64,000 nt of DNA, taken from positions 80,406 through 144,405 of the forward strand of contig CANQXG010000001.1 in assembly GCA_947627735.1 (NCBI GenBank). Reading direction: 5' to 3'. The notes beneath the pieces are model-generated. The model was not told the DNA's origin, ran no database searches, and was given only the letters and a program-made list of their open reading frames with translations. Made by a program: the position numbers and the translations under genes. This DNA comes from an uncultured Oscillospiraceae bacterium. GTDB lineage: Bacteria > Bacillota > Clostridia > Oscillospirales > Oscillospiraceae. Shown here one piece after another: positions 1 through 64,000 of this stretch (positions are counted from its first letter, which is position 1; every line of letters begins with the position of its first letter).

Positions 1-2
1 TG

Positions 3-521
3 GCCCCCGGGGCCTATGGCCGGGCCGCCGACGCCCCCGACCCGGGTCTGCTGGAGGAAGGACCCGCCGAGCCGGCGGAAGAGGCTGCCGACGAGGCCAT
101 GACCGAGCTGGAGGAGGACCCCGTCCCCGAGGGTGCCCAGGAGCCGGCGGACGACACCGCCGACGATACGAATGACGCCCCCGCTGCCGAGCAGCCCGGC
201 GTCAAGGACGCCCTGGAGGACAAGGCCGCCGACGGCGAGGCGGACGGCGATGAGTTCGCCGCCCTGGCGGAGGACCCCATCCCCGGCAGCGCCCAGGCGC
301 CGGTAAAAAAGGCATCCCCCGCCGACAGGGCCATCCCGCGGGAGAGGGCCGCGGCGAAGAACAGCAGCACCGCCAAGGCCGCCGCAACGGAGCCGGAGGT
401 CCTGGACCGGAACGCGGCCATAAGCGGCGCGGCCATGACCCTGGGCCTGTATATGATCGACGCCGTCGGCTATGCCCGGCCCGCCAGTCTGGCGGCGCTG
501 TTCGTCCTGGGACGGCTGTAA
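3..521 (+). CDS. hypothetical acidic low-complexity protein, C-terminal part (5' end outside the window)
   Basis: The frame is open from the window edge to TAA at 519-521 and has strong G/C third-position bias. The sequence is D/E/A/P-rich and ends in a hydrophobic tail (AAMTLGLYMIDAVGY..LFVLGRL). No family recognised. Confidence 0.5.
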   Translation, partial: APGAYGRAADAPDPGLLEEGPAEPAEEAADEAMTELEEDPVPEGAQEPADDTADDTNDAPAAEQPGVKDALEDKAADGEADGDEFAALAEDPIPGSAQAPVKKASPADRAIPRERAAAKNSSTAKAAATEPEVLDRNAAISGAAMTLGLYMIDAVGYARPASLAALFVLGRL

Positions 522-587
522 TAATAAAGCGCCGGCAGCGGCGGCACGGCGATTTGGGGAAATGCGTTTTTTCCCCCGGGGAAACCC

Positions 588-616
588 TTGACATTTGATG
601 GCAACTGCGTTATAAT
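588..616 (+). promoter_or_regulatory. sigma-A type promoter for the tRNA operon
   Basis: Perfect TTGACA (588-593), a 17-nt spacer and TATAAT (611-616), 14 nt upstream of the first tRNA. Confidence 0.75.
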
Positions 617-629
617 GACCAAGCTGTTT

Positions 630-706
630 GGCGGCGTAGCTCAGTTGGCTAGAGCATGCGGTTCATACCCGCAGTGTCACCGGTTCGAATCCAGTCGCCG
701 CTACCA
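630..706 (+). tRNA. tRNA-Met (anticodon CAT), elongator type
   Basis: Cloverleaf read by eye: acceptor GGCGGCG/CGCCGCT, D arm GCTC-AGTTGGCTA-GAGC, anticodon loop TTCATAC, TTCGAAT T-loop, encoded CCA. It closely resembles Bacillus elongator tRNA-Met. The T stem has one C-A mismatch. Confidence 0.85.
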
Positions 707-735
707 ACGGGAGAGGTCCCCTCTCCCCCAATTAT

Positions 736-812
736 GGAGGCTTAGCTCAGCAGGTTAGAGCGCATGCTTCACACGCATGAGGTCGCGCGTTCGAGTCGCG
801 CAGTCTCCACCA
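736..812 (+). tRNA. tRNA-Val (anticodon CAC)
   Basis: Acceptor GGAGGCT/AGTCTCC, anticodon stem CATGC/GCATG with loop TTCACAC, T arm GCGCG-TTCGAGT-CGCGC, encoded CCA. Confidence 0.85.
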
Positions 813-819
813 TTTCTTT

Positions 820-893
820 GGCCCGTTGGTCAAGTGGTTAAGACACCGCCCTTTCACGGCGGTAACATGGGTTCGAGTCCCGTACGGGTCACC
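820..893 (+). tRNA. tRNA-Glu (anticodon TTC)
   Basis: GGCCCGTTGGTCAAGTGGTTAAGACA..., anticodon stem CCGCC/GGCGG with loop CTTTCAC, TTCGAGT T-loop, encoded CCA. This is typical bacterial tRNA-Glu primary sequence. Confidence 0.85.
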
Positions 894-914
894 ACGGCGG
901 AGCTCGGCTCCACC

Positions 915-950
915 GGAATAAGCCCGGCGCGAAAGCGCCGGGCTTATTCC
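915..950. terminator. bidirectional hairpin between the tRNA operon and the convergent LysR gene
   Basis: Perfect 16-bp stem ggaataagcccggcgc / gcgccgggcttattcc with a GAAA loop. There is no long U tract on either side. Confidence 0.6.
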
Positions 951-991
951 TATATCAGCGCCCTGGGTCCGGACCCAGGGGGCTTTGTTCT

Positions 992-1858
992 TTATGACAC
1001 CTCGTCCCCCAGCAGGTGGTGAACGAATTTGCTCACGGCGATGGAACCCTGCTCCTTTTTCATCCAGGCTATCCCCAGCCGCCGGTAATAGGCCGGCTCC
1101 GCCGGGCAGCCGTACAGGGCGTAGGGCGTGCGCTGGAGCACCAGCTCCGGCAGCAGCGTCACCCCCAGGCCGCTCTCCACCATGCTCATCACGGTGTAAT
1201 CGTCCTTGACGGTATACTGCCGCTTGGGCCGGATGCCCGCGTCGGCGAACATCTTCTCCACGATCTGGCTGTAGCCGGACTCCAGCAGCACGAAGGTCTC
1301 CTCCCGCAGGTCCTCCAGCTTCACGCTCCGCCCGGCCAGCCGGTGGTTGGCGGGCAGCACCACGTTCATCCGGTCCGCCAGCAGCTCCCGGAACATGAAC
1401 TCGTCCCCCTCCGGCTTGGTGGTGAAACCGATGTCCACCAGCCCGTTTCGCAGCCACTCGCAGATCTGCACCACGTCCCCCTGCAGCAGCTCAAAGTTGA
1501 TGTTGGGGTACTTCTCCCGGAAGGACTTCAAATGGGGCGGCAGCCACTGGCAGGACAGGCTGGTGAATATCCCGATGCGGATCAGGCCCGCGTTCATATT
1601 CTGCAGCTCCAAGCTCCGCTCCAGCACGTTCCGCTCCCCCACCACGATCTGGCGCATACAGGGCAGCAGATATTCCCCCTCCGCCGTCAGGCGCACGCCG
1701 CTCTTGCTCCGGGCCAGGAGCGTGACGCCCAGGTCGGTCTCCAGCGCCCGCACCAGCTGGCTCACCGCCGACTGGGTGCAGCCAAAGAAGGCCGCCGTGC
1801 GGGTCAGGCTCTTCGTTTCCACGATCTTCAAAAACACTTCGTATCTGGACGTTTTCAT
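992..1858 (-). CDS. LysR-family transcriptional regulator (288 aa)
   Basis: N-terminal wHTH MKTSRYEVFLKIVETKSLTRTAAFFGCTQSAVSQLVRALE followed by a LysR substrate-binding fold. The second ATG (1858) was chosen because GAGGT lies 6 nt upstream. Confidence 0.85.
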   Translation of the reverse strand: MKTSRYEVFLKIVETKSLTRTAAFFGCTQSAVSQLVRALETDLGVTLLARSKSGVRLTAEGEYLLPCMRQIVVGERNVLERSLELQNMNAGLIRIGIFTSLSCQWLPPHLKSFREKYPNINFELLQGDVVQICEWLRNGLVDIGFTTKPEGDEFMFRELLADRMNVVLPANHRLAGRSVKLEDLREETFVLLESGYSQIVEKMFADAGIRPKRQYTVKDDYTVMSMVESGLGVTLLPELVLQRTPYALYGCPAEPAYYRRLGIAWMKKEQGSIAVSKFVHHLLGDEVS

Positions 1859-1868
1859 CTCATACCTC

Positions 1869-1883
1869 ATTAGACGCGCTAAT
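1869..1883. promoter_or_regulatory. LysR-type T-N11-A palindromic box
   Basis: ATTAGACGCGCTAAT is a perfect ATTAG-N5-CTAAT dyad immediately upstream of the LysR start, in the divergent intergenic region. Confidence 0.45.
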
Positions 1884-2032
1884 TTCCAGACTTACGAACA
1901 CTTACCTCGTTCATATTATATACTTCCAAATTTCATAGGACAAGTGTTTTCTGCGCATTTGTATCAAAAAATCTTTTGTCAAACTCATAGACGGCCCGTT
2001 TGGGGAGATACTTTCTGTGAGGTGATCTAACA

Positions 2033-2206
2033 ATGACGACAAAAGAACTGCTGTACGTGGACGACGCCCTGTCCCACGCCATGTTCCTGGTGACCCAGTG
2101 CCAGGACGCGGCCAACACCCTGCAGGACGCCGCCCTCAAGCTCCAGGCCCAGCAGATGGCCGACCGCCACCGCCAGGTCTACCGGAAATTCTACGACCTC
2201 GTGTAA
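2033..2206 (+). CDS. small helical protein (57 aa), partner of the CotF-like gene
   Basis: The ORF is below the track cutoff and was translated by hand: MTTKELLYVDDALSHAMFLVTQCQDAANTLQDAALKLQAQQMADRHRQVYRKFYDLV. GAGGTG RBS, good codon bias, 12 nt upstream of the next gene. Confidence 0.55.
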   Translation: MTTKELLYVDDALSHAMFLVTQCQDAANTLQDAALKLQAQQMADRHRQVYRKFYDLV

Positions 2207-2218
2207 GGAGAGAGAAAT

Positions 2219-2467
2219 ATGGACGACAAATGCATCATGGAGAATCTTCTTCTCACCACCAAGGGCGTCATCGACCTGTATATGCACGGCGCCATCGAGT
2301 CCAGCACCGCCAATGTGCACCAGGCCTTCTCCAGCGCCTTTGACGACACCCTATCCATGCAGGACAACATCTACAAGCAGATGACCGCCAAGGGCTGGTA
2401 CCGGGCCCAGAACGCCCCCCAGCAGCAGCTGAGCCAGACGAAGCAGAAATACAGCCCCACCTGTTGA
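2219..2467 (+). CDS. spore coat protein, CotF (Coat_F) family (82 aa)
   Basis: MENLLLTTKGVIDLYMHGAIESSTANVHQAFSSAFDDTLSMQDNIYKQM matches the Coat_F pattern. AAGGAG RBS. Confidence 0.7.
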   Translation: MDDKCIMENLLLTTKGVIDLYMHGAIESSTANVHQAFSSAFDDTLSMQDNIYKQMTAKGWYRAQNAPQQQLSQTKQKYSPTC

Positions 2468-2474
2468 AAACACG

Positions 2475-2510
2475 GGAGCATGGCCCAGGGCCATGCTCCT
2501 GCTTATTTTT
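2475..2510. terminator. bidirectional intrinsic terminator
   Basis: Stem ggagcatggcc / ggccatgctcc (2475-2499) followed by tgcttattttt, between convergent genes. Confidence 0.65.
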
Positions 2511-3255
2511 CATCGAAAAAGGCCGCCACCCGGTCGTTGAAGTCTCTCGCCTCCTCGTAGGCGGAGTGGCCTAGCTCGTCGTACATATAGATCTCGCAGC
2601 CCAGCTTCGCCGCGATCTCCTCCGAGGCGGCGCCGGTGAGCACCTTGTCCCGCCGGCCTCCCAGCACCAGCACGGGGCAGCGCAGCCCCTCCAGCCGGTC
2701 ATAGGCGCCGCAGGTGAGGCAGGCGCGGGTGAGCACGGCGAACCGCTCCAGGTCCACCCTGTCCCCCGCCCGGGACACCAGGGGCAGCAGTCGGCCAAAA
2801 CGGCGCAGATACTCCTCCGAGTACATCCGCTCCATCACGTCCGCCACCAGGCCATCGTAGTCCCCCGCCTTGGCCAGGGCCTCCCACCGGCCCACCGCCT
2901 GCCGCAGGGCGTCGTTGGGCCGGGCGGCGGTCACCGCCAGGGCCAGCTTTCCCACCAGCTCAGGCCGGTCCAGGGCCAGGTCCAGGGCGATCATGCCCCC
3001 CTGGGACACGCCCAGCACATCCGCCCCCGCCAGGCCCAGGCTGTCCATGGCCTCCGCGGTATCCGCGGCCATGGCCCGGACGGTATACCCCGCCGGGGCC
3101 GGGTCCAGCCGGTCGAGGATATACACCGTGTACTCGGCGGCGAAGCGCCGGTACATGCGCCCCATGGCGTAGGCCATCTCCCGGATGGGCCGCAGCCTCA
3201 GCCCGGGGATGAGCACCATGGTCCGGCTCCCCGCGCCGAAGCGGACGCAGTCCAT
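2503..3255 (-). CDS. alpha/beta-fold hydrolase (250 aa)
   Basis: VLIPGL oxyanion region, nucleophile elbow GVSQGG and a C-terminal ELGHSAYEE His motif. The ATG at 3255 has a GAGGGG RBS. A GTG at 3297, 4 nt after the proA stop, cannot be excluded. Confidence 0.75.
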   Translation of the reverse strand: MDCVRFGAGSRTMVLIPGLRLRPIREMAYAMGRMYRRFAAEYTVYILDRLDPAPAGYTVRAMAADTAEAMDSLGLAGADVLGVSQGGMIALDLALDRPELVGKLALAVTAARPNDALRQAVGRWEALAKAGDYDGLVADVMERMYSEEYLRRFGRLLPLVSRAGDRVDLERFAVLTRACLTCGAYDRLEGLRCPVLVLGGRRDKVLTGAASEEIAAKLGCEIYMYDELGHSAYEEARDFNDRVAAFFDEK

Positions 3256-3301
3256 GGTCCCGCCCCTCAGGGGCAGGGACGATACCGTCACCTCCACGGC
3301 G

Positions 3302-4561
3302 TCAGCGGATGTGGCCGTCGCCGCGGACGATGTATTTATAGGAGCACAGCTCCTCCAGGCCCATGGGGCCACGGGCGTGGAGCTTCTGGGTGGAGATGCC
3401 CATCTCGCAGCCCAGGCCGAACTCGCCGCCGTCGGTGAACCGGGTGGAGGCGTTCACGTACACCGCCGCGCTGTCCACGCTGCGGGTGAAAAGCTCCGCC
3501 GCCGCGGCGTCCTCGGTGACGATGGCGTCGGAGTGGCCGGTGGAGTGCGCGGCGATGTGGTCGATGGCCGCGTGCACGTCGTCCACCACCGCCACCGCCA
3601 GGATGTAGTCGAGAAACTCCCTGTCGAAGTCCCCCTCCCCCGCGGCTGTGCCGGGGATGATGGCCGCGGCGCGTTCATCCAGCCGCAGCTCCACGGGGCG
3701 CTTGCCCGCAGCGGCCCTGTCGTCCACCAGCCGCTTTTTCAGCATGGGCAGAAACACATCCGCCACGGCCCGGTGCACCAGCAGCACCTCCTCGGCGTTG
3801 CACACGCTGGGCCGGCTGGTCTTGGCGTTTTCCACGATGGCCAGGGCCTTTTCCAGATCCGCCGCCGCGTCCACGTACACGTGGCATATGCCGGTGCCCG
3901 TCTGGATACAGGGGACGGTGGCGTTGTCCACGCAGGCCCGGATCAGCCCCGCGCCGCCCCGGGGGATCAGCAGGTCGATCAGGCCGCTGGCGGTCATCAG
4001 CTCCCGGGCGCTGTCCCGGGAGGTGTCCTCCACCAGGCTCACCGACTCCTCCGGCAGGCCGGCTTCTGCCAGGCCCTCCCGCAGGGCGCGGACGATGGCG
4101 CTGCAGCTGCGCCAGGCCTCCTTGCCGCACCGCAGCACGCACACGTTCCCGCTCATCACCGTCAGCGCCGCCGCGTCGGCGGTCACGTTGGGCCGGCTCT
4201 CATAGATGATGGCCACCACCCCCAGAGGCACGCTCACCCGCTGGATGACAAGCCCGTCGGGCCGCTCCGTCCGGCGCAGCACCCGGCCCACCGGGTCGGG
4301 CAGGGCCGCCGCCTGGAGCATGCCGTCGGCCATGGCGTCCACCCGGTCCTTATTCAGGGCCAGCCGGTCCAGCATCACCTCCGGCATGGTCCCCCGGGCC
4401 GCCTCCATATCCTGGCCGTTGGCCGCCAGGATGTCCTCCGTATGGGCCAGCAGGCGCCGGGCCATACACCGCAGCGCCTCCGCCTTCCGCTCGCCCCCGG
4501 CATTGGCCAGGGCCTCCCTGGCGGTCTGGGCCGCCAGGAGCATATCATGGGTCGTCATCAT
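3302..4561 (-). CDS. proA: gamma-glutamyl phosphate reductase (419 aa)
   Basis: Colinear with ProA (IYESRPNVTADAAAL, SRPSVCNAEEVLLVH, HSTGHSDAIVT, STRFTDGGEFGLG). The start ATGATG overlaps the proB stop (ATGA). Confidence 0.95.
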   Translation of the reverse strand: MMTTHDMLLAAQTAREALANAGGERKAEALRCMARRLLAHTEDILAANGQDMEAARGTMPEVMLDRLALNKDRVDAMADGMLQAAALPDPVGRVLRRTERPDGLVIQRVSVPLGVVAIIYESRPNVTADAAALTVMSGNVCVLRCGKEAWRSCSAIVRALREGLAEAGLPEESVSLVEDTSRDSARELMTASGLIDLLIPRGGAGLIRACVDNATVPCIQTGTGICHVYVDAAADLEKALAIVENAKTSRPSVCNAEEVLLVHRAVADVFLPMLKKRLVDDRAAAGKRPVELRLDERAAAIIPGTAAGEGDFDREFLDYILAVAVVDDVHAAIDHIAAHSTGHSDAIVTEDAAAAELFTRSVDSAAVYVNASTRFTDGGEFGLGCEMGISTQKLHARGPMGLEELCSYKYIVRGDGHIR

Positions 4562-5349
4562 CTGTCCCCTCCCTGCTCCGCCTTGGGGCGGAAATATGTG
4601 CCGGCCATGTCCTGCCCGTCCAGAAGGGCGTACAGCGCCTCCGGCCGGCTGCCGTTGGCGATGACCAGGCCGATGCCCGCCGCCAGGGTCATTTTGGCCG
4701 CGTGCAGCTTCGTCTTCATGCCCCCCACGGCCAGGCCGCTGCCGGACCCCGCCGCCATGGCCTCCAGCGCCGGGGAGATCTCCCCGTCCACGACGCGGAT
4801 GAGCCGGGCGTCCGGGTCCACCCGGGGGTCGGCGGAGTAAAGCCCGTCGATGTCGCTGAGCAGCACCACCAGGTCCGCCCCGATGGCGCAGCCCACGATG
4901 GCCGCCAGGGTGTCGTTGTCCCCCACGGCGATCTCCTCGGTGGAAACGGTGTCGTTCTCGTTGATGATGGGCAGCACCCCCATCGCCAGCAGCCGGGACA
5001 TGGTGTTCACAAAGTGCTCCCGGCGGGCGTCGTCCTCCACGTCGCTGCCGGTGAGCAGCACCTGGGCCACGGTGTGGTTGTACTCGGAAAAAAGCTTGTC
5101 GTAGGTGTACATCAGCTCGCACTGGCCCACGGCGGCAGCCGCCTGCTTGCCCGGCATGTCCTCCGGACGGCGGTCCAGGCCCAGCTTCCCCACGCCCATG
5201 GCGATGGCCCCCGAGGACACCAGCACGATCCTGTGCCCCGCGTTTTTCAGATCGCTCAGCACCTTCACCAGTTTTTCCATGTGCCGTATGTTCAGATTGC
5301 CCGTGGGATAGGTGATGTTGGAGGTGCCCAGCTTGATTACAACAGTCAT
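4558..5349 (-). CDS. proB: glutamate 5-kinase, short form without PUA domain (263 aa)
   Basis: MTVVIKLGTSNITYPTG..., VLVSSGAIAMG and NENDTVSTEEI motifs of the amino-acid kinase family. The upstream part of the 299-aa ORF is non-coding leader. Confidence 0.9.
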   Translation of the reverse strand: MTVVIKLGTSNITYPTGNLNIRHMEKLVKVLSDLKNAGHRIVLVSSGAIAMGVGKLGLDRRPEDMPGKQAAAAVGQCELMYTYDKLFSEYNHTVAQVLLTGSDVEDDARREHFVNTMSRLLAMGVLPIINENDTVSTEEIAVGDNDTLAAIVGCAIGADLVVLLSDIDGLYSADPRVDPDARLIRVVDGEISPALEAMAAGSGSGLAVGGMKTKLHAAKMTLAAGIGLVIANGSRPEALYALLDGQDMAGTYFRPKAEQGGDR

Positions 5350-5428
5350 ATCGTCGTTCACGCCCTTTATGTAAACAGTACGGGACCCTTTCGTCAAAAT
5401 GACGGCGGGGCGCCCTTGACTTTGCCAC

Positions 5429-5457
5429 AGTATAACACGAAAGCGCCCCGAGCGCAA
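5429..5457 (-). promoter_or_regulatory. putative sigma-A promoter of proBA
   Basis: On the minus strand: TTGCGC, a 17-nt spacer and TATACT, about 80 nt upstream of the proB ATG. Confidence 0.5.
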
Positions 5458-5466
5458 TACGATATG

Positions 5467-5499
5467 GAAAAACGCGGCGGGTGTTCCCGCCGCGCTTTT
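5467..5499 (-). terminator. intrinsic terminator after the M23 peptidase gene
   Basis: Stem cgcggcggg / cccgccgcg with a tgtt loop, flanked by an A run and a T run, so it is functional in both directions. Confidence 0.7.
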
Positions 5500-5506
5500 C
5501 CTCCCC

Positions 5507-6271
5507 TCAGGGCATGACGTCCTGGGGCAGATATTCCATGGGGTCGGCGCTCAGGCCGTCTTTGGTCATGGCGAAGTGGAGGTGGCTGACCTGGTTCACC
5601 TCGCCCAGGGCCGTGGTGCCCACGGAGCCGATGACCTGGCCCATGGTGACCACCTGGCCCTCCGACACAGGGGGCCGGTCCGCCAGATTGGCGTAGATGG
5701 AGTGGGTGCCGTTGCCGTGGTCGATCTCCACGGTGGTGCCCAGCATGTCGTCGCCGGACACCCGCACCACCGTGCCGCCGGCGGCGGCCAGCACCTGCTC
5801 GCCCGTGGCGCAGGCCACGTCGATGCCGTCATGGGTGCGCCAGTCCGCCATGGTGCTGTCATACATCAGCTCCTGCACGGAGTAGGGCACCTGCACCTTC
5901 CCCGCCACCGGCCAGACGTAGCTGGTCACGGTTTCGGCGAACACCTCCTGGGCGGGAGGCTCCTGCTGGGGCGCGGCGACGTTCTCCTCTTCCCCGCTGT
6001 CCGCGACCTCCTCCGGGGCCACCGCCTCGGGGGCGGGCTGGGCGTCCGGCTCGGTGCGCATGGCCTCGTCTGCCGGGATCATGGTGACGAACGCCCCGGA
6101 CACGTCCACCACCGGTTCCTCTGCCATTGTGTCTTCTACATTAGTCCCCGCGTCGGCGAGCATGATCCAAAAGGAGGTCACGATCACCGCCGCGCACAGG
6201 AAAAGGACTATGTAGAAGCCCTTTCCCCCCAGGGACCCGGCTCTGGCGCCGGACCCGTGCTTGTTTTCCAT
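5507..6271 (-). CDS. M23/LytM-family metallopeptidase with N-terminal membrane anchor (254 aa)
   Basis: TM segment GFYIVLFLCAAVIVTSFWIML. C-terminal M23 motifs HDGIDVA, IDHGNGTHSIYANL and SHLHFAM. GGAGGG RBS. Confidence 0.85.
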   Translation of the reverse strand: MENKHGSGARAGSLGGKGFYIVLFLCAAVIVTSFWIMLADAGTNVEDTMAEEPVVDVSGAFVTMIPADEAMRTEPDAQPAPEAVAPEEVADSGEEENVAAPQQEPPAQEVFAETVTSYVWPVAGKVQVPYSVQELMYDSTMADWRTHDGIDVACATGEQVLAAAGGTVVRVSGDDMLGTTVEIDHGNGTHSIYANLADRPPVSEGQVVTMGQVIGSVGTTALGEVNQVSHLHFAMTKDGLSADPMEYLPQDVMP

Positions 6272-6365
6272 TTGTTTTGACCCTCCAAAAAAATTGGTGT
6301 TTCCGAAGGCTATTGTTGCCCTGGAAACACCAATTTATACAGCTTTTGGGTCAGCGCGGAGAAAC

Positions 6366-7667
<1,302 letters not shown>

Positions 7668-7689
7668 CTAAAAAATAGTATTGTTTCCC

Positions 7690-9210
7690 TCAGCCGATCA
7701 GGCAGGAGCCTGTCATGGCCGCGGGCTGTGTCAGGCCCATCAGGTGTAGCATGGTGGGCGCGATGTCCGCCAGCCGTCCGTCGGAAAGCTTCACGTCCCC
7801 CGCCCCGCACAGGATGAAGGGCACGGGGTTGGTGGTATGGGCGGTGTGGGGCGTGCCGTCCTCGGCGCGCATCTTGTCGGCGTTGCCGTGGTCGGCGGTG
7901 ACCAGCAGCACGCCGCCCATCTTCTCCACGGCCTGCCAGACCTTGCCCACGCAGGCGTCCACGGTCTCCACCGCCTTCACCGCCGCCTCCATGACGCCGG
8001 TGTGGCCCACCATGTCGCAGTTGGCCAGGTTCATGATGACCGTGTCGTACGCACCGGATTCGATGCGCTCCACCGCCTTGGCGGTGACCTCCTCGGCGCT
8101 CATCTGGGGGATCAGGTCATAGGTGGGGAACTGCTTGGGCGACTCCACCAGCACCCGGTCCTCCCCGGGATAGGTGTGCTCCACGCCGCCGTTGAAGAAG
8201 AACGTCACATGGGCGTATTTCTCCGTTTCGGCGATGCGCAGCTGCTTCATGCCGGCCCGGCTGACGACCTCGCCGAAGGTGTCCTCCAGCACTTCCGGGG
8301 GGAAGGCGATGGGCAGCTCGGTCATGGCCTCGTCGTACTGGGCGGTGCAGACATAGTTCAGCGCGAAGTGGCCCTTGGGCAGCGCAAAGCCGTCGAAGTC
8401 CGGCTTCATCAGCGCCCAGGTCATCTCCCTGGCCCGGTCGGGCCGGAAGTTGGCGAAGATCACGCTGTCCCCGGCCTGGATGGTCCCGGCGGGATCGCAC
8501 ACCGCCGGCTCCATGAACTCGTCGGTGACGCCATTGGCGTAGCTGTCACCCACGGCCTTCACCGGGTCAGGCTCCTGCACGCCCTCGCCGCAGACGATGG
8601 CCCGGTAGCCCTTCTCCAGGCGCTCCCAGCGCTTGTCCCGGTCCATGCCCCAGAAGCGGCCTTGGACCGTGGCGATCTTTCCGTAACCGATATCGGCGCA
8701 GTGGTCGGCCAGCATCTGCACGTAGCCCTGGCCGGAGGAGGGCGGCACGTCGCGCCCGTCCAGGAAGCAGTGGACGTAGCACTGCTTCACGCCCCGCTTC
8801 TTCGCCATGTCCACCAGGGCGAAGATGTGCTTGATGTGGCTGTGCACGCCGCCGTCGGACAACAGGCCCATCACATGCACGGGGTGGCCGGCCTTCACAG
8901 CCGCGTCCATGGCCGCGCAGTAGGCGGGATTTTCAAAAAAGCTGCCGTCGTCCACCGCCCGGCTGATCCGGGGCAGGGGCTGGAACACCACCCGGCCTGC
9001 GCCGATGTTGGTGTGGCCCACCTCGGAGTTGCCGATCTGGCCGTCGGGCAGGCCCACGTCCTCCCCGCTGGCCTGCAGCTGGGAGTGGGGATACTTGGCG
9101 AACAGCCCGTCCAGGACCGGGGTATTGGCCACGGACACGGCGTTCCATTCCGACGCCGGGGCCAGGCCGAACCCGTCCATGATCAAAAGTACGGTCGGTT
9201 TCTTACTCAT
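7690..9210 (-). CDS. gpmI: 2,3-bisphosphoglycerate-independent phosphoglycerate mutase (506 aa)
   Basis: LLIMDGFG, GNSEVGHTNIGAGR and ADHGNAD motifs. The ATG at 9210 overlaps the tpiA stop. An alternative ATG lies at 9219. Confidence 0.93.
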   Translation of the reverse strand: MSKKPTVLLIMDGFGLAPASEWNAVSVANTPVLDGLFAKYPHSQLQASGEDVGLPDGQIGNSEVGHTNIGAGRVVFQPLPRISRAVDDGSFFENPAYCAAMDAAVKAGHPVHVMGLLSDGGVHSHIKHIFALVDMAKKRGVKQCYVHCFLDGRDVPPSSGQGYVQMLADHCADIGYGKIATVQGRFWGMDRDKRWERLEKGYRAIVCGEGVQEPDPVKAVGDSYANGVTDEFMEPAVCDPAGTIQAGDSVIFANFRPDRAREMTWALMKPDFDGFALPKGHFALNYVCTAQYDEAMTELPIAFPPEVLEDTFGEVVSRAGMKQLRIAETEKYAHVTFFFNGGVEHTYPGEDRVLVESPKQFPTYDLIPQMSAEEVTAKAVERIESGAYDTVIMNLANCDMVGHTGVMEAAVKAVETVDACVGKVWQAVEKMGGVLLVTADHGNADKMRAEDGTPHTAHTTNPVPFILCGAGDVKLSDGRLADIAPTMLHLMGLTQPAAMTGSCLIG

Positions 9211-9970
9211 TGGCAGCACCGATGATGTCCGCGAACTCCGGCTTCAGGCTGGCGCCGCCGATCAGGCCGCCGTCGATGTCCGGCTGGGCCAGCAGCTCCT
9301 TGGCGTTCTTGCCGTTCATGCTGCCGCCGTAGAGGATCTGCACGCCCTTGGCCAGCTCCTCCCCGTACAGCTTGCCCAGCACGCCGCGGATATAGCCGCA
9401 GACCTCCTGGGCCTGCTCCGCGGTGGCGGTGCGGCCCGTGCCGATGGCCCAGATAGGCTCATAGGCGATAACGACCTTCTTCATCTCCTCGGGGCCGATG
9501 CCCTCCAGGCCGCCCTTGATCTGGCTCTCCACGAAGGAGAGGGTCACGCCCGCGTCCCGCTGCTCCAGGCTCTCGCCGCAGCACATGATGGGGGTGATGC
9601 CCGCGCCCAGCAGGGCCTTCAGCTTCTCATTCACCAGCCCGTCGCTCTCGCCGTGATAGGCCCGGCGCTCGCTGTGGCCGATGATGCAGTAGTCCACGCC
9701 CAGGTCCGCCAGCTGCGCGGCGGACACCTCGCCGGTGTAAGCGCCCTTGTCATGGCTGGACACGTCCTGGGCGCCCACCTTCACCTGGCTGCCGGCCAGG
9801 GCCGCCTTCACGGCGGGGATCAGGGGGAAGGGCACGCACAGCGCCGAGGACACGCCCTCGGCCAGCTTCGCGCCAGGCTCCAGGCCCTGCCAGTAGGCAG
9901 GGACCTGAGAGGCCAGCATATTCATCTTCCAGTTGCCCGCGATCAGGGCATTGCGGTTTTTCTTATCCAT
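9203..9970 (-). CDS. tpiA: triosephosphate isomerase (255 aa)
   Basis: IAGNWKMN, IIGHSERR, AYEPIWAIGTG and YGGSMN motifs. Confidence 0.96.
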   Translation of the reverse strand: MDKKNRNALIAGNWKMNMLASQVPAYWQGLEPGAKLAEGVSSALCVPFPLIPAVKAALAGSQVKVGAQDVSSHDKGAYTGEVSAAQLADLGVDYCIIGHSERRAYHGESDGLVNEKLKALLGAGITPIMCCGESLEQRDAGVTLSFVESQIKGGLEGIGPEEMKKVVIAYEPIWAIGTGRTATAEQAQEVCGYIRGVLGKLYGEELAKGVQILYGGSMNGKNAKELLAQPDIDGGLIGGASLKPEFADIIGAANE

Positions 9971-9982
9971 GGAAAGCGCTCC

Positions 9983-11260
9983 TTACGCGTCCTGCAGCGC
10001 GACCACGCCGGGCAGGGCCTTGCCCTCCAGGAACTCCAGGGAGGCGCCGCCGCCGGTGGAGATGTGGGTGATCTTGTCGGCAAAGCCCAGCTGCTCCACA
10101 GCCGCCGCGCTGTCGCCGCCGCCAATGATGCTCACGGCGCCGGAGGCCGCCACCGCGCGGGCCACGGCCCGGGTGCCCTCGGCGAACTTATCGAACTCGA
10201 ACACGCCCATGGGGCCGTTCCAGACCACGGTGCCCGCGCCGGCCACGGCGGCAGCGAACTTCTCCCGGGTCTTCTCGCCGATATCCAGGCCCTGCCAGCC
10301 GGCGGGGATAGCGCTGGAGGGAACGGTCTTGCTCTCCGCGTCCGCGGCGAACTCCTTGGCCACCACGGTGTCCTCGGGCAGCAGCAGCTCCACGCCCTTG
10401 GCCTTGGCGTCGGCGATCATCTGCTTGGCGAAGTCCACCTTGTCCTCCTCCAGCAGGCTGTCGCCCACCTCATAGCCCTGGGCCTTGATGAAGGTATAGG
10501 CCATGCCGCCGCCGATGATGATCTTGTCGGCCTTGGTCAGCAGGTTCTCGATGACGGCGATCTTGTCCGAGACCTTGGCGCCGCCCAGGATGGCCACGAA
10601 GGGACGGGCGGGGTCGGCCAGGGCCTTGCCCATGATGGACAGCTCCTTGCCGATCAGGAAGCCGGACACGGCGGGCAGATAGTCCGCCACGCCGACGGTG
10701 GAGGCGTGGGCGCGGTGCACGGTGCCGAAGGCGTCGGACACGTACAGGCCGCCCTCGCCGGCCAGGTCGGCCAGGGCCTTGGCGGTGGCGGGGTCGTTCT
10801 TGGTCTCGCCCTTCTCAAAGCGGGTGTTCTGCAGCAGCATGATCTCGCCGCTCTTCAGGGCGGCGGCCTTGGCCTGGGCGTCGGGGCCAACCACATCGTC
10901 GGCCAGGATCACGTTCTTGCCCAGCAGCTGGCTCAGCCGCTCGGCCACCGGCTCCATGCGCAGCGCGTCCAGGGACTTCTTCCACTTCTCCTGGGTCAGG
11001 GTGGCGGGGTCCTTGCCCTTCTCGGTCTGCTTCTTCACCCACTTGTCATAGCTGGCCTCAGGCTTGCCCAGATGGGAGCAGGCGATGACGGCGGCGCCGT
11101 TGTCCAGCAGGTACTGGATGGTGGGCAGGGCGGCGCGGATGCGCTTGTCGTCCTTGACGGCGCCGGTCTGCTTGTCCTGGGGGACGTTGAAGTCGCAGCG
11201 CAGCAGGACCTTGCGGCCCTTCACGTCCACCTGGGTCACGTTTTTCTTGTTGTAGTTCAT
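9983..11260 (-). CDS. pgk: phosphoglycerate kinase (425 aa, with a K/E-rich insertion)
   Basis: [28 protein letters not shown] and [10 protein letters not shown] motifs. It is about 25 aa longer than typical Pgk (see findings). Confidence 0.95.
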
Positions 11261-11309
11261 TGCCTTATATCCTCCATAATAGTATTATGCCTTTTTCTCG
11301 CCGCCGGGG

Positions 11310-11801
11310 TCAGTCCTCCCCCACGGCCATGATCCCCCGGTCCAGCAGGCCGGGGAAGCCCTGCTGGCGCAGGACCTCGTACAGGACGATGGATGCGGAG
11401 CTGGCCAGATTCAGGCTGCGTGCCCGGGCCTTCATGGGGATGCGCAGGCACCGCTCCCGGTACCGTTCCATCAGCGCCTCCGGCAGGCCGGAGGTCTCCC
11501 GGCCGAACAGCAGCGCCGTGTCCGGGCCGAAGGACGCCTGGGTATAGCACCGGGGGGCCTTGGTGGACAAAAGCCACAGCGACCCGTCCCCGTTCTTCTC
11601 CAGGTACTCCTCCACGCTGTCGTACACCCGCACGTCCACCAGGTGCCAGTAATCCAGCCCCGCCCGCTTCACGGCGGCGTCGGATATGTCGAAGCCCAGG
11701 GGCTTTATCAGGTGCAGGCTCGCGCCGGTGGCGGCGCAGGTCCGGGCGATGGCCCCGGTGTTCTGGGGTATCTCCGGGGCGTACAGGACGATGCTGTTCA
11801 T
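11310..11801 (-). CDS. trmL: tRNA (cytidine/uridine-34 2'-O)-methyltransferase, SpoU/TrmL family (163 aa)
   Basis: IVLYAPEIPQNTGAIARTCAATG, LLFGRETSGLP and IPMKARARSLNLASSASIVLYE. Start taken at MNSIVLY. Confidence 0.85.
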   Translation of the reverse strand: MNSIVLYAPEIPQNTGAIARTCAATGASLHLIKPLGFDISDAAVKRAGLDYWHLVDVRVYDSVEEYLEKNGDGSLWLLSTKAPRCYTQASFGPDTALLFGRETSGLPEALMERYRERCLRIPMKARARSLNLASSASIVLYEVLRQQGFPGLLDRGIMAVGED

Positions 11802-11967
11802 AGGCGGGTCTTCTCCCCAAAATGCCTTTCCGCCGCGCCCCTCCCCGCCCGGCGCAAAGCCTGGGGCCAGGAGAAAACGGCCTATTTCTCCACTATCATC
11901 AACCTTACACATTATATACCATCCCGGTGTTTTTGCAAGGGCGACTTTTCCCGCCGGAGCATTTCTG

Positions 11968-11996
11968 TTGAAAATGCAGAAAAAAACCGTTATAAT
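11968..11996 (+). promoter_or_regulatory. sigma-A type promoter for the GT2 gene
   Basis: TTGAAA, a 17-nt spacer and TATAAT, 18 nt upstream of the GGAGGTGAGG RBS. Confidence 0.65.
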
Positions 11997-12014
11997 AACC
12001 CGGAGGTGAGGATA

Positions 12015-12767
12015 ATGCAGACATTATATATAGTCGTGCCCTGCTACAACGAGACCGAGTGCCTGCCACAGACCGCCCCGGTGTTCCGCCGGGAACTGGA
12101 GGAGCTGACCGCCGCCGGCCTGGCCGGGCCGGACAGCCGCGTCCTGCTGGTGGACGACGGCTCCGCCGACGACACCTGGGACATCATCCGTTCCCTGCAC
12201 GAGTCCGACCCCGCCTTCTGCGGGCTGAGGCTATCCCCCAACCGGGGCCACCAGAACGCGGTGATGGCCGGGCTGATGGAGGCCCGGACCCGGGCGGACG
12301 TGACCATCAGCATCGACGTGGACCTGCAGGACGACATCACCGCCATGGCGAAGATGATGAAAAAGCACGCCGATGGCGCCCACATCGTATGCGGCGTGCG
12401 CGCCAGCCGGGAGTCGGACACCTTCTTCAAGCGCACCACCGCCCAGGCATACTACGGGCTGATGAACCTGTTCGGGGCAAAGCTCATATATAACCACGCC
12501 GATTACCGGCTGCTGGACCGCGCCGCCCTGGATAAGCTGGCCCTGTATCACGACGACGACCCCTTCCTCCGTGGCCTTATCACCCGCCTGGGCCTGGACA
12601 CCGCCACGGTGGAGTACACCCGCACCCCCCGGGTGGCCGGGGAGAGCAAATACACCCTGAAAAAGATGGTGAAGCTGGCCATAAGGGGCCTGACATGCGG
12701 CCGCTGCAAGCCCCAGGACACCCCCCGTCCCCCCGATCCACACATCGCGGAGCGGCTTTTTTCGTGA
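12015..12767 (+). CDS. family-2 glycosyltransferase, GtrB/DPM1-like catalytic domain (250 aa)
   Basis: YIVVPCYNE, LLVDDGSADDT, NRGHQNA and the DVDLQDD (DxD) motif. It ends shortly after the region where GtrB-type enzymes begin their C-terminal TM helices. Confidence 0.85.
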   Translation: MQTLYIVVPCYNETECLPQTAPVFRRELEELTAAGLAGPDSRVLLVDDGSADDTWDIIRSLHESDPAFCGLRLSPNRGHQNAVMAGLMEARTRADVTISIDVDLQDDITAMAKMMKKHADGAHIVCGVRASRESDTFFKRTTAQAYYGLMNLFGAKLIYNHADYRLLDRAALDKLALYHDDDPFLRGLITRLGLDTATVEYTRTPRVAGESKYTLKKMVKLAIRGLTCGRCKPQDTPRPPDPHIAERLFS

Positions 12768-12775
12768 ATATTTAT

Positions 12776-12806
12776 CCCCTTTCCCTCGGGAAAGGGGTTT
12801 CCTTTT
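12776..12806 (+). terminator. intrinsic terminator after the GT2 gene
   Basis: Perfect 10-bp stem cccctttccc / gggaaagggg with a 2-nt loop, followed by tttcctttt. Confidence 0.75.
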
Positions 12807-12857
12807 GTATAGTTTGCAAGAACTTCCAGGGTTATGCAGTTTTCCATGAATAATCTA

Positions 12858-12886
12858 TTGTTTATTCATCCCCAGCGTATTATAAT
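12858..12886 (+). promoter_or_regulatory. sigma-A type promoter of the amino-acid ABC operon
   Basis: TTGTTT, a 17-nt spacer and TATAAT. The dyad ATGAATAA-N8-TTATTCAT (12846-12869) overlaps the -35. Confidence 0.55.
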
Positions 12887-12952
12887 CCAGGCAACGACCA
12901 GAAAATGGTTACATAAAACAGCAACGACAAAATGGAAGGATGGAATATTATC

Positions 12953-13864
12953 ATGAAGAAACTTCTTGCAATGCTCCTGGCTCTTGCGATGATCCTGAGC
13001 CTGGCCGCCTGCGGCGGCTCCGGCAGCAGCGCCAAGACCGAACCCACCGAGGCCCCCGTGGAGGCCGAACCCGAGGCGGAACCCACCGAGGCTCCCGTAG
13101 AGGCCGAGCCGGAAGCGGAGCCTGAGGCTGAACCCGAGGCCGAAGCTGCCGGATACACCACCGTCGAGGAAGGCAAGCTCATCATGAGCACCAACGCCGC
13201 CTTCCCTCCCTATGAGATGGTCGCCGACGGCGAGGGCGCCTACAACGGCTTCGAGGGCATCGACGTGGAGATCGCCGTGGCTCTGGCCGACAAGCTGGGC
13301 CTGGAGCTGGTCATCGACGACATGGACTTCGACTCCGCTCTGGTGGCCGTGCAGAACGGCAAGAGCGACATGGTCCTGGCCGGCCTGACCTACAATGAAG
13401 AGCGTGACAAGGTCATGGACTTCTCCACCAGCTACGCCACCGGCCAGCAGGTGGTCATCGTCCCCGACGGCTCCGACATCGAGACCATGGACGACCTGGC
13501 CAACGACAAGATGATCGGCGTCCAGCGCGGCACCACCGGTGAGATGTACGCCGCCGACACCCCCGAGAACGGCGGCTACGGCGAGGATCACGTCCTGGCC
13601 TATGACAACGGCGCTCTGGCTGTCCAGGCCATGCTCAACGGCCAGGTGGACGCGGTCATCATCGACAACGGCCCCGCCCAGGAGTACGTCAAGGCCAACG
13701 CCGGTCTGCATCTGCTGGACGGCGACTGGGTGCTGGAGAACTACTGCCTGGCCGTGGACGAGGGCAACACCCAGCTGCTGGAGGCCCTCAACAGCGCTCT
13801 TGAGGAAATGATCGCCGACGGCACCGTTCAGTCCATCATCGACAAGTACATCGCCGCCGAGTGA
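12953..13864 (+). CDS. polar amino-acid ABC transporter substrate-binding lipoprotein (303 aa)
   Basis: Signal peptide with lipobox MKKLLAMLLALAMILSLAAC, then a PE/A-rich linker and an SBP_bac_3-like domain (DVEIAVALADKLG..., GLTYNEERDK, IGVQRGTTGE). Confidence 0.88.
   Translation: MKKLLAMLLALAMILSLAACGGSGSSAKTEPTEAPVEAEPEAEPTEAPVEAEPEAEPEAEPEAEAAGYTTVEEGKLIMSTNAAFPPYEMVADGEGAYNGFEGIDVEIAVALADKLGLELVIDDMDFDSALVAVQNGKSDMVLAGLTYNEERDKVMDFSTSYATGQQVVIVPDGSDIETMDDLANDKMIGVQRGTTGEMYAADTPENGGYGEDHVLAYDNGALAVQAMLNGQVDAVIIDNGPAQEYVKANAGLHLLDGDWVLENYCLAVDEGNTQLLEALNSALEEMIADGTVQSIIDKYIAAE
13040..13147 (+). repeat. in-frame tandem repeat (2 x 39 bp plus a degenerate tail) encoding an EPTEAPVEAEPEA linker
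   Basis: The unit gaacccaccgaggc(c/t)cccgt(g/a)gaggccga(a/g)cc(c/g)ga(g/a)gcg occurs at 13040-13078 and 13079-13117, followed by GAGCCTGAGGCTGAACCCGAGGCCGAAGCT. Confidence 0.8.
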
Positions 13865-13941
13865 TAATACCCGGCCTGAGAAGAGGGGCGGTCCCGCCGA
13901 CCGCCCCCCTTTTTCCATATGACTAAGAGAGGGGAAATAGC

Positions 13942-14709
13942 ATGAACGTAGACCTGCTCTACGAGACCCTGTCCCAGATCCCCCTGGAGGATCTGAACTT
14001 CTGGCAGAGCCTGTTCACGAAATTCTACCGGGCCTGGTTTATGGAGGACCGGTGGCTGAAGTATTTTGAGGGCCTGCTCACCACCATCGAGGTCACCGTG
14101 ATCGCCCTGGTCATCGGCGTGGTGCTGGGCGTGCTGGTGGCCATGGCCCGTGTGGCCCACGACCAGCGCCGCCCCGGCACCCACAACCCCGTGCTGTCCG
14201 CCGTCAATTTCGTCTGCAAGATATACGTCACCGTCATCCGGGGCACGCCCATGATGGTACAGCTGATGATCATGGGCTTCGTCATCTTCTCCTCCAGCCG
14301 GAACTTCACCCTGGTGGGCGCGCTGGGCCTGGGCATCAACTCCGGCGCGTACGTGTCCGAGATCATCCGGGGCGGTCTGATGAGCCTGGACCCGGGCCAG
14401 TCGGAGGCGGGCCGCTCCCTGGGACTGAGCTACATCCAGACCATGCGGTTCATCGTCATCCCCCAGGCCTTCAAGGCCATCCTCCCCTCCCTGGGCAATG
14501 AGTTCATCGTGCTTTTGAAGGACACCTCCCTCATCAGCGTCATCGCCGGCAAGGAGATCGTCTACGCGGCCCGGTCCATCGGCGCCAAGACGTATGAGTA
14601 CATGTTCCCCTACGTCATCACCGCCATCATGTACCTGATCCTGGTGATGATCTTCTCCTGGCTGCAGAGCATACTGGAAAGGAGGCTGCGCGAAAGTGAT
14701 AGACGTTAA
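13942..14709 (+). CDS. amino-acid ABC transporter permease, His/Glu/Gln/Arg/opine family (255 aa)
   Basis: Multi-TM protein with the EAA-type loop [29 protein letters not shown]. Confidence 0.9.
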
Positions 14710-15418
14710 GGGCCTGAAAAAAGCCTTCGGGGACCACGTGGTCCTCAAGGACATCACCGAGCACATCTATCCCGGCGAGAAGGTGGTCGTCATCGGCCCC
14801 TCCGGCTCCGGCAAGAGCACCTTCCTGCGCTGCCTGAACCTGCTGGAGACCCCCACCGCCGGCACCATCACCTTCAAGGGCACGGACATCACCGACCCCA
14901 AGAGCGACATCAACAAGTACCGCCAGAAGATGGGCATGGTGTTCCAGCACTTCAATCTGTTCCCCCACATGACCATCCTGCGCAACCTCACCCTCGCCCC
15001 CACCCAGGTGCTGGGCAAGAAAAAGGACGAGGCCGAGGCAAAGGCCATGGAGCTGCTGGCCCGGGTGGGCCTGGACGACCGGGCCGGGTCCTATCCCAAC
15101 CAGCTGTCCGGCGGCCAGAAGCAGCGCGTGGCCATCGTGCGGGCGCTGTGCATGGAGCCGGAGGTCATGCTCTTCGACGAGCCCACCTCCGCCCTGGACC
15201 CGGAGATGGTGGGCGAGGTGCTGGACGTGATGAAGTCCCTGGCCAACGACGGCATGACCATGGTGGTGGTCACCCACGAGATGGGCTTCGCCCGTGAGGT
15301 GGGCGACCGGGTGCTGTTCATGGACGGCGGCGTCATCGCCGAGCAGAACACCCCCACGGAGTTCTTCGACCACCCCCAGACCGAGCGGGCGCAGAACTTC
15401 CTGGCAAAGGTGCTGTGA
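14696..15418 (+). CDS. amino-acid ABC transporter ATP-binding protein, GlnQ-like (240 aa)
   Basis: GTG start overlapping the permease end. Walker [10 protein letters not shown], signature [15 protein letters not shown], Walker [13 protein letters not shown]-loop [10 protein letters not shown]. Confidence 0.93.
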
Positions 15419-15422
15419 CCTT

Positions 15423-15460
15423 ACGCCCCCGGGACGTTCGTTCCGGGGGCGTTCTCTGTC
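15423..15460 (+). terminator. terminator hairpin after the amino-acid ABC operon
   Basis: Stem acgcccccgg / ccgggggcgt (15423-15452) followed by a pyrimidine-rich tctctgtctt. Confidence 0.55.
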
Positions 15461-15581
15461 TTATGGCCCGCGCCGGCGGGACGGGAGTAGATAGTACAAG
15501 TCCTTTATCGTTTTTGTGCACTAAAATAAAAAAGCAGTTTCCGTCATGGTGCACAGTTTTTACAAACATGTTTTTGCCACA

Positions 15582-15610
15582 TTGACATTTCTTTCGGAAC
15601 ACACTATTAT
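15582..15610 (+). promoter_or_regulatory. sigma-A type promoter of the branched-chain amino-acid ABC operon
   Basis: TTGACA, a 17-nt spacer and TATTAT within an AT-rich island, about 75 nt upstream of the SBP start. Confidence 0.65.
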
Positions 15611-15685
15611 CTAAAATAATCATTTGCTTTCTGCCGGGGCTGCCCCCGGTCTGAATACACTTTTATGGAAAGAGGTACAAGAAAA

Positions 15686-16852
15686 ATGAAACACACCACC
15701 ATGAAGAAAATGATCGCCTTTGCCCTTGCCACGGTCATGCTGGTGGCCCTGTGCTCCTGCGGCGGCGGCAACGGCGGCGAGAGCGCTGCCTCCGAGGCCT
15801 TCAAGCTGGGCGGCACCGGCCCTCTGACCGGCGGCGCGGCCATTTACGGCAACGCGGCCAAGAACGGCGCCCAGATCGCTGTGGACGAGATCAACGCCGA
15901 GGGCGGCATCCAGTTCGAGCTGAAGTATGAGGACGACGCCCATGACGCCGAGAAGGCCGTCAACGCCTACAACGCCCTGAAGGACTGGGGCATGCAGATC
16001 TCCCTGGGTTCCGTCACCTCCGCTCCGGCCAACGCCACCTCCGCTGAGGGCTTTGCCGACCGGATCTTCTCCCTGACCCCCTCCGCCTCCGCCCCCACCG
16101 TCATTGAGGGCAAGGACAACATGTTCCAGATGTGCTTCCTGGACTACCCCACTCAGGGCGGCGCCTCTGCCCAGTACATCTCCGACATGGCTCTGGGCGA
16201 GAAGATCGGCATCATCTGGAAGAACGATGAGGACTACTCCACCGGCCTGCGCAACTCCTTCGTGGACAAGGCCGCTGAGCTGGGCCTGAACGTGGTGGCT
16301 GAGTCCACCTTCACCGAGGGCAACAACGACTTCAGCGTGCAGCTGACCGAGATGCAGAACGCCGGCGCCGACCTGGTGTTCCTGCCCATGTACTACCAGC
16401 CCGCCTCCCTGATCTTCTCCCAGGCCAACGCCATGGGCTACGCGCCCAAGTGGTTCGGCGTGGACGGCATGGACGGCATCCTGACCATGGAGGGCTTCGA
16501 TCCCACCCTGGCCGAGGGCGTGATGTTGCTGACCCCCTTCAACGCCGACTCCACCGACGAGGCCACCCAGGCTTTCGTGGCCAAGTATCAGGAACTCTAC
16601 AACGAGATCCCCAACCAGTTCGCCGCCGACGCCTATGACTGCGTGTACGCCTACAAGCAGGCCCTGGAGGCCGCCGGCGCCACCCCCGACATGACCGCCG
16701 AGCAGCTGAACGACCTGATGATCGAGCAGTTCACCTCCATGTCCTTCGACGGCCTGACCGGCACCGGCATGACCTGGGATTCCACCGGCGCGGTGAGCAA
16801 GAGCGCTCACGGCATGGTGATCCAGGACGGCGCCTATGTGGGCCTTGACTGA
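15686..16852 (+). CDS. branched-chain amino-acid ABC transporter substrate-binding lipoprotein, LivJ/K-like (388 aa)
   Basis: MKHTTMKKMIAFALATVMLVALCSC lipoprotein signal and a Peripla_BP_6-like body (GGTGPLTGGAAIYG, FLPMYYQPA). AAAGAGG RBS. Confidence 0.88.
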   Translation: MKHTTMKKMIAFALATVMLVALCSCGGGNGGESAASEAFKLGGTGPLTGGAAIYGNAAKNGAQIAVDEINAEGGIQFELKYEDDAHDAEKAVNAYNALKDWGMQISLGSVTSAPANATSAEGFADRIFSLTPSASAPTVIEGKDNMFQMCFLDYPTQGGASAQYISDMALGEKIGIIWKNDEDYSTGLRNSFVDKAAELGLNVVAESTFTEGNNDFSVQLTEMQNAGADLVFLPMYYQPASLIFSQANAMGYAPKWFGVDGMDGILTMEGFDPTLAEGVMLLTPFNADSTDEATQAFVAKYQELYNEIPNQFAADAYDCVYAYKQALEAAGATPDMTAEQLNDLMIEQFTSMSFDGLTGTGMTWDSTGAVSKSAHGMVIQDGAYVGLD

Positions 16853-16876
16853 TCCAGCCTGATCTGCCGGCAACGG

Positions 16877-16924
16877 GGCCGGAGCAGATGCTTTGATGCG
16901 CCTGCTCCGGCCTTTCGGGATTTT
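16877..16924 (+). terminator. intercistronic terminator-like hairpin after the SBP gene
   Basis: 11-bp stem ggccggagcag / ctgctccggcc followed by tttcgggatttt, between livJ-like and livH. Confidence 0.5.
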
Positions 16925-16970
16925 CTGTCTTTGCCCTACCCTGTGACCTGACGAAAGGGGGATTTCCCTC

Positions 16971-17852
16971 GTGACATTTCTCAACTACCTGCTCAGCGGC
17001 ATCAGCCTGGGCAGCATCTACGCCATCATCGCCCTGGGCTATACCATGGTCTACGGCATCGCCAAGATGCTGAACTTCGCCCACGGCGACGTTATCATGG
17101 TGGGTTCCTATATCTGCTTCTTCGCCGTGAGCCGCTTCGGCCTGCCGCCTGTGGTAGGCGTGCTGGCCGCCATGGCGGTGTGCACCGTGCTGGGCATCCT
17201 GGTGGAGCGGCTGGCCTATAAGCCGCTGCGTGCCGCGCCCAGCCTGGCTGTGCTCATCACCGCCATCGGCGTCAGCTACTTCCTGCAGAACGGCGCCCAG
17301 CTGCTCTGGACGCCCAACCCCAAGGTGTTCCCCTCCATCGTGGGCAACGGACGGCTGGCGCTGTTCGGCGGCCAGCTCACCGTCAGCCACGTGACGCTGG
17401 TGACCATCGCCTCCTGCGTGGTCATCATGATCGCGCTGACCCTGTTCACCGGCCACACCAAGATGGGCAAGGCCATGCGCGCCTGCTCCGAGGACAAGGG
17501 CGCGGCCCAGCTGATGGGCATCAACGTCAACTCCACCATCTCCGTCACCTTCGCCATCGGCTCCGGCCTGGCGGCCGTGGCCGGGGTGCTGCTGTGCTCG
17601 GCCTACCCCAACCTGGTGCCCACCACCGGCTCCATGCCGGGCATCAAGGCTTTCACCGCCGCCGTGTTCGGCGGCATCGGCTCCATCCCCGGGGCCATGC
17701 TGGGGGGCATCCTGCTGGGCGTGATCGAGATCTTCGCCAAGGCGTATATCTCCACCCAGCTGTCCGACGCGGTGGTGTTCGCCGTGCTGATCTTCGTGCT
17801 GCTGGTCAAGCCCGCCGGGCTGCTGGGCAAGAAGATCAGCGAGAAAGTCTGA
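16971..17852 (+). CDS. livH: branched-chain amino-acid ABC transporter permease (293 aa)
   Basis: GTG start with an AAAGGGGG RBS. LivH-type sequence (LNYLLSGISLGSIYAIIALGYTMVYGI, NFAHGD). Confidence 0.9.
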   Translation: MTFLNYLLSGISLGSIYAIIALGYTMVYGIAKMLNFAHGDVIMVGSYICFFAVSRFGLPPVVGVLAAMAVCTVLGILVERLAYKPLRAAPSLAVLITAIGVSYFLQNGAQLLWTPNPKVFPSIVGNGRLALFGGQLTVSHVTLVTIASCVVIMIALTLFTGHTKMGKAMRACSEDKGAAQLMGINVNSTISVTFAIGSGLAAVAGVLLCSAYPNLVPTTGSMPGIKAFTAAVFGGIGSIPGAMLGGILLGVIEIFAKAYISTQLSDAVVFAVLIFVLLVKPAGLLGKKISEKV

Positions 17853-17862
17853 GGTGGCCGCC

Positions 17863-18952
17863 ATGAAGAAAAAGATCACCCTTACCAAATACACCCGCAG
17901 CAGCTTCCTCACCTACGGTCTGGTGATCGCCGCCTACGTGATCCTCCAGTCTATGGTCCTGACCGGCTCCATCACCTCCTCCCTGAAGGGCATGCTGGTG
18001 CCCATCTGCGCCTACGCGGTGATGGCGGTGAGCCTGAACCTGACGGTGGGCGTGCTGGGAGAGCTGAGCCTGGGCCACGCCGGATTCATGAGCGTGGGCG
18101 CCTTCACCGGCGTCATCGCCGCCATCGCCCTGGAGGGCATCGTCCCCATGGGCTGGCTGCGGCTGGTGATCGCCATGGCCGTGGGCGCGGTGTTCGCCGC
18201 CGTGGCGGGCTTTCTCATCGGCATCCCGGTGCTGCGCCTGAAGGGCGACTATCTGGCCATCGTGACCCTGGCCTTCGGCGAGATCATCAAGAGCGTGCTC
18301 AATAACCTCTATGTAGGCGTGGACGGCGACGGCCTGCACTTCAGTTTGCTGTCCGACCGCACCGGCCTGGCCGCGGGCGGGCGGATGATCGTCAATGGCC
18401 CCATGGGCATCACGGGCATCACGAAGCTGTCCACCTTCACGGCGGGCTTCGTGCTGCTGATGCTGACGCTGTTCATCGTGTTCAACCTGGTGAACAGCCG
18501 CACCGGCCGGGCCATCAAGTCCATCCGGGACAACCGCATCGCCGCCGAGAGCGTGGGCATCAACGTCACCAAGTACCGCCTGACGGCCTTCGTCACCTCC
18601 GCCGCCATGGCCGGCGCCGCGGGGCCTCTGTTCGCCATGAACTACTCCAACATCATCGCCAACAAGTTCGACTTCAACACCTCCATCCTGGTGCTGGTGT
18701 TCGTGGTGCTGGGCGGCCTGGGCAACATGCTTGGCTCCATCATCGCCGCCACGGCGCTGACCATCCTGCCGGAGGCCCTGCGCCAGTTCGCCGACTACCG
18801 GATGCTGATCTACGCCATCGTGCTGATCCTGGTGATGCTCATCACCAACAACCCCACACTGGCCGCCTGGACCCAGTCGGCCAGGGATAAGCTGCGCCGG
18901 GCCGTCGGTCGGAAAAAGCCGGCCCGGACCCCGGCGGAAGGAGGCGACGGCC

Positions 18953-18960
<8 letters not shown>
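17863..18960 (+). CDS. livM: branched-chain amino-acid ABC transporter permease (365 aa)
   Basis: LivM-type (GELSLGHAGFMSVGAF, LRLKGDYLAIVTLAFGEI). The ATG at 17863 lies 6 nt after GAGGTG. An in-frame GTG lies at 17854. Confidence 0.88.
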
Positions 18961-19789
<829 letters not shown>

Positions 19790-20491
19790 ATGCTGACCGT
19801 CGACGGCATCCATGTCTACTACGGCAACATCCACGCCCTGAAGGGCATCTCCTTTGAGGTGAACGAGGGGGAGATCGTGGCCCTGATCGGCGCCAACGGC
19901 GCCGGCAAATCCACCACGCTGCAGACCGTGTCCGGCATCATGCACCCCCGCTCCGGCAAGATCACCTTCCTGGACGAGGACATCACCCACACCGACGGCT
20001 ATAAGCTGCCCGCCAAGGGCCTGGCCCAGGTGCCCGAGGGCCGGCGCATCTTCCTGCAGATGACCGTCATGGAGAATCTGGAGATGGGCGCCTACATCCA
20101 CAAGGGAAAGGTGCCGGAGGAGGACTTTGAAAACGTGTTCTCCCACTTCCCCCGCCTGAAGGAGCGCCGCGGCCAGATCGCCGGCACCCTGTCCGGCGGC
20201 GAGCAGCAGATGCTGGCCATGGGCCGGGCGCTGATGAGTCACCCCAAGCTGCTGATGCTGGATGAACCCTCCATGGGCCTGGCGCCCATCCTGGTGGAGG
20301 AGATCTTCAACATCATCCGGGAGTTCCACGCCGCCGGCGCCACCATCCTTCTGGTGGAGCAGAACGCGGAGATGGCCCTGCAGGTGGCCGACCGGGCCTA
20401 TGTGCTGGAGTCCGGCACCATCGCCCTGTCCGGCACCGGCGCGGAGCTGGCCCAGAGCGACGAGATCAAAAAGGCCTACCTGGGCGGCTGA
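19790..20491 (+). CDS. livF: branched-chain amino-acid ABC transporter ATP-binding protein (233 aa)
   Basis: Walker A GANGAGKST, LSGGEQQMLAMGRAL, Walker B LMLDEPSMGLAP, VEQNA. Confidence 0.92.
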   Translation: MLTVDGIHVYYGNIHALKGISFEVNEGEIVALIGANGAGKSTTLQTVSGIMHPRSGKITFLDEDITHTDGYKLPAKGLAQVPEGRRIFLQMTVMENLEMGAYIHKGKVPEEDFENVFSHFPRLKERRGQIAGTLSGGEQQMLAMGRALMSHPKLLMLDEPSMGLAPILVEEIFNIIREFHAAGATILLVEQNAEMALQVADRAYVLESGTIALSGTGAELAQSDEIKKAYLGG

Positions 20492-20509
20492 AACAAACTC
20501 TCCCACACA

Positions 20510-20547
20510 AAAAAACATCCGCCGCGGCAAGCGGCGGATGTTTTTTA
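20510..20547. terminator. bidirectional intrinsic terminator
   Basis: Stem catccgccgc / gcggcggatg (20516-20540), flanked by an A run upstream and a T run downstream, between convergent operons. Confidence 0.8.
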
Positions 20548-20553
20548 TTTTTC

Positions 20554-21294
20554 TCAGATCGGCAGATTGGAGAAGAAATAGGGCAGCTGCTTCTTCCACC
20601 AGGGCCAGTCGTGGCACACGTCCGGACCCCAGTAATCCGCCCACACAGGCACGCCCTTGACGTGTAGTATGGACTCCAGCCGCCGCTCGTGGGCCATCAT
20701 CTCCTCGTCCCAGGCCCCCTGCCCGGAGCACAGGATGATGTTGCTCTGCCGGTACATGTCCAGCCAGGGGTGGTCATAGGGCATGTTGGGGATGAATCGC
20801 AGCGGGGAGTTTGCGTACGTCAGGTCGTCCTGGTAGCTGCCGAAGAAGAAGTCGGCGTCGAACAGCCCGCTCAGGGAGATCACCGTGTCGAACAGGTCGG
20901 GCCGCCGGAAGAAGAAGTTGGCCGCGTGCAGCGCGCCCATGCTGCAGCCGGTGGTCATGGCCTTGCGGTCGTCGCAGCCCAGCTCATAGCACCGGGGCAG
21001 CAGCTCGTCCGTCACGTAGGCGAACCATCTCTCCTGCTGCTCCAGCCGCCACCGGGGGTCGCCGCCGGCGTTGGACCAGGTCTCCCCGTCTATGGCGTCC
21101 ACGCCCACGATCATCACCCGGCCCTCCTCTACCCAGGAGGCCACCGTGTCCACCATGCCGTAGTTGGCAAAGTCGAAAAACCGGCCGTTCTGGGGCGGGA
21201 AGGCAAAGCAGAGCTTGCCGCCGTGACCGTATACCTCGAACTCCATATCCCTGTCCAGGTTATGGCTGTACTCCTTGAAATAGCGCACTTGCAT
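20554..21294 (-). CDS. esterase-D / putative-esterase (PF00756-like) family serine hydrolase (246 aa)
   Basis: Nucleophile elbow GCSMGALHA followed by RRPDLFDTVISLSGLFD, resembling the S-formylglutathione hydrolase/esterase D pattern GHSMGG..P..F..vSaFSP. Confidence 0.7.
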   Translation of the reverse strand: MQVRYFKEYSHNLDRDMEFEVYGHGGKLCFAFPPQNGRFFDFANYGMVDTVASWVEEGRVMIVGVDAIDGETWSNAGGDPRWRLEQQERWFAYVTDELLPRCYELGCDDRKAMTTGCSMGALHAANFFFRRPDLFDTVISLSGLFDADFFFGSYQDDLTYANSPLRFIPNMPYDHPWLDMYRQSNIILCSGQGAWDEEMMAHERRLESILHVKGVPVWADYWGPDVCHDWPWWKKQLPYFFSNLPI

Positions 21295-21314
21295 CCCTTT
21301 GCTGCTCCTCTCTT

Positions 21315-22505
21315 TTATGCCCGCTCCCCGACGAAGCGGATAAATTCCTTCGCCTCGGCCTCATCGGCGGCGTGGATGGTATACATCTGGTTGCCCATGG
21401 CGTCGGACAGGGCGTCCGGCATCCGCTCGCACATGGCCATCTGGCCGCCATAGCGGGCCATGATCTCCTCATGGCTGTGGACGTAGTGGCTGGCGTCCCG
21501 GCGGCTGGCATAGGCGCAGTAGTGGTCCTGGCCGCTGGGGGCCATGCGCCGCTCGTCGAAGGCCACCATGTCCGCCCAGATCTGATAGACGTCGGTGCTG
21601 TGGGCGAAGTTTATCATGTCCGGGGTATAGCCGCCGGCGGGGCGCATGTTCACCTCCAGGCCCACGAAGTCCCCGATCTCGCCCAGGCCGGGCTTGGCCT
21701 TCGTCAGCTCGAAGAACTCCAGATGGACGAACCGGCTGGCGGCGCCGAAGGCCTTGGCCGTGCGCCGGCCCCGCTCCGCCAGGGCCTGGGGCACCGTGTC
21801 GGCCACGTAATAGGCCAGGTCCCCCTGCTCGTTGACGATGTCGGCGATGGAGGGCGGGAAGATGCCCGTGGACTCGATCAGCGGCTCGCACTTGCTGTCC
21901 ATGATGGCGTCATAGGACCGGATGGCCCCCCAGACGAACTCCTCCATCACATACTCCACCGGGGGCTTCTCGGCGAAGAACCGCTCCAGGTCGGCGTCGT
22001 TCTCCAGCTTCCAGGTGTGGCTGGCGCCCACGCCATTGTCCGGCTTGACGATCACCGGCCAGCCCACCTGGGCGATGAAATCCCGGGCGGCGGCGATGTC
22101 GGTGACGTTGTGGCACCGGGCGGTGGGCACCTGGGCCTTGGCGTAATAGGCCTTCATGCCGGACTTGCTCTTGAACGCCGCCACGCCCTCGCTGTCCACG
22201 CCGGTGGTGATGTGAAAGTCCGTCCGCAGCCGGGCGTCCTGCTCCAGCCAATACTCGTTGTTGGACTCCAGCCAGTCGATCTTCCCGTACTTGTAGGAGA
22301 AATAGGCCACGGCCCGGAACACCTGGTCATAGTCCTCCAGGGTGTCCACCTTGTAGTACTCCGTCAGGGCGTCCCGCAGGCCGCTCTCCAGCTCCCCGTA
22401 GGGGCAGTCCCCCACCCCCAGCACGGTCACGCCGTTTTTCCGCAGTCTGTCACAGAAGTTCCAGTATGTACGGGGAAAGTTCGGTGAGATGAATACAAAG
22501 TTCAT
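21315..22505 (-). CDS. ATP-grasp domain protein, carboxylate-amine/thiol ligase-like (396 aa)
   Basis: Central ATP-grasp pattern (WPVIVKPDNGVGASHTWKL, EEFVWG, HLEFFEL..., GLEVNMRPAGG). Substrate unknown. Confidence 0.7.
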   Translation of the reverse strand: MNFVFISPNFPRTYWNFCDRLRKNGVTVLGVGDCPYGELESGLRDALTEYYKVDTLEDYDQVFRAVAYFSYKYGKIDWLESNNEYWLEQDARLRTDFHITTGVDSEGVAAFKSKSGMKAYYAKAQVPTARCHNVTDIAAARDFIAQVGWPVIVKPDNGVGASHTWKLENDADLERFFAEKPPVEYVMEEFVWGAIRSYDAIMDSKCEPLIESTGIFPPSIADIVNEQGDLAYYVADTVPQALAERGRRTAKAFGAASRFVHLEFFELTKAKPGLGEIGDFVGLEVNMRPAGGYTPDMINFAHSTDVYQIWADMVAFDERRMAPSGQDHYCAYASRRDASHYVHSHEEIMARYGGQMAMCERMPDALSDAMGNQMYTIHAADEAEAKEFIRFVGERA

Positions 22506-22532
22506 AGTGCAGCTCCTCTCTTTATCCCGGCT

Positions 22533-22901
22533 TTACCGGACCGGTACGATCTCGATCCAGTATCCGTCCGGGTCCTCGATGAAATAGATCCCCATGGCGG
22601 GGTTTTCAAAGCACACGCAGCCCATGGCCCGGTGCTTTGCGTGCAGCGCGTCGAAGTCATCCGCCTGGAAGGCCAGATGGTACTCCCCCTCCCCCAGGTC
22701 ATAGGGCTGGGTGCGGTCGGCCAGCCACGTCAGCTCCAGCTGGAAGGGGCTGTCCTCCCTGTCCCTGAGGAACACCAGCTTGAACGAGCCGTCCTCCGCC
22801 GTCTTCTCCCGGGCGGGGGTCAGGCCCAGGGCCTGCTCATAAAAGGCCAGGCTCCTGTCCAGGTCCAGGACGTTGAAATTGAAGTGGTTGAAACGGATCA
22901 T
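22533..22901 (-). CDS. VOC-family protein, glyoxalase I-like (122 aa)
   Basis: MIRFNHFNFNVLDLDRSLAFYEQALGL, HLAF and DPDGYWIEIV fit lactoylglutathione-lyase-type VOC proteins. AAGGGGG RBS. Confidence 0.8.
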   Translation of the reverse strand: MIRFNHFNFNVLDLDRSLAFYEQALGLTPAREKTAEDGSFKLVFLRDREDSPFQLELTWLADRTQPYDLGEGEYHLAFQADDFDALHAKHRAMGCVCFENPAMGIYFIEDPDGYWIEIVPVR

Positions 22902-22918
22902 AAGTTCCCCCTTGGCGC

Positions 22919-24181
22919 TCAGCGCGCTTTCTTGTCCACCCACTCGGGGCGGGTCTTGGAGTAGACGATCTTCTGCTCGCTGTAAAGACCGAAATACCCC
23001 GACAGCATATAACTCACCGCGCAGGCCAGTGCATACAGCACCACCGCCTCCCCGCCGAACAGCTCATAGCTGAGCAGCATGGAGGTGATGGGGCAGTTGG
23101 TGGCCCCGCAGAACACCGCCGCCATGCCCAGCGCCCCGGAAAAGGCGTGGGGCAGCCCCAGCAGCGGCCCGGCCCATGTGCCGAAGGCACAGCCCACGCA
23201 CAGCGCCGGCACGATCTCCCCGCCCCGGAAGCCCGCTCCCAGGGTCAGGGCTGTGAACAGCATCTTCAGCAAAAAGGCGTACCAGATGGTCTGCCCGCCC
23301 AGCAGCTTGCGGATCAGCTCATCCCCCGCGCCGCTGTAAAGCCCGCTGTCCGGCAATATGAGCAGCAGCGCCAGCACCAGCGCCCCGCCCGCCGCCGCCC
23401 GGATCACCGGATCGGGCAGATATCGCTCATAGAGCTTGTGGGACGCGTGCATGGCGGCGCAGAACGCCACGCTCACCAGCGCACACATCGCCCCCAGCGC
23501 CACGGTCTGGGCCATGGACGCCCCCGTCAGAGCGGGCGCCTGCCCCGCGGCGTAGCCCACCAGGCCGTGCAGGCCCAGCGCCCGGGCCAGCAAAAAGCCG
23601 CTGACCGACGCCACCAGGCAGGGCACGAAGGCCACGTAGTACATGACCCCCACGCTCACCACCTCCATGGCAAACACCGCCGCGGTGATGGGGGTGCCGA
23701 ACAGGGCGGAGAATGCCGCGGCCATGCCGCACATCACCATCACCCGCTCGTCCTTCTCGTCCAGGCGCAGCACCTTGCCGGCCCAGGCGGCCATGGACCC
23801 GCCCAGCTGCAGCGCCGCCCCCTCCCGGCCGGCGGAGCCGCCCGCCAGATGGGTCAGCACCGTGGACAGGAAGATCAGCGGCGCCATGCGCAGGGGCATG
23901 GGTTCCGCCTCCCGCACGGCCACCAGCACCAGGTTGGTGCCCCGGTCCTTCTCCATGCCGCACACCCGGTACAGCAGCACGATGGCGGCCCCCGCCGCCG
24001 GCAGCAGCCAGCGCACCCAGGGAAACATGGTCCGCACCCCCGTGACCGTGCCGATGCACCAGTGGAAAGCGGTGGCGGCGGCGCCCACGACCAGGCCCAC
24101 CCCGGCGGCCAGCACCACCCACTTCAAGAACGCGGCCGCAGCCGATCCGGCGGCCCGCAGGGTCTCTTTCACTGCGTTCAT
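22919..24181 (-). CDS. CLC-family channel/antiporter with CLC-F-like (fluoride/proton antiporter) motifs (420 aa)
   Basis: Multi-TM protein with GTNLV, GSAGREGAALQ and GGEIVP in the positions of the CLC selectivity motifs. Start taken at MNAVKETL. Confidence 0.75.
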   Translation of the reverse strand: MNAVKETLRAAGSAAAAFLKWVVLAAGVGLVVGAAATAFHWCIGTVTGVRTMFPWVRWLLPAAGAAIVLLYRVCGMEKDRGTNLVLVAVREAEPMPLRMAPLIFLSTVLTHLAGGSAGREGAALQLGGSMAAWAGKVLRLDEKDERVMVMCGMAAAFSALFGTPITAAVFAMEVVSVGVMYYVAFVPCLVASVSGFLLARALGLHGLVGYAAGQAPALTGASMAQTVALGAMCALVSVAFCAAMHASHKLYERYLPDPVIRAAAGGALVLALLLILPDSGLYSGAGDELIRKLLGGQTIWYAFLLKMLFTALTLGAGFRGGEIVPALCVGCAFGTWAGPLLGLPHAFSGALGMAAVFCGATNCPITSMLLSYELFGGEAVVLYALACAVSYMLSGYFGLYSEQKIVYSKTRPEWVDKKAR

Positions 24182-24285
24182 CGTCACACCTCGTACAAAT
24201 GTACGTCTGGGAAGATTATACCACACTCTCCGCCTGCGCGCACCATATTTTGCCGGGGAGCGAAATGCCCCGCCGGGCCGGTCTG

Positions 24286-24315
24286 TTGACGAATCGGCCC
24301 GGAGTGGTGTATAAT
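24286..24315 (+). promoter_or_regulatory. putative sigma-A promoter of the E2-like gene
   Basis: TTGACG, an 18-nt spacer and TATAAT, about 50 nt upstream of the ATG at 24366 (GGGAGGG RBS). Confidence 0.55.
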
Positions 24316-24365
24316 CAGTCGTACCGGCCCCGGCCGGCCCACACTCCACATCCGGGAGGGACACC

Positions 24366-25250
24366 ATGCCTGATCGTTACGCCCGCCGGCGCATGACCGA
24401 CCGCAGGGACGGCCGGCGGCTGCGCACCATATCGCCGCTGTTCCAGCTGTCGCCCTTCACGGTGCTGGACCCCAGCGACGGCACCAACAGCTTCACCGAC
24501 ACCGCCGACCTGGCCGCCGTGGAGGCGTGGCTCCGTGCCCGGCGCCGGGAGGGGGACGAGAGCATGTCCCTGGTGCATGTGGTCATCGCCGCCTATGTGC
24601 GGATGCTGGCCCTGCGCCCGGCCATGAACCGGTTCGTTTCCGGACGGTTCATCTACGCCCGGGACACCATCGACATCGTGCTCACCTCCGGCGGCAGCGG
24701 CACCGCGGACACCTCCGGCATGAGCTTCACCGTCCGCTTCCAGCCCACGGACACGGTCTACGACGTGTACCGGAAGATCAACGCCCGGCTGGACAACCTG
24801 AGGGCGGACCAGTCCGCCGACCGGCTGGAGCGGCTGGCGGCCACGCTGGTAAAGACGCCTCGGTTCATCCTCCGCTTCGCCATCGGCGTGCTGCGGTGGC
24901 TGGACTACCACGGGTGGCTGAGCGCCTCTCTGACGGAGAAAAGCCCCTATCACGGCTCCGCCTTCATCTCCGACGAGGGCGCGTTCCACCTGCCCCCCGT
25001 CCGCAGGAGCCTGAACCGGCTGGGCGGGCTGCCGGTGTACCTGTCCCTGGGCCGGGTCCGCACCGTCACGGAGCTGGACAAGGCAGGCCGCCTGGCGGAG
25101 AGAAAGGTGCTGGACTATACCGTCAGCTACGACAGCCGCATCGCCGACAGCGCCTATATTGGCTCCGCCTTCCGCTATTTCCGCTACTATATGGCCAATC
25201 CCGAAACGCTGGAGTCGGCCCCCGAGCGGGTCAACGACGACGCCCTGTGA
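24366..25250 (+). CDS. stand-alone 2-oxoacid dehydrogenase E2 acyltransferase catalytic-domain-like protein (294 aa)
   Basis: Colinear with the E2/CAT-fold catalytic domain (SLVHVVIAAYVRMLALRPAMNRF, ...VSYDSRIADSAYIGSAFRYF). It has no lipoyl or E1/E3-binding domain. Confidence 0.65.
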   Translation: MPDRYARRRMTDRRDGRRLRTISPLFQLSPFTVLDPSDGTNSFTDTADLAAVEAWLRARRREGDESMSLVHVVIAAYVRMLALRPAMNRFVSGRFIYARDTIDIVLTSGGSGTADTSGMSFTVRFQPTDTVYDVYRKINARLDNLRADQSADRLERLAATLVKTPRFILRFAIGVLRWLDYHGWLSASLTEKSPYHGSAFISDEGAFHLPPVRRSLNRLGGLPVYLSLGRVRTVTELDKAGRLAERKVLDYTVSYDSRIADSAYIGSAFRYFRYYMANPETLESAPERVNDDAL

Positions 25251-25263
25251 TACCTATCCGCCC

Positions 25264-25298
25264 GGCGGCGTGACCATCCGGTCACGCCGCCGTTTTTT
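25264..25298. terminator. intrinsic terminator between convergent genes
   Basis: 12-bp stem ggcggcgtgacc / ggtcacgccgcc followed by tttttt. Confidence 0.8.
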
Positions 25299-25301
25299 GT
25301 T

Positions 25302-26114
25302 TTACGCCAAGAGCACGCTGTCGTTGGTGATGGAGTTGCCGCTGATCTCGGTGAATTTGTCCAGCAGCTCCGCCATGGTCAGCCGCTTTTTCTCCTCCCC
25401 CGCCACATCGAAGATGATCCGGCCCTCGTTCATCATGATGAGCCGGTTGCCGTGGGCGATGGCGTCTTTCATGTTGTGGGTCACCATGAAGGCGGTCAGG
25501 TGGTTCTCCCGGATGATGGTGTCGGTGGTATCCAGCACCTTTTCCGCCGTCTTGGGGTCCAGGGCGGCGGTGTGTTCGTCCAGCAGCAGCAGCTTGGGCT
25601 TTTTCAGCGTGGCCATCAGCAGCGTCAGCGCCTGGCGCTGGCCGCCGGACAGCAGGCCCACCTTGGCGCTCATGCGCTCCTCCAGGCCCAGATCCAGGGT
25701 CTTGAGCAGCTCGCGGTACTGCTCCTGCTCCTTTTTGGTGATGCCCCGGCGCAGGGTGCGCTTCTCCCCCCGGCGCAGGGCCAGGGCCAGGTTCTCCTGG
25801 ATCTCCATGGTGGCGGCGGTGCCGGTCATGGGGTCCTGGAACACCCGCCCCAGATACCTGGCGCGCTTATACTCCGGCAGGCCGGTCACGTTCTCCCCGT
25901 CGATGAGGATGGTGCCCGCGTCCACCGGCCACACGCCGGCGATGGCGTTCAAGGCCGTGGATTTGCCCGCGCCGTTGGAGCCGATGACGGTGACGAAGTC
26001 CCCCTCCGCCAGGGTGAGTTCCAGCCCGTTCAGGGCCCTCTTTTCATTCACCGTGCCCGGATTGAAGGTCTTGTAAACGCCGTGCAGCTCCAGCATCGAT
26101 CTCGTATCAGACAT
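25302..26114 (-). CDS. ABC transporter ATP-binding protein, COG1101-type (270 aa)
   Basis: Walker A GSNGAGKST, LSGGQRQALTLLMA, Walker B LLLDEHTAALDP, MVTHNM. Confidence 0.9.
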   Translation of the reverse strand: MSDTRSMLELHGVYKTFNPGTVNEKRALNGLELTLAEGDFVTVIGSNGAGKSTALNAIAGVWPVDAGTILIDGENVTGLPEYKRARYLGRVFQDPMTGTAATMEIQENLALALRRGEKRTLRRGITKKEQEQYRELLKTLDLGLEERMSAKVGLLSGGQRQALTLLMATLKKPKLLLLDEHTAALDPKTAEKVLDTTDTIIRENHLTAFMVTHNMKDAIAHGNRLIMMNEGRIIFDVAGEEKKRLTMAELLDKFTEISGNSITNDSVLLA

Positions 26115-27051
26115 CGGTCCCGACCTCCTTTTTGGCTTTGGTGAAGTACTTCTCCTTCCAGTAGGGCACGGTGAGGAACACCGCCACCACCAGGGCCGTG
26201 AGGAGCTTCAGGTCCGTGGACTCCAGGCCCAGCCGCAGCACCAGGGTGATCACCGCATAATAGATGATGGCGCCGATGACGGAGGCCAGCAGCTTCAGTG
26301 CAAAGTTGCGGAACACCTTGTCCAGCAGCACCTCGCCGATGATGACGGCGGCCAGGCCGATGACGATGGCGCCCCGGCCCATGTCGATGGTGACGCTGCC
26401 GGAATACTGGGCCAGCAGGGCGCCGGACATGGCCACCATGCCGTTGGACACCACCAGGCCCAGCACCTTGTTCTTATCGGTGTTGATGCCCTGGGCGCGG
26501 CTCATGTTCTGGTTGGCGCCGGTGGCCCGGATGGAACAGCCCAGCTCCGTGCCGAAGAACCAGTACAGCAGCCCGATGGCCGCCGCCACGATGATGGCCA
26601 GCAGCAGGATGGGATTGCGCAACGACAGCTCCCGCACGAACCGGGACGACACCAGAAGGGGATTTCTGTCCACGCTCAGGGCCAGGGTGGCCTTGGTCTT
26701 GGCGGTGTCGCCGATGGCCATGATGCGCAGGTTCAGGGAGTAAAGCGCCAGTTGGGTCAGGATGCCCGACAGGATGGCCGGGATGCCGCAGGCGGTGTGG
26801 AGCAGTCCCGTTATCAGCCCCGCCAGCATACCGGCGAGGATGGCGGCGAGCATCGCCACCCAGGGATTGACGCCCATGACGATCAGCACCCCGCACACCG
26901 CGCCGCCGGTGGCCAGGGAGCCGTCCACCGTCAGGTCGGCCACATCCAGGATCTTATAGGTCAGATACACGCCGATGGCCATCAGGCCCCAGGCGAGGCC
27001 CTGCCCGCAGGCGCCGGGCAGAGAGTTCACAAACGACAGCAGCACGTTCAT
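26107..27051 (-). CDS. ABC transporter permease, COG4120 / BPD_transp_2 type (314 aa)
   Basis: Highly hydrophobic, with DLTVDGSLATGGAV and GANQNMSRAQGINTD motifs. The ATG at 27051 has a GGAGGAG RBS. Confidence 0.85.
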   Translation of the reverse strand: MNVLLSFVNSLPGACGQGLAWGLMAIGVYLTYKILDVADLTVDGSLATGGAVCGVLIVMGVNPWVAMLAAILAGMLAGLITGLLHTACGIPAILSGILTQLALYSLNLRIMAIGDTAKTKATLALSVDRNPLLVSSRFVRELSLRNPILLLAIIVAAAIGLLYWFFGTELGCSIRATGANQNMSRAQGINTDKNKVLGLVVSNGMVAMSGALLAQYSGSVTIDMGRGAIVIGLAAVIIGEVLLDKVFRNFALKLLASVIGAIIYYAVITLVLRLGLESTDLKLLTALVVAVFLTVPYWKEKYFTKAKKEVGTDV

Positions 27052-27093
27052 GGCGGGGTCTCCTCCGTTCAACTCAAGCAAAAGGGATCATAG

Positions 27094-27127
27094 CAAAAAA
27101 CAGAGGGAAATGAAAGCATTTCCCTCT
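27094..27127 (-). terminator. intercistronic intrinsic terminator/attenuator between the SBP and permease genes
   Basis: On the minus strand: stem agagggaaatg / catttccctct followed by gtttttt. Confidence 0.6.
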
Positions 27128-27140
27128 TCTTTTTCGTCTG

Positions 27141-27169
27141 CTTCGCCCAGCCCATGGGGCTGGGCGAAG
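27141..27169 (-). other. stable GC-rich hairpin directly after the SBP stop codon
   Basis: cttcgcccagccc / gggctgggcgaag, a 13-bp stem. Likely a 3' stabiliser or processing site. Confidence 0.5.
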
Positions 27170-27185
27170 CGGTCAAAGTGAGATA

Positions 27186-28169
27186 TCACTCGGCCTCCAG
27201 GGGGATGTAGTCCTCGGGGACGGTGATGCCCAGCGCCTCGCAGTTGGCTGCGTTGTAGAGCTTATCCAGGGTGGTGTCGAAGCCGACGGCGGTCTCCTCG
27301 ATCTTGGCAGCGCCGGTCAGGATATCGGCGGCCATCTGGCCGGTGATCTGGCCCAGCTCATAGTAGCTGATGGACAGGGTGGCCACGCCGCAGCCCTGGC
27401 AGATGCCGGACTCGCCGGCCACTACGGGCACCTTGGCGGGCAGCACCACGTCCGCGATGGTGGAGGTGTTGTTGGCGGCGGTGTTGTCGGTGGGGATGTA
27501 GATCACGTCGGAGTTGTCGCAGGCGCTCTGGGTCACGGCCTGCAGGTCGTTCACGTCGTTAAAGGCATAGGGGGTGCAGGTGTAGCCCATATCCTGCAGG
27601 TAGCCCTGGATGGTCTCGATCTGGTAGACGGAGTTAGGCTCGGCGGAGCAGTACAGCAGACCCACGTTCTCCGCATCGGGGAACAGCTCCTGGATCATAG
27701 CGGCCTGCTGGTCCAGCGGGGCCAGGTCGGAGGTTCCGGACACGTTGCCGCCCAGGACCTTGTCGTCGGTGGTGTCCAGCTCCAGCGCCACGCCGTAGTT
27801 GGTGACGGCGGTGCCCAGGATGGGGATATCGGCGGTGGCGGAAGCCGCGGCCTGCACGGCGGGGGTGGCGTTGGCCAGGATCAGGTCCACATGGTTGGCC
27901 ACGAAGCCGTCCACGATGGTGGTGCAGTTGGCAGGCTCGCCGCCGGCGTTCTGCTCGTCGAAGGTGACGGCGTCGCCCAGCGCCTCGGTCAGGGCGTCCT
28001 TAAAGCCCTGGGTGGCCTGGTCCAGCGCCGGATGGGGCGCCAGCTGGCAGATGCCCACGGTATAGGTCTCGGTCTCGTTGCCGGAGGCGGCCTTGTCGCC
28101 GGAGCCGCCGCAGGCGGTCAGGGTCAGGACCATGACCAGCGCGAGCAGAAGAGCAAGAGTCTTTTTCAT
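27186..28169 (-). CDS. ABC transporter substrate-binding lipoprotein, COG2984 / ABC_sub_bind type (327 aa)
   Basis: MKKTLALLLALVMVLTLTACGG lipoprotein signal. ICQLAPHPALDQA and IYIPTDNTAANN are typical of the family. AAAGGAAAC RBS. Confidence 0.85.
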   Translation of the reverse strand: MKKTLALLLALVMVLTLTACGGSGDKAASGNETETYTVGICQLAPHPALDQATQGFKDALTEALGDAVTFDEQNAGGEPANCTTIVDGFVANHVDLILANATPAVQAAASATADIPILGTAVTNYGVALELDTTDDKVLGGNVSGTSDLAPLDQQAAMIQELFPDAENVGLLYCSAEPNSVYQIETIQGYLQDMGYTCTPYAFNDVNDLQAVTQSACDNSDVIYIPTDNTAANNTSTIADVVLPAKVPVVAGESGICQGCGVATLSISYYELGQITGQMAADILTGAAKIEETAVGFDTTLDKLYNAANCEALGITVPEDYIPLEAE

Positions 28170-28232
28170 CTCATCGTTTCCTTTCAGTTTCATGATTTAA
28201 GGCTTTGCACAAGCAAACTAAATTCGTCCTAT

Positions 28233-28261
28233 ATACTATTACTTAAAAAGACGGATGTCAA
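28233..28261 (-). promoter_or_regulatory. putative sigma-A promoter of the COG2984 ABC operon
   Basis: On the minus strand: TTGACA, a 17-nt spacer and TAGTAT. The -35 overlaps the descending arm of the tyrS terminator. Confidence 0.5.
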
Positions 28262-28299
28262 TGCACAGTTCCGCCAAAAACCGCCCATCGACATCCGTC
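28245..28299 (-). terminator. terminator after tyrS
   Basis: On the minus strand: 10-bp stem gacggatgtc / gacatccgtc with a 30-nt loop, followed by ttttt. Confidence 0.5.
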
Positions 28300-28339
28300 C
28301 CCTTATGGCATTATCCCTGTCCATCAGACAGGCTTATAG

Positions 28340-29566
28340 TTATTTTAAGATGACCTTCCGATAACTCTTCTTCCCCCGGCGCAGCAGCACGCCCTGGCGG
28401 AGCTTCTCCGCCGGCACGGACAGGAACAGGTCTGCGACCTTCTCCCCGTCCAGGGTCACGCCGCCCTGGGCGATGTTCTGCCGGGCCTCGGAGTTGGACT
28501 TCACCAGCCCCGCCTTCACCAGCAGGACCTTGATGTCCACGGCGCCGTCGGTCAGGTCCGCCTCGCCGATCTCGGTGACGGGCACCTCCTCGCCGGAGCC
28601 GGCGCCGAACAGGGCCTTCGCCGCGGCCTGGGCCTTATCGGCCTCCGCCTGGCCGTGGACCATCCTGGTCAGCTCATAGGCCAGGATCTCCTTGGCCTGG
28701 TTGATCTGCTGATCGCGCCAGTGGTCCATCTCCTCGATCTGGTCCAGGGGCAGGAAGGTGAGCATGCGGATGCACTTCATCACGTCCTCGTCGCCCACGT
28801 TGCGCCAGTACTGGTAGAAGTCGTAGGGGCTGGTCTTGTTGGGGTCCAGCCACACGGCGTTGCCGGCGGTCTTTCCCATCTTCTTGCCCTGGGAGTCGGT
28901 CAGCAGGCTCACGGTCATGGCGTAGGCGTCCTTGCCCAGCTTGCGGCGGATCAGCTCCGTGCCGCCCAGCATGTTGCTCCACTGGTCGTTGCCCCCCAGC
29001 TGCATGTTGCAGCCCAGGGTCTGGAACATGTGGTAAAAGTCATAGGACTGCATGATCATGTAGTTGAACTCCAGGAAGCTGAGGCCCTTCTCCATCCGCT
29101 GCTTGTAGCACTCGGCCCGGAGCATGTTGTTCACGGAGAAGCAAGCGCCCACCTCCCGCAGCAGCTCCACGTAGTTGAGGCTGAGCAGCCAGTCGGCGTT
29201 GTTGACCATGATGGCCTGGCCGGGACCCTCGCCGAAGTCGATGAACTTCTCCATCTGCCGCTTGAAGCACTCGGCGTTGTAGTCGATGGTCTGCTTGGTG
29301 AGCATCTGGCGCATGTCGGTCCGGCCGGAGGGGTCGCCGATCATGGTGGTGCCGCCGCCGATGAGGGCGATGGGCTTGTTGCCGGCCTGCTGCATCCGCT
29401 TCATCAGCGTCAGGGCCACGAAGTGGCCGGCGGTCAGGCTGTCCGCCGTGCAGTCGAAGCCGATGTAGAAGGTGGCCTTGCCGTTGTTGATGAGGTCTTT
29501 TACTTCCTCCTCGTCCGTCACCTGGGCCAGCAGGCCGCGGGCGACCAGTTCGTCATACAGGGTCAT
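28340..29566 (-). CDS. tyrS: tyrosine--tRNA ligase (408 aa)
   Basis: GFDCTADSLTAGHF (HIGH region), KMGKT (KMSKS) and a C-terminal S4 domain. The start MTLYDELVARGL has a GGAGAAACGG RBS only 14 nt after the recN stop. Confidence 0.95.
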   Translation of the reverse strand: MTLYDELVARGLLAQVTDEEEVKDLINNGKATFYIGFDCTADSLTAGHFVALTLMKRMQQAGNKPIALIGGGTTMIGDPSGRTDMRQMLTKQTIDYNAECFKRQMEKFIDFGEGPGQAIMVNNADWLLSLNYVELLREVGACFSVNNMLRAECYKQRMEKGLSFLEFNYMIMQSYDFYHMFQTLGCNMQLGGNDQWSNMLGGTELIRRKLGKDAYAMTVSLLTDSQGKKMGKTAGNAVWLDPNKTSPYDFYQYWRNVGDEDVMKCIRMLTFLPLDQIEEMDHWRDQQINQAKEILAYELTRMVHGQAEADKAQAAAKALFGAGSGEEVPVTEIGEADLTDGAVDIKVLLVKAGLVKSNSEARQNIAQGGVTLDGEKVADLFLSVPAEKLRQGVLLRRGKKSYRKVILK

Positions 29567-29580
29567 TTTTCCGTTTCTCC

Positions 29581-31269
29581 TCAATGCTGTTTTTCTTTCC
29601 ACGCGTCCGCCGCGGCGAGCTGCTCCTGGGCGGAGGCGGTAGTGGTCTGGGTGATGTTGTCGCCGCCGGTGAGCCGGGCGATCTCCCTGGCCCGGCCCGG
29701 CCGGTCCAGCTCCGTGACGGTGGTATAGGTGCGGCCGCCCCGCTCGGACTTCTCGATGAGGTACTGGCTGTCGGCCATGGCGGCGATCTGCGCAAGGTGG
29801 CTGACGCACAGCACCTGCCGGTGCATGCCGGTCAGGGCCAGCTTCTCCCCCACCCGGCTGGCGGCCACGCCGGACACACCGGTGTCGATCTCGTCGAACA
29901 CCGCCGTGGGCACCGGGTCGTTCTGGCCGAACACGGTCTTCAGTGCCAGCATGATCCGGCTCAGCTCGCCGCCGGAGGCGATGCGGGCGATGCGCCCCGG
30001 CTCCTGGCCGGCGTTGGCGCTCATGAGAAACCGCACCTCGTCGGCGCCGGCGGGGCCGAATCCCGGCGGGGCGGTCACGGCTGTCAGCTCCGTGACGAAC
30101 CGCACCGAGGGCATGCTCAGCTCCTTCAGCTCCCGCTCCACCCGCTGCGCCAGGGCCTTCCCGGCGGCGGCGCGCTCCTTCGTCAGGACCGCGGCGGCGG
30201 CGCGGCAGTCCTTCTCCAGCCCGGCCCGCCGGCGGATGAGGTCCTGGAGCATGTCGTCCCCGTCCTCGATCTCCGCCAGCCGGGCGGCGGACTGCTCATA
30301 CAGCTGGATCAGCTCCGCCTCGTCGGCCACGGAGAATTTCTTCTCCAGCCGCCGCAGCTGTGCCAGCCGGCTCTCCACCCGGTCGAACTCCTCCGGGGAG
30401 AAATCCAGGCTGTCCTGCACGTCCCGGACGTGCTCGGCGGCGTCCTGCAGCAGCGCCTGGGCCTCCTCCAGGAGCCTGTCCGCCTCGGCCAGGTCCTGGC
30501 TCCAGCCCTTGGCCCGGCTGAGCCAGCCCCGGGCGGAGCCGGTCAGGTCCACGGCGGACTGCTCGTCGCCGTAAAGGGCCGTGAAGGCCCCCTCCGCCGC
30601 CTCCCGCAGCTTTTCGCCGTTGCGCAGCAGCGCCGACCGCTCCTCCAGCTGGGCCTCCTCGCCGGCCTTCAGCTGGGCCTTTTCCAGCTCCTGCACCCGG
30701 TAGGCCAGGCTCTCCGCCAGCCGGCGGCGGCTCTCGTCGTCCAGGGACAGACGCCTGATCTGCTTTTCATTGTCCTGCCAGGCCCCATAGGCCCGGCGGT
30801 AGGCGTCCATGGCCGCCCCGTCGCCGGCGAAGGCGTCCAGATAGGCCAGGTGCCTGCTCTCGTCCAGCAGCTGCCGACCGTCGTTCTGGCCGTGGATATC
30901 CACCAGCAGCGCCCCCAGGGCGCGCAGCTGGGCCGCCGTCACGGGCACGCCGTTGACCCGGCAGCCGCCCTTGCCGTCGGCGGACACGGTCCGCTGCACG
31001 ATCAGCGTCCCATCCTCCGGCTCCACGCCGTTCTCCCCGCACCAGTCCATGGCCGCGTCCGCGTCGAACACGGCGGCGGCCAAGGCCCTGTCCGCCCCGG
31101 TGCGCACCAGCTCCCGGCTGGTGCGGCCCCCGGTGACGGCGTACAGGGCGTCGATGATGATGGATTTGCCCGCGCCGGTCTCGCCGGTCAGCACGTTCAG
31201 CCCCTCCCGGAACTGGACGTCGGCCCGCTCCACCACCGCGATATTCTCGATGTGGAGGCTCCTGAGCAT
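29581..31269 (-). CDS. recN: DNA repair protein RecN (562 aa)
   Basis: MLRSLHIENIAVVE..LNVLTGETGAGKSIIIDAL, long coiled coil, ASGGELSRIMLALK and VFDEIDTGVSG. Confidence 0.95.
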   Translation of the reverse strand: MLRSLHIENIAVVERADVQFREGLNVLTGETGAGKSIIIDALYAVTGGRTSRELVRTGADRALAAAVFDADAAMDWCGENGVEPEDGTLIVQRTVSADGKGGCRVNGVPVTAAQLRALGALLVDIHGQNDGRQLLDESRHLAYLDAFAGDGAAMDAYRRAYGAWQDNEKQIRRLSLDDESRRRLAESLAYRVQELEKAQLKAGEEAQLEERSALLRNGEKLREAAEGAFTALYGDEQSAVDLTGSARGWLSRAKGWSQDLAEADRLLEEAQALLQDAAEHVRDVQDSLDFSPEEFDRVESRLAQLRRLEKKFSVADEAELIQLYEQSAARLAEIEDGDDMLQDLIRRRAGLEKDCRAAAAVLTKERAAAGKALAQRVERELKELSMPSVRFVTELTAVTAPPGFGPAGADEVRFLMSANAGQEPGRIARIASGGELSRIMLALKTVFGQNDPVPTAVFDEIDTGVSGVAASRVGEKLALTGMHRQVLCVSHLAQIAAMADSQYLIEKSERGGRTYTTVTELDRPGRAREIARLTGGDNITQTTTASAQEQLAAADAWKEKQH

Positions 31270-31273
31270 CCGC

Positions 31274-31729
31274 TTACCTCTTATAGGCCCGGCGCAGCTG
31301 GGCGCACAACCTCTCGGCGGAGGCGGCGTTGCGCAGCACGATGATGGCCGTGTCGTCCCCGGCCACTGACCCCAGGATGGAGTCGTCCCCCATGGCGTCG
31401 ATGGAGGAGCACACCGCCGGGGCCAGGCCCGGCAGGGTCTTGACCACCACCGTGTGCAGGGCGTGGTCGAAGCCGATGCAGCCCTCCCGGAAGATCTCCT
31501 CCAGCCGGCGGGAGGCCTCGCTGGTCTCGTCCTGATCCGCCTGGGCGTAACGGTACCGGCCATCGGGGCCGATCTCCTTGACCAGACGCAGCTCCTTGAT
31601 GTCCCGGCTGACGGTGGCCTGGGTGCTGTTCACGCCCCGCTCCTTCAGCGCCTGGAGCATCTGCCCCTGGGTCTCGATATTCTCCTGGGCGATGATGTCC
31701 AGGATCACGCTCTGTCTGGATGTCTTCAT
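31274..31729 (-). CDS. argR: arginine repressor (151 aa)
   Basis: N-terminal wHTH (RQSVILDIIAQENIETQGQMLQALKERGVNSTQATVSRDIKEL) and C-terminal GSVAGDDTAIIV oligomerisation motif. Confidence 0.92.
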   Translation of the reverse strand: MKTSRQSVILDIIAQENIETQGQMLQALKERGVNSTQATVSRDIKELRLVKEIGPDGRYRYAQADQDETSEASRRLEEIFREGCIGFDHALHTVVVKTLPGLAPAVCSSIDAMGDDSILGSVAGDDTAIIVLRNAASAERLCAQLRRAYKR

Positions 31730-32583
31730 GCTCGTTCCCCCAATTTCTCAAATGCCGTTTCATAAAAGCTCCTGGTGCCCAGGTGGGCCACCAGCAGTCT
31801 GTGTCTGGATTTGGTGACGGTGACCTCGTCGCCGTCGTAAAGGTCCGTCAGGCCCCGGCCATCCACGCTGAGCACGCACCGGCGCCCCTCGCTCACATCC
31901 GCCGGCACCACGGACACCGTCCTCTCCGGCTTGAGAACGAAGCTGCGGGCGGCCAGCATGTGGGCGCATATGGGCGTGAGCACGATGGCCTCCGCGTCCG
32001 GCTCCACCAGCGGCCCCCCCGCCGCCATGGAATAGGCGGTGGAGCCTGTGGGCGAGGACACGATCACCCCGTCGCCGGAGAAGGCCAGGATGCGCTTGCC
32101 GTCCCCCAGGGCGGTCAGGCGCACGTTCTGCACGATGCCGGAGATCACCGCGTCGTTCAGCGCCGTGTCGTCGAACACCCGCTGTCCGTCCCGCCACACG
32201 GTCACGTCCAGCATCATCCGCGGCTCCGGCTCGAACTCCCCCGCCGCGGCCTGGCGCAGCAGGTCCATGTTGTCCCGGTCCAGCTCCGTCAAGAATCCGG
32301 TGTGGCCCAGGTTCACCCCCACCAGGGGCACGCTGTGGAGCATCAGCTTGGGGGCGATGCGCAATATGGTGCCGTCGCCGCCCAGAGTCACCAGCAGGTC
32401 CGCGCTGGGCAGCGCGTCCTCCAGGTCCATGGTCGCAAAGGCGGGCGGGTCCCACCGCTCCCCGCACACGGGGCACACGGCCACCCGGCAGCCGTCGGCT
32501 TCCAGCATGGCCTTCACCGCCGCCGTCACGGCGAAGCCGGCGTCCCGCTGCACGTTGGGGCACAGCACGATCTGTCTGCTCAT
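31726..32583 (-). CDS. nadK: NAD kinase (285 aa)
   Basis: [22 protein letters not shown] and [21 protein letters not shown] overlaps at both gene junctions. Confidence 0.93.
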
Positions 32584-33395
32584 GGCTCCACTCCTCTCCC
32601 GCCGTCCAGCGCCTGATGGGACCGGCGCACCACATCGGCGCAGTCCGGCTCGATGCCGCCGTCCCCCAGGCCCAGCCAGGCCAGGTATTCGATGTTCCCC
32701 TCCGGACCACGCACCGGGGAATAGGTCAGCCCCTTCACGGCATAGCCCATCTCCCCAGCCGCCGCCAGGGTATCCTCCAGCACCTGCCGGTGCACCGCCG
32801 GGTCCCGGACCACGCCCTTTTTGCCCACCAGCTCCCGGCCTGCCTCGAACTGGGGCTTGACCAGGCAGATCACCTGCCCCGCTGGGGCCAGCAGCGTCTT
32901 CACCGCCGGCAGCACCAGCCGCAGGGAGATGAAGGACATGTCCATCACCGCCAGGTCCATGGCCTGGCCGAACATGTCCGGCGTCAGGTTCCGGGCGTTG
33001 GTGCGCTCCATCACCGTGACCCGCCCGTCGTTGCGCAGGCTCCAGGCCAGCTGGCCGTAACCCACGTCCACGGCGTACACGTGCCGCGCCCCCCGCTGCA
33101 GCAGGCAGTCGGTGAAGCCCCCCGTGGAGGCGCCGCAGTCCACGCACGTCCACCCCGCCGGGTCCACAGCGAAGGTGTCCAGTGCCTTTTCCAGCTTCAG
33201 CCCGCCCCGGCTGACATAGGGCAGCTTCGCCCCCCGCAGCTCTATCTTCGCCTCCGGGGCCAGGGTATTGCCCGGCCTGGTCTGCTTTTCCCCGTCCACG
33301 TATATGGCCCCGGCCATGATGAGCGCCTTGGCCTTTTCCCGGCTCTCCGCCAGGCCCAGCTCGAATACCCGCTGGTCAAGCCTTATCTTCGCCAT
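32580..33395 (-). CDS. tlyA: TlyA-family 16S/23S rRNA (cytidine-2'-O)-methyltransferase (271 aa)
   Basis: S4 domain ([25 protein letters not shown]) plus an FtsJ-like domain ([31 protein letters not shown]). Confidence 0.9.
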
Positions 33396-35232
33396 GCAGC
33401 ATCTCCAAAACGGTCCTCGCCAGCGAGCCGTTGTCCAGTCCCTTCATTTCCCGCAGCTTCCAAGGCTCGCCGTGTGGCAGCAACCCGTCGCCCAGGTTCA
33501 CCAGCCGGCTCGCCCGCAGGGCGATGCCCGCCTGCTCCGCCGCGGCCAGCAGCTTTTCGCCCACGCTCCCGGCGGCGCAGGCCTCCTCCGCCACCAGCAG
33601 CGCGCCCGTCCGGCGCACCGAAGCCAGCACCGGCTCCGCGTCCAGCGGCGACAGCACGTTCAGTTTGATGACTTCCGGGTCGACGCCCCCGCCCCGGAGC
33701 ATCCTGGCGGCCATCATGGCCTCGTTGAACTCCGCGCCGTAGGACACGATGGTGACGTCGTCGCCGTGGAAATACACCGATTCTGCCGTCTTGTCGGAGC
33801 TGTCGCCCCGGTAGCCCCCCTCCCCGCCGCGGGGATAGCGCACCGCCACGGGGCCGGTATCCTCCAGCACCGCCTTGCGCAGCATGCTCCGCAGCTCGTC
33901 GAAGCTGGACGGCGCGTAGATCTTCATCCCCGGCACGCTGGACAGGTAGGCCACGTCGAAGCTGCCCTGATGGGTCACCCCGTCCCGGCCCACGATGCCC
34001 GCCCGATCCACGGCGAACACCACGTGCAGGCCCATGAGGGCCACGTCGTGGATGAGCATGTCGTAGCTTCTCTGCAGGAAGGTGGAGTACACCGCGAACA
34101 CCGGCTTCAGCCCCTGGGCGGCCATGCCCGCGGCCATGGCGCAGGCGTGCTCCTCGGCGATGCCCACGTCGAAGAACCGGTCCGGGTAGGCCTCCTGGAA
34201 GCCGATCAGGCCCGTGCCCTCCATCATGGCGGCGGTGATGGCCACCACATGCTCGTCCTCCCCGGCCAGCTCCGTCAGCGTCCTGCCGAACACGGACGAG
34301 AAATCCTCGCCCGTATATCTCAGCACGCCGCTGGCCACATCGAACGCCCCCACGCCGTGGTAGGCCTCGGGGGCCGTCTCCGCCGGGGGATAGCCCCGGC
34401 CCTTCTGGGTTATCACGTGCACCAGCACCGGCGCCCGGTATTCCTTGGCCCAGCGCAGGGCCTTTTCCACCTTGGCGATGTCGTGGCCGTCGATGGGGCC
34501 GATATACTCAAAACCGAAGTCGCCGAATATGTTGTCCGGGATCAGCCGCTCCTTCAGCCATCGCTTGGCCCCGGTGAGCAGCCGGTTCAACCGGGGCACG
34601 CGGGGCATGATGGCCCGGCGGTACCACTTCTTGAAGCGGATGTACTCCACCCTAGTGCGCATCCGGGCCAGCATCTCCGCCAGGCCGCCCACGCTCTCGT
34701 TGATGCTCATGCCGTTGTCGTTGAGCACCACCACCAGCGGCTCGCCGCTCTTGCCCGCGTCGGACAGGCCCTCCAGGGCCATGCCCCCGTTCAGGGCGCC
34801 GTCCCCGATCAGGGCCACCACGTCATAATCCGCCCCCAGGGCCGTGCGGGCCCGGGCCATGCCCAGGGCCACGGACACCGAGTCCGAGGCATGGCCGGCC
34901 ACGAAAGCGTCGTGGACGCTCTCGTCCGGCCTGGGGAACCCGGCCATGCCCCCCAGATCCCGGAAATCGGTGAAGTCCTGCCGGCCTGTGAGCAGCTTAT
35001 GGGTATAGCACTGGTGTCCCACGTCGAACACCAGCCGGTCCCGGCCGGTGTCGTACACCCGGTGCAGCGCCACCGTCAGCTCCACCGCCCCCAGGTTGGA
35101 GGCCAGATGTCCCCCATACTTCGACACGGCGCCGATCAGCTCCTCCCGGATGTCCCGGCAAAGCTGGTCCAGCGCCTCCGCCGGCAGCGCCTTCACGTCG
35201 GCGGGGGAATGTATATTATCCAGTAAACTCAT
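33376..35232 (-). CDS. dxs: 1-deoxy-D-xylulose-5-phosphate synthase (618 aa)
   Basis: [33 protein letters not shown] and GIAEEHA motifs. Start at [14 protein letters not shown]. Confidence 0.95.
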
Positions 35233-35281
35233 ATCGGCTCCGAAAAAAGCGGGCGTTCGATCCCTTCCCGCAAGTCCTTTT

Positions 35282-35310
35282 ATCATAGCAAATCCCACAG
35301 GGCTTTTCAA
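35282..35310 (-). promoter_or_regulatory. putative sigma-A promoter in front of dxs
   Basis: On the minus strand: TTGAAA, a 17-nt spacer and TATGAT, about 50 nt upstream of the dxs ATG. Confidence 0.55.
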
Positions 35311-35375
35311 GGCATATTTTGAATATTTTCCAAAAAGAATGAATAATCCCCCACCCGTCCCCAGGCCCCGGAGGA

Positions 35376-35418
35376 CGAAAAGACCGCCCCCCGCCGAAGT
35401 TCGGCGAGGGGCGGCGGT
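35376..35418 (-). terminator. intrinsic terminator after the LRR surface-protein gene
   Basis: On the minus strand: accgccgcccctcgccg / cggcggggggcggt, an extended GC stem followed by cttttcgt. Confidence 0.7.
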
Positions 35419-35433
35419 ATGGTCGTTATACGC

Positions 35434-37398
35434 TCACTGGGGCATGGCGTAGTTGACGAAATTGCCGATGCCGGCGGCGTAGGTGCACGCGCCGTAGTGG
35501 CCGTTGTGTTTCGTTTCCAGATAGGCCCAGCCGCCGATGGTAGCCCGGGCGACGGTGCTCTCCTCGATGACGGCCCAGCCGTGGCGGGCCTGGCCCAGGC
35601 AGCCGTGGTAGTTGTCATGGCGCAGGTAGAAATACCCCGCCGCGAACTGTCCGGCGTCGCCGCCCTCCTTGTTGATGCCCCGCACAGAGGGCACGAAGGT
35701 CAGTCCCGAGTGGCGCATCACCCCGTCGGAGCCGATGTAGTACCACAGAGCGCGGCCGGACTCCACCCACATATTCTTCACCATCTGGCCGTTGTGGTAG
35801 TAGTAAAAGCTGTCCCCGTCCTCGGTGGGCACCCAGCCGTCCAGCTGCGCGGGGGGCGGGGTCTGGCCGCTGTACACCTGGAAGGTATAGCCGTTCTTGC
35901 GGGCAAAGGTCTCGGCGGTGGAGCCGGCGTAGCCCCGGATCACCACGCCGCTGGGCAGGGTCATAGCCCCCAGGGAGCAGTCTTTGTTCAGCACGGTCAG
36001 GGTCTTCAGCGCCCCGCAGTCGTCGAAAGCACGGTCGCCCACGGAGGTCACGCCCTGCTGCAATATGACGTCGGTGAGGGCCGGGCAGTACCAGAACGCC
36101 TCCGCGCCCAGCTTCCCGGCGGACACGTCCGCCGTGCGCAGCAGCAGGTTCATGGCGAAGGCCTGGCTCCCCACCTCGGTGACAGAGGCGGGCACGGTCA
36201 GGGTCGTGATGCTCGTGTTGCCGAAGGCCCACTGGCCGATGGTGCGCACCGTGGAGGGGATGGTCACGGCGGTGACCTCCGTCTTGTCGTTGAAGGCATA
36301 GCCCGCGATCTGACGCGCCGTGGAGGGCACGGTGACGGCGCCGCCGTTGCCCTGGTACTCATACAGCACCCCGTTCTCCACGAAGAACGCCCCGTTGCGC
36401 AGGCTCCAGGGGGTATTGGAGAAGGCGTGTATGCCCAGCTCCGTGGCCGCGGAGCGGATGGTGACGGAGGCGAGCTTCCCGCAGTCGGCGAAGGCCCAGT
36501 CCCCGATGGCCGTCACGGACCGGGGGATGGTCACGCTCGTCAGGGCGCAGCCCTGGAAGGCGCTGGAGCCGATCTCCGTCAGCCCCTCGGACAGGGACAC
36601 CGAGGCAAGACTGGCACAGCCGTCGAAGGCGCTGTCGCCGATGACCGTCACGGACGACGGGATCGTCACAGCCGTCAGGGACGAGCAATGGTTGAACACC
36701 CGCAGGTCCAGCACCCTCAGTCCGCCGGACAGCCTGGCGCTGGTCAGGGACGTGCAGAAGGAGAACGCATCCGCTCCCAGCTTCTGCACCGTGTCGGGCA
36801 TGGACACGGCCGTCAGTTTGTTGCAGTCATAAAACGCCCGGCTGCCGATGCTTGTAAGGCCGGCGGGCAGGGTCGCGGACGTGAGGGATACGCACCCCTC
36901 GAAGGCCTCGTCCCCGATCCGGATCACGGACGCGGGGATGGTGACGGATTGCAGTTCCGCGCACTCATAAAACGCCTCGTTGCCCACGCTGGTCACGCCG
37001 CTGCCGATGACGGCGGAGGTGATATGCCGGCCATACCAGGGGGCGTGCTCGCTCTTGCCCAGGTAGTCGGTCATGGCCCCGCTGCCGCTGATGGTCAGCT
37101 GGCTGCCCGATATGGACCAGTTCACGTTGGCGCCGCAGGAGCCGGATGTGGCGCTGGGAGAGGGCGTGGTCCCCGGCTGTATCTCCGGGCCGGCCGCCGG
37201 GTCCGTCACGGTCTGATCCGGGTCGCCCTCCTCCGGGTCGCCCTCATCCGGGTCATCCCCGGTCCCGACGGTCACCTCTTCGCTCTCCGCCGGCGCGTCG
37301 GCAGGCTCCACCGCCGGCTCCGCCGCGGCAAAAGCCTGCACGCACAGGCCGCACAGCAGGCACAGGGCCAGCAGCATACTGAACGTTCTCTTCCTCAT
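35434..37398 (-). CDS. secreted BspA-type leucine-rich-repeat surface protein with C-terminal cell-wall-binding-like repeats (654 aa)
   Basis: Signal peptide MRKRTFSMLLALCLLCGLCVQAFA and an acidic DP/EG linker. At least 12 LRR_5-type repeats (VTIPxSVTxIGxxAFxxCxxL). The C-terminus has GW..G..YYY...G.M..N.W-type repeats. AAGGAGG RBS. Confidence 0.85.
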   Translation of the reverse strand: MRKRTFSMLLALCLLCGLCVQAFAAAEPAVEPADAPAESEEVTVGTGDDPDEGDPEEGDPDQTVTDPAAGPEIQPGTTPSPSATSGSCGANVNWSISGSQLTISGSGAMTDYLGKSEHAPWYGRHITSAVIGSGVTSVGNEAFYECAELQSVTIPASVIRIGDEAFEGCVSLTSATLPAGLTSIGSRAFYDCNKLTAVSMPDTVQKLGADAFSFCTSLTSARLSGGLRVLDLRVFNHCSSLTAVTIPSSVTVIGDSAFDGCASLASVSLSEGLTEIGSSAFQGCALTSVTIPRSVTAIGDWAFADCGKLASVTIRSAATELGIHAFSNTPWSLRNGAFFVENGVLYEYQGNGGAVTVPSTARQIAGYAFNDKTEVTAVTIPSTVRTIGQWAFGNTSITTLTVPASVTEVGSQAFAMNLLLRTADVSAGKLGAEAFWYCPALTDVILQQGVTSVGDRAFDDCGALKTLTVLNKDCSLGAMTLPSGVVIRGYAGSTAETFARKNGYTFQVYSGQTPPPAQLDGWVPTEDGDSFYYYHNGQMVKNMWVESGRALWYYIGSDGVMRHSGLTFVPSVRGINKEGGDAGQFAAGYFYLRHDNYHGCLGQARHGWAVIEESTVARATIGGWAYLETKHNGHYGACTYAAGIGNFVNYAMPQ

Positions 37399-37418
37399 GG
37401 CTCTATCCTCCTTGCATC

Positions 37419-38249
37419 TCATGCGCTGCGGCCGCACAGCTTCTCCGTCAGCGCCCGCAAAAACGCCGTGTCCCCGAACCCGTCCAGCCGCTCCAGGGCC
37501 TGGCGGGTATACTCTTCCGTCATGCGCTGGCACCGCTCCGGCCCCAGCAGGGCCGCGAAGCCGTCGCCGTCCAGCACGTCGTCCCGGCACTGGAACGCCA
37601 TGCCCAGGGCCTGTCCGAAGGCCCAGGCGGCCTCCACTCTCTCGTCCTCCGCCCCGGCGGCAGCCGCGCCCATGGCGCAGGCGGCGGCCATGAGGGCAGC
37701 AGTCTTGCGCAGGTCGGTGGCGATGAGGCCCTCCTCGCTGGCGGGTCCCTCCCCCAGGTCCAGATACTGCCCGCCGCAGATGCCCTCAGTGCCGGCGGCC
37801 CGGCTGAGGATGCGGCAGCAGCGGAAGCGCTCCGCCTCCCCTACCGCCGCGTCGCATATGGCGGCGAAGGCCTCCGCCTGCAGGCAGTCCCCCGCCAGCA
37901 CGGCGGTGGTCTCGCCGAACTGCTTATGGCAGGTGGGCCGGCCCCGGCGCATATCGTCGTCGTCCATGCAGGGCAGATCGTCGTGGATCAGGCTGTATGT
38001 ATGCAGCATCTCCAGGGCGCAGGCCGCGGCCAGGGCGTGCTCCGGCTCTGTGCCGCACAGGCGGGCGAACTCCAGGCACAGCACAGGCCGCACCCGCTTT
38101 CCCCCGGCCAGCAGGCTGTACGCCATGGCCCGGCGCAGGCCGTCGGCTCCATCGGACCGGTCCGCCATGCGCCCGGCCAGCCACCGCTCCGTCATGGTCC
38201 GGTAGCGGTCATAGCGCTGGGCGAAGCTCTCTTTTTCCACGGTACTCAT
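37419..38249 (-). CDS. ispA: (2E,6E)-farnesyl diphosphate synthase / polyprenyl synthetase (276 aa)
   Basis: First DDxxD motif LIHDDLPCMDDDDMRRG and second FQCRDDVLD. ATGA overlap with the xseB stop. Confidence 0.9.
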   Translation of the reverse strand: MSTVEKESFAQRYDRYRTMTERWLAGRMADRSDGADGLRRAMAYSLLAGGKRVRPVLCLEFARLCGTEPEHALAAACALEMLHTYSLIHDDLPCMDDDDMRRGRPTCHKQFGETTAVLAGDCLQAEAFAAICDAAVGEAERFRCCRILSRAAGTEGICGGQYLDLGEGPASEEGLIATDLRKTAALMAAACAMGAAAAGAEDERVEAAWAFGQALGMAFQCRDDVLDGDGFAALLGPERCQRMTEEYTRQALERLDGFGDTAFLRALTEKLCGRSA

Positions 38250-38470
38250 TCGAAGGGAAGCTCCTCCGGCGCGCCGTCCGGACCCTTGCGCAGCTGGACC
38301 ACCTTCTGCTCCGCCTCGTCCAGCAGCTTTCCGCACTCCCGGATCAGCCCCGCGCCCTCCTCGAACAGGCCCAGGCTCTCCGCCAGAGGGGCGTCGCCCT
38401 TCTCCAGCAGCCGGACGATCTCCTCCAGCCGGGCCAAAGACTGTTCAAAGCTCTTTTCCTTCTTCGCCAT
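38246..38470 (-). CDS. xseB: exodeoxyribonuclease VII small subunit (74 aa)
   Basis: MAKKEKSFEQSLARLEEIVRLLEKGDAPLAESLGLFEEG is the canonical XseB N-terminus. Confidence 0.9.
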   Translation of the reverse strand: MAKKEKSFEQSLARLEEIVRLLEKGDAPLAESLGLFEEGAGLIRECGKLLDEAEQKVVQLRKGPDGAPEELPFE

Positions 38471-39665
38471 CGTGTACCTCCTCCACCAGGCAGTCCAGGC
38501 TCCCCCCGGACAGCCGCACATTGATCCTGTCGCCCGCCGACGCCTCCGACGCCCGGCGCAGGGCGGCGCCGTCCCGCTCGGCGATGGCGTATCCCCGGCC
38601 CAGCACCTTCAAAGGGCTGAGGGCGTCCAGCTTGGCCGCCAGGGCCACATGCTGCCGTCTGCGGGCGCTCACCGTCTTCTCCCCTGCCGCGGCCAATGCC
38701 GCGCGGGCATAGTCCAGCGCCATCCGCTTCGCCCCCAGATATACCTCCGGGTCGTTCAGCGCCGGCCTCCCGGCCAGCTCCGCCAGGCGCCTGCCCAGCT
38801 CGTCCAGCCGCTGCTCCATGGCCTGTCCCATGCGCAGGCCCGTCTCCGCCACCCATCCGGACACCTCCCGGATATCCGGTCCGGCGATCTCCGCGGCGTT
38901 GGAGGGCGTGGCCGCCCGCCGGTCCGCCACGTAGTCGGCGATGGTCACGTCCGGCTCATGGCCCACAGCGGATATGACGGGTATCTCCGAGTCATAGATG
39001 GCCCGGGCCACCCGCTCGTCGTTGAAGGCCCACAGGTCCTCCAGGGACCCGCCGCCCCGGCCTGTGATGATAAGCTCCGCCACCTGCCAGCGGTTGGCGT
39101 AGCGGATGGCGCCGGCGATCTCCGGCGGGGCCTCCGCCCCCTGCACCCGCACCGGCAGCAGCAGTATCTTCGCCAGGGGCCAGCGCTTTCCCAGCACCCG
39201 GATGATGTCGTGCACCGCCGCACCCGCGCCGCTGGTGATGACCGCCACCCGGCGGGGATAGGCGGGCAGGGGCTTTTTGTGGGCGGGGTCGAACAGCCCC
39301 TCCGCGTCCAGCTTCGCCTTCAGCTGCTCGAAGGCCACCTGCAGGTCGCCGGCGCCCTCGGGCATCATGTCCGTCACGTATAGCTGATAGGCCCCGTCCC
39401 GGGGATAGACGCTGACCCGGCCCGTGGCCGTCACGCCCATGCCGCTCTCAGGCCGGAACCGCAGCCGGGCGGCGCTGGAGCGGAACATCACGCACCGCAG
39501 ACTGCTCTGGGCGTCCTTCATGGTGAAGTAGTGGTGGCCGGAGGGGTAGACCTTGTAGTTGGACAGCTCCCCCCGCACCGTCACCTGGCTGAGCATGGGG
39601 TCGACGTCGAAAAGCCCCTTCACATACTCGTTCAGGGCCGATACGGTGAACACCCGCTCAGTCAT
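38445..39665 (-). CDS. xseA: exodeoxyribonuclease VII large subunit (406 aa)
   Basis: VFTVSALNEYVKGLFDVDPMLSQVTVRGELSN (OB fold) and ITGRGGGSLEDLWAFNDE. Confidence 0.93.
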   Translation of the reverse strand: MTERVFTVSALNEYVKGLFDVDPMLSQVTVRGELSNYKVYPSGHHYFTMKDAQSSLRCVMFRSSAARLRFRPESGMGVTATGRVSVYPRDGAYQLYVTDMMPEGAGDLQVAFEQLKAKLDAEGLFDPAHKKPLPAYPRRVAVITSGAGAAVHDIIRVLGKRWPLAKILLLPVRVQGAEAPPEIAGAIRYANRWQVAELIITGRGGGSLEDLWAFNDERVARAIYDSEIPVISAVGHEPDVTIADYVADRRAATPSNAAEIAGPDIREVSGWVAETGLRMGQAMEQRLDELGRRLAELAGRPALNDPEVYLGAKRMALDYARAALAAAGEKTVSARRRQHVALAAKLDALSPLKVLGRGYAIAERDGAALRRASEASAGDRINVRLSGGSLDCLVEEVHDGEEGKEL

Positions 39666-40134
39666 CGGGCCTGTCCTCCCCGCGGACCTCGCCCCGGTAA
39701 AAGCCGCCCAGAACGCCGTTGATAAAGGCCACCACGTCCGGCTCCTCATAGCCCTTGGCCAGCTCCACGGCCTCGTCCATGGACGAGGCATCCGGCACGT
39801 CGGGCATGTACAGGATCTCATACATGGCCTGGCGCAGGATGGCCGCGGCGCTGCGGCTGATGCGCTCCGGCCGCCAGCCCTTGGCGTACTTGCCGATGTA
39901 GCCGTCCAGCTCCTGCCGTCTGGCCGTCACCCCGGACACGCTCTCCAGGATGAAATCCCTGGCCTTTTTGGTGGGGGCGGCGGCATACAGCTCGCCCTCC
40001 TCCGCCAGGGAGGCGTAGTGCTCCGGCTCGAAGAAGGCCTCCACCGCCGCGGCGGGGTCCTGGCCGGAGCCGGCCACGGAGAAGCCCAGCTGGATGGCGA
40101 TCTCCCTCGCCTGGGGTCTGGTCATATTGCTCAT
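39658..40134 (-). CDS. nusB: transcription antitermination factor NusB (158 aa)
   Basis: TRPQAREIAIQLGF and RISRSAAAILRQAMYEILYMPDVP. The ATG at 40134 has a GGAGGG RBS. Confidence 0.88.
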   Translation of the reverse strand: MSNMTRPQAREIAIQLGFSVAGSGQDPAAAVEAFFEPEHYASLAEEGELYAAAPTKKARDFILESVSGVTARRQELDGYIGKYAKGWRPERISRSAAAILRQAMYEILYMPDVPDASSMDEAVELAKGYEEPDVVAFINGVLGGFYRGEVRGEDRPDD

Positions 40135-40164
40135 AATTCCCTCCGATGCCCGAAAATGCGACAA

Positions 40165-40184
40165 GGAGCCCCTGACGGGGCTCC
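40165..40184 (-). other. intercistronic hairpin between asp23 and nusB
   Basis: ggagcccc-tgac-ggggctcc, an 8-bp stem with no U tract. Confidence 0.35.
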
Positions 40185-40203
40185 GGTCGGTTCGCTCAGG
40201 CGA

Positions 40204-40563
40204 TCACTTGTCAAAGGATATACCCGTCACGTGGACGTTCACCACCGCGTTCATGCCGGTGACAGACTCCACCTCGCTGCACACCGCGTCCTGGACGCGG
40301 ATGGCGGTGTCGGTGACGCTGCCGGGGGCGCGGACATTGATAAGCACATCCACGGTGATCTTCTCGTCGATAAAGCGGATCTTCAGGCCCTTCACCGGGT
40401 TCTTCCGCCCGAACAGCTCCGCCAGCTCCGGGGTGGTGGGGCTGCCCAGGCCGGCCACGCCCTCCACCTCGCCCACGGCGGCGGCCACCATCACGGCGAC
40501 CACGTCCTCGGAGATGTTGACGGTGCCCTTGTCCTCCTGCTTGGTGATGTAGTTCTCTGCCAT
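40204..40563 (-). CDS. Asp23/Gls24-family envelope stress protein (119 aa)
   Basis: GTVNISEDVVAVMVAAAVGEVEGVAGL and KITVDVLINV are typical Asp23-family sequence. GGAGGA RBS before MAENYI. Confidence 0.88.
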   Translation of the reverse strand: MAENYITKQEDKGTVNISEDVVAVMVAAAVGEVEGVAGLGSPTTPELAELFGRKNPVKGLKIRFIDEKITVDVLINVRAPGSVTDTAIRVQDAVCSEVESVTGMNAVVNVHVTGISFDK

Positions 40564-40604
40564 CGCCCTGTCCTCCAAACGTTCCATCGCAAGATTCTCT
40601 CAGT

Positions 40605-40613
40605 ATTATAGCA
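40605..40613 (-). promoter_or_regulatory. extended -10 element (TGCTATAAT) upstream of asp23
   Basis: On the minus strand, TGcTATAAT lies about 40 nt upstream of the asp23 ATG. No convincing -35. Confidence 0.4.
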
Positions 40614-40641
40614 TAGGACCCGAAAAAAAGGAAGAGGCAGT

Positions 40642-41202
40642 TTACTCCGTCACTTCAATAATATTCAAGGCCTGGGCGGTGTAATCGGTGTTCTCCACCA
40701 CCGCCTGGGTGATCTGGGCCACCTGGGTGCTGGTCAGGCCGTCCACCGGCGCGGGCACCGCCACGGTGACGCCCTCGTCGTTGACGAACACCACGCAGTC
40801 GGTGAAGTTCTTGGCCAGCAGCTGGTTTTCCAGCAGGGTCTCCTGCAGGTTCCAGCTGGCCATGGCGTTGATCTGGCGCATGGACTCGTCGATGACCTCC
40901 TGGGAGGTGTCCTGGCCGGAGCAGGCCTGCTCCAGCAGGGCCAGCGCCTCGTCCCGGGAGGACTGGCGGGTCAGTCGGGCCTCGTCAAAATAGGCCGCCA
41001 CCGCCACGTCGGCGCTGTCCGTGCCGGCGGAGGCCGCCGTATAGGCCTCGTTGGCCGCCTGGGTGGCCGCGTCCTCCGCCTCCACCATGGCCGGGTCCGC
41101 CGCGCCCCAGCGGCTGTTGTAGGACCAGTTCAGATACACCGCCGCGCCCACGAACACCAGCACCGCGGCGATGACGATGTTCCGTTTCAGATTTCTCCTC
41201 AA
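40642..41202 (-). CDS. spoIIIAH: stage III sporulation protein AH (186 aa)
   Basis: N-terminal TM (NIVIAAVLVFVGAAVYLNW) plus a YscJ/FliF-like C-terminal domain (DCVVFVNDEGVTVAV...LTSTQVAQI). It is the last gene of the spoIIIA array. Confidence 0.85.
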   Translation of the reverse strand: MRRNLKRNIVIAAVLVFVGAAVYLNWSYNSRWGAADPAMVEAEDAATQAANEAYTAASAGTDSADVAVAAYFDEARLTRQSSRDEALALLEQACSGQDTSQEVIDESMRQINAMASWNLQETLLENQLLAKNFTDCVVFVNDEGVTVAVPAPVDGLTSTQVAQITQAVVENTDYTAQALNIIEVTE

Positions 41203-41549
41203 TTTTCATCCCTCCAGCTTTGATTCATTTTGAAGATCGCGATCTTGTCCGCGCCCAGTCCGGTATAGCACCGCACCGCCTCGACGATGTCCAGCCGGGC
41301 CACGGCGCTATCCGCCCCCTGGCAGACCACCGCCGCGCCCCGCTCCGACAGCAGCACCCGTGTCCGGCCCACGCCCTCCATGCTGGACAGCAGCGTTTCC
41401 AGCCGGGCCTCCTCCGTTTCGCCGGCGGCGCTATCCCGGCTCTGGCCGCCGGCGGGCCACAGCAGCAGCGCCAGGCCCACGGCGGCCACCAGCAGCACGT
41501 ACTTCATCCGCCCGGCCCAGCCGCCGGCAGCGCCCGCCCCGTCAGCCAT
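41199..41549 (-). CDS. spoIIIAG: stage III sporulation protein AG (116 aa; start uncertain, alternative ATG at 41507)
   Basis: TM segment YVLLVAAVGLALLLW followed by LETLLSSMEGVGRTRVLL...AAVVCQGA, the conserved SpoIIIAG core. Confidence 0.8.
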   Translation of the reverse strand: MADGAGAAGGWAGRMKYVLLVAAVGLALLLWPAGGQSRDSAAGETEEARLETLLSSMEGVGRTRVLLSERGAAVVCQGADSAVARLDIVEAVRCYTGLGADKIAIFKMNQSWRDEN

Positions 41550-42012
41550 CGCTGCGCCAGCTCTGTCTGGCGGCGGGGATGCCCAGCTGCCCCTCGATGG
41601 CCGCGGACAGTGCCCCGTCGTAGGCGGCGTCCACCGCGGCGGACCAGGGCACCCAGATCAGCGCGTCCTCGTCCCAGCGGGCCGTGACGCGCACATCCCC
41701 CACGGGCCTGCCCGCCTCGGCCGCTTTGTCCGATATATATGCCTGGCAGCGCTGTTCTATGTATGTCCGATCCATATATCTCGCCTCCTGTTCCGCCTCA
41801 TCCACGATCTCATCCGCCCGCCGGCGGTACTCTGCCATGCCCGCCGCCAGGCCGTCCACGTCCAGGCGCACCACGGGCGACACCACCGCCAGGGCGCACA
41901 GGATGCCGCAGGCCAGGCGTGTCACCTGCCGCACCCGGCCCTTGGGCGTCAGGGCCATGGCCCCCGCCGCCAGCACCGATGCCGCCGTCACCGCGGCGAT
42001 CCACTCTCTCAC
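41542..42012 (-). CDS. spoIIIAF: stage III sporulation protein AF (156 aa)
   Basis: GTG start overlapping the spoIIIAE stop (GTGA). Two N-terminal TM segments, then a soluble domain. Position and size fit SpoIIIAF. Confidence 0.75.
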   Translation of the reverse strand: MREWIAAVTAASVLAAGAMALTPKGRVRQVTRLACGILCALAVVSPVVRLDVDGLAAGMAEYRRRADEIVDEAEQEARYMDRTYIEQRCQAYISDKAAEAGRPVGDVRVTARWDEDALIWVPWSAAVDAAYDGALSAAIEGQLGIPAARQSWRSDG

Positions 42013-43073
42013 GGTGTAAGCACCTCCGCTCCCAGTACCACCGACACGAACAGCATCGCCCCCGCGCTGCCCACCAGCCCCAGGGCCATGCCGTAGGCGG
42101 CGGCGATGTTCCCCACCAGCGCCGCCAGCCGCCCCTCGGCGAAGGGTTCGGCGATGCTGGCCGCCGCCTTGAAAAGCACATAGTGCAGCCCCAGGCTCAG
42201 CGCCGGCCCCACGCACACGCACAGCACCGCCGCCAGCCCGAATATGCCCACCGCGCCCCGCAGCAGCGCAGCCCCTGCCACGTAGGTGTCCGCCGCGTCC
42301 GCCAGGATGGACCCCACCACCGGCAGCGCCGCGGAGATGGCGCTCTTGGCCAGGCTCCCCGCCGCCTTGTCCGCCGCGCCGGCCACCGCCCCCGTCAGGG
42401 TGAGGGTCAGGGTGAACACGGTGGTCAGCCCCGCCAGGAGGGTGGTGCACACCCACCCCATCAGCTTCACCGGCCCGCCCAGCGCCCCGGAGGGCAGGGC
42501 CGCGTTGGCGGTGCTGGCCGCGGCGTAGGCGTAGATGAGCGGCAGTATCAGCTGCATCCCCACCGACATGAGCACGTCCATGAACAGGGCGGACGCGGCG
42601 TACTTGGCCGCGGCGGAGGCCCCGTGTCCCGCCGCCGCGGCGGCGGCCGTCACCGTGGGCAGCAGCGCCCGGGAGAAGTCCCCCAGCTCTATGAGAGCGG
42701 TCCTCGCCTGGGCCAGGAACGAGCGCATGTCCCCCGCGCAGGCGCCCATGATGGCCAGCGCGCCCCCCAGCAGGATCACCTCCGGGGCCTTCCCGTCCTC
42801 CGCCATGGCCGCCGCCATGGAGCACAGAAGTGTCACCGTCAGGGCCACCGCGGCGCTCCCCGCCGCCCGGCGCAGGGCGCCGGACAGCTTCTCCAGCGCC
42901 CAGGTGCCGATCCGGCTCCAGACGCCCCCGCCGGCGGCGTCCTCCACGGTCATCTCCCCCAGTATCTCCTGGGCGGAGGGGGGCAGGGCCTCCTCCAGCG
43001 CCGACATGTCCGCCGCCAGGGCAGGCGTGGACAGCGCCAGGCACAAAATAAGCATCACCGCCAGCGTCCTCAC
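42009..43073 (-). CDS. spoIIIAE: stage III sporulation protein AE (354 aa)
   Basis: GTG start overlapping the spoIIIAD stop. Signal-like N-terminus VRTLAVMLILCLALSTPALA, then a polytopic Ala/Gly-rich membrane domain typical of SpoIIIAE. Confidence 0.85.
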   Translation of the reverse strand: MRTLAVMLILCLALSTPALAADMSALEEALPPSAQEILGEMTVEDAAGGGVWSRIGTWALEKLSGALRRAAGSAAVALTVTLLCSMAAAMAEDGKAPEVILLGGALAIMGACAGDMRSFLAQARTALIELGDFSRALLPTVTAAAAAAGHGASAAAKYAASALFMDVLMSVGMQLILPLIYAYAAASTANAALPSGALGGPVKLMGWVCTTLLAGLTTVFTLTLTLTGAVAGAADKAAGSLAKSAISAALPVVGSILADAADTYVAGAALLRGAVGIFGLAAVLCVCVGPALSLGLHYVLFKAAASIAEPFAEGRLAALVGNIAAAYGMALGLVGSAGAMLFVSVVLGAEVLTP

Positions 43074-43456
43074 GGCAGCCTCCCCGCCATGTCCAGCAGC
43101 GCCCGGACCAGGGGCAGCGCCGCCCCCAGGGCGCAGGCCGCCCCCGCCAGCTCCACCGCCGACGCCGGCGCGCTCTGGCCCGCGTCCCGGCACAGGTCCG
43201 CCGCCAGGCGGGTGATGACGCCGATGCCCACGCACTTCAATACCGGCGTCACCACCGCCGGGCTGAGGCCCGTCTGTTCCCTGGCCATGGTCGCCACCTC
43301 CTCCAGCTGGCTGATAAGGCCGGCGGCCAGGCCCGCCGCCGCCAGCGTCACGGCGATGCCCAGGGCCAGGGCCAGCTCCGGCACGTCCTTTTTCAGCACC
43401 ATGGCCATCAGCGCCCCCGCCAGCGACAGGGCCGCCGCCTTGATGAGCAGGCTCAT
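43070..43456 (-). CDS. spoIIIAD: stage III sporulation protein AD (128 aa)
   Basis: MSLLIKAAALSLAGALMAMVLKK and LKCVGIGVITRLAADLCRDAGQ, the conserved SpoIIIAD sequence. Confidence 0.9.
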   Translation of the reverse strand: MSLLIKAAALSLAGALMAMVLKKDVPELALALGIAVTLAAAGLAAGLISQLEEVATMAREQTGLSPAVVTPVLKCVGIGVITRLAADLCRDAGQSAPASAVELAGAACALGAALPLVRALLDMAGRLP

Positions 43457-43650
43457 CCCAGCTCGAACAGCTGCCGGATCAGCTGGAACAGCTCCGCGAT
43501 CCGCTGCACCAGGATCACCAGCACCACCACCAGCCCCGCGATGGTGGTCATCAGCGCCTGCTCCTCCCGCCCGGAGCGGGTCAGCAGCAGGTTCAGCACC
43601 GCCACCAATATCCCCACCGCCGCTATCTTGAATATCAGATCAACGTCCAT
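43453..43650 (-). CDS. spoIIIAC: stage III sporulation protein AC (65 aa)
   Basis: MDVDLIFKIAAVGILVAVLNLLLTRSGREEQALMTTIAGLVVVL, canonical SpoIIIAC. Confidence 0.9.
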   Translation of the reverse strand: MDVDLIFKIAAVGILVAVLNLLLTRSGREEQALMTTIAGLVVVLVILVQRIAELFQLIRQLFELG

Positions 43651-43664
43651 GTCCCCATCCTTCG

Positions 43665-44162
43665 TTACAGCAGCAGCACCGCCACCGCCGCCGCGCCCGC
43701 CGCGCCCAGTCCCACCGCCATCCGGCTCCGCTCCGCCAGATCCCGCCGGGCACGCTCCCCGGCAAGTGCCAGCGCCCGCCGGCAGCCCGCCGCGGCGGAC
43801 ACCTGCTCCTCGGCCCCGTACCGGCCCAGCACCGGCCCCAGCGGGCGCAGCATCTCCCCCGCCTGCCGGGGCAGCAGCGCCAGCGCCTGGTCCCATATCT
43901 GTGCCATGTCCCGCTGCCCCAGGTGCGCCAGCCCCTCCGATACCGCGGCGCAGAACCGGCCTGTCCGCCCTGTTGCCTGGCCGCGCAGCCGCTCAAACAG
44001 CGCCGGCATGGGGGTGTGGAACCGGTCCAGCTCGAATTCCATGGTCTCCAGCATCCGGCACAGCTGCTCCAGCAGCTCCGCCCGTTCCCGCGTCCTCCGG
44101 ACCCACTCCAGCCCCGCCATGGCCCCGGCGGCGGTGATGAGCGCCGCGCCGATCAGGCGCAT
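43665..44162 (-). CDS. spoIIIAB: stage III sporulation protein AB (165 aa)
   Basis: MRLIGAALITAAGAMAGLEW, RMLETMEFELDRFHTPMPALFERL and a C-terminal TM. It overlaps the spoIIIAA end. Confidence 0.85.
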   Translation of the reverse strand: MRLIGAALITAAGAMAGLEWVRRTRERAELLEQLCRMLETMEFELDRFHTPMPALFERLRGQATGRTGRFCAAVSEGLAHLGQRDMAQIWDQALALLPRQAGEMLRPLGPVLGRYGAEEQVSAAAGCRRALALAGERARRDLAERSRMAVGLGAAGAAAVAVLLL

Positions 44163-45031
44163 GGGACCCGCTCCACGGCGTAGCGCCGCGCCCCCGCGGC
44201 CGCGTCGATCCACACCAGACGCTGAAAGCACCCCGCCTCCACCAGCCGGCGGCAGGACCCGCTCATCCGCTCCCCCCGCCGGCCATGGACCGTGGCCAGC
44301 AGCATGGCCCCGCAGCCCGCCGCCGCCAGCAGCGCCCGGGCGTCCTCCCCGCCGCCGATCTCGTCCATGGCCACCACCTGGGGGTTCATGGCCCGGGCCA
44401 GCATCCCCACGGCCTCTGCCTTGGGCGCACCGGTGAGCACGTCGGCGCAGGGGCCGAGATCGAACGCCGGCGCGCCTTCCCAGGCCCCGGCGATCTCCCC
44501 CCGCTCGTCCGCCACCGCCACCCGCGTGCCCTCCCAGGACAGCCTTCGCACGATCTCCCGCAGCAGGGTGGTCTTTCCCGCCCCCGGCGGGGCGGCGATG
44601 AGGCAGGAGCGAAAGCCCCCGGCGGTGAGAGCGGGCCATATGCCGTCGGCGCAGCCCGCCGCCTCATGGGGCACCCGCAGGGCCATGGAGGATATGTACC
44701 GCACCCCCTCCATGCCTCCGGGACCCATGACCGCCGTGCCGCACACCCCCACCCGCACCCCGCCGGGGGCGGTGAGGTACCCGGCCCGCAGCTGCTCCGC
44801 CGCGGCGTGAAGGCTGGCGCCTGTGGCCGCCTCCGCCACCGCGCGCAGGTCCTGCTCCGTCACCGCCGGCGCCGGCAGGGGATACTCCCTGCCCGCCAGC
44901 AGCGCCGTCATGGCCCGGCCCTGGCGCAGCCGCAGCTCCTCGCACACGGCCCGCTCCTCCGGCGGCAGCGCCTCCGCCGCCGTGCGCAGCCGCCCCGGCA
45001 GCAGCGCCGAGGCCGCCCGATACCCGTCCAT
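44153..45031 (-). CDS. spoIIIAA: stage III sporulation protein AA, secretion-ATPase-like (292 aa)
   Basis: Walker A APPGAGKTTLLREI and Walker B VVAMDEIG. It is the first gene of the spoIIIA array. GAGGTG RBS. Confidence 0.9.
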   Translation of the reverse strand: MDGYRAASALLPGRLRTAAEALPPEERAVCEELRLRQGRAMTALLAGREYPLPAPAVTEQDLRAVAEAATGASLHAAAEQLRAGYLTAPGGVRVGVCGTAVMGPGGMEGVRYISSMALRVPHEAAGCADGIWPALTAGGFRSCLIAAPPGAGKTTLLREIVRRLSWEGTRVAVADERGEIAGAWEGAPAFDLGPCADVLTGAPKAEAVGMLARAMNPQVVAMDEIGGGEDARALLAAAGCGAMLLATVHGRRGERMSGSCRRLVEAGCFQRLVWIDAAAGARRYAVERVPCA

Positions 45032-45050
45032 GCCATCACCTCACAGGACA

Positions 45051-45080
45051 AGTCTATTGGCCCGGCCCCGCCGATATGAC
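45051..45080 (-). promoter_or_regulatory. candidate sigma-E-type promoter of the spoIIIA operon
   Basis: On the minus strand: TCATATC, a 14-nt spacer and AATAGACT, compared with the sigma-E consensus (T/G)HATAxx-14-CATACAHT. The match is partial and the inferred leader is very short. Confidence 0.3.
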
Positions 45081-45114
45081 AGGCAATGTTTAACACTCTG
45101 TTCACATCGGGCGG

Positions 45115-45143
45115 TTGACTTTGCCGGTGAGATTTGTTAACAT
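45115..45143 (+). promoter_or_regulatory. putative sigma-A promoter of the ABC exporter operon
   Basis: TTGACT, a 17-nt spacer and TAACAT, about 50 nt upstream of the ATG at 45194 (AAAGGAG RBS). Confidence 0.55.
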
Positions 45144-45193
45144 GATTCAGTTACATTAAATGTTTTATACTTGAAAGGAGCGCTCTTTTCCCC

Positions 45194-46939
45194 ATGCGTG
45201 AGATCCTGACAGGCTACTGGGGCAAGTACAAAAACTCCCTGATCCTGACACCCATTTTCGTCCTGCTGGAAACGGTGGTGACCCTGGCGCTGCCCACGCT
45301 GATGAGCAACATCGTGGACGTGGGCGTGGCCGGCGGCGACAGGCGTTACATCATCCTATGCGGCTTGGCCATGGCGGTGCTGGCGCTGGTGAGCGCCGTG
45401 TCCGGCTTCATCAGCACCTGGAACGCCTCCCGGGCGGCCAACGGCTTCGGCTCCAACTTGCGCCAGGCCCTGTACCGTCACATCCAGGAGTTTTCCTTCG
45501 CCGACATCGACCGGTTCTCCACCGCCAGCCTCATCACCCGCACTACCAGCGACGTGCGCCAGCTGCAGATGGCCGTGCAGATGATGCTGCGCACCTTCAT
45601 CCAGGCGCCGTTCCAGCTGCTGGTGGCCATGACCATCGTCGTCAGCTACAGCTGGCGGCTTGCCCTGATCTTCCTGGTGGCGGTGCCGGTGCTGTTCGTG
45701 GGCGTGATAACGGTGATGACCTTCGTGGATAAGCTGTTTCTGGTGGTGCAGCAAAAGCTGGACGCCATGAACGCGGACATCCAGGAGAACCTGATCGCCA
45801 TCCGGGTGGTGAAGGCCTTCGTCCGCCAGCGCTACGAGCGGGAGAAGTTCAAGAAGGCCAACGACGAGCTGACCCGCTCCAACCTGAAGGCGGTGGGCGT
45901 TATCATCGCCATGAGTCCTCTTTCCACCATCATCCTGAACGTGGTGACGCTGTGCATCTACTGGTTCGGCGGAAAGATGGTGGCCACCGGCCAGATCGAG
46001 AAGGGGCAGCTTTTGGCGGTGGTCAGCTACCTGACCCAGATCTTAATGAGCGTGATGATGTTCTCCATGGTGCTGATGCAGTACACCCGCTCCCGGGCCT
46101 GCGGCAAGCGCATCGCCCAGGTGCTGGACACGGTGCCGGACATCCAGGACCCGGCGGACGCCCCGGTCCGGAGGGTGGAGGCCCGCCACGGCTCCGTGGA
46201 GTTTCGGGACGTGTCGTTCCGCTACTCCCGCACGGGCAACGGCGAGGACGTGCTGAAAAACATCTCCTTCAAGGCGGAACCCGGCCAGACCGTGGCCATC
46301 GTGGGCGGCACCGGCTCGGGCAAGTCCAGCCTGGTGAACCTGATCCCCCGGTTTTACGACGTATCCGCCGGGGCCGTGCTGGTGGACGGCGTGGATGTGC
46401 GCGACTACCGGCTGCAGGACCTGCGGGACGCGGTGGGCATGGTGCTGCAGAAAAACGTCCTGTTCACCGGCACCGTACGGGAGAACATCGCCTGGGGCGA
46501 CGAGCACGCCACCGACGACGAGATCATCGCCGCGCTGAAAAGCGCCCAGGCCTGGGACTTCGTCAGCCGCATGCCCGAGGGGCTGGACACCATGCTCCAG
46601 CAGGGCGGCACCAACGTCTCCGGCGGGCAGAAGCAGCGGCTCTGCATCGCCCGGGCCATGCTGAAAAAGCCCCCCATCCTCATTCTGGACGACAGCACCA
46701 GCGCCGTGGACTCGGACACGGAATCCCGCATCCGGGACAGCTTCTCCCGGGAGCTGGCGGACACCACCGTGTTCATCATCGCCCAGCGCATCTCCTCCGT
46801 GGTGAGCGCGGACAAGATCGTGGTGCTGGACGAGGGCACCATCGAGTCCGTGGGCACCCACGACGAGCTGATGGCCTCCAGTCCCATTTACCGGGACATC
46901 TATTCATCTCAGGTGGAGGAGGCGCTGGCAGATGGCTGA
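45194..46939 (+). CDS. ABC exporter half-transporter (TMD-NBD), subunit with degenerate NBD (581 aa)
   Basis: Six-TM type I exporter fold. Walker [10 protein letters not shown], signature VSGGQKQR, Walker [10 protein letters not shown] (D replaces the catalytic E), and switch IIAQR (Q replaces H). Confidence 0.9.
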
Positions 46940-48920
46940 CAAGACCAAGAGCATATGGGCCCAGCTGAAGGCCCGCATCGCCGTGGACAGCGTGGACACC
47001 GACGATGAACGCATCTATAAAAACGTCCGCGGCGGCCCCGGCGGAGGCCGGGATTACCGCAAGCCCAAGGACGCCAAGGGCACCCTGATCCGGGTGCTGG
47101 GCTACGCTGGGAAGAACAAGGCGCTGTTCGCGCTGGTGCTGGTGACCATGCTCATCTCCACCTTCTGCTCCCTGGCGGCCAGCTATTACCTCAAGCCCCT
47201 GATCGACGACTACATCGTGCCGCTGATCACCAGCCCCGAGAAGGACTTCTCCGCCCTGGCCCGGCAGCTGATGATCCTGGCGGGGATCTATCTGGCCAGC
47301 GCCCTGGCCACCTACCTGACCTCCCGCACCTGCATGACCCTGGCCCAGTGGGCCACCAACGCCCTGCGGCGGGACCTGTTCAGCGCGCTGCAGGATATGC
47401 CCATCACCTACTTCGACCAGCACACCCACGGGGAGCTGATGAGCCGGTTCTCCAACGACGCGGACAACGTGCAGATGTGCCTGGAACAGGGCATCGTGCA
47501 GTTTTTGAGCGGCATCATCACCTTCGTGGGCACGGTGGTGCTGATGATAAGTCTGAGCTGGAAGCTGTTTCTGATAACCCTTTTGACCATCGGCCTGTCC
47601 TTCGGCCTGGTCCGGGGCATCGGCCGGTACTCCCGCATCCTCTTCAAAAAGCAGCAGGCGTCCCTGGGCGCGCTGAACGGCTACATCGAGGAGATGCTGG
47701 ACGGGCTGAAGGTGGTCAAGGCCTTCAACTACGAGGAGCGGGCCAAGGCCGGCTTCGACGAGTGCAACGACGAGTACCGGGAAAACGCCATCTTCGCCAA
47801 CTTCCTGGGCAACATCATCTTCCCCACCATGAACGCGGTGATGAACCTGTGCTACGCCGTCACCGCTGTGCTGGGCGGCTTCATGACCCTGGCAGGCCGG
47901 TTCACCATCGGCTCGCTGGGGGTCTACCTCAACTACATCCGCCAGGTGACCATGCCCATCAACATGATGTCCAACCAGGCCATCAACCTGTTCTCCGCCA
48001 TCGCCGGCGCCGAGCGCATCTTCGCCATCATCGACCACGAGCCGGAGCCGGACGACGGCGCCGTGACCCTGGTCACCGTGGACCGGGCGCCGGACGGCAC
48101 CCTTACCGAAACAGGCCACGGCGAGCGCACCGGCTTCTGGGCCTGGAAGATCCCCCAGCCCGACGGCAGCTATGAGTTCCGGGAGGTCATGGGCAACGTG
48201 CGCCTGGAGGACGTGCACTTCTCCTACGTGCCCGGAAAGCCGGTGCTCAACGGCATCACCGTCTGGGCCAAGCCCGGCCAGAAGATCGCCTTCGTGGGTT
48301 CCACCGGCGCGGGCAAGACCACCATCACCAACCTGATAAACCGCTTCTATGAGATCGACAGCGGACGCATCCTCTTCGACGGCATCGACGTCAAGGACAT
48401 CAAAAAGGCCGGCCTGCGCCGGAGCATGGGCATCGTGCTGCAGGACACGGACCTGTTCACCGGCACGGTGATGGACAACATCCGCTACGGCAAGCTGGAC
48501 GCCACGGACGAGGAGTGCATCGCCGCGGCCAAGTCCGCCAACGCCCACGGCTTCATCTCCCGCCTGCCGAACGGATATGACACCATGATAACCGGCAACG
48601 GCCAGAACCTCTCCCAGGGCCAGCGGCAGCTGCTGGCCATCGCCCGCACCGCCGTGGCCAAGCACCCGGTGATGATCCTGGACGAGGCCACCAGCTCCAT
48701 CGACACCCGCACCGAGAAGCTCATCGACCGGGGCATGGACGCGCTGATGGAGGGCCGGACGGTGTTCGTCATCGCCCACCGCCTCTCCACCGTCCGCAAC
48801 GCCCAGGCCATCGTGGTCATCGAGCACGGCCAGATCGTGGAGCGTGGCAGCCACGAGGAGCTGCTGGATCAAAAGGGCCGGTACTACATGCTCTACACCG
48901 GCCAGAGCGAGCTTGACTGA
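46932..48920 (+). CDS. ABC exporter half-transporter (TMD-NBD), subunit with consensus NBD (662 aa)
   Basis: ATGGCTGA overlap with the upstream gene. Walker [10 protein letters not shown], non-canonical signature LSQGQRQ, Walker [11 protein letters not shown]-loop VIAHRLS. Confidence 0.9.
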
Positions 48921-48921
48921 T

Positions 48922-49512
48922 ATGGACTTTTTCAAGGAAAACGCCCCCGCCGGCCCCGACAGCTGGGAAAAGCTGCTGGCCGACTGCGGCGGGTGCATGA
49001 AATGCGAGCTGGGCCGGACCCGGCACAACCTGGTCTTCGGCGTGGGCAGCCGCACGGCGGACGTGATGTTCATCGGCGAGGGCCCCGGCGAGCAGGAGGA
49101 CCTGAAGGGCGAACCCTTCGTGGGTCCCGCGGGAAAGCTGCTGGACGTGATGCTGGAGCTGATCGGCCTGGACCGCACCCAGGTGTACATCGCCAACATC
49201 GTCAAGTGCCGCCCGCCCCGGAACCGGGACCCCCTGCCCGACGAGCAGGCCGCCTGCATCGGCTGGCTGGAGCGGCAGATCGACCTGGTCCAGCCCAAGA
49301 TACTGGTCTTTCTGGGCCGCATCGCCGCCATGGCCTTCATCAAGCCGGACTTCCGCATCACCAAGGAGCACGGCCAGTGGTTCGACGTCCAGGGCCGCCG
49401 GGCCATGGCCATGTACCACCCCTCCGCCCTGCTCCGAGACCCCAGCAAGCGCCCGGAGACTTTCGTGGACATGAAAACACTTCGACAGGAGATAGACAGT
49501 CTTTATGATTGA
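48922..49512 (+). CDS. uracil-DNA glycosylase, family 4 (196 aa)
   Basis: [56 protein letters not shown] and MYHPSALLR. Confidence 0.88.
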
Positions 49513-50401
49513 TCTGCACCCCGTGACCCTGGCCGATAAGGCCTGGGTGGACCCCATCGTGCTGGCGGAGAACTCCCCCAGCGCGGACTACAACTTCGGC
49601 AACATCTTCCTCTGGGATGAAACCTACCGCCAGCAGATAGGCCGCCTGGGCGGGCGGATGGTGGTGCTGCTCAGCTATGAGCACCGCCCCTTCTTCGCCT
49701 GGCCCGTCGGCAGCGGCGACGCCGCCCCCGTGCTGGACGAGATGCGCGCCTATGCCCGGGAGCAGGGCTTTGATTTCGTGCTCCGGGGCGTGACGGCGGA
49801 TCACCTGCCCCTGGTCCGGGCGCTGTGGGGGGACGGCTGCGCCGTCACGCCGGAGCGGGACCTGTGGGACTACCTCTATTCCGCCGAGAAGCTGGACACC
49901 CTCTCCGGCAAGCACCTGCACGGCAAGCGCAACCACATCCACCGCTTCGAACAGGAATACGACTGGCGCTTCACCCCCCTGACGGAGGACCTGTTCGACC
50001 CCTGCCGGGCCATGCTGGACCGGTGGATGGAGAGCTGCGGCGAGGACGAGCGGGACGGCATCGACGACGAGTACCGGGCCATCCGGCGTGCCTTTGAATA
50101 CTACGGCCCCCTGGGCCTGGACGGGGGCGTGCTGTGGGCGGGTGGCCGGATCGTGGCCTTCTCCATCGGGGAGATGGCCAGCGCCGACACCTTCGACGCC
50201 CACTTTGAAAAGGCATATAGCGACGTCAACGGCGCCTATCCCATGATCAACCGGGAGTTCGTGCGCCACATCCGCGCCGTGCACCCCCAGGTGCAGTGGA
50301 TCAACCGGGAGGACGACACCGGCAGGCCCAGTCTGCGCCAGTCCAAGCTGACCTACCACCCCGACCGGATGGTGGAAAAATACATGGTGGAGCTGATCTG
50401 A
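49505..50401 (+). CDS. DUF2156 (MprF C-terminal / aminoacyl-tRNA-transferase-like GNAT-fold) protein (298 aa)
   Basis: FGNIFLWDETY, LSGKHLHGKRNHIHRFEQEY and INREDDTGRPSLRQSKLTYHPDRMVEKY match the DUF2156 family pattern. Confidence 0.8.
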   Translation: MIDLHPVTLADKAWVDPIVLAENSPSADYNFGNIFLWDETYRQQIGRLGGRMVVLLSYEHRPFFAWPVGSGDAAPVLDEMRAYAREQGFDFVLRGVTADHLPLVRALWGDGCAVTPERDLWDYLYSAEKLDTLSGKHLHGKRNHIHRFEQEYDWRFTPLTEDLFDPCRAMLDRWMESCGEDERDGIDDEYRAIRRAFEYYGPLGLDGGVLWAGGRIVAFSIGEMASADTFDAHFEKAYSDVNGAYPMINREFVRHIRAVHPQVQWINREDDTGRPSLRQSKLTYHPDRMVEKYMVELI

Positions 50402-51255
50402 TGAGCGAGTGGACACTGCGTTCCTGGCGGGAGGCCGATCTGCCCGCCCTGCGGTCCCTGTGGGCGAACGCCTTCGGGGACGACGAGGCATATATCCGCA
50501 CCTTCCATAACCTGTTTCTCCGGCCCGGCTCCTGCATCGTGGCCCAGGCGGAGGACCAGGTGGTCTCGGCCATGTACATCCTGGAGGGGCCGCTGCTGTT
50601 CCCCCCCGCCGACACCGCCATGTCCACCGCCTACACCTACGCCCTGGCCACGGACCCCGCCTGGCGGGGCCGGGGCATCGGCACGGCGGTGTACCACGCC
50701 TGCGTGGCCTCGGCGCTGGAGCGGCAGGACGCGGCGTGCGTGCTGCCGGCGGAGCCGGCGCTGTACGACTTTTACGCCAAGGCCGCCGGCGCCTCGCCGG
50801 TGAGCTACGCCCGGGAGGGGACGGTCCTGCCGGAGGACCTGGCCGGCCTGGCCCGGAACAAGGCCCAGCCCGTCAGCGCGGGCGAGTATTTCCTGCGGCG
50901 CAAATCCCTGCTGCGGGGCCAGCCCTACGCCGTCATCTCCGGGTCGTTCCTGACCATGGAGAGCTACACCATGAAGCGCTTCGGCGGCGGGTTCTTCTCC
51001 GTGGAGGGGGACATCGCCGCGGCGGAGATGGACGGGGACACCTGCCGGGTGCTGGAGCTGCTGGCTCCCGGCGGGGACTGGATGGAGGTGCTGGCCGCGG
51101 TGGCGGAAAAGCTGCCCGCCAAGGCCTATCAGGTCCGCTCCCCCCTGTTCATGCCCGGCCCGGAGCAGACCCGCCCGTTCATGCTGGCCGCCTTCCGGCC
51201 CAGCAGCGCCGCCCGGATGCCCAAGGGGCTTTGGTGGGGCTTTGCCTTCGACTGA
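50401..51255 (+). CDS. GNAT-family N-acetyltransferase with C-terminal extension (284 aa)
   Basis: GNAT motif A ALATDPAWRGRGIGTAV. The start overlaps the upstream stop. Confidence 0.75.
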   Translation: MSEWTLRSWREADLPALRSLWANAFGDDEAYIRTFHNLFLRPGSCIVAQAEDQVVSAMYILEGPLLFPPADTAMSTAYTYALATDPAWRGRGIGTAVYHACVASALERQDAACVLPAEPALYDFYAKAAGASPVSYAREGTVLPEDLAGLARNKAQPVSAGEYFLRRKSLLRGQPYAVISGSFLTMESYTMKRFGGGFFSVEGDIAAAEMDGDTCRVLELLAPGGDWMEVLAAVAEKLPAKAYQVRSPLFMPGPEQTRPFMLAAFRPSSAARMPKGLWWGFAFD

Positions 51256-51406
51256 GCCGCCGATTACGGTAAACTTTTCGCGTTTTCCGAAAACTTCATA
51301 CTTTCGTAATAACCTTTCACTTTATTTTGTAACATCCGGCAGGTATACTAATAATCGCAAGAGTCAGTTTCATCTTTTTCATTTTGTCCTCAATCCATAG
51401 GGGAAT

Positions 51407-51476
51407 CGCCGGAACATGGTCGCAAGGTTCCGGCGGTTTTCCTTTTTTTGCGCCGGGCGGCCTCCGTTCCCGGCGC
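51407..51476 (+). promoter_or_regulatory. leader with an intrinsic-terminator-like hairpin plus a second hairpin upstream of the GTPase-NYN gene
   Basis: Hairpin 1 is cgccggaac / gttccggcg (51407-51435) followed by gttttccttttttt. Hairpin 2 is gcgccggg / cccggcgc (51450-51476). Both lie 30-100 nt upstream of the ATG at 51506. Confidence 0.55.
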
Positions 51477-51505
51477 TATGTATTGCGGAGCACGGGAGCA
51501 ACTGT

Positions 51506-54058
51506 ATGAACCGGAACCTCACCGTCGGCATCCTGGCCCATGTGGACGCGGGCAAGACCACCCTGGCCGAGGCCATGCTGTACCAGACGGGAAAACTGAA
51601 AAAGCTGGGGCGGGTGGACCACCGGGACACCTTCCTGGACACCCACGAGCTGGAGCGGGCCAGGGGCATCACCATCTTCTCCAAGCAGGCCATCCTGCCC
51701 CTGGGGGACAAGACCGTGACGCTGCTGGACACCCCGGGCCACGTGGACTTCTCCCCGGAGACGGAGCGGGCGCTGCAGGTGCTGGACTGCGCCGTGCTGG
51801 TCATCAGCGGCACCGACGGCGTCCAGGCCCACACGGAGACGCTGTGGGAGCTGCTGGAGCGGTATAAGGTCCCCGCGTTCCTGTTCGTGACGAAGATGGA
51901 CGTGGCCGGCACGGACCGGGACCGGCTCATGGCGGACATCCGCGCCCGGCTGGGGGACGGCTGCGTGGACTTCTCCGGCGACGCCGCCGCCCGGGACGAG
52001 GCGGTGGCCCTGCTGGACGAGGCGGTGCTGGACCGGTATGCCGCCGGCGGCGGCATATCCGACGCCGACGTGACCGGCCTCATCCGTGGCCGGAAGCTGT
52101 TTCCCTGCTACTTCGGCTCGGGGCTGAAGCTGCAGGGGGTGGACGAATTTCTCGCGGGGCTGGACCGGTACGTCCTCCCGCCCGCCTGCCCGGACGCCTT
52201 CGCCGCCCGTGTCTACAAGATCGGCAGGGATGGCCGGGGCGAGCGGCTGACATACCTGAAGCTCACCGGCGGGAGCCTGTCCGTGCGGGAGCCGGTGCGC
52301 TATCTGCCCCTGGGCGAAACGGAGCCTGTGGAGGAGAAGATCAGCCAGATCCGGCTCTACTCCGGGCTGAAATATGACGCCGTCCCCTCCCTGGAGGCGG
52401 GGCGGGTGTGCGCGGTGACAGGCCTGTCCCGCACCTGGCCGGGCCAGGGTCTGGGCGCGGAGCCGGACGGGGCCGCCCCCTGGCTCACCCCCGCCATGGG
52501 CTACCGGATCGTGCTGCCCAAGGGGTGCGACCCCCGGATGATGCTGCCCCGGCTGAAGACCCTGGAGGAGGAAGAACCCCAGCTGCACATCCTGTGGCAG
52601 GAGCGGCTGGGCGAGATCCAGGTCCAGCTCATGGGCGCGGTACAGATCGAGATCCTCAAGAGCCTGGTCAAGGAGCGCTTCGACGTGGACGTGGACATCG
52701 CCGACCGGCAGGTCCTCTACCGGGAGACCATCGCCGACACGGTGGAGGGCGTGGGCCACTTCGAGCCTCTGCGCCACTACGCGGAGGTGCACCTGCTGCT
52801 GGAACCGGGCGCGCCCGGCTCCGGCATCGAGCTGGCCAGCGCCTGTCCGGAGGACCTGCTGGACCGGAACTGGCAGCGGCTGATCCTCACCCACTTGGAG
52901 GAGAAGCAGCACCTGGGCGTGCTCACCGGCTCCCCCCTTACGGACGTGAAGATCACCCTCATGGCGGGCCGCGCCCATCTGAAGCACACCGAGGGCGGGG
53001 ACTTCCGCCAGGCCACCTACCGGGCGGTGCGCCAGGGGCTGATGCAGGCCAAGAGCGTGCTGCTGGAGCCATGGTACGCCTTCCGGCTGGAGGTGCCCTC
53101 CCCCCTGATAGGCCGGGCCATCACCGACATCCGGGCCATGGGCGGCGAGCACGCCAGCCCCATCCCCCAGGGGGACAGGACGGTGCTGACCGGCTCCGCG
53201 CCCGTGTCCGCCATGGCCGACTACGCCGCGGACCTGGCGGCCTATACCGGCGGCCGGGGCCGCTTCGCCTGCCACGTGGAGGGCTACCGGCCCTGCCACG
53301 ACGCCGCCGCGGTCATCGCCCGGCTGGGCTATGACCCCCAGGCGGACCTGGACAACACCCCGGACAGCGTCTTTTGCGCCCACGGGGCGGGCTTCAACGT
53401 CAAGTGGGACCAGGTGCCCTCTTACATGCACCTAGGAAGCTGCCTGCCCTCCCCCGGCCAGACGGAGGCGGAAACGCCGGCGGTGCGGGAGCGGAACCTG
53501 GACATCGACGAAAAGGAGCTGGAGGCCATCATGGTCCGGGAGTTCGGCCCCATCCGCCGGCCCGTGTACTCTGCGCCCCAGGTGAACAGCGCCATCGGCG
53601 TGGAGATGCACGCTCGGAAAAAGCCGGAGCACATCATCGTGGACGGGTACAACGTGATCTTCGCCTGGGACGAGCTGAAGGACCTGGCCGACCGGAGCCT
53701 GGACCTGGCCCGGAGCAGGCTTCTGGACATGCTGGCCAACTACCAGGGCTACACCAAGTGCGACCTGGCGGTGGTGTTCGACGCCTACAAGGTCCCCGGC
53801 GGGGCCGGCAGCCGCACCAGCCACGGCAGCGTGCGGGTGGCCTACACCCGGGAGGGGGAAACGGCGGACATGTACATCGAGCGCCTGACGGACGAGATCG
53901 GCAAGAACGAGACCGTCCGGGTGGTGACCTCCGACCGGCTGGTCCAGCTGGGGGCCTTCCGGGCCGGGGTGCTGCGCACCTCCTCGGGGGAATTTCACGC
54001 CGAGGTGGAGTGGGTCCTGGACCAGATCGCCCAGGCGGTGAAACGAACGCAGTTTTGA
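51506..54058 (+). CDS. EF-G/TetM-family translational GTPase fused to a C-terminal Rae1/YacP-type NYN ribonuclease domain (850 aa)
   Basis: G1 AHVDAGKTT, G3 DTPGHVDF and G4 TKMD. Domains II-V are colinear with TetM/EF-G to about aa 640. A linker follows, then aa 708-850 carry IIVDGYNVIFAW, VVFDAY, ETADMYIERL and VVTSD, matching B. subtilis Rae1/YacP. It is one uninterrupted ORF. Confidence 0.85.
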   Translation: MNRNLTVGILAHVDAGKTTLAEAMLYQTGKLKKLGRVDHRDTFLDTHELERARGITIFSKQAILPLGDKTVTLLDTPGHVDFSPETERALQVLDCAVLVISGTDGVQAHTETLWELLERYKVPAFLFVTKMDVAGTDRDRLMADIRARLGDGCVDFSGDAAARDEAVALLDEAVLDRYAAGGGISDADVTGLIRGRKLFPCYFGSGLKLQGVDEFLAGLDRYVLPPACPDAFAARVYKIGRDGRGERLTYLKLTGGSLSVREPVRYLPLGETEPVEEKISQIRLYSGLKYDAVPSLEAGRVCAVTGLSRTWPGQGLGAEPDGAAPWLTPAMGYRIVLPKGCDPRMMLPRLKTLEEEEPQLHILWQERLGEIQVQLMGAVQIEILKSLVKERFDVDVDIADRQVLYRETIADTVEGVGHFEPLRHYAEVHLLLEPGAPGSGIELASACPEDLLDRNWQRLILTHLEEKQHLGVLTGSPLTDVKITLMAGRAHLKHTEGGDFRQATYRAVRQGLMQAKSVLLEPWYAFRLEVPSPLIGRAITDIRAMGGEHASPIPQGDRTVLTGSAPVSAMADYAADLAAYTGGRGRFACHVEGYRPCHDAAAVIARLGYDPQADLDNTPDSVFCAHGAGFNVKWDQVPSYMHLGSCLPSPGQTEAETPAVRERNLDIDEKELEAIMVREFGPIRRPVYSAPQVNSAIGVEMHARKKPEHIIVDGYNVIFAWDELKDLADRSLDLARSRLLDMLANYQGYTKCDLAVVFDAYKVPGGAGSRTSHGSVRVAYTREGETADMYIERLTDEIGKNETVRVVTSDRLVQLGAFRAGVLRTSSGEFHAEVEWVLDQIAQAVKRTQF

Positions 54059-54093
54059 CCCCGCCGCGCCAACGGCGCGCACCGCCTGGAACG

Positions 54094-54305
54094 CCTCCCC
54101 TGTGCAAGGGGAGGTGGGCGCCTCACGGGGTCCCCAAAAGGCACGCTTGCCTTTTGGGGAGAGGAGGAGCCGCGAGCCATTTGAGCCATGCCGCTTGCGG
54201 CATGGGGAGACCTGGCCACGCGTGCTCCGACGAGGCGGAGGGGTTGTCGGACAATCCCTCAGTCACCGCCTGGTGGCGGCGACAGCTCCCTTTACACAAG
54301 GGAGC
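54094..54305. repeat. composite GC-rich palindromic repeat element (cluster of at least 5 hairpins)
   Basis: Hairpins at 54094-54114, 54131-54160 (13-bp stem), 54186-54205, 54262-54283 and 54285-54305. The outer hairpins are mutually inverted copies. The element shares a core with 56588-56618. Confidence 0.7.
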
Positions 54306-54377
54306 CGTCAATAATGTGCGCCTGCGGCGCGACAACTTCCCCTTTCCCACAGTACGACAGGATCGGAGGATATTTCG

Positions 54378-55007
54378 ATGTTCGATTTCAAGAAAGAGTA
54401 CAAAGAATTTTACATGCCCAAGAACAAGCCGGAGATCGTGAACGTTCCCAGGGCGAACTATATCGCGGTCCGGGGCCAGGGCGACCCCAACGAGGCCGGC
54501 GGCGCCTATCAGCGGGCGATCGGCATATTGTACGCCGTGGCGTACACCCTGAAGATGAGCTACAAGACGGACCATAAGATCGAGGGCTTTTATGAGTACG
54601 TGGTGCCGCCCCTGGAGGGCTTCTGGCAACAGGACGGCATCGAGGGCGTGGACCATTCCAACAAGGCCGCGTTCCGCTGGATCTCCGTCATCCGGCTGCC
54701 GGAGTTCGTCACGAAAGAGGACTTCGACTGGGCCGTGGACACGGCGGGCAGGAAAAAGAAGATGGACTGCTCGCCCGCGGAGTTTCTGACCGTGGAGGAG
54801 GGCCTGTGCGTTCAGATCATGCACCTGGGCACGTTTGACGACGAGCCTGCGACCGTGGCCGTCATGGACGCGTACCTTGCGCAAAACGGGTACGCGAACG
54901 ATCTCTCCGCCGGCAGGCTCCACCATGAGATCTACATGTCCGACGCGCGGAAAGTCCCTCCGGAGAAGTGGAAAACCGTCATCCGCCACCCGATCAAAAA
55001 GCTGTGA
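54378..55007 (+). CDS. GyrI-like small-molecule-binding domain protein (209 aa)
   Basis: MFDFKKEYKEFYMPKNKPEIVNVPRANYIAVRGQGDPN and LCVQIMHLGTFDDEP are typical of the roughly 200-aa GyrI-like family. Confidence 0.7.
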   Translation: MFDFKKEYKEFYMPKNKPEIVNVPRANYIAVRGQGDPNEAGGAYQRAIGILYAVAYTLKMSYKTDHKIEGFYEYVVPPLEGFWQQDGIEGVDHSNKAAFRWISVIRLPEFVTKEDFDWAVDTAGRKKKMDCSPAEFLTVEEGLCVQIMHLGTFDDEPATVAVMDAYLAQNGYANDLSAGRLHHEIYMSDARKVPPEKWKTVIRHPIKKL

Positions 55008-55068
55008 ACCCCTCCCCTTCGCCGGACAAAAGCCGCCGAGGGGGACATGAGCCGAAGGAGATCCAACT

Positions 55069-55791
55069 ATGCGTATAGCGCTGGCATCCTACACCTGCCG
55101 GGACAACGATGTCCCCTTCAACCTCTCCCAGATCGAAAAGGCCATGGCCCGGGTGCGGGGAGAGGCGGACGTGCTCTGCTTCGGCGAGGCCTATCTGCAG
55201 GGATTCAACTGCCTTTGCTGGGACTACGCCGTGGACGCCGGCGTGGCCCTCGACCGCGATTCCGCGCCGATCCGGCGGCTGCGGGCGCTGACAGAGGAAT
55301 ACGGCACGGCCCTTATCACCGGCTACATCGAGCGGGAGGCAGACAGCCTCTATTCCTCCTGCATCGCCGTCGACGGCGGTCAGATCGTACACGATTACCG
55401 GCGCATCTCCCAGGGCTGGAAGGAATACTGGCACACCGACGGCCACTATAAGGAGGGCGACAGGCCGGAGACCTTCCGGCTGCGGGGCAGAGAGATCATG
55501 CCCGCCCTGTGCGGCGATATGTGGGACTATCCGGAGCGGTTCCGCACCGAGCATCTTCTCCTCTGGCCTGTCTATGTGGACTTCTCCGTGGAGGAATGGG
55601 AGCGGGAGGAGATCGCCTCCTACGCCCGCCAGGCGGCCCTGGCGGCGGAGCATGTCCTCATGGTCAACCCCATCGACCCGCCCCACAACCACGGCGGCGC
55701 GTTTTATTTCCGCCGCGGGCGTCTGGTCAGCCGCCTCCCCTTCGACCAGGAGGGCATACTGATCGTCGATATCGGCGACGAGGTTTCATAA
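55069..55791 (+). CDS. carbon-nitrogen hydrolase (nitrilase superfamily) protein (240 aa)
   Basis: Glu motif VLCFGEAYLQG and Cys motif ALCGDMWDYPE. The position of the catalytic Lys appears as YRR (see findings). Confidence 0.7.
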   Translation: MRIALASYTCRDNDVPFNLSQIEKAMARVRGEADVLCFGEAYLQGFNCLCWDYAVDAGVALDRDSAPIRRLRALTEEYGTALITGYIEREADSLYSSCIAVDGGQIVHDYRRISQGWKEYWHTDGHYKEGDRPETFRLRGREIMPALCGDMWDYPERFRTEHLLLWPVYVDFSVEEWEREEIASYARQAALAAEHVLMVNPIDPPHNHGGAFYFRRGRLVSRLPFDQEGILIVDIGDEVS

Positions 55792-55792
55792 A

Positions 55793-56545
55793 ATGCCTAT
55801 GGACAAAGACCTGGAAAAGCGCATAGAGGAACTCTCCGCCCGGTGCGAGAGGCAGAGCCTGGTCACCTCCACCGGCTTTCTCACCATGGCCGAGCAGGCG
55901 GAGGTCACCGCCTGGGCCAAGCGCCGACCGGAGGTGAAGCTGCACTTGGACGGCGGCGGCGCCGCCTGCGAGCGCAAGTGCGCCTTCTTCCTGCCCTTTT
56001 ATGCTGAGGAAGAGGACTTCGACCCCGCCGAGCACATCCGCGCGGTGAAGGTGACCGCCTATTTCGGCGAGCCGGGCCACCGGGACTACATGGGCGCTGC
56101 CCTGGGCCTTGGTGTGCGCCGGGAGTGGATCGGGGACTTTCAGGTCCTGGGCGGCACGGCGTATATCTTCTGCCTGCCCACGGTGGAGAAGCTGCTGGTG
56201 GACGAGCTGACCCAGGTGGGGCGCGTTTCCGTCAGGACAGCCTCTATCCCCCTTGCCGACGTGCCCGCGCCGGAGCGGAAGGTGAAGAAGATGACCTTCA
56301 CGGTGAAGAGCCTGCGCCTGGACGCGGTGGCCGGCGGCATGTTCGGCATCTCCCGCACCCAGGCGGCGGAGCTGATCCGCGCCGGGGCGGTGACGCTCAA
56401 CTACGTCCAGTGCCTGCACGTGGACGCGCCCATAGCCCCCGGGGACGTGATCTCCATCCGGGGCCGGGGCAAGGGCGCCGTCGCCGCCCTGGGCGGCCAC
56501 TCCCGGAAGGACAGGACATTTCTGGAAACGGAGATATATCTGTAA
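55793..56545 (+). CDS. YlmH-like RNA-binding S4-domain protein (250 aa)
   Basis: N-terminal YlmH-type domain (FLTMAEQA, GGAACERKCAFF) and a C-terminal S4 domain (LRLDAVAGGMFGISRTQAAELIRAGAVTLN). Confidence 0.75.
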   Translation: MPMDKDLEKRIEELSARCERQSLVTSTGFLTMAEQAEVTAWAKRRPEVKLHLDGGGAACERKCAFFLPFYAEEEDFDPAEHIRAVKVTAYFGEPGHRDYMGAALGLGVRREWIGDFQVLGGTAYIFCLPTVEKLLVDELTQVGRVSVRTASIPLADVPAPERKVKKMTFTVKSLRLDAVAGGMFGISRTQAAELIRAGAVTLNYVQCLHVDAPIAPGDVISIRGRGKGAVAALGGHSRKDRTFLETEIYL

Positions 56546-56570
56546 CGGTCATATACGCCCCAGAATCCGG

Positions 56571-56682
56571 CCCCCTCTGACGAGGGGGCTGTCGCCGCTG
56601 TAAGCGGTGACTGGGGGAGAGAAATTAAGAATCTCTCCCTCCGTCGCGGCTTCGCCGCGCCACCTCCCTCGTCAGAGGGAGG
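56571..56682. repeat. about 112-bp nested palindromic (MITE/REP-like) element
   Basis: Hairpins at 56571-56588, 56591-56611, 56615-56639 (centre), 56646-56658 and 56663-56682. The left and right halves are imperfect reverse complements (ctctgacgag / ctcgtcagag). Confidence 0.75.
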
Positions 56683-56695
56683 CAGATAATACTGT

Positions 56696-56725
56696 GGGCC
56701 TGTTGTGAACAGGCCCGTATTTTTT
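56696..56725 (+). terminator. intrinsic terminator after the S4-domain gene
   Basis: Stem gggcctgtt / aacaggccc followed by gtatttttt. Confidence 0.8.
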
Positions 56726-56750
56726 CGCTCTTTCCGTACACACTATCCCC

Positions 56751-57770
56751 ATGGAAACGAAACGACTGGGAAAACAGACCGTCCGCCTCACCCTGCAGCC
56801 GGGCGTCGCCGCGGCGGCGTGCGTGGGCGGCAAGAAAGAGAGCGAAGGCCCTCTGCGCAAATACTTCGACTACCTCAGCGACGACTCCCGCTTCGGCGCC
56901 AAGAGCTGGGAGAAGGCGGAGAGCGCCATGCTGAAGATGTGCTGGTCCATCGCCTGCGACAAGGCCAAGACCTGCCCCGGGGACGTGCAGTACGTGTTCT
57001 CCGGCGACCTATTGAACCAGTGCGCCGGCTCGGCCTACGCCATGCGGGAGTGCGGCGTGCCCTACTTCGGCCTGTACGGCGCCTGCTCCACCATGGCGGA
57101 GGGACTTTCCCTGGCGGCCATGATGATCGACGGGGGCTTCTGCGACATATCCGCCGCGGCCACCAGCAGCCACTTCTGCTCCGCGGAGCGGCAGTACCGC
57201 TTCCCCCTGCAGTACGGCAGCCAGCGGCCCCCCACCGCCCAGCGGACCGTCACCGGCGCGGGGGCGCTGATCCTGCGCGCCGACGGCCCCGCCCCCTACG
57301 TCACCCATATCACCACCGGCGTCATCACCGACGCGGGGGTGACGGACATGAACAACATGGGCGCGGCCATGGCCCCGGCGGCCTACGAAACGCTGAAAGC
57401 CCACTTCGCCGACACGGGCCGGACACCGGATTACTACGACGCCATCGTCACAGGCGATCTGGGCATCGTAGGGTCCCACATCCTGGCGGACCTGTTCCTC
57501 CGGGACGGGGTGGACCTGGGGGTGCGGTATATGGACTGCGGCCGGCTCATCTACTCCGCCAACGGCCAGGACGCCCACTCCGGCGGCTCCGGCTGCGGCT
57601 GCTCGGCGGCGGTGCTGTGCGGCCATCTGCTCCACGGCATGCTGGAGCACAACTGGAACAGGCTCCTGTTCGCCGCCACCGGGGCCATGATGAGTCCCAC
57701 CACCAACCAGCAGGGGGAGAGCATCCCCGCCATCTGCCACGCGGTGGCGCTGGAGAATACGAGGTGCTGA
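56751..57770 (+). CDS. spoVAD: stage V sporulation protein AD (339 aa)
   Basis: Thiolase-like fold. FSGDLLNQ, YGACSTMAEG, ATSSHFCSAERQYRFPLQYG, AGGSGCGCSA-type motif (HSGGSGCGCSAAV) and SPTTNQQGESIPAICH. Confidence 0.92.
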   Translation: METKRLGKQTVRLTLQPGVAAAACVGGKKESEGPLRKYFDYLSDDSRFGAKSWEKAESAMLKMCWSIACDKAKTCPGDVQYVFSGDLLNQCAGSAYAMRECGVPYFGLYGACSTMAEGLSLAAMMIDGGFCDISAAATSSHFCSAERQYRFPLQYGSQRPPTAQRTVTGAGALILRADGPAPYVTHITTGVITDAGVTDMNNMGAAMAPAAYETLKAHFADTGRTPDYYDAIVTGDLGIVGSHILADLFLRDGVDLGVRYMDCGRLIYSANGQDAHSGGSGCGCSAAVLCGHLLHGMLEHNWNRLLFAATGAMMSPTTNQQGESIPAICHAVALENTRC

Positions 57771-57771
57771 C

Positions 57772-58143
57772 ATGAATGAAACGGTAATGGCATTTCTGAA
57801 GGCCTTTCTGGTGGGCGGGACGCTGTGCCTCATCGGCCAGCTTCTCATCGACCTGACGAAGCTCACTCCCGCCCGCATCCTCACCGGCTACGTGGTGGCC
57901 GGGGTGATATTGGGCGCGCTGGGGCTGTACCAGCCCCTGGCGGACTGGGCCGGAGCCGGGGCCACGGTGCCCCTGACCGGGTTCGGGAACCTGCTGGCCC
58001 AGGGCGTGCGGGAGGCGGTGGCCCAGCGGGGCGTCATCGGGGCCTTCACCGGCGGCTTCACCGCCGCGGCGGGAGGCGTGTGCGCCGCGGTGTTTTTCGG
58101 CATCCTGACGGCCACGGTGTTCAAAAGCCGGGAAAAATACTGA
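57772..58143 (+). CDS. spoVAE: stage V sporulation protein AE (SpoVAEb-type) (123 aa)
   Basis: AFLVGGTLCLIGQLLID and AGAGATVPLTGFGN closely resemble B. subtilis SpoVAEb rather than SpoVAC. Confidence 0.88.
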   Translation: MNETVMAFLKAFLVGGTLCLIGQLLIDLTKLTPARILTGYVVAGVILGALGLYQPLADWAGAGATVPLTGFGNLLAQGVREAVAQRGVIGAFTGGFTAAAGGVCAAVFFGILTATVFKSREKY

Positions 58144-58148
58144 AAAAC

Positions 58149-58172
58149 CAGGCACGGCCCGCGCCGTGCCTG
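58149..58172 (+). terminator. hairpin after spoVAE
   Basis: Perfect 10-bp stem caggcacggc / gccgtgcctg, but only 2 T residues follow. Confidence 0.45.
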
Positions 58173-58200
58173 TTGACATATGCATCGAGCGTGCTATCAT
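58173..58200 (+). promoter_or_regulatory. putative sigma-A promoter of the MFS gene
   Basis: TTGACA, a 16-nt spacer and TATCAT. This places the ATG at 58180 inside the promoter and favours the GTG start at 58225. Confidence 0.55.
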
Positions 58201-58224
58201 GTGCTTACGAAAGAGGGTGGGCGC

Positions 58225-59439
58225 GTGAAGCGCGAGAGGAAAAAGCTGTCCCCGGCCATGGGGTTCATACTGCTGTTCGGCGTGGTGAGCCTGTTCTCCG
58301 ACATGACCCACGAGGGCGCCGGGAGCATCCGGGGGGCCTATCTGGCCCTGCTGGGTGCCTCCGCCGGGACCATCGGGTTCGTGTCCGGCCTGGGCGAGAT
58401 GGTGGGCTTCTCCCTGCGGTATGTGTTTGGCCGCATCACCGACAAAACCGGCAAGTACTGGCCCATGACCATCCTGGGCTACGTGCTGGACATCGCCGCG
58501 GTGCCCGCCCTGGCATTGGTGGGCGAGCACGGCTGGGTGGCCGCCTGCGGGCTGCTCATCGTCCAGCGGGTGGGCAAGGCGGTGAAAAAGCCCGCCAAGG
58601 ACACCATCATGTCCTTCGCCGCCTCCCGGGAGGGGGCGGGCCGCAGCTTCGCCATCCAGGAGGTGCTGGACCAGATCGGCGCATTTCTGGGGCCGGTGCT
58701 GCTGTACGGGGTGATGGTGCTGAAAACGGACGGCACCCAGATCGAAAAATACGCCGCGGGCTTCGCCCTGCTGGCCGTGCCCGGGGCGGTGACGCTGCTG
58801 CTGCTCCTGCTCACCCGCCGGCGCTTCCCCGACCCGGAGCGGTTCGAGCCTACGCCCCGGGAGTACGTGCCCTTCCGGATGGAGGGCCGGTTCATCCGGT
58901 ACATCGCCGGCATCAGCCTGTTCGCCTTCGGCTTCGTGGACTACTCCCTCATCGCCATGCACGTGTCCCGCACATGGGCCGGCGGCGGCCTCATCACTGC
59001 CGACACCCTTCCCCTGCTGTACGCCGGGGCCATGCTGGTGGACGCGGCGGCGGCGCTGGTGTTCGGCCTGCTCTACGACCGCCGCGGCGTGGGCGCGCTC
59101 ATATGGTCCACGGTGCTGTCCGCCCCCTTCGCGCCGCTGGTGTTCTGCTGCCGGTCCCAGGCCGCGCTGCTGGCCGGGGTGGCCCTGTGGGGCGTGGGCA
59201 TGGGCGCCCAGGAGTCCATCCTCAAGGCTGCCGTCACCACCATGGTGCCCAAGGCCAGCCGGGCCACCGGCTACGGCATGTTCGAGTGCGCCTTCGGTCT
59301 GTTCTGGTTTTTGGGAAGCTGGCTGCTGGGAGCGCTGTATGAGGTGAGCCTGCCGGTGATGGCGGCGGTGTCCGTGCTGGCCCAGCTGGCCGCCATCCCC
59401 CTGTACGCCCTCTCCGCCCGGCCCAAACGCGATACATAA
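58225..59439 (+). CDS. MFS transporter (404 aa; start uncertain)
   Basis: About 12 predicted TM segments and an MFS-like loop GRITDKTGKYWP. The GTG at 58225 follows GAGGGTGG. Confidence 0.8.
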   Translation: MKRERKKLSPAMGFILLFGVVSLFSDMTHEGAGSIRGAYLALLGASAGTIGFVSGLGEMVGFSLRYVFGRITDKTGKYWPMTILGYVLDIAAVPALALVGEHGWVAACGLLIVQRVGKAVKKPAKDTIMSFAASREGAGRSFAIQEVLDQIGAFLGPVLLYGVMVLKTDGTQIEKYAAGFALLAVPGAVTLLLLLLTRRRFPDPERFEPTPREYVPFRMEGRFIRYIAGISLFAFGFVDYSLIAMHVSRTWAGGGLITADTLPLLYAGAMLVDAAAALVFGLLYDRRGVGALIWSTVLSAPFAPLVFCCRSQAALLAGVALWGVGMGAQESILKAAVTTMVPKASRATGYGMFECAFGLFWFLGSWLLGALYEVSLPVMAAVSVLAQLAAIPLYALSARPKRDT

Positions 59440-59451
59440 GATCCAGCATCG

Positions 59452-59477
59452 GACCTGCCCCCAGGGGCAGGTCTTTT
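59452..59477 (+). terminator. intrinsic terminator after the MFS gene
   Basis: Stem gacctgccc / gggcaggtc followed by tttt. Confidence 0.75.
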
Positions 59478-59559
59478 GCCGCGCTTCGTTTGCGACATAT
59501 TTCTGATTCCGTTGCAAACAGAGCGCCCGCAGATTTTCCTTCCGCGCTCCGCCGTTATA

Positions 59560-59568
59560 TGCTATAAT
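59560..59568 (+). promoter_or_regulatory. extended -10 promoter element (TGCTATAAT) upstream of the RNase gene
   Basis: TGcTATAAT lies 36 nt upstream of the ATG at 59605. No good -35. Confidence 0.5.
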
Positions 59569-59604
59569 AGCCGCAAAGCATTTGCTGCCCAAGGAGGCCA
59601 TCTG

Positions 59605-60114
59605 ATGAAACGCATCCTCTCCCTGCTGCTGGCCCTGACGCTGCTGGCGCTGTGCGCCGGCTGCGGCCAGGATCTGGGCGTCATCGGCGGCGCGGACGGC
59701 CCCACCGCGGTGATCGTCGGTGAAACCGTCCCGTCGGACGCCGACCTGCCCGTATACGGCGAGTACTATTACGACCTGGAGAACGTGGTGCTGTACCTGG
59801 CGCTCTACGGCGAGCTGCCGGACAACTACATCACCAAGGATGAGGCCCGTGACCTGGGCTGGCAGGGCGGCTCCGTGGAGGACTACCTGGAGGGCGCCGC
59901 CATCGGCGGGGACCGGTTCGGCAACCGGGAGGGCCTGCTGCCGGAGGCGCCGGGCCGGCACTACACCGAGTGCGACATCGACACCCTGGGCTATGGCTCC
60001 CGGGGCGCCCGGCGGCTGGTGTTCTCCGACGACGGGCTGTACTTCTACTCCGACGACCACTACGAGAGCTTCTCCGAGGTCACCGTCACGGAGGACTATG
60101 AGGTGATATGGTGA
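59605..60114 (+). CDS. barnase/binase-family (microbial N1/T1 superfamily) guanyl-specific ribonuclease with signal/lipoprotein-like leader (169 aa)
   Basis: Leader MKRILSLLLALTLLALCAGC. LPDNYITKDEARDLGW, IGGDRFGNREGLLP and SDDHYESFSEV align to barnase (LPDNYITKSEAQALGW, IGGDIFSNREGKLP, TTDHYQTFTKI), including the catalytic Glu and His. AAGGAGG RBS. Confidence 0.85.
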   Translation: MKRILSLLLALTLLALCAGCGQDLGVIGGADGPTAVIVGETVPSDADLPVYGEYYYDLENVVLYLALYGELPDNYITKDEARDLGWQGGSVEDYLEGAAIGGDRFGNREGLLPEAPGRHYTECDIDTLGYGSRGARRLVFSDDGLYFYSDDHYESFSEVTVTEDYEVIW

Positions 60115-60905
60115 ACACGGTCACACTGAACTGCGCCCGGCTCGCGGACCGGGAGCTGGCCCACACCTACCTGGCCGGGAGCCTGTCCCTGCCGGCGTGG
60201 TACGGGCGGAATCTGGACGCGCTGTACGACTGTCTGACGGACATAGGCCCCTGCGCCCTGGTGCTGGAGGACGCGGACAGCCTCCGCCGGGCGGGCGGCT
60301 ACGGCAGCCGCATCCTGGACGCCATCGACGACGCCGCCCGTGCCAACCCCGCTCTGACGGTGGAATACCGCCCCGCCCCCATGGCCACGCTGTTTTCCCT
60401 GGACGGGGCGAACTACGACCCCCGATGGCCGGCGGTCATACGCCCCTCCGTGCGGGCCATCATCCTCCGGGGCGATGAGATCGCCCTGGTCCACAGCCTG
60501 AAATACGACTACTACAAATTCCCCGGCGGGGGCGTCGAACCGGGAGAGGACCGCATCGCCGCCCTGGTCCGGGAGGTCCGGGAGGAGGCGGCCCTGGCGG
60601 TGCTGTCGGAGTCGGTCCGGCCCTATGGCATGGTCCTGCGCACCGAAAAGGGCGCGGGCGAGCGGGTATTCATCCAGGACAACTACTACTATCTCTGCCG
60701 CACCGCCCCGGAGGCCCTTGCCCAGGACCTGGACGGCTATGAGGCGGAGGAGGGCTTCACCCCGGAAACGGTGGCCCCCCAGACCGCCATCGCCGCCAAC
60801 CGGCGGCCTGACCACGGCCCCAAGTCCCCCCTGATGATCCTGCGGGAGGCCCGGGTGCTGGAAAAACTCATCGCCGACGGCTATCTGCCCGCCGACGGGA
60901 ACTAG
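60108..60905 (+). CDS. barstar-like RNase inhibitor domain fused to a Nudix hydrolase domain (265 aa)
   Basis: The N-terminus LSLPAWYGRNLDALYDCLTDIGPCALVLE aligns to barstar ([29 protein letters not shown]), with both inhibitory Asp residues kept. The C-terminus has the Nudix box GGGVEPGEDRIAALVREVREEAAL. The start overlaps the RNase stop (ATGGTGA). Confidence 0.8.
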   Translation: MVNTVTLNCARLADRELAHTYLAGSLSLPAWYGRNLDALYDCLTDIGPCALVLEDADSLRRAGGYGSRILDAIDDAARANPALTVEYRPAPMATLFSLDGANYDPRWPAVIRPSVRAIILRGDEIALVHSLKYDYYKFPGGGVEPGEDRIAALVREVREEAALAVLSESVRPYGMVLRTEKGAGERVFIQDNYYYLCRTAPEALAQDLDGYEAEEGFTPETVAPQTAIAANRRPDHGPKSPLMILREARVLEKLIADGYLPADGN

Positions 60906-60926
60906 ACCGGGACAAAAGGAGCCGCT

Positions 60927-61496
60927 ATGGACATACGCTTTTCCACCGAGCAGGACGCCTCCGCCCTGCTGGCCATCTATGAAAAGTACATCTCCACCTC
61001 CATCACCTTTGAAACGGAGGTACCCACGGTCACGGACTTCGCCGGCCGCATCCGGGACATCACGGCGGTGTACCCCTACCTGCTGCTGTCGGACGGCGGC
61101 AAGGCCGTGGGCTACGCCTACGCCCACCGGGCCAGGGAGCGGGCGGCCTACGACTGGTACGCGGAGCTGAGCGTGTACCTGGACCCGGCCTGCACCGGCC
61201 GGGGGCTGGGGAAAAAGCTCTACGGGCTGCTGATGGACCTGCTGGCCATGCAGGGCGTGCGCACCGCCATGGGCTGCGTCACCCTGCCCAACCCGGCCAG
61301 CGAGGCGCTGCACGCCTCCCTGGGCTTCCGCCTGGCGGGGGTGTCCTACAAGGCCGGCTACAAGGACGGGGCCTGGCACGACGTGGGGTGGTTCGAAAAG
61401 CCCCTGGGCAGCTATGACGTGCCCCCCGCGCCCCTGCGGCCTGTGGGCGCGCTGGACAGGGCCGCCGTGGCGGCGCTCCTCGCCCGGGCGTTTTGA
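60927..61496 (+). CDS. GNAT-family N-acetyltransferase, phosphinothricin/MnaT-like (189 aa)
   Basis: ITFETEVPTV, YAYAHRARERAAYDWYAELSVYLDP, GRGLGKKLY and ASEALHASLGFRLAG. Confidence 0.8.
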   Translation: MDIRFSTEQDASALLAIYEKYISTSITFETEVPTVTDFAGRIRDITAVYPYLLLSDGGKAVGYAYAHRARERAAYDWYAELSVYLDPACTGRGLGKKLYGLLMDLLAMQGVRTAMGCVTLPNPASEALHASLGFRLAGVSYKAGYKDGAWHDVGWFEKPLGSYDVPPAPLRPVGALDRAAVAALLARAF

Positions 61497-61512
61497 CATT
61501 CGGGACAGAAAA

Positions 61513-61546
61513 ATACGGGGGAAGAGCCTTCGCTCCTCCCCCGTAT
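61513..61546. terminator. bidirectional hairpin between convergent genes
   Basis: 10-bp stem atacggggga / tcccccgtat with a 14-nt loop and an A run upstream. Confidence 0.55.
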
Positions 61547-61554
61547 CCGCATTA

Positions 61555-62445
61555 TTATTGGACCTGCTCCAGGTACACGTCCCCGCCGCCGGTGGTGATG
61601 CGGCACAGGCCCCCGTTCTCGTCGCCGGGAGGGGTGTGCACGCTGCCGCCGCCGGCGTCGATCTCATACCGCTTGGGGCTGAGGATGTCCCCGGTCACGT
61701 TCCCGGACCCGGTGGTGATGTCCATGCCGGCCCCATCGCTGTCCCAGAACCCCACGTCCCCGCCCACGGAGGACAGGACCATCTCCCCGGCGGTCTTGAC
61801 CGCCGTCAGGCCCACGTCCCCGGTACCGGTCCCGACTTGGAGGCTGTCCAGCTCCACGTCGGACAGCCATACGTCCCCCTCTCCCGCGGTCAGGACCGCG
61901 TCGGCGGCGGTGCTGTCGGAAACAAATATGTCCCCGCTGCCTGTGGTAAGGCTGAGGTTGCCGTCCTGAAGGTCCCAGACGGATATGGTCCCGCTGTCCG
62001 TGGTGACGGTCAGGCTGTCCGGGCCGATCCGGTCGGAGGCGTACACATCCCCGCTGTCGGTGGTCACCGTGATGGTCTTACAGCTATCGGAGGGCAGGTA
62101 CACCGACAGGGAGATATAGTCGTCGTCCCGCAGCCTGTCCACCCAGGAGCTGCGCCGGCTCCACCGGACGGTGAGGACCCCGTCCATCACCTCCGCCACA
62201 GCGTCGATGCGGCTGTTCTCGGGCATATAGACCTCCGCCTCGCTGCCCCGGTCCCGGTACAGGAACACGTCGCACCCCTCCGCCTGCACGTCCAGGACCG
62301 TGAAGGGCGCGTCGATATCGTAGATCTGGGTTTCCGGCTCAGACGGGATGAACCAGTCGAAGCTGACGCCGAACAGGGGCATCACCGCCACCGCCAGCGC
62401 CACCCCCGCCAGGATCAGCGCAGCGGCGGCCAGCGTCTTTTTCAT
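61555..62445 (-). CDS. DUF4097-like beta-strand-repeat protein with N-terminal membrane anchor (296 aa)
   Basis: MKKTLAAAALILAGVALAVAV, then reiterated T(T/D)SGD(V/I)-type repeats (VTTDSGDVY, VTTDSGTIS, LTTGSGDIF, GTGTGDVG, ITTGSGNV, ITTGGGDVY). GGAGGAG RBS. Confidence 0.75.
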   Translation of the reverse strand: MKKTLAAAALILAGVALAVAVMPLFGVSFDWFIPSEPETQIYDIDAPFTVLDVQAEGCDVFLYRDRGSEAEVYMPENSRIDAVAEVMDGVLTVRWSRRSSWVDRLRDDDYISLSVYLPSDSCKTITVTTDSGDVYASDRIGPDSLTVTTDSGTISVWDLQDGNLSLTTGSGDIFVSDSTAADAVLTAGEGDVWLSDVELDSLQVGTGTGDVGLTAVKTAGEMVLSSVGGDVGFWDSDGAGMDITTGSGNVTGDILSPKRYEIDAGGGSVHTPPGDENGGLCRITTGGGDVYLEQVQ

Positions 62446-62498
62446 GCTCTCCTCCAGACCGGGACCGGGAGAGCACCGCTCCCCCGGTCCCGTAAGGT

Positions 62499-63419
62499 TT
62501 ATGTAAGATCGGCGAACAGGTCCGCCTGATAGACCCCCGCCTCCACCATGGCCCGGATGGCCTCCGCCACAGGCCGCCGGTCGGCGGGATAGGTGATGCC
62601 GTACCACTGCCCCTCCGTGGGCAGGACCTTCACCCGGGCCTTTTTCGCCCGGACCAGCCTGCCGATGATGTCCGGCAGCAGATACTCGTCCTTCACCGGG
62701 TCGGCCAGGCCCTCCCGGAACGCCCGGAAGCCCCCGTCCAGCAGTCCGACGAACTGGGGCGTGAGCATCCACAGGTTCATGGACACCAGGCTGTCCCCGT
62801 CCAGCAGCCGCAGCGCCCCGTCCGGCCGGCGCACGGCGGCGCCCCCCGGGACCTTGATGATGTTGCGTGTCTCCGCCACGTCGGTCAGATATCCCGCCCC
62901 GTCGGTGGCGCACAGGCCGCGGGTCACGCCCCCCTCCTCGGAGAGGGTGTTTTTCAGCACGAACCCCACCATGCCGTAATCGGCGCCGTCCTCCGGCCTG
63001 TGCCCGGCCAGGAAGGCGTACGCCTTGGCCATGGCGTCCTTGCCGTAATAGTCGTCGGCGTTGATGACGGCGAAGGGGCCGCGGATGAGTTCGGCGCAGG
63101 CCAAAACGGCCTGGCCGGTACCCCAGGGCTTGGTCCTGCCCGCCGGCAGGTCCTCGGTGCTCTGGAAGGCATAGTCCCAGGATATGCCCAAGGCCCGGAA
63201 CCGGGCCTCCAGGCGGCTGCCGGCGACCTCCATGAAGTCGTCGTAGATGTCCCGCCGGACGATGAACACCACCCGGTCGAACCCCGCCTCGATGGCGTCA
63301 TGGACGGAATAGTCCATGATGATCTCCCCGGAAGGACCCACCCGTTCCAGCTGCTTTACGGTGGCGCCGTAGCGGGAGCCGATCCCCGCCGCCAGCACCA
63401 CCAGCGTGATCTCACTCAT
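62499..63419 (-). CDS. sugar-phosphate nucleotidyltransferase family protein (306 aa)
   Basis: N-terminal LVVLAAGIGSRYG (GxGxR NTP-binding loop), KPWGTGQAV and INADDYYG. The ATG at 63419 follows GGGGGAG. Confidence 0.75.
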   Translation of the reverse strand: MSEITLVVLAAGIGSRYGATVKQLERVGPSGEIIMDYSVHDAIEAGFDRVVFIVRRDIYDDFMEVAGSRLEARFRALGISWDYAFQSTEDLPAGRTKPWGTGQAVLACAELIRGPFAVINADDYYGKDAMAKAYAFLAGHRPEDGADYGMVGFVLKNTLSEEGGVTRGLCATDGAGYLTDVAETRNIIKVPGGAAVRRPDGALRLLDGDSLVSMNLWMLTPQFVGLLDGGFRAFREGLADPVKDEYLLPDIIGRLVRAKKARVKVLPTEGQWYGITYPADRRPVAEAIRAMVEAGVYQADLFADLT

Positions 63420-63455
63420 TCGATGCTCCCCCATCTGATGCGTGTCTGTTTTGCT

Positions 63456-63484
63456 ATTATACTACTGATTGGGGACCCTGACAA
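63456..63484 (-). promoter_or_regulatory. putative sigma-A promoter of the nucleotidyltransferase gene
   Basis: On the minus strand: TTGTCA, a 17-nt spacer and TATAAT. Confidence 0.6.
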
Positions 63485-63563
63485 GGCGTTCCCGGGACAA
63501 AAAAGATTAAAATATTATTAATATTCCTTATGCCGGACCGTTTTCCGGTTGCGATATATATTC

Positions 63564-63592
63564 TTGACAGTTTCCCCGCCGGCTCGTATAAT
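63564..63592 (+). promoter_or_regulatory. sigma-A type promoter of the downstream sensor gene
   Basis: Perfect TTGACA, a 17-nt spacer and TATAAT. Confidence 0.7.
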
Positions 63593-63661
63593 TTGCTTGT
63601 TATTTGATCCGTTTTTTGCAGTCGGCCCGGGCACATCGGGCTTTCTGACGGAGGGATGCAT

Positions 63662-64000
63662 ATGCTCCACCGGACGATAACGGGCGCTCTCGCCTTCATA
63701 ATGGCCGCCCTGCTCCTGCTGAGCGCGGCCCCCGCCGCCCTGGCCGCCCCGGGGCAGACGGAGCTGGACCTGACGGAGGATGAACAGACCTATCTGGACA
63801 GCGCCGGCACCCTGCGGGTGGGATATGTCCAGGACCGGACCCCGGTGTCCTTCACCGGCGCGGACGGCACCCTGGCCGGGATATCCCGGTACATATTCGA
63901 CCACATCCAGCGCGCGACGGGTCTGACATTCGAATACGTGCCCCTGCCCTCCGGGCCGGTCACCTACGACTACCTGATGGAGCAGCAGCTTGACCTGGTC
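63662..64000 (+). CDS. signal-peptide protein with periplasmic solute-binding (SBP_bac_3-like) sensor domain, N-terminal fragment (3' end outside the window)
   Basis: Hand translation: MLHRTITGALAFIMAALLLLSAAPAALAAPGQTELDLTEDEQTYLDSAGTLRVGYVQDRTPVSF... GGAGGG RBS. The frame stays open to the window end. This is a typical N-terminus of sensor kinases or diguanylate cyclases. Confidence 0.6.
   Translation, partial: MLHRTITGALAFIMAALLLLSAAPAALAAPGQTELDLTEDEQTYLDSAGTLRVGYVQDRTPVSFTGADGTLAGISRYIFDHIQRATGLTFEYVPLPSGPVTYDYLMEQQLDLV

Follow-up and report, generated by a model that had tools for sequence, protein, structure and literature searches.

What is a nuclease of the Rae1/YacP type doing at the end of a translational GTPase? 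The question is raised by one gene in the window, the stretch of 64,000 nucleotides of an uncultured Oscillospiraceae bacterium that was analysed:

51506..54058, + strand: fusion gene (stop codon included) for an 850-residue protein that joins an EF-G/Tet-type GTPase to a Rae1/YacP NYN nuclease

The original prediction read this gene as a single uninterrupted frame of 850 codons, and translation of 51506-54058 (+) indeed yielded 850 residues without an internal stop. An in-frame ATG further upstream, at 51416, would give an alternative protein of 880 residues; the start was set at 51506 because the homologues begin at that position (MKKLxxGILAHVDAGKTT) and because GGGAG is found 8 nt 5' of it. 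The fusion is real: the same combination of GTPase and NYN domain recurs in over 120 protein clusters (62-99% identity) and is encoded by a single ORF in 79 of the 80 species loci (the remaining one, L011, has an in-frame stop in the fusion gene). It is also present in the cultured Agathobacter rectalis and Monoglobus pectinilyticus, and on all these grounds chance and an assembly artefact could be rejected.

The hosts are Oscillospiraceae and other Clostridia, which places the protein in the class of TetM-like plus NYN_YacP fusions of Clostridia. Such fusions were noted before, without experiments (Atkinson 2015, PMC4342817; Matelska et al. 2017, PMC5499597), so that the architecture as such was already described; the claim that a functional description is lacking stood, in that no functional study of a GTPase-NYN_YacP fusion was found in the searchable literature.

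The protein can be divided into the following parts:

51515..52174, + strand: G domain, residues 4-223 (Pfam GTP_EFTU, E 1.7e-47)
52193..52465, + strand: domain II beta-barrel, approximately residues 230-320 (AlphaFold2 strands 233-317)
52517..52699, + strand: domain III, residues 338-398 (Pfam EFG_III, 22.1 bits, below the 27-bit cut-off)
52709..53053, + strand: domain IV, residues 402-516 (Pfam EFG_IV, E 7.5e-17)
53057..53305, + strand: domain V, residues 518-600 (Pfam EFG_C, E 3e-16)
53294..53434, + strand: C-terminal extension of the GTPase, residues 597-643 (invariant columns; ...GYRPC...DSVFCAHGAGFxVKWxxVxxYMH)
53435..53626, + strand: flexible tether, residues 644-707 (pLDDT <50 at 650-705)
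53627..54055, + strand: Rae1/YacP-type NYN endoribonuclease domain, residues 708-850 (Pfam NYN_YacP)

A profile search, the check suggested along with the original prediction, matched Pfam GTP_EFTU, EFG_IV, EFG_C and NYN_YacP, with EFG_III just under its cut-off; EFG_III exceeds the cut-off in some relatives and this part matches EF-G structurally here, while domain II is colinear with EF-G and is recorded as PF22042 (EF-G_D2) in many homologues. The G motifs that had been called intact (AHVDAGKTT, DTPGHVDF and TKMD) are all present in the translation, the full set being G1 AHVDAGKTT, G2 T56, G3 DTPGH with the catalytic His79, G4 TKMD and G5 GSG. Among 73 distant representatives at 38-56% identity, D14, G16, K17, T18, T56, D75, P77, G78, K130 and D132 are conserved in 100% and H79 in 99%. 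An AlphaFold2 model showed the EF-G fold, with top Foldseek PDB matches that were all EF-G (E ~1e-52) and a structural match that spans ~690 columns, in a model of moderate confidence (pLDDT 74.9, pTM 0.59) in which the relative placement of the domains is unreliable. Pfam domains, alignments and the modelled fold thus agree with the predicted colinearity with domains II-V of TetM/EF-G, and with G1-G5, the catalytic His and domains II-V the protein belongs to the translational GTPase superfamily (EF2 family sensu Atkinson 2015).

Within this superfamily EF-G has the highest structural similarity to the fusion GTPase, which has kept the G motifs with the catalytic His as well as the domain-IV tip histidine (His491 lies opposite the latter in the alignment). 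Nevertheless, the protein scores 254 bits against the EF-G equivalog TIGR00484, whose cut-off is 659.4, the match is interrupted at a shortened G' region, which leaves two stretches, domain-IV loop I (GGRGQ in EF-G) is 4 residues shorter, and EF-G and its EF-G2 paralogues lack the extension, the tether and the nuclease. The tip loop of domain IV, GRAHLKHTEGGDFRQATYRAVRQGLM, is invariant in 32 homologues, and H494, T495 and D499 are found in 97%, 95% and 99%, respectively, of the 73 distant representatives. In alignments with EF-G and Tet(M) this tip appears neither Tet-like nor plain EF-G-like, and its invariance points to a putative specific contact in the decoding region.

RefSeq calls the relatives in A. 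rectalis and L. salivarius TetM-family ribosomal protection proteins, which, together with a comment by Atkinson in 2015, suggests that the protein could protect the ribosome against tetracycline or another A-site drug and carry the RNase domain as an accessory. Among the NCBIfam models tet_protect (NF012153) indeed matches best, and the protein is colinear with Tet(M) and Tet(O) over ~595 residues in a single aligned stretch, with the five-domain EF-G-like layout, the short G' region and a C-terminal extension after domain V in common, the extension of the fusion protein being longer and Cys/His-rich. However, all Tet models stay far under their cut-offs (tet_protect 389.9 bits versus 775, Otr(A) 305 versus 900, Tet(Q) 250 versus 1425, TetM/W/O/S 237.8 versus 1100 and a further Tet model 202.6 versus 1420), identity to a genuine Tet(M) (AMRFinder: 99.69% to the reference) is 30% overall, and EF-G scores equal to or above Tet(M) and Tet(O) against the fusion protein. 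In the alignment with this Tet(M), GLYYSPVSTPADF sits opposite GRAHLKHTEGGDF of the fusion protein; Tet loop III YYSPVS corresponds to AHLKHTEGG, and the replacement of YYSPVS by AHLKHTEGGDF on which the original prediction had based its dismissal of a classical ribosomal protection protein was recovered. Neither a tet leader peptide nor a mobile-element context was found at the fusion locus, and inheritance across hundreds of species, with local synteny conserved in close relatives, likewise argues against a resistance determinant. The cut-offs, the low identity and the missing YYSPVS led us to reject a classical tetracycline ribosomal protection protein, and a resistance function in the wider sense is very unlikely. 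The TetM-family labels on some relatives in RefSeq are therefore unsupported by these membership tests and could inflate resistome counts in gut metagenomes.

The closest unfused proteins are informative on where the GTPase ends. The 644-residue GTPase of Ligilactobacillus salivarius pMP118 (LSL_RS10690), like its relatives, is of the same subfamily. With 51% identity across the entire GTPase, it shares with the fusion protein a similar domain-IV tip and the DSVFCAHGAG..W...MH extension, but LSL_RS10690 stops right after this extension, without tether or NYN domain, and has other neighbours (an rpsN paralogue and tkt). Since the unfused homologue has them too, residues 597-643 were assigned to the GTPase subfamily, which leaves residues 644-707 as the tether, in line with the predicted linker of roughly 65 residues. 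In the extension, where AlphaFold2 confidence is low at residues 612-630, the conservation of C597, C624, H626 and H642 (93, 93, 81 and 93% of the 73 representatives) suggests a metal site, possibly one that binds zinc. The tether holds one conserved helical motif, IDEKELEAIMxREFGPIRR (~667-685), and varies from 61 to 193 aa (median 82) among the 73 representatives; with its low model confidence and variable length it would fit a leash better than a rigid fusion.

In the nuclease domain, residues 710-848 match NYN_YacP (PF05991) with 145 bits versus a gathering score of 24.6 (E 2.7e-42, profile positions 1-141 of 166), and residues 710-847 align with residues 4-141 of B. subtilis Rae1/YacP (PDB 5MQ8/5MQ9, E 2.6e-23), with 39% identity over Rae1 residues 1-143, which bears out the alignment that had been claimed for residues 708-850. 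All four acidic active-site positions have been kept, as was predicted: D713, D759, D788 and D810 lie opposite Rae1 D7, D53, D81 and D104 and are 100% conserved in the 73 representatives. By this measure both catalytic centres of the fusion protein are under strong purifying selection and both enzymes look active. Unlike B. subtilis Rae1, a stand-alone protein of 170 aa, the NYN domain forms the C-terminal 143 residues of an 850-residue GTPase, and the last ~27 residues of Rae1 are missing from it; at most 10 residues follow the NYN core in 30 of 74 aligned proteins, and a tail of 20-39 aa is retained in some relatives. In B. subtilis, Rae1 acts on mRNA in a way that depends on translation, and it feeds trans-translation, it was recently recognised as the collision-responsive mRNA nuclease of Gram-positive bacteria, and by analogy its mRNA activity may be that of the fused domain as well.

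A further finding was made directly downstream of the fusion gene. The window contains the following genes at this side of the locus:

54378..55007, + strand: GyrI-like small-molecule-binding protein (Pfam GyrI-like, E 1.8e-19; GC3 0.86)
55069..55791, + strand: carbon-nitrogen hydrolase family protein (Pfam CN_hydrolase, E 1.5e-12; GC3 0.85)
55793..56545, + strand: YlmH homologue with N-terminal domain, YlmH_RBD and S4 domain (Pfam and PDB 8S1P chain V)

The product of 55793-56545 aligns with residues 28-249 of B. subtilis YlmH (PDB 8S1P chain V, E 2.6e-24) and scores 36.4 bits versus 23 for YlmH_RBD and, weakly, 21.8 versus 22.8 for S4; with the N-terminal domain, YlmH_RBD, S4 and this full-length likeness it is a member of the YlmH family, and its score below the cut-off of the cyanobacterial Sll1252 equivalog (99.7 versus 201.6) is as expected for a non-cyanobacterial member. 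A ylmH gene was found directly downstream of the fusion gene, on the same strand, in 39 of the 78 loci with enough flank, a count that leaves out two further loci masked by the filter. It overlaps the fusion gene or lies at most 6 nt away in 32 of 40 cases (the commonest arrangement being a 14-nt overlap), is the only neighbour common to more than 18 of the 81 loci, and was seen in two well-separated clades with otherwise different neighbours. In about half of the species the fusion gene thus has ylmH, the gene for an S4 factor of ribosome-associated quality control (RQC), as a conserved and often translationally coupled operon partner, a relation that is new in this analysis and that differs from the association of B. 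subtilis rae1 with the cysS-mrnC-rlmB-rae1 operon. About half of the species have no adjacent ylmH, and it is likewise missing beside the fusion gene of the cultured A. rectalis and M. pectinilyticus. At the window locus the link is broken by two unrelated genes, the CN_hydrolase gene being the second and ending 1 nt before ylmH; the GyrI-like gene is missing from two loci (L012 and L013), in which ylmH follows the fusion gene after 3-120 nt; it is a lineage-specific insertion that probably does not belong to the system. On obstructed 50S subunits, YlmH works together with RqcH in alanine tailing (PMC11317155; PMC13622287), and the conserved ylmH neighbour gives independent support to the ribosome-rescue role that was among the options of the original prediction.

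We propose, with a probability of somewhat over one half (about 0.55), that the fusion is a GTPase-targeted mRNA nuclease for the rescue of stalled ribosomes. In its GTP form the GTPase module would dock at the factor-binding site and the A site of a blocked ribosome, for instance one that has stalled with its A site accessible, or a collided one trapped before translocation. Docking would keep the tethered Rae1 domain near the mRNA of that ribosome, or near the mRNA between neighbours; the nuclease would cleave the mRNA, and GTP hydrolysis would then free the factor. The ribosomes behind the cut would become non-stop complexes that can be cleared by trans-translation, and after subunit splitting any 50S-peptidyl-tRNA could be handled by RqcH with YlmH. 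We infer in this way ribosome binding, an mRNA substrate, a preference for stalled or collided ribosomes, gating by GTP and the link to tmRNA and RQC.

The original prediction, which is partly supported overall, had taken cleavage by Rae1 in the A site as its premise. That premise rested on a docking model since withdrawn by its own authors, so a GTPase with its domain IV in the A site cannot simply deliver an A-site nuclease. The published cut site, at position -12 relative to the A site and towards the mRNA exit, is far from the position of an EF-G-like factor on the same ribosome; the proposed rescue nuclease therefore needs a long tether, action at the disome interface or a different cut site, and the flexible tether of 61-193 aa suits a nuclease whose reach extends to some other place on the ribosome or disome. 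Moreover, as B. subtilis Rae1 works without a GTPase, the module added in the fusion may have a different purpose.

A more specific version, which we put forward only tentatively, is that the fusion and YlmH are a compact counterpart, in bacteria, to RQC-coupled no-go decay. Here the EF-G-like module would recognise a collided ribosome in the pre-translocation state, GTP would license the tethered nuclease at the mRNA of the disome interface, possibly with an aid to ribosome splitting, and the obstructed 50S subunit would be handed to YlmH-RqcH. If so, the fusion would reveal physically the place and manner in which nucleases of the Rae1 type engage stalled ribosomes. Known systems such as SmrB (E. 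coli) and Cue2 (yeast), Hbs1-Dom34 and MutS2 offer a functional analogy only: they are NTPases or nucleases recruited to collided or stalled ribosomes, where they cleave the mRNA or separate the subunits upstream of tmRNA/RQC, but have no kinship in sequence or fold to the fusion protein (SMR domains, ABC/MutS ATPases and eRF1-like proteins), and in no case does a single chain hold both a translational GTPase and a nuclease.

The fusion bears on the question of how Rae1 finds stalled ribosomes and where it is bound, as fusion to a factor with a known ribosome-binding site provides a built-in positional constraint, and a GTP-locked complex could be used as a handle for cryo-EM. The operon link with ylmH joins the mRNA-cleavage branch (Rae1/tmRNA) to the 50S branch (RqcH/YlmH), which are treated as separate pathways in B. 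subtilis.

Alternatively, the fusion could be a regulated housekeeping enzyme of mRNA decay, that is, the version of Rae1 in this lineage, which tunes particular transcripts and uses the GTPase as a generic ribosome anchor. This would be in line with the role of Rae1 in B. subtilis, where it lowers the specific operons spyA/yrzI, bmrBCD and fliY at programmed stall sites, and with the missing C-terminal Rae1 tail in the window protein and ~40% of the representatives, since without the tail of the stand-alone enzyme the GTPase could have taken over anchoring to the ribosome. We consider it unlikely as a separate explanation: programmed stalls and rescue are two faces of one activity, so that it overlaps heavily with the rescue nuclease, and the coupling to ylmH favours quality control over gene-specific regulation.

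The fusion could also act on the ribosome itself: the GTPase would dock on ribosomes that are immature, damaged or idle, and the NYN domain would cut tRNA or rRNA (for instance at precursor ends or, in 16S rRNA, close to the decoding centre), in maturation, inactivation or turnover. In TetM-70S structures the C-terminal extension of Tet(M) lies near h44; the analogous extension of the fusion protein is strongly conserved, and the start of the tether may by analogy emerge close to rRNA. YacP-type NYN domains were first predicted to function in rRNA/tRNA maturation and B. subtilis rae1 lies within an rRNA-processing operon (PMC5499597), the testing of such fusions for rRNA RNase activity was suggested before (Atkinson 2015, PMC4342817), and a possible role of YlmH in ribosome biogenesis was discussed by the authors of the YlmH study (PMC11317155). 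Nevertheless, Rae1, the sole characterised member of the NYN_YacP family, cleaves mRNA and is similar to the fused domain along its whole core, and a tether of such variable length speaks against precise placement on one rRNA site. We therefore regard this alternative as doubtful and retain the mRNA-directed rescue nuclease as the preferred reading.

The genomic setting bears on a last alternative, a toxin-like or anti-phage effector that shuts down translation, which the original prediction had listed among the options. Defence systems are known to include NYN/PIN nucleases and translational GTPase-like modules. However, PADLOC gave no matches for the fusion protein, its NYN domain or the neighbours, neither an antitoxin-like partner nor a mobile or defence-island context was found, and the gene is present in a single copy at a conserved chromosomal position in related species, in a core-like context with spoIIIA, spoVA, dxs, recN and tyrS nearby; such an effector is extremely improbable. 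With 340 clusters (50% identity) at E <= 1e-30 and at least 573 relatives in the genome scan, from which the 80 species loci were kept, the fusion family is large, vertically inherited and of a housekeeping, chromosomal type. It is present in at least several hundred species of gut Clostridia, including the abundant human commensal A. rectalis, and given this spread a large share of the gut microbiota probably relies on the fusion as a main route of quality control in translation.

We also found two elements upstream of the fusion gene:

51327..51355, + strand: putative promoter-like site 5' of the fusion gene (TTGTAA, 17-nt spacer, AATAAT; consensus scan)
51400..51449, + strand: strong hairpin with a U run behind it (5' leader/intergenic region)

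The promoter-like site falls in an intergenic element that is conserved in three other loci (L009, L014 and L015). The hairpin region had no match in Rfam; the RNA fold of 51362-51520 reaches -61.2 kcal/mol (z = -3.25), and in L014 a two-sided change preserves the pairing of the hairpin stem. The hairpin could be an attenuator, terminate an upstream unit or form the 3' end of a small RNA.

The gene at 51506-54058 on the forward strand consists of a single ORF of 850 codons without interruption, as its translation confirmed. Its start was placed at 51506, and not at the ATG at 51416 that opens the longest ORF of the same frame, because the N-termini of homologues (MKKLxxGILAHVDAGKTT) match this position and a Shine-Dalgarno sequence (GGGAG) is found 8 nt 5' of the ATG. 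The following Pfam domains were identified in the protein:

Residues 4-223: GTP_EFTU (E 1.7e-47)
Residues 338-398: EFG_III (22.1 bits, against a cut-off of 27)
Residues 402-516: EFG_IV (E 7.5e-17)
Residues 518-600: EFG_C (E 3e-16)
Residues 710-848: NYN_YacP (145 bits, against a cut-off of 24.6)

EF-G structures matched the AlphaFold2 model of the protein (mean pLDDT 74.9, pTM 0.59) over ~690 columns (E ~1e-52). The factual statements of the original prediction were all found correct.

By protein search, over 120 clusters at 62-99% identity were found to share these four or five Pfam domains (their source names read 'NYN domain-containing protein [Oscillospiraceae bacterium]' or the like), and an exhaustive HMMER search of 1.84 billion representatives yielded, at E <= 1e-30, 340 clusters of 50% identity, which are mostly 820-1000 aa in length. 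When one genome per species was scanned with residues 596-850, at least 573 relatives were found. The best 80 of these all derive from Oscillospiraceae, Ruminiclostridium or other Clostridia, mostly from gut metagenome-assembled genomes, and the GTPase and NYN domain are encoded in one ORF at 79 of these 80 loci. The exception (L011, an uncultured Oscillospiraceae metagenome-assembled genome, CANRNF010000004.1) is interrupted by one in-frame stop at the position of residue 514 (5755-5757), for which recoding, a sequencing error or decay to a pseudogene could account. Two cultured species carry the fusion, Monoglobus pectinilyticus (862 aa) and Agathobacter rectalis (933 aa). The single-ORF loci, the hundreds of clusters and the two cultured carriers exclude an assembly artefact, and the clusters and the genome scan establish the architecture as widespread in gut Clostridia.

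The architecture was not new: it was noted by Atkinson in 2015 (PMC4342817), who proposed testing an RNase-based resistance mechanism, and by Matelska et al. in 2017 (PMC5499597), who reported from 'some Clostridia' a fusion of TetM-like and NYN_YacP domains whose role they considered unclear. Full-text literature searches returned no functional description of it, no experimental work on the fusion and no mention of a link with ylmH (encoding an S4-domain factor of ribosome quality control), in agreement with the original prediction as far as function is concerned. The fusion is best classed as a variant combining Rae1 and EF-G/Tet-type GTPases that was noticed before and is functionally unstudied; the ylmH operon link was found in this analysis.

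The C-terminal 143 residues match B. subtilis Rae1/YacP (PDB 5MQ8/5MQ9; E 2.6e-23) and are 39% identical to Rae1 in a direct alignment, in which D713, D759, D788 and D810 sit on Rae1 D7, D53, D81 and D104, respectively. Unlike Rae1 of B. subtilis, the window protein lacks the last ~27 residues; a tail of 20-39 residues is kept by about half of the relatives. For a stand-alone rae1 beside the fusion, tblastn of the NYN domain against PLSDB returned only the fusion itself in the Monoglobus and Agathobacter records, these records being partial genomes. Conservation was measured in 73 full-length representatives that are 38-56% identical to the window protein. Each of the four NYN aspartates was conserved in 100% of these, as were the G1 residues D14, G16, K17 and T18, as well as T56, D75, P77, G78, K130 and D132, and the catalytic His79 was conserved in 99%. 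Because key residues are 99-100% conserved in such distant relatives, both enzymatic centres, GTPase and nuclease, are under selection.

The tip of domain IV (GRAHLKHTEGGDFRQATYRAVRQGLM) was found unchanged in 32 closer homologues, and in the distant set its conservation remains high. His491 corresponds in alignment to the histidine at the EF-G tip, but the first EF-G loop (GGRGQ) is four residues shorter in the fusion protein, so that the tip is neither Tet-like nor typical of EF-G. An alignment with a genuine Tet(M) gene (30% identity overall) placed Tet(M) GLYYSPVSTPADF opposite GRAHLKHTEGGDF and thereby bore out the replacement of the drug-displacing loop. The absence of this loop bears on antibiotic ribosomal protection, the activity suggested by the likeness to Tet proteins and by the RNase-based resistance that was once proposed for testing. 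We consider such protection quite improbable, as every Tet model scored far under its cut-off, the EF-G score was as high as those of Tet(M) and Tet(O), and the gene context is not mobile. The window, with the genes spoIIIA, spoVA, dxs, xseA, recN and tyrS, is unremarkable chromosomal DNA of a spore-forming relative of Clostridium, and in a relative at 80% identity the gene lies among the same neighbours. A defence or toxin role is the least credible of all the roles considered, since PADLOC gave no matches; a defence system was set aside on this basis.

The RefSeq name of relatives in A. rectalis (L090 3983-6784) and in Ligilactobacillus salivarius UCC118 pMP118 (L091 3983-5917) is 'TetM/TetW/TetO/TetS family tetracycline resistance ribosomal protection protein'. 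On the TetM/TetW/TetO/TetS model the L. salivarius protein scored 259 against a cut-off of 1100, and on tet_protect 374 against 775. The name is probably an over-annotation, and relatives annotated in this way could inflate resistome counts.

The GTPase is followed by a conserved segment at residues 597-643 (53294-53434; …GYRPC…DSVFCAHGAGFxVKWxxVxxYMH), in which C597, C624, H626 and H642 are conserved in 93, 93, 81 and 93% of the 73 representatives, respectively. This segment, including the Cys/His set, is kept in the unfused 644-aa GTPase of L. salivarius pMP118 (51% identical), which ends directly after it, and for this reason it counts as a C-terminal extension of the GTPase subfamily and does not belong to the linker. 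The four residues suggest a putative metal site, and the segment may form a candidate zinc-binding mini-domain, in a region where the confidence of AlphaFold2 is low. At the L. salivarius locus (L091 3399-5917) the unfused GTPase lies, in divergent orientation, beside a paralogue of rpsN (S14) and a 'putative metal homeostasis protein' of 35 aa, a layout that recalls zinc-starvation ribosomal paralogue loci and is intriguing beside the Cys/His motif. The conserved extension may also sit near rRNA, which would fit an rRNA or tRNA substrate, i.e. a function in maturation, inactivation or turnover of ribosomes. Such a substrate was the original prediction for YacP domains; we regard it as doubtful, though it deserves to be kept in mind.

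The tether proper comprises residues 644-707 (pLDDT <50) and contains a single conserved helical motif, IDEKELEAIMxREFGPIRR. Since the tether is of low confidence and pTM is 0.59, no geometric conclusion is drawn from the model on how the GTPase and the NYN domain are positioned. Across the family the tether is 61-193 residues long (median 82), and in relatives of 938-1156 aa the added length consists of longer tethers and G-domain inserts; a search of these relatives for new domains (e.g. S4, Rosetta-stone links) found none.

In the homologous loci that were first looked up, a ~250-aa YlmH_RBD gene (with an S4 domain also recorded at L004 and L005) was found 3' of the fusion on the same strand, at a distance of 120 nt (L001) or with an overlap of 14 nt (L004 and L005) or 4 nt (L008), while the remaining neighbours varied. 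When the linkage was counted over 80 species loci and the window, of which 78 have at least 900 nt of downstream sequence, ylmH was present downstream in 39 of the 78, with two more cases (loci L020 and L023) masked by the overlap filter. Translational coupling is frequent: the two genes overlap or lie at most 6 nt apart in 32 of 40 cases, a 14-nt overlap being the commonest. All-against-all clustering of flanking ORFs identified ylmH as the only neighbour common to more than 18 of the 81 loci; the next families (at most 18 loci, named by eye from sequence) were ABC transporters, an MFS-type transporter, a hydrolase and a phosphotransferase-like protein, and no conserved neighbour other than ylmH went beyond lineage-specific synteny. 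On the neighbour-joining tree built from the fusion proteins, linkage with ylmH occupies two well-separated clades, and about half of the family, including both cultured species, has no adjoining ylmH. The window has the following genes downstream of the fusion:

54378-55007, forward strand: GyrI-like small-molecule-binding protein, between the fusion gene and ylmH
55069-55791, forward strand: carbon-nitrogen hydrolase, between the fusion gene and ylmH
55793-56545: YlmH homologue (matching residues 28-249 of B. subtilis YlmH, PDB 8S1P chain V, E 2.6e-24)

The two intervening genes are absent from sister species and therefore represent an insertion, in this lineage only, into an ancestral fusion-ylmH pair. 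Two minus-strand ORFs (54123-54989 and 54994-55692), at first read as the intervening genes, had no Pfam or NCBIfam matches and are antisense shadows, since GC by codon position is highest at position 1. The 320 nt 3' of the fusion stop (54059-54377) contain dense GC-rich palindromes (e.g. CCCCTGTGCAAGGGG, CCCCAAAAGGCACGCTTGCCTTTTGGGG and GCCATGCCGCTTGCGGCATGG) that are not followed by a T run and could be REP-like elements or an insertion scar.

An active-looking GTPase with a specialised A-site probe, a variable flexible tether, an active-looking Rae1 domain, the coupling to ylmH and core-genome inheritance lead us to a general model in which the fusion is a ribosome quality-control enzyme (probability roughly 0.55). 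The GTPase module would bind the factor site of a ribosome unable to proceed, docking would concentrate the tethered nuclease locally on that ribosome's mRNA or at a disome interface, the nuclease would cut the mRNA, GTP hydrolysis would release the factor, and the products would pass to trans-translation and RqcH-YlmH. The trailing, collided ribosome is probably trapped before translocation, going by disome structures. A factor on this ribosome, whose mRNA entry side would face the tail end of the leading ribosome, would be one, speculative, geometry that makes binding at an EF-G-like site compatible with the cut site published for Rae1. Rae1 was described in a 2026 preprint to make trans-translation substrates on collided ribosomes (PMC13622287), and YlmH, an S4-domain factor, supports alanine tailing with RqcH on 50S subunits obstructed by peptidyl-tRNA (PMC11317155). 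The A-site docking model of Rae1 stems from Leroy et al. 2017, as cited in the same authors' 2025 paper. Rae1 is now much better understood than when the premise of an 'A-site nuclease' was formed, and that premise is to be dropped; the proposed delivery of a ribosome-associated nuclease by the GTPase, probably to stalled ribosomes, remains the best reading and is strengthened by the ylmH operon link. That the protein is a lineage-specific Rae1 serving chiefly gene-specific decay is unlikely, and that reading overlaps with the quality-control model. Through the fusion, the way in which Rae1-type nucleases engage stalled ribosomes becomes directly accessible to structural and genetic study.

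We also found a conserved intergenic element of ~120-160 nt (51290-51449) between the stop of a GNAT gene (51255) and the fusion start. It is present nearly base for base in three other species (L009 ~4050-4200, L014 ~4020-4170 and L015 ~4040-4190), despite just 76-86% identity of the proteins, and is absent from the sister species at loci L012 and L013. A promoter-like site and a CU-rich stretch are present in the element, along with a strong hairpin that has a U run, and the pairing of the stem is kept in L014 through a two-sided change (GGAAC/GTTCC to GGACC/GGTCC). Possible identities of the element are a small RNA, an attenuator and a promoter/operator; Rfam at permissive thresholds gave no matches in 51000-56000 that would make the leader a known RNA element. 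A small minus-strand ORF within the conserved element (MKKMKLTLAIISIPAGCYKIK) was rejected as a gene, as its peptide is not conserved between species. Elsewhere in the window, a gene for a barnase-family ribonuclease (59476-60114, forward strand) extends into the beginning of a second gene (60108-60905, forward strand), whose product joins a Barstar domain to a NUDIX hydrolase domain, an unusual inhibitor fusion.

Follow-up and report, generated by a model that had tools for sequence, protein, structure and literature searches.

A barstar domain fused to a Nudix domain is encoded beside a barnase-family RNase in an uncultured Oscillospiraceae bacterium

Results

Organization of the locus

We analysed a 64,000-nucleotide stretch of DNA from an uncultured Oscillospiraceae bacterium (contig CANQXG010000001.1, positions 80,406 to 144,405; hereafter the window), in which a gene for a barnase-family RNase is followed by an ORF encoding a protein with an N-terminal barstar domain and a C-terminal Nudix domain (Table 1). 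The two ORFs overlap by 7 nt (60108 versus 60114), as a previous sequence-only reading of this DNA had reported, or by 4 nt if the true start of the second is GTG 60111, and the start of the fusion appears to be translationally coupled to the barnase stop. Profile searches with Ribonuclease, Barstar and NUDIX, which the same reading had proposed, gave matches above cut-off for all three.

Table 1 Features of the barnase and barstar–Nudix locus.
Feature	Coordinates	Strand	Remarks
Terminator-like hairpin (GACCTGCC...GGCAGGTC, then TTTT)	59452..59477	+	Putative; read from sequence
Extended -10 promoter-like element, TGCTATAAT	59560..59568	+	Putative, from sequence only; 37 nt 5' of the barnase start codon
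Shine-Dalgarno AAGGAGG	59591..59597	+	7 nt ahead of ATG 59605; sequence
Barnase-family guanyl-preferring RNase precursor	59605..60114	+	169 aa; PF00545 E 1.4e-16
Barstar–Nudix fusion ORF	60108..60905	+	265 aa
Barstar (RNase inhibitor) domain, residues 1-88	60108..60371	+	PF01337, solved structures, AF2
Asp37 of the inhibitory helix	60216..60218	+	Barstar D35
Asp41 of the inhibitory helix	60228..60230	+	Barstar D39
Fusion junction, Pro-Ala-Pro then Met92	60372..60383	+	Alignments, upstream DNA
Nudix hydrolase domain, residues 92-265 including the stop codon	60381..60905	+	PF00293, AF2, family alignment
Nudix box, G141-L163	60528..60596	+	GGVEPGEDRIAALVREVREEAAL
GNAT N-acetyltransferase, phosphinothricin/ArsN1-like	60927..61496	+	189 aa; PF13420 E 2.4e-21

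The hairpin upstream of the RNase gene may end the preceding MFS transporter gene and so mark the 5' boundary of the unit; a consensus scan missed it because its T-run consists of 4 T only. The promoter-like element also went unreported by the scan, because a good -35 element is absent. GC3 is ~0.9 in all genes and codon usage is native.

The GNAT gene, whose position 21 nt downstream of the fusion ORF had likewise been described correctly, is co-oriented and probably lies on the same transcript. Its product matches NCBIfam family NF040504 with 163 bits, under the cut-off of 210. A GNAT gene follows the fusion in the window and in locus L001 and follows a plain barstar in loci L097 and L100, whereas the fusions of L004, L101 and L183 are not followed by one. 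The GNAT gene lies outside the conserved unit of barnase and fusion.

The RNase retains the catalytic and guanine-recognition residues of barnase

The RNase precursor consists of a leader (residues 1-20, with Cys20), a tether of ~30 aa, a catalytic domain (residues ~51-159) and a clade-specific tail, EVTVTEDYEVIW. It matches PF00545 with 61.2 bits in the Pfam profile search (cut-off 24), and residues 59-159 match solved barnase structures with E 5.6e-23 in a structure-sequence search. In the alignment, the catalytic pair Glu73 and His102 of barnase correspond to E122 (‘YTECD’) and H152 (‘DHY’), the phosphate-binding residues K27, R83 and R87 to K78, R133 and R137, and the guanine loop N58-R59-E60 to N107-R108-E109. 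The equivalents of K27, N58-R59-E60, E73, R83, R87 and H102 are all invariant across the 7 homologues and barnase aligned, and the catalytic domain has a dN/dS of 0.19 in comparison with L001.

The leader reads MKRILSLLLALTLLALCAG followed by the Cys, which is aligned in 7/7 homologues. It has a KR n-region and then a hydrophobic core, with the lipobox in the window slightly off consensus at -3, and we infer that the RNase is exported as a lipoprotein-type protein. The sequence-only reading had recognized a barnase homologue with a signal or lipoprotein-like leader and a catalytic His in DHY; the alignments bear out the homology and the His. It had, however, taken ‘NREGLLP’ to contain the catalytic Glu: this segment aligns to the guanine-recognition loop of barnase (S57-N58-R59-E60), and the residue equivalent to Glu73 is E122.

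The N-terminal domain of the fusion protein is a barstar

The fusion protein is, at 265 aa, unlike a stand-alone barstar of ~90 aa, with a Nudix domain attached C-terminally. The similarity of its first ~90 residues to barstar, noted previously together with the Asp pair, is statistically well supported: residues 3-79 match PF01337 with E 1.1e-17 (64.2 bits, cut-off 23.4), and the domain matches solved barstar structures with E 4e-5. The inhibitory helix NLDALYDCLT keeps both acidic residues, D37 and D41, at the positions of barstar D35 and D39; of the aromatic positions, W31 occurs in place of barstar Y29 and Y40 in place of W38. Y32, G33, N35, L36, D37, L39, D41, C42 and L43 are invariant across the six fusions aligned. 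The AF2 model of the domain displays the beta-alpha topology of barstar with pLDDT > 90, and dN/dS of the domain is 0.38.

We also modelled the fusion protein and the mature RNase as one concatenated chain, with the natural tether of the RNase as linker. This AF2 run in single-sequence mode was uninformative (pLDDT 38, pTM 0.29).

The barstar is joined end-to-start to a complete Nudix domain

In every fusion, the alignments show the natural C-terminus of barstar, 2-5 residues and then the start Met of a Nudix protein. Met92 of the window matches the start Met of stand-alone Nudix homologues, in which it is 95% conserved as residue 1, and is invariant in the fusions. We considered whether translation could also start internally at Met92 and rejected this: the upstream DNA has no Shine-Dalgarno sequence ahead of it in the window, L001 or L101. 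L004 has a possible GAGG.

Residues 112-222 match PF00293 (NUDIX) with E 1.5e-11 (44.9 bits, cut-off 21.1). The Nudix box follows the pattern GX5EX7REVXEEXAL, with R155, E156, E159 and E160 as catalytic residues. All Glu and Arg of the canonical GX5EX7REUXEEXGU are kept, and the only departure is at the penultimate Gly, which is Ala here (G162A); this Gly is 99% conserved in the family, and the substitution was found only in the window, P0001 and P0002. The earlier description of a complete Nudix domain with a near-canonical box downstream of the barstar is thus confirmed. The domain keeps 40/41 family-conserved positions, where the median stand-alone member has 2 deviations, and its dN/dS is 0.31.

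The AF2 model of the fusion has pLDDT 95.8 and, for the two-domain chain, pTM 0.91, which suggests fixed packing between the domains rather than two beads on a string. It matches Nudix structures in Foldseek with E 8e-10 and target-normalised TM of up to 0.76, the top matches being a mixture of MutT, Ap4A hydrolase, ADPRase, NudC and RppH. When a substrate subfamily was sought (MutT, ADPRase, RppH, NudC, ApnA or CoA), the matches of the domain to NCBIfam equivalogs scored at most 25 bits, with cut-offs of 95-475. Assignment of a substrate class by NCBIfam, by sequence search of the PDB and by Foldseek against the PDB returned generic similarity only.

The fusion is real, very rare and recurrent

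The barstar–Nudix protein is a real fusion. The exact 265-aa protein occurs on 4 public contigs that are independent of each other, and its cluster comprises 8 sequence variants on ~20 contigs from NCBI, ENA and Logan. Relatives at 91, 79, 57, 56 and 43% identity preserve the open frame across both domains, and both halves are under purifying selection, with dN/dS of 0.3-0.4. One cluster member, P0004, is frameshifted close to the C-terminus, as might be expected of a decaying pseudogene or of an assembly or frameshift artefact joining two genes; because the fusion recurs, such an origin is already refuted for the protein as a whole, and we attach practically no probability to it. The possibility raised earlier that homologues would prove to be separate adjacent genes joined here by a sequencing error was likewise not borne out: none of 160 surveyed loci had unfused adjacent barstar and Nudix genes. 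For the same reason, an intermediate state of simple adjacency was not observed.

The architecture had been called unusual, and it is. The 120 best barstar relatives all consist of a single domain, with 83-145 aa, and the fusions form only 7 clusters at 90% identity in a collection of 5.8 billion protein clusters. No paper in the literature collection searched links barstar with Nudix.

The proposed survey for recurrence beside barnase homologues showed that the fusion does recur, with a barnase gene directly upstream in 5/5 lineages whose context is visible (the window, L001-3, L004, L101 and L183). The barnase stop and the fusion overlap by 4-7 nt in the window, L001, L004, L101 and L183, and the gene downstream varies: GNAT, MarR, PIN7 or HTH-TPR. 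Among the 80 closest barnase loci, 71 have a plain barstar, none has the fusion and none has a Nudix gene within 3.5 kb. Some syntenic loci differ by the Nudix domain alone: L097 and L100 are arranged as barnase-barstar-GNAT and correspond to the window and L001, and L103 (barnase-barstar-PIN7) is the Nudix-less counterpart of L101. The fusion is carried by the window's assembly and by GCA_947626905.1, and GCA_947625475.1 is among the MAGs with a plain barstar.

Several other candidates were set aside. L032 and L048, found by tblastn over query residues 9-257 and 22-260 as possible distant fusions, are stand-alone Nudix genes with a spurious upstream extension. P0251 (locus L102; 256 aa, aligned to residues 15-255) starts with 85 aa that are not a barstar, having neither a Pfam match nor NLDALYDCLT, and has no barnase upstream. 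In L017, which is from a different, low-GC organism, 3 kb separate a barnase-like ORF from a Nudix gene; the two are non-adjacent, there is no barstar, and we regard the proximity as coincidence. P0121 is a mosaic barstar, in which recombination may have exchanged the 3' half.

The trees of the two parts differ. In the Nudix tree, the four fusion lineages grouped together in 0/200 NJ bootstraps, and in quartets 97-100% of resamples placed each fusion with a stand-alone relative of its own. All fusions nevertheless fall within one barnase-barstar clade with 76% bootstrap support, where unfused modules lie between them. A scattered Nudix tree together with a single barnase-barstar clade requires that the same two families were fused independently several times, or else that fission was repeated. 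The former, if it took place, would hint at selection for the barstar–Nudix pairing.

The Nudix domain belongs to a widespread stand-alone family

The Nudix domain is 55-67% identical, over its full length, to thousands of stand-alone Nudix proteins of ~170 aa. More than 4,300 relatives were detected at E <= 1e-10, and nearly all of the best 120 listed are stand-alone; a contig scan with the fusion as query returned, among the matches listed, only stand-alone Nudix loci of at most 58% identity. By these alignments the domain is the predicted orthologue of a very widespread stand-alone enzyme, of which P0008 is one example. The stand-alone family occurs in MAGs of Clostridia and Bacilli with variable neighbours (124 Pfam families in 104 neighbour genes) and looks housekeeping-like. 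Its members are fused to at least 14 unrelated partners: LigT, isochorismatase, GNAT, HD, MGMT, ASCH, DUF402, AAA_18, methyltransferase, peptidase S51, MBL, DUF3990, Mur ligase and a second Nudix.

Discussion

Proposed origin and working of the fusion protein

The reading that we favour, and hold to be probably correct, is that the window carries a barnase-barstar operon in which the end of the inhibitor gene has been joined to the start of a Nudix gene; the resulting cytoplasmic protein would be bifunctional, and its Nudix domain dispensable for immunity. The operon would be chromosomal, in a high-GC, spore-forming gut bacterium of the Clostridia, probably of the Oscillospiraceae, and would have its own promoter and ribosome-binding site. 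By homology, the RNase may be exported through its lipoprotein-type leader and tethered at the surface, where it would cut extracellular RNA after G in scavenging or competition. The coupled 265-aa protein would stay in the cytoplasm, and its barstar domain would plug the active site of RNase molecules that had folded ahead of export, with Asp37 and Asp41 of helix 2 contacting the equivalents of K27, R59, R83, R87 and H102, as in barstar. Because barstar and Nudix are joined in frame, the product would be a bifunctional polypeptide, and the Nudix domain is probably an active nucleoside-diphosphate-X pyrophosphohydrolase that shares the substrate of its stand-alone orthologues. Most likely, a barnase-barstar module landed directly 5' of a Nudix gene, and loss of the barstar stop codon joined the two. 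Nudix activity would then be unneeded for RNase immunity, and the coupling would be one of co-expression, not of chemistry.

The sequence-only reading had suggested that the Nudix domain acts on nucleotides linked to the RNase or couples immunity to nucleotide signalling. The evidence leans against this, because the closest barnase-barstar modules, including syntenic loci, work without Nudix and because the domain appears to be the orthologue of a widespread stand-alone enzyme with variable neighbourhoods and at least 14 unrelated partners.

Alternative explanations

Such functional coupling, which we consider unlikely, would have the Nudix domain act on RNA ends or nucleotides tied to the RNase, or have barnase binding switch its activity; candidate substrates are 5'-ppp or NAD-capped RNA, ADP-ribose-type by-products of RNA repair and guanine nucleotide, so that immunity would be linked to RNA turnover or nucleotide signalling. 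The same families are fused in at least four lineages whose Nudix domains are not mutual closest relatives, the fusion always adjoins a barnase, both catalytic sites are conserved and the two domains are rigidly packed in the AF2 prediction (pTM 0.91). Fusions of Nudix with a LigT/2H phosphoesterase (P0007 and P0009, 65-67% identity) are also among the closest relatives of the window's Nudix domain, and the 2',3'-cyclic phosphates on which 2H enzymes act are the kind of RNA end that barnase leaves. However, 2',3'-cyclic and 3'-phosphates are outside Nudix chemistry. Further partners or neighbours have links to RNA (ASCH, a TRAM-domain tRNA U5 methyltransferase, PIN7), but most partners of the family are unrelated to RNA and the neighbourhoods of the stand-alone enzyme are not conserved. 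Weak profile matches to RppH, YtkD and Nudt16-like decapping enzymes point in the same direction, yet they are far under the family cut-offs and Foldseek matches are to generic Nudix only; moreover, related barnase-barstar pairs overwhelmingly lack a Nudix in their vicinity. A bolder form of the idea, which strikes us as improbable, is that barstar–Nudix is a recurrently evolved, integrated immunity enzyme: barnase binding would modulate the Nudix site or the reverse, or Nudix would clear a nucleotide or RNA-end species produced by RNase that had leaked into the cytoplasm, and self-intoxication would be both sensed and buffered.

We give little credence to a non-catalytic role, in which the Nudix domain is a stabilising, solubilising or dimerising scaffold that raises the level or valency of barstar or blocks its co-export, enzyme activity being irrelevant. 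The 3-residue junction and the rigid two-domain body predicted by AF2 are compatible with it, and many Nudix enzymes are dimers. Against it, the REVxEE glutamates are kept, the domain deviates at no more of the 41 conserved positions than the median stand-alone member does, its dN/dS is that of a constrained sequence, and plain barstars of 87-107 aa suffice in sister modules. It is very improbable that the locus belongs to a polymorphic-toxin or anti-phage defence system in which Nudix supplies a second activity, for immunity or as effector. Polymorphic toxin systems do use barnase and barstar domains (PMC3482391), and PADLOC gave a weak match of the Nudix box to PDC-S07 (E 2.9e-7), but that match spans the 32-residue Nudix box only, and the RNase and GNAT have no PADLOC matches. 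The RNase itself is a predicted 169-aa lipoprotein without a trafficking domain, RHS or filamentous repeats, and the flanks contain no arrays of toxin/immunity cassettes. No relatives of the fusion occurred on phage or plasmid records (IMG/VR viral contigs and a plasmid collection), and these searches and PADLOC together gave nothing relevant to a defence or mobile-element origin.

Significance

Barnase and barstar are a textbook protein pair, and the fusion has been kept in several lineages, always beside the RNase. Since barstar is almost always free-standing at ~90 aa, a natural barstar on a catalytically intact enzyme is an unusual architecture. As judged from sequence, the fusion is real and very rare. 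If RNase immunity and Nudix activity were functionally coupled, the fusion would give a clue to what a very abundant, uncharacterised family of Nudix enzymes in gut Firmicutes acts on, and would represent a new layer of self-protection against secreted RNases; as an integrated immunity enzyme, it would be unprecedented among RNase immunity proteins in having an obligatory enzymatic arm. If they are not coupled, as is more likely, the locus offers a clean natural case of two genes fused end-to-start. Barstar would then be seen to tolerate a rigid cargo at its C-terminus, which is of minor interest for protein engineering and calls for caution in annotation; engineered C-terminal fusions to barstar are still able to bind barnase (PMC9013437).

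Comparison with known systems

The locus shares the RNase-then-inhibitor order and coupled translation with barnase-barstar of Bacillus amyloliquefaciens (PDB 1BRS and related), with binase, and with RNase Sa and its barstar-like inhibitor. The window RNase is ~43% identical to B. amyloliquefaciens barnase and keeps all catalytic, guanine-recognition and barstar-contact residues, and the inhibitor domain shares the fold and the DxxxD helix of B. amyloliquefaciens barstar. Unlike barnase, binase and RNase Sa, however, the window RNase does not start with a plain secretion signal but has a predicted lipoprotein-type leader and a tether, with an additional conserved tail at the C-terminus. Its inhibitor, rather than being a stand-alone protein of ~90 aa, makes up the N-terminal third of an enzyme fusion of 265 aa.

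Bifunctional antitoxin or immunity proteins such as DarG and Tri1 combine a toxin-binding module with a hydrolase, as the fusion does. In those proteins, however, the enzyme reverses the chemical modification made by the toxin, whereas a Nudix enzyme cannot reverse RNA cleavage.

In polymorphic toxin systems, Imm-barstar is paired with a barnase-like nuclease, Tox-barnase (Zhang et al. 2012, PMC3482391). The window pair corresponds to the ‘simple barnase-barstar gene pair’ type with toxin-then-immunity order described there, and differs from polymorphic toxin systems in lacking a large multidomain toxin, cassettes and polymorphism; no Nudix association of barstar is listed in that paper, in which ‘nudix’ occurs 0 times.

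The stand-alone Nudix family found in gut Clostridia and Bacilli, whose only annotation is ‘NUDIX domain-containing protein / MutT family’, shares with the fusion the same Met start and 40/41 conserved positions. In contrast to these proteins, the Nudix domain of the fusion has neither a start of its own nor, in the window, a ribosome-binding site, and is made as the C-terminal part of an RNase inhibitor.

Gene organization around the barnase and barstar-Nudix genes

The window locus comprises three co-oriented genes, encoding a barnase, a barstar-Nudix fusion and a GNAT acetyltransferase, with an MFS transporter gene, spoVAD and spoVAC/EB upstream (Table). Solved structures of barnase and binase match residues 59-159 of the gene 1 product (E about 1e-22). 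In the fusion, the Pfam Barstar match covers residues 3-79 (E 1.1e-17) and the NUDIX match residues 112-222 (E 1.5e-11), and solved barstar structures also match (E 4e-5). The 7-nt overlap between the first two genes and the 21-nt spacer before the GNAT gene, described in an earlier sequence-only reading, were both confirmed. The hairpin and the TGCTATAAT and AAGGAGG sites were not called by a consensus scan. None of the locus genes looks foreign, GC3 being ~0.9 in all of them. Although GC is 66%, the YlmH-like, SpoVAD and SpoVAC/EB genes mark a Firmicute that forms spores.

Table. Features of the window
Feature	Position	Size	Basis or remark
Three tandem tRNA genes	630-891 (+)
Local GC maximum, 0.73	42001-44000		GC skew strongly negative, -0.175
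YlmH-like S4 RNA-binding protein, SpoVAD, SpoVAC/EB	55793-58143
Terminator-like hairpin, end of MFS transporter gene	59452-59477		Own reading of sequence
TGCTATAAT	59560-59568		5' of ATG 59605; own reading of sequence
AAGGAGG	59591-59597		5' of ATG 59605; own reading of sequence
Gene 1, barnase	59605-60114	169 aa	Pfam Ribonuclease, E 1.4e-16
Gene 2, barstar-Nudix fusion	60108-60905	265 aa	Pfam Barstar and NUDIX
Gene 3, GNAT, phosphinothricin/ArsN1 acetyltransferase type	60927-61496		Scores under NCBIfam cut-offs
DUF4097 'toastrack' protein	61555-62913 (-)	452 aa as listed	Convergent with GNAT

The listed DUF4097 ORF probably begins too early, since its orthologue at locus L001 has 294 aa; a likely start lies at MKKTLAAAALIL. 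DUF4097 genes recur close to stand-alone Nudix genes in L010-L013.

The fusion is real and rare

The exact window fusion protein is present on four public contigs, which leaves the reading as an artefact unsupported. Its 90% cluster holds eight variants from about twenty contigs (NCBI, ENA, Logan), and both Pfam domains are also found in relatives at 79% (P0003), 57% (P0006), 56% (P0005) and 43% (P0242) identity. This recurrence confirms the run of barstar into Nudix that had been read from the sequence: the fusion is real. The description of it as unusual also holds: a profile built from fusions recovered only seven Barstar+NUDIX clusters from 5.8 billion protein clusters, and the best 120 barstar relatives are all single-domain. 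The same search returned >4,300 Nudix relatives at E <= 1e-10; of the listed ones, nearly every protein is stand-alone.

Barnase and the fusion form the conserved unit

The barnase gene precedes the fusion in every locus with visible context, which answers the question of recurrence beside barnase raised in the sequence-only reading, and the 3' gene varies: the order is MFS-barnase-fusion-GNAT in the window, tRNA U5 methyltransferase-barnase-fusion-GNAT in L001-3, methyltransferase-barnase-fusion-MarR in L004, barnase-fusion-PIN7 in L101 and barnase-fusion-HTH/TPR in L183. What is conserved is thus the barnase-fusion pair, to which the GNAT does not belong.

Of the 80 metagenome loci whose barnases are most similar, 71 have a plain barstar as partner; the fusion is absent from all 80, and no copy of this Nudix lies within 3.5 kb in any of them. 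Likewise, no barstar lies within 5 kb of stand-alone Nudix genes in 80 species-representative loci. In two syntenic comparisons the Nudix is the sole difference: L097 and L100 encode barnase-barstar(91/87 aa)-GNAT, the GNATs 64-66% identical to that of the window, and L103 encodes barnase-barstar(107 aa)-PIN7, its barnase core 83% and PIN7 63% identical to those of L101. The PIN7-domain protein, directly 3' of the barnase-inhibitor pair in two lineages (L101 1697-2326, L103 2119-2724), may be a second RNase-related gene tied to the module.

Architecture of the fusion protein and the barnase

The Asp pair proposed for the inhibitory helix was borne out: D37 and D41 align with barstar D35 and D39, and the helix Y32-G33-x-N35-L36-D37-x-L39-x-D41-C42-L43 is invariant in six fusion proteins. 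The Nudix box, described as near-canonical, is complete save G162A, which is confined to the window's own subclade. The join is end-to-start: after the natural barstar C-terminus come 2-5 residues and then a Met, which aligns exactly with the start Met of stand-alone Nudix family members (MATLFSLD in the window, MRLLFEID in the family). Because no Shine-Dalgarno sequence precedes this Met92 in the window, the Nudix is probably produced solely within the fusion protein. The AF2 model (128-sequence alignment, pLDDT 95.8, pTM 0.91) predicts a barstar beta-alpha domain directly followed by a Nudix alpha/beta/alpha sandwich, and Foldseek matches generic Nudix enzymes (2azw, Ap4A hydrolase, MutT, ADPRase, NudC, RppH).

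In an alignment of seven clade barnases with B. amyloliquefaciens barnase, K78 (barnase K27), N107-R108-E109 (guanine loop N58-R59-E60), R118 (R69), E122 (catalytic E73), R133/R137 (R83/R87) and H152 (catalytic H102) are invariant. This alignment corrects the earlier assignment of the catalytic Glu to NREGLLP: that motif is the base-recognition loop, and the catalytic Glu lies in YTECD. Every clade member starts with a leader of basic and hydrophobic character that terminates in a conserved Cys, then has a variable P/E/A-rich tether of about 25-100 aa (window 59605-59760; L001, L004, L097-L101, L103), from which we infer a lipoprotein-tethered surface RNase. The clade also shares a conserved C-terminal tail, EVTVTEDYEVIW, that Bacillus barnase lacks. 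Between the window and L001, dN/dS is 0.19 for the barnase catalytic core, 0.38 for the barstar domain, 0.31 for the Nudix domain and 0.33 for GNAT.

The Nudix family

Proteins of ~170 aa from Clostridia, Bacilli and Erysipelotrichales-type gut MAGs make up the very large family to which the fusion's Nudix belongs; they share 55-67% identity with the domain in the window. Neither NCBIfam profiles nor Foldseek matches assigned a substrate subfamily. Fusions keep 38-41 of 41 family-conserved positions, the median for stand-alone members being 2 deviations; by this measure the domain is equally constrained in both. The Nudix is very probably an active enzyme. Stand-alone neighbourhoods are not conserved (124 Pfam families across 104 flanking genes); GNATs are commonest, at about 10%, and a TRAM-domain tRNA U5 methyltransferase flanks three. 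Other fusion partners are LigT/2H phosphoesterase, isochorismatase, GNAT (in both orders, one cluster with 207 members), HD, MGMT, ASCH, DUF402, AAA_18, methyltransferase, peptidase S51, MBL, DUF3990, Mur ligase and a second Nudix.

Among the nearest relatives of the window Nudix (65-67% identity) are two LigT/2H fusions, P0007 and P0009, found on Logan contigs of about 1.3 kb. 2H enzymes have 2',3'-cyclic phosphates as substrates, the end chemistry left by barnase-type RNases. At L102 (2066-2836), which has no barnase, a 256-aa protein (P0251) joins a helical 85-aa N-domain of no assigned family to this Nudix, between an HD gene and an upstream tRNA U5 methyltransferase of the kind found at fusion loci L001 and L004. 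The contig L017 (942-1751 and 4977-6265) is low in GC, resembles Bacilli and bears the label 'Bacteroidales'. It codes for a barnase-like protein of 269 aa (no Pfam match; custom HMM E 1.8e-10) with C-terminal hydrophobic, membrane-like segments judged by eye; a tandem pair of Nudix paralogues follows at a distance of 3 kb, and no barstar is detectable within 5 kb.

Evolutionary pattern

In neighbour-joining analysis of the Nudix domain (192 taxa), the four fusion lineages grouped together in 0/200 bootstraps, and 97-100% of quartet resamples favoured pairing each of them with a stand-alone Nudix of its own, different for each, a figure somewhat biased by the choice of nearest neighbours as partners. 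The P0005 Nudix is 75% identical to stand-alone P0064 vs 61% to the window's domain. In the barnase+barstar tree (43 modules), all five fusion-bearing and four unfused modules (L097, L100, L099, L103) form one clade (76% bootstrap) in which the two kinds interleave (L101+L103 78%, L097+L100 89%); fusion-bearing modules were monophyletic in 0/500 replicates. Together the trees point either to several fusions between the two families within one module lineage or to an old fusion that has repeatedly shed one half; with Met92 retained, the barstar half would be lost readily. The closest stand-alone barstar, P0121 (772-bp ENA contig), is a mosaic relative to the window's barstar domain (60108-60371), identical at 45/48 of residues 1-48 and 18/40 of residues 49-88. 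Such a mosaic points to recombination with a breakpoint just past the inhibitory helix, a route by which the gene's 3' part could be swapped, with or without Nudix; recombination may contribute to the fusion pattern.

Discussion

We rather favour an opportunistic gene fusion that yielded a bifunctional protein, because the Nudix appears dispensable for the barnase-barstar module and its family fuses promiscuously. The same two observations speak against a real functional link between the Nudix and the RNase and inhibitor, which we regard as unlikely, although the fusion recurs, is exclusively associated with barnase, is predicted to pack its domains rigidly, and some other partners (LigT, ASCH, PIN7, tRNA methyltransferase) have an RNA-end flavour. 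Readings as a defence system or a polymorphic toxin are unsupported.

Residues, position and analogy all lend good support to a barstar function of the fusion; barstar carrying an engineered C-terminal fusion retains barnase binding (PMC9013437). Among the papers searched, none links barstar with Nudix, and a comprehensive toxin/immunity survey gives Imm-barstar solely as a barnase-specific stand-alone immunity protein (PMC3482391). The barstar-Nudix architecture is new; the barnase-barstar system underlying it is a known one and not a new kind of system.
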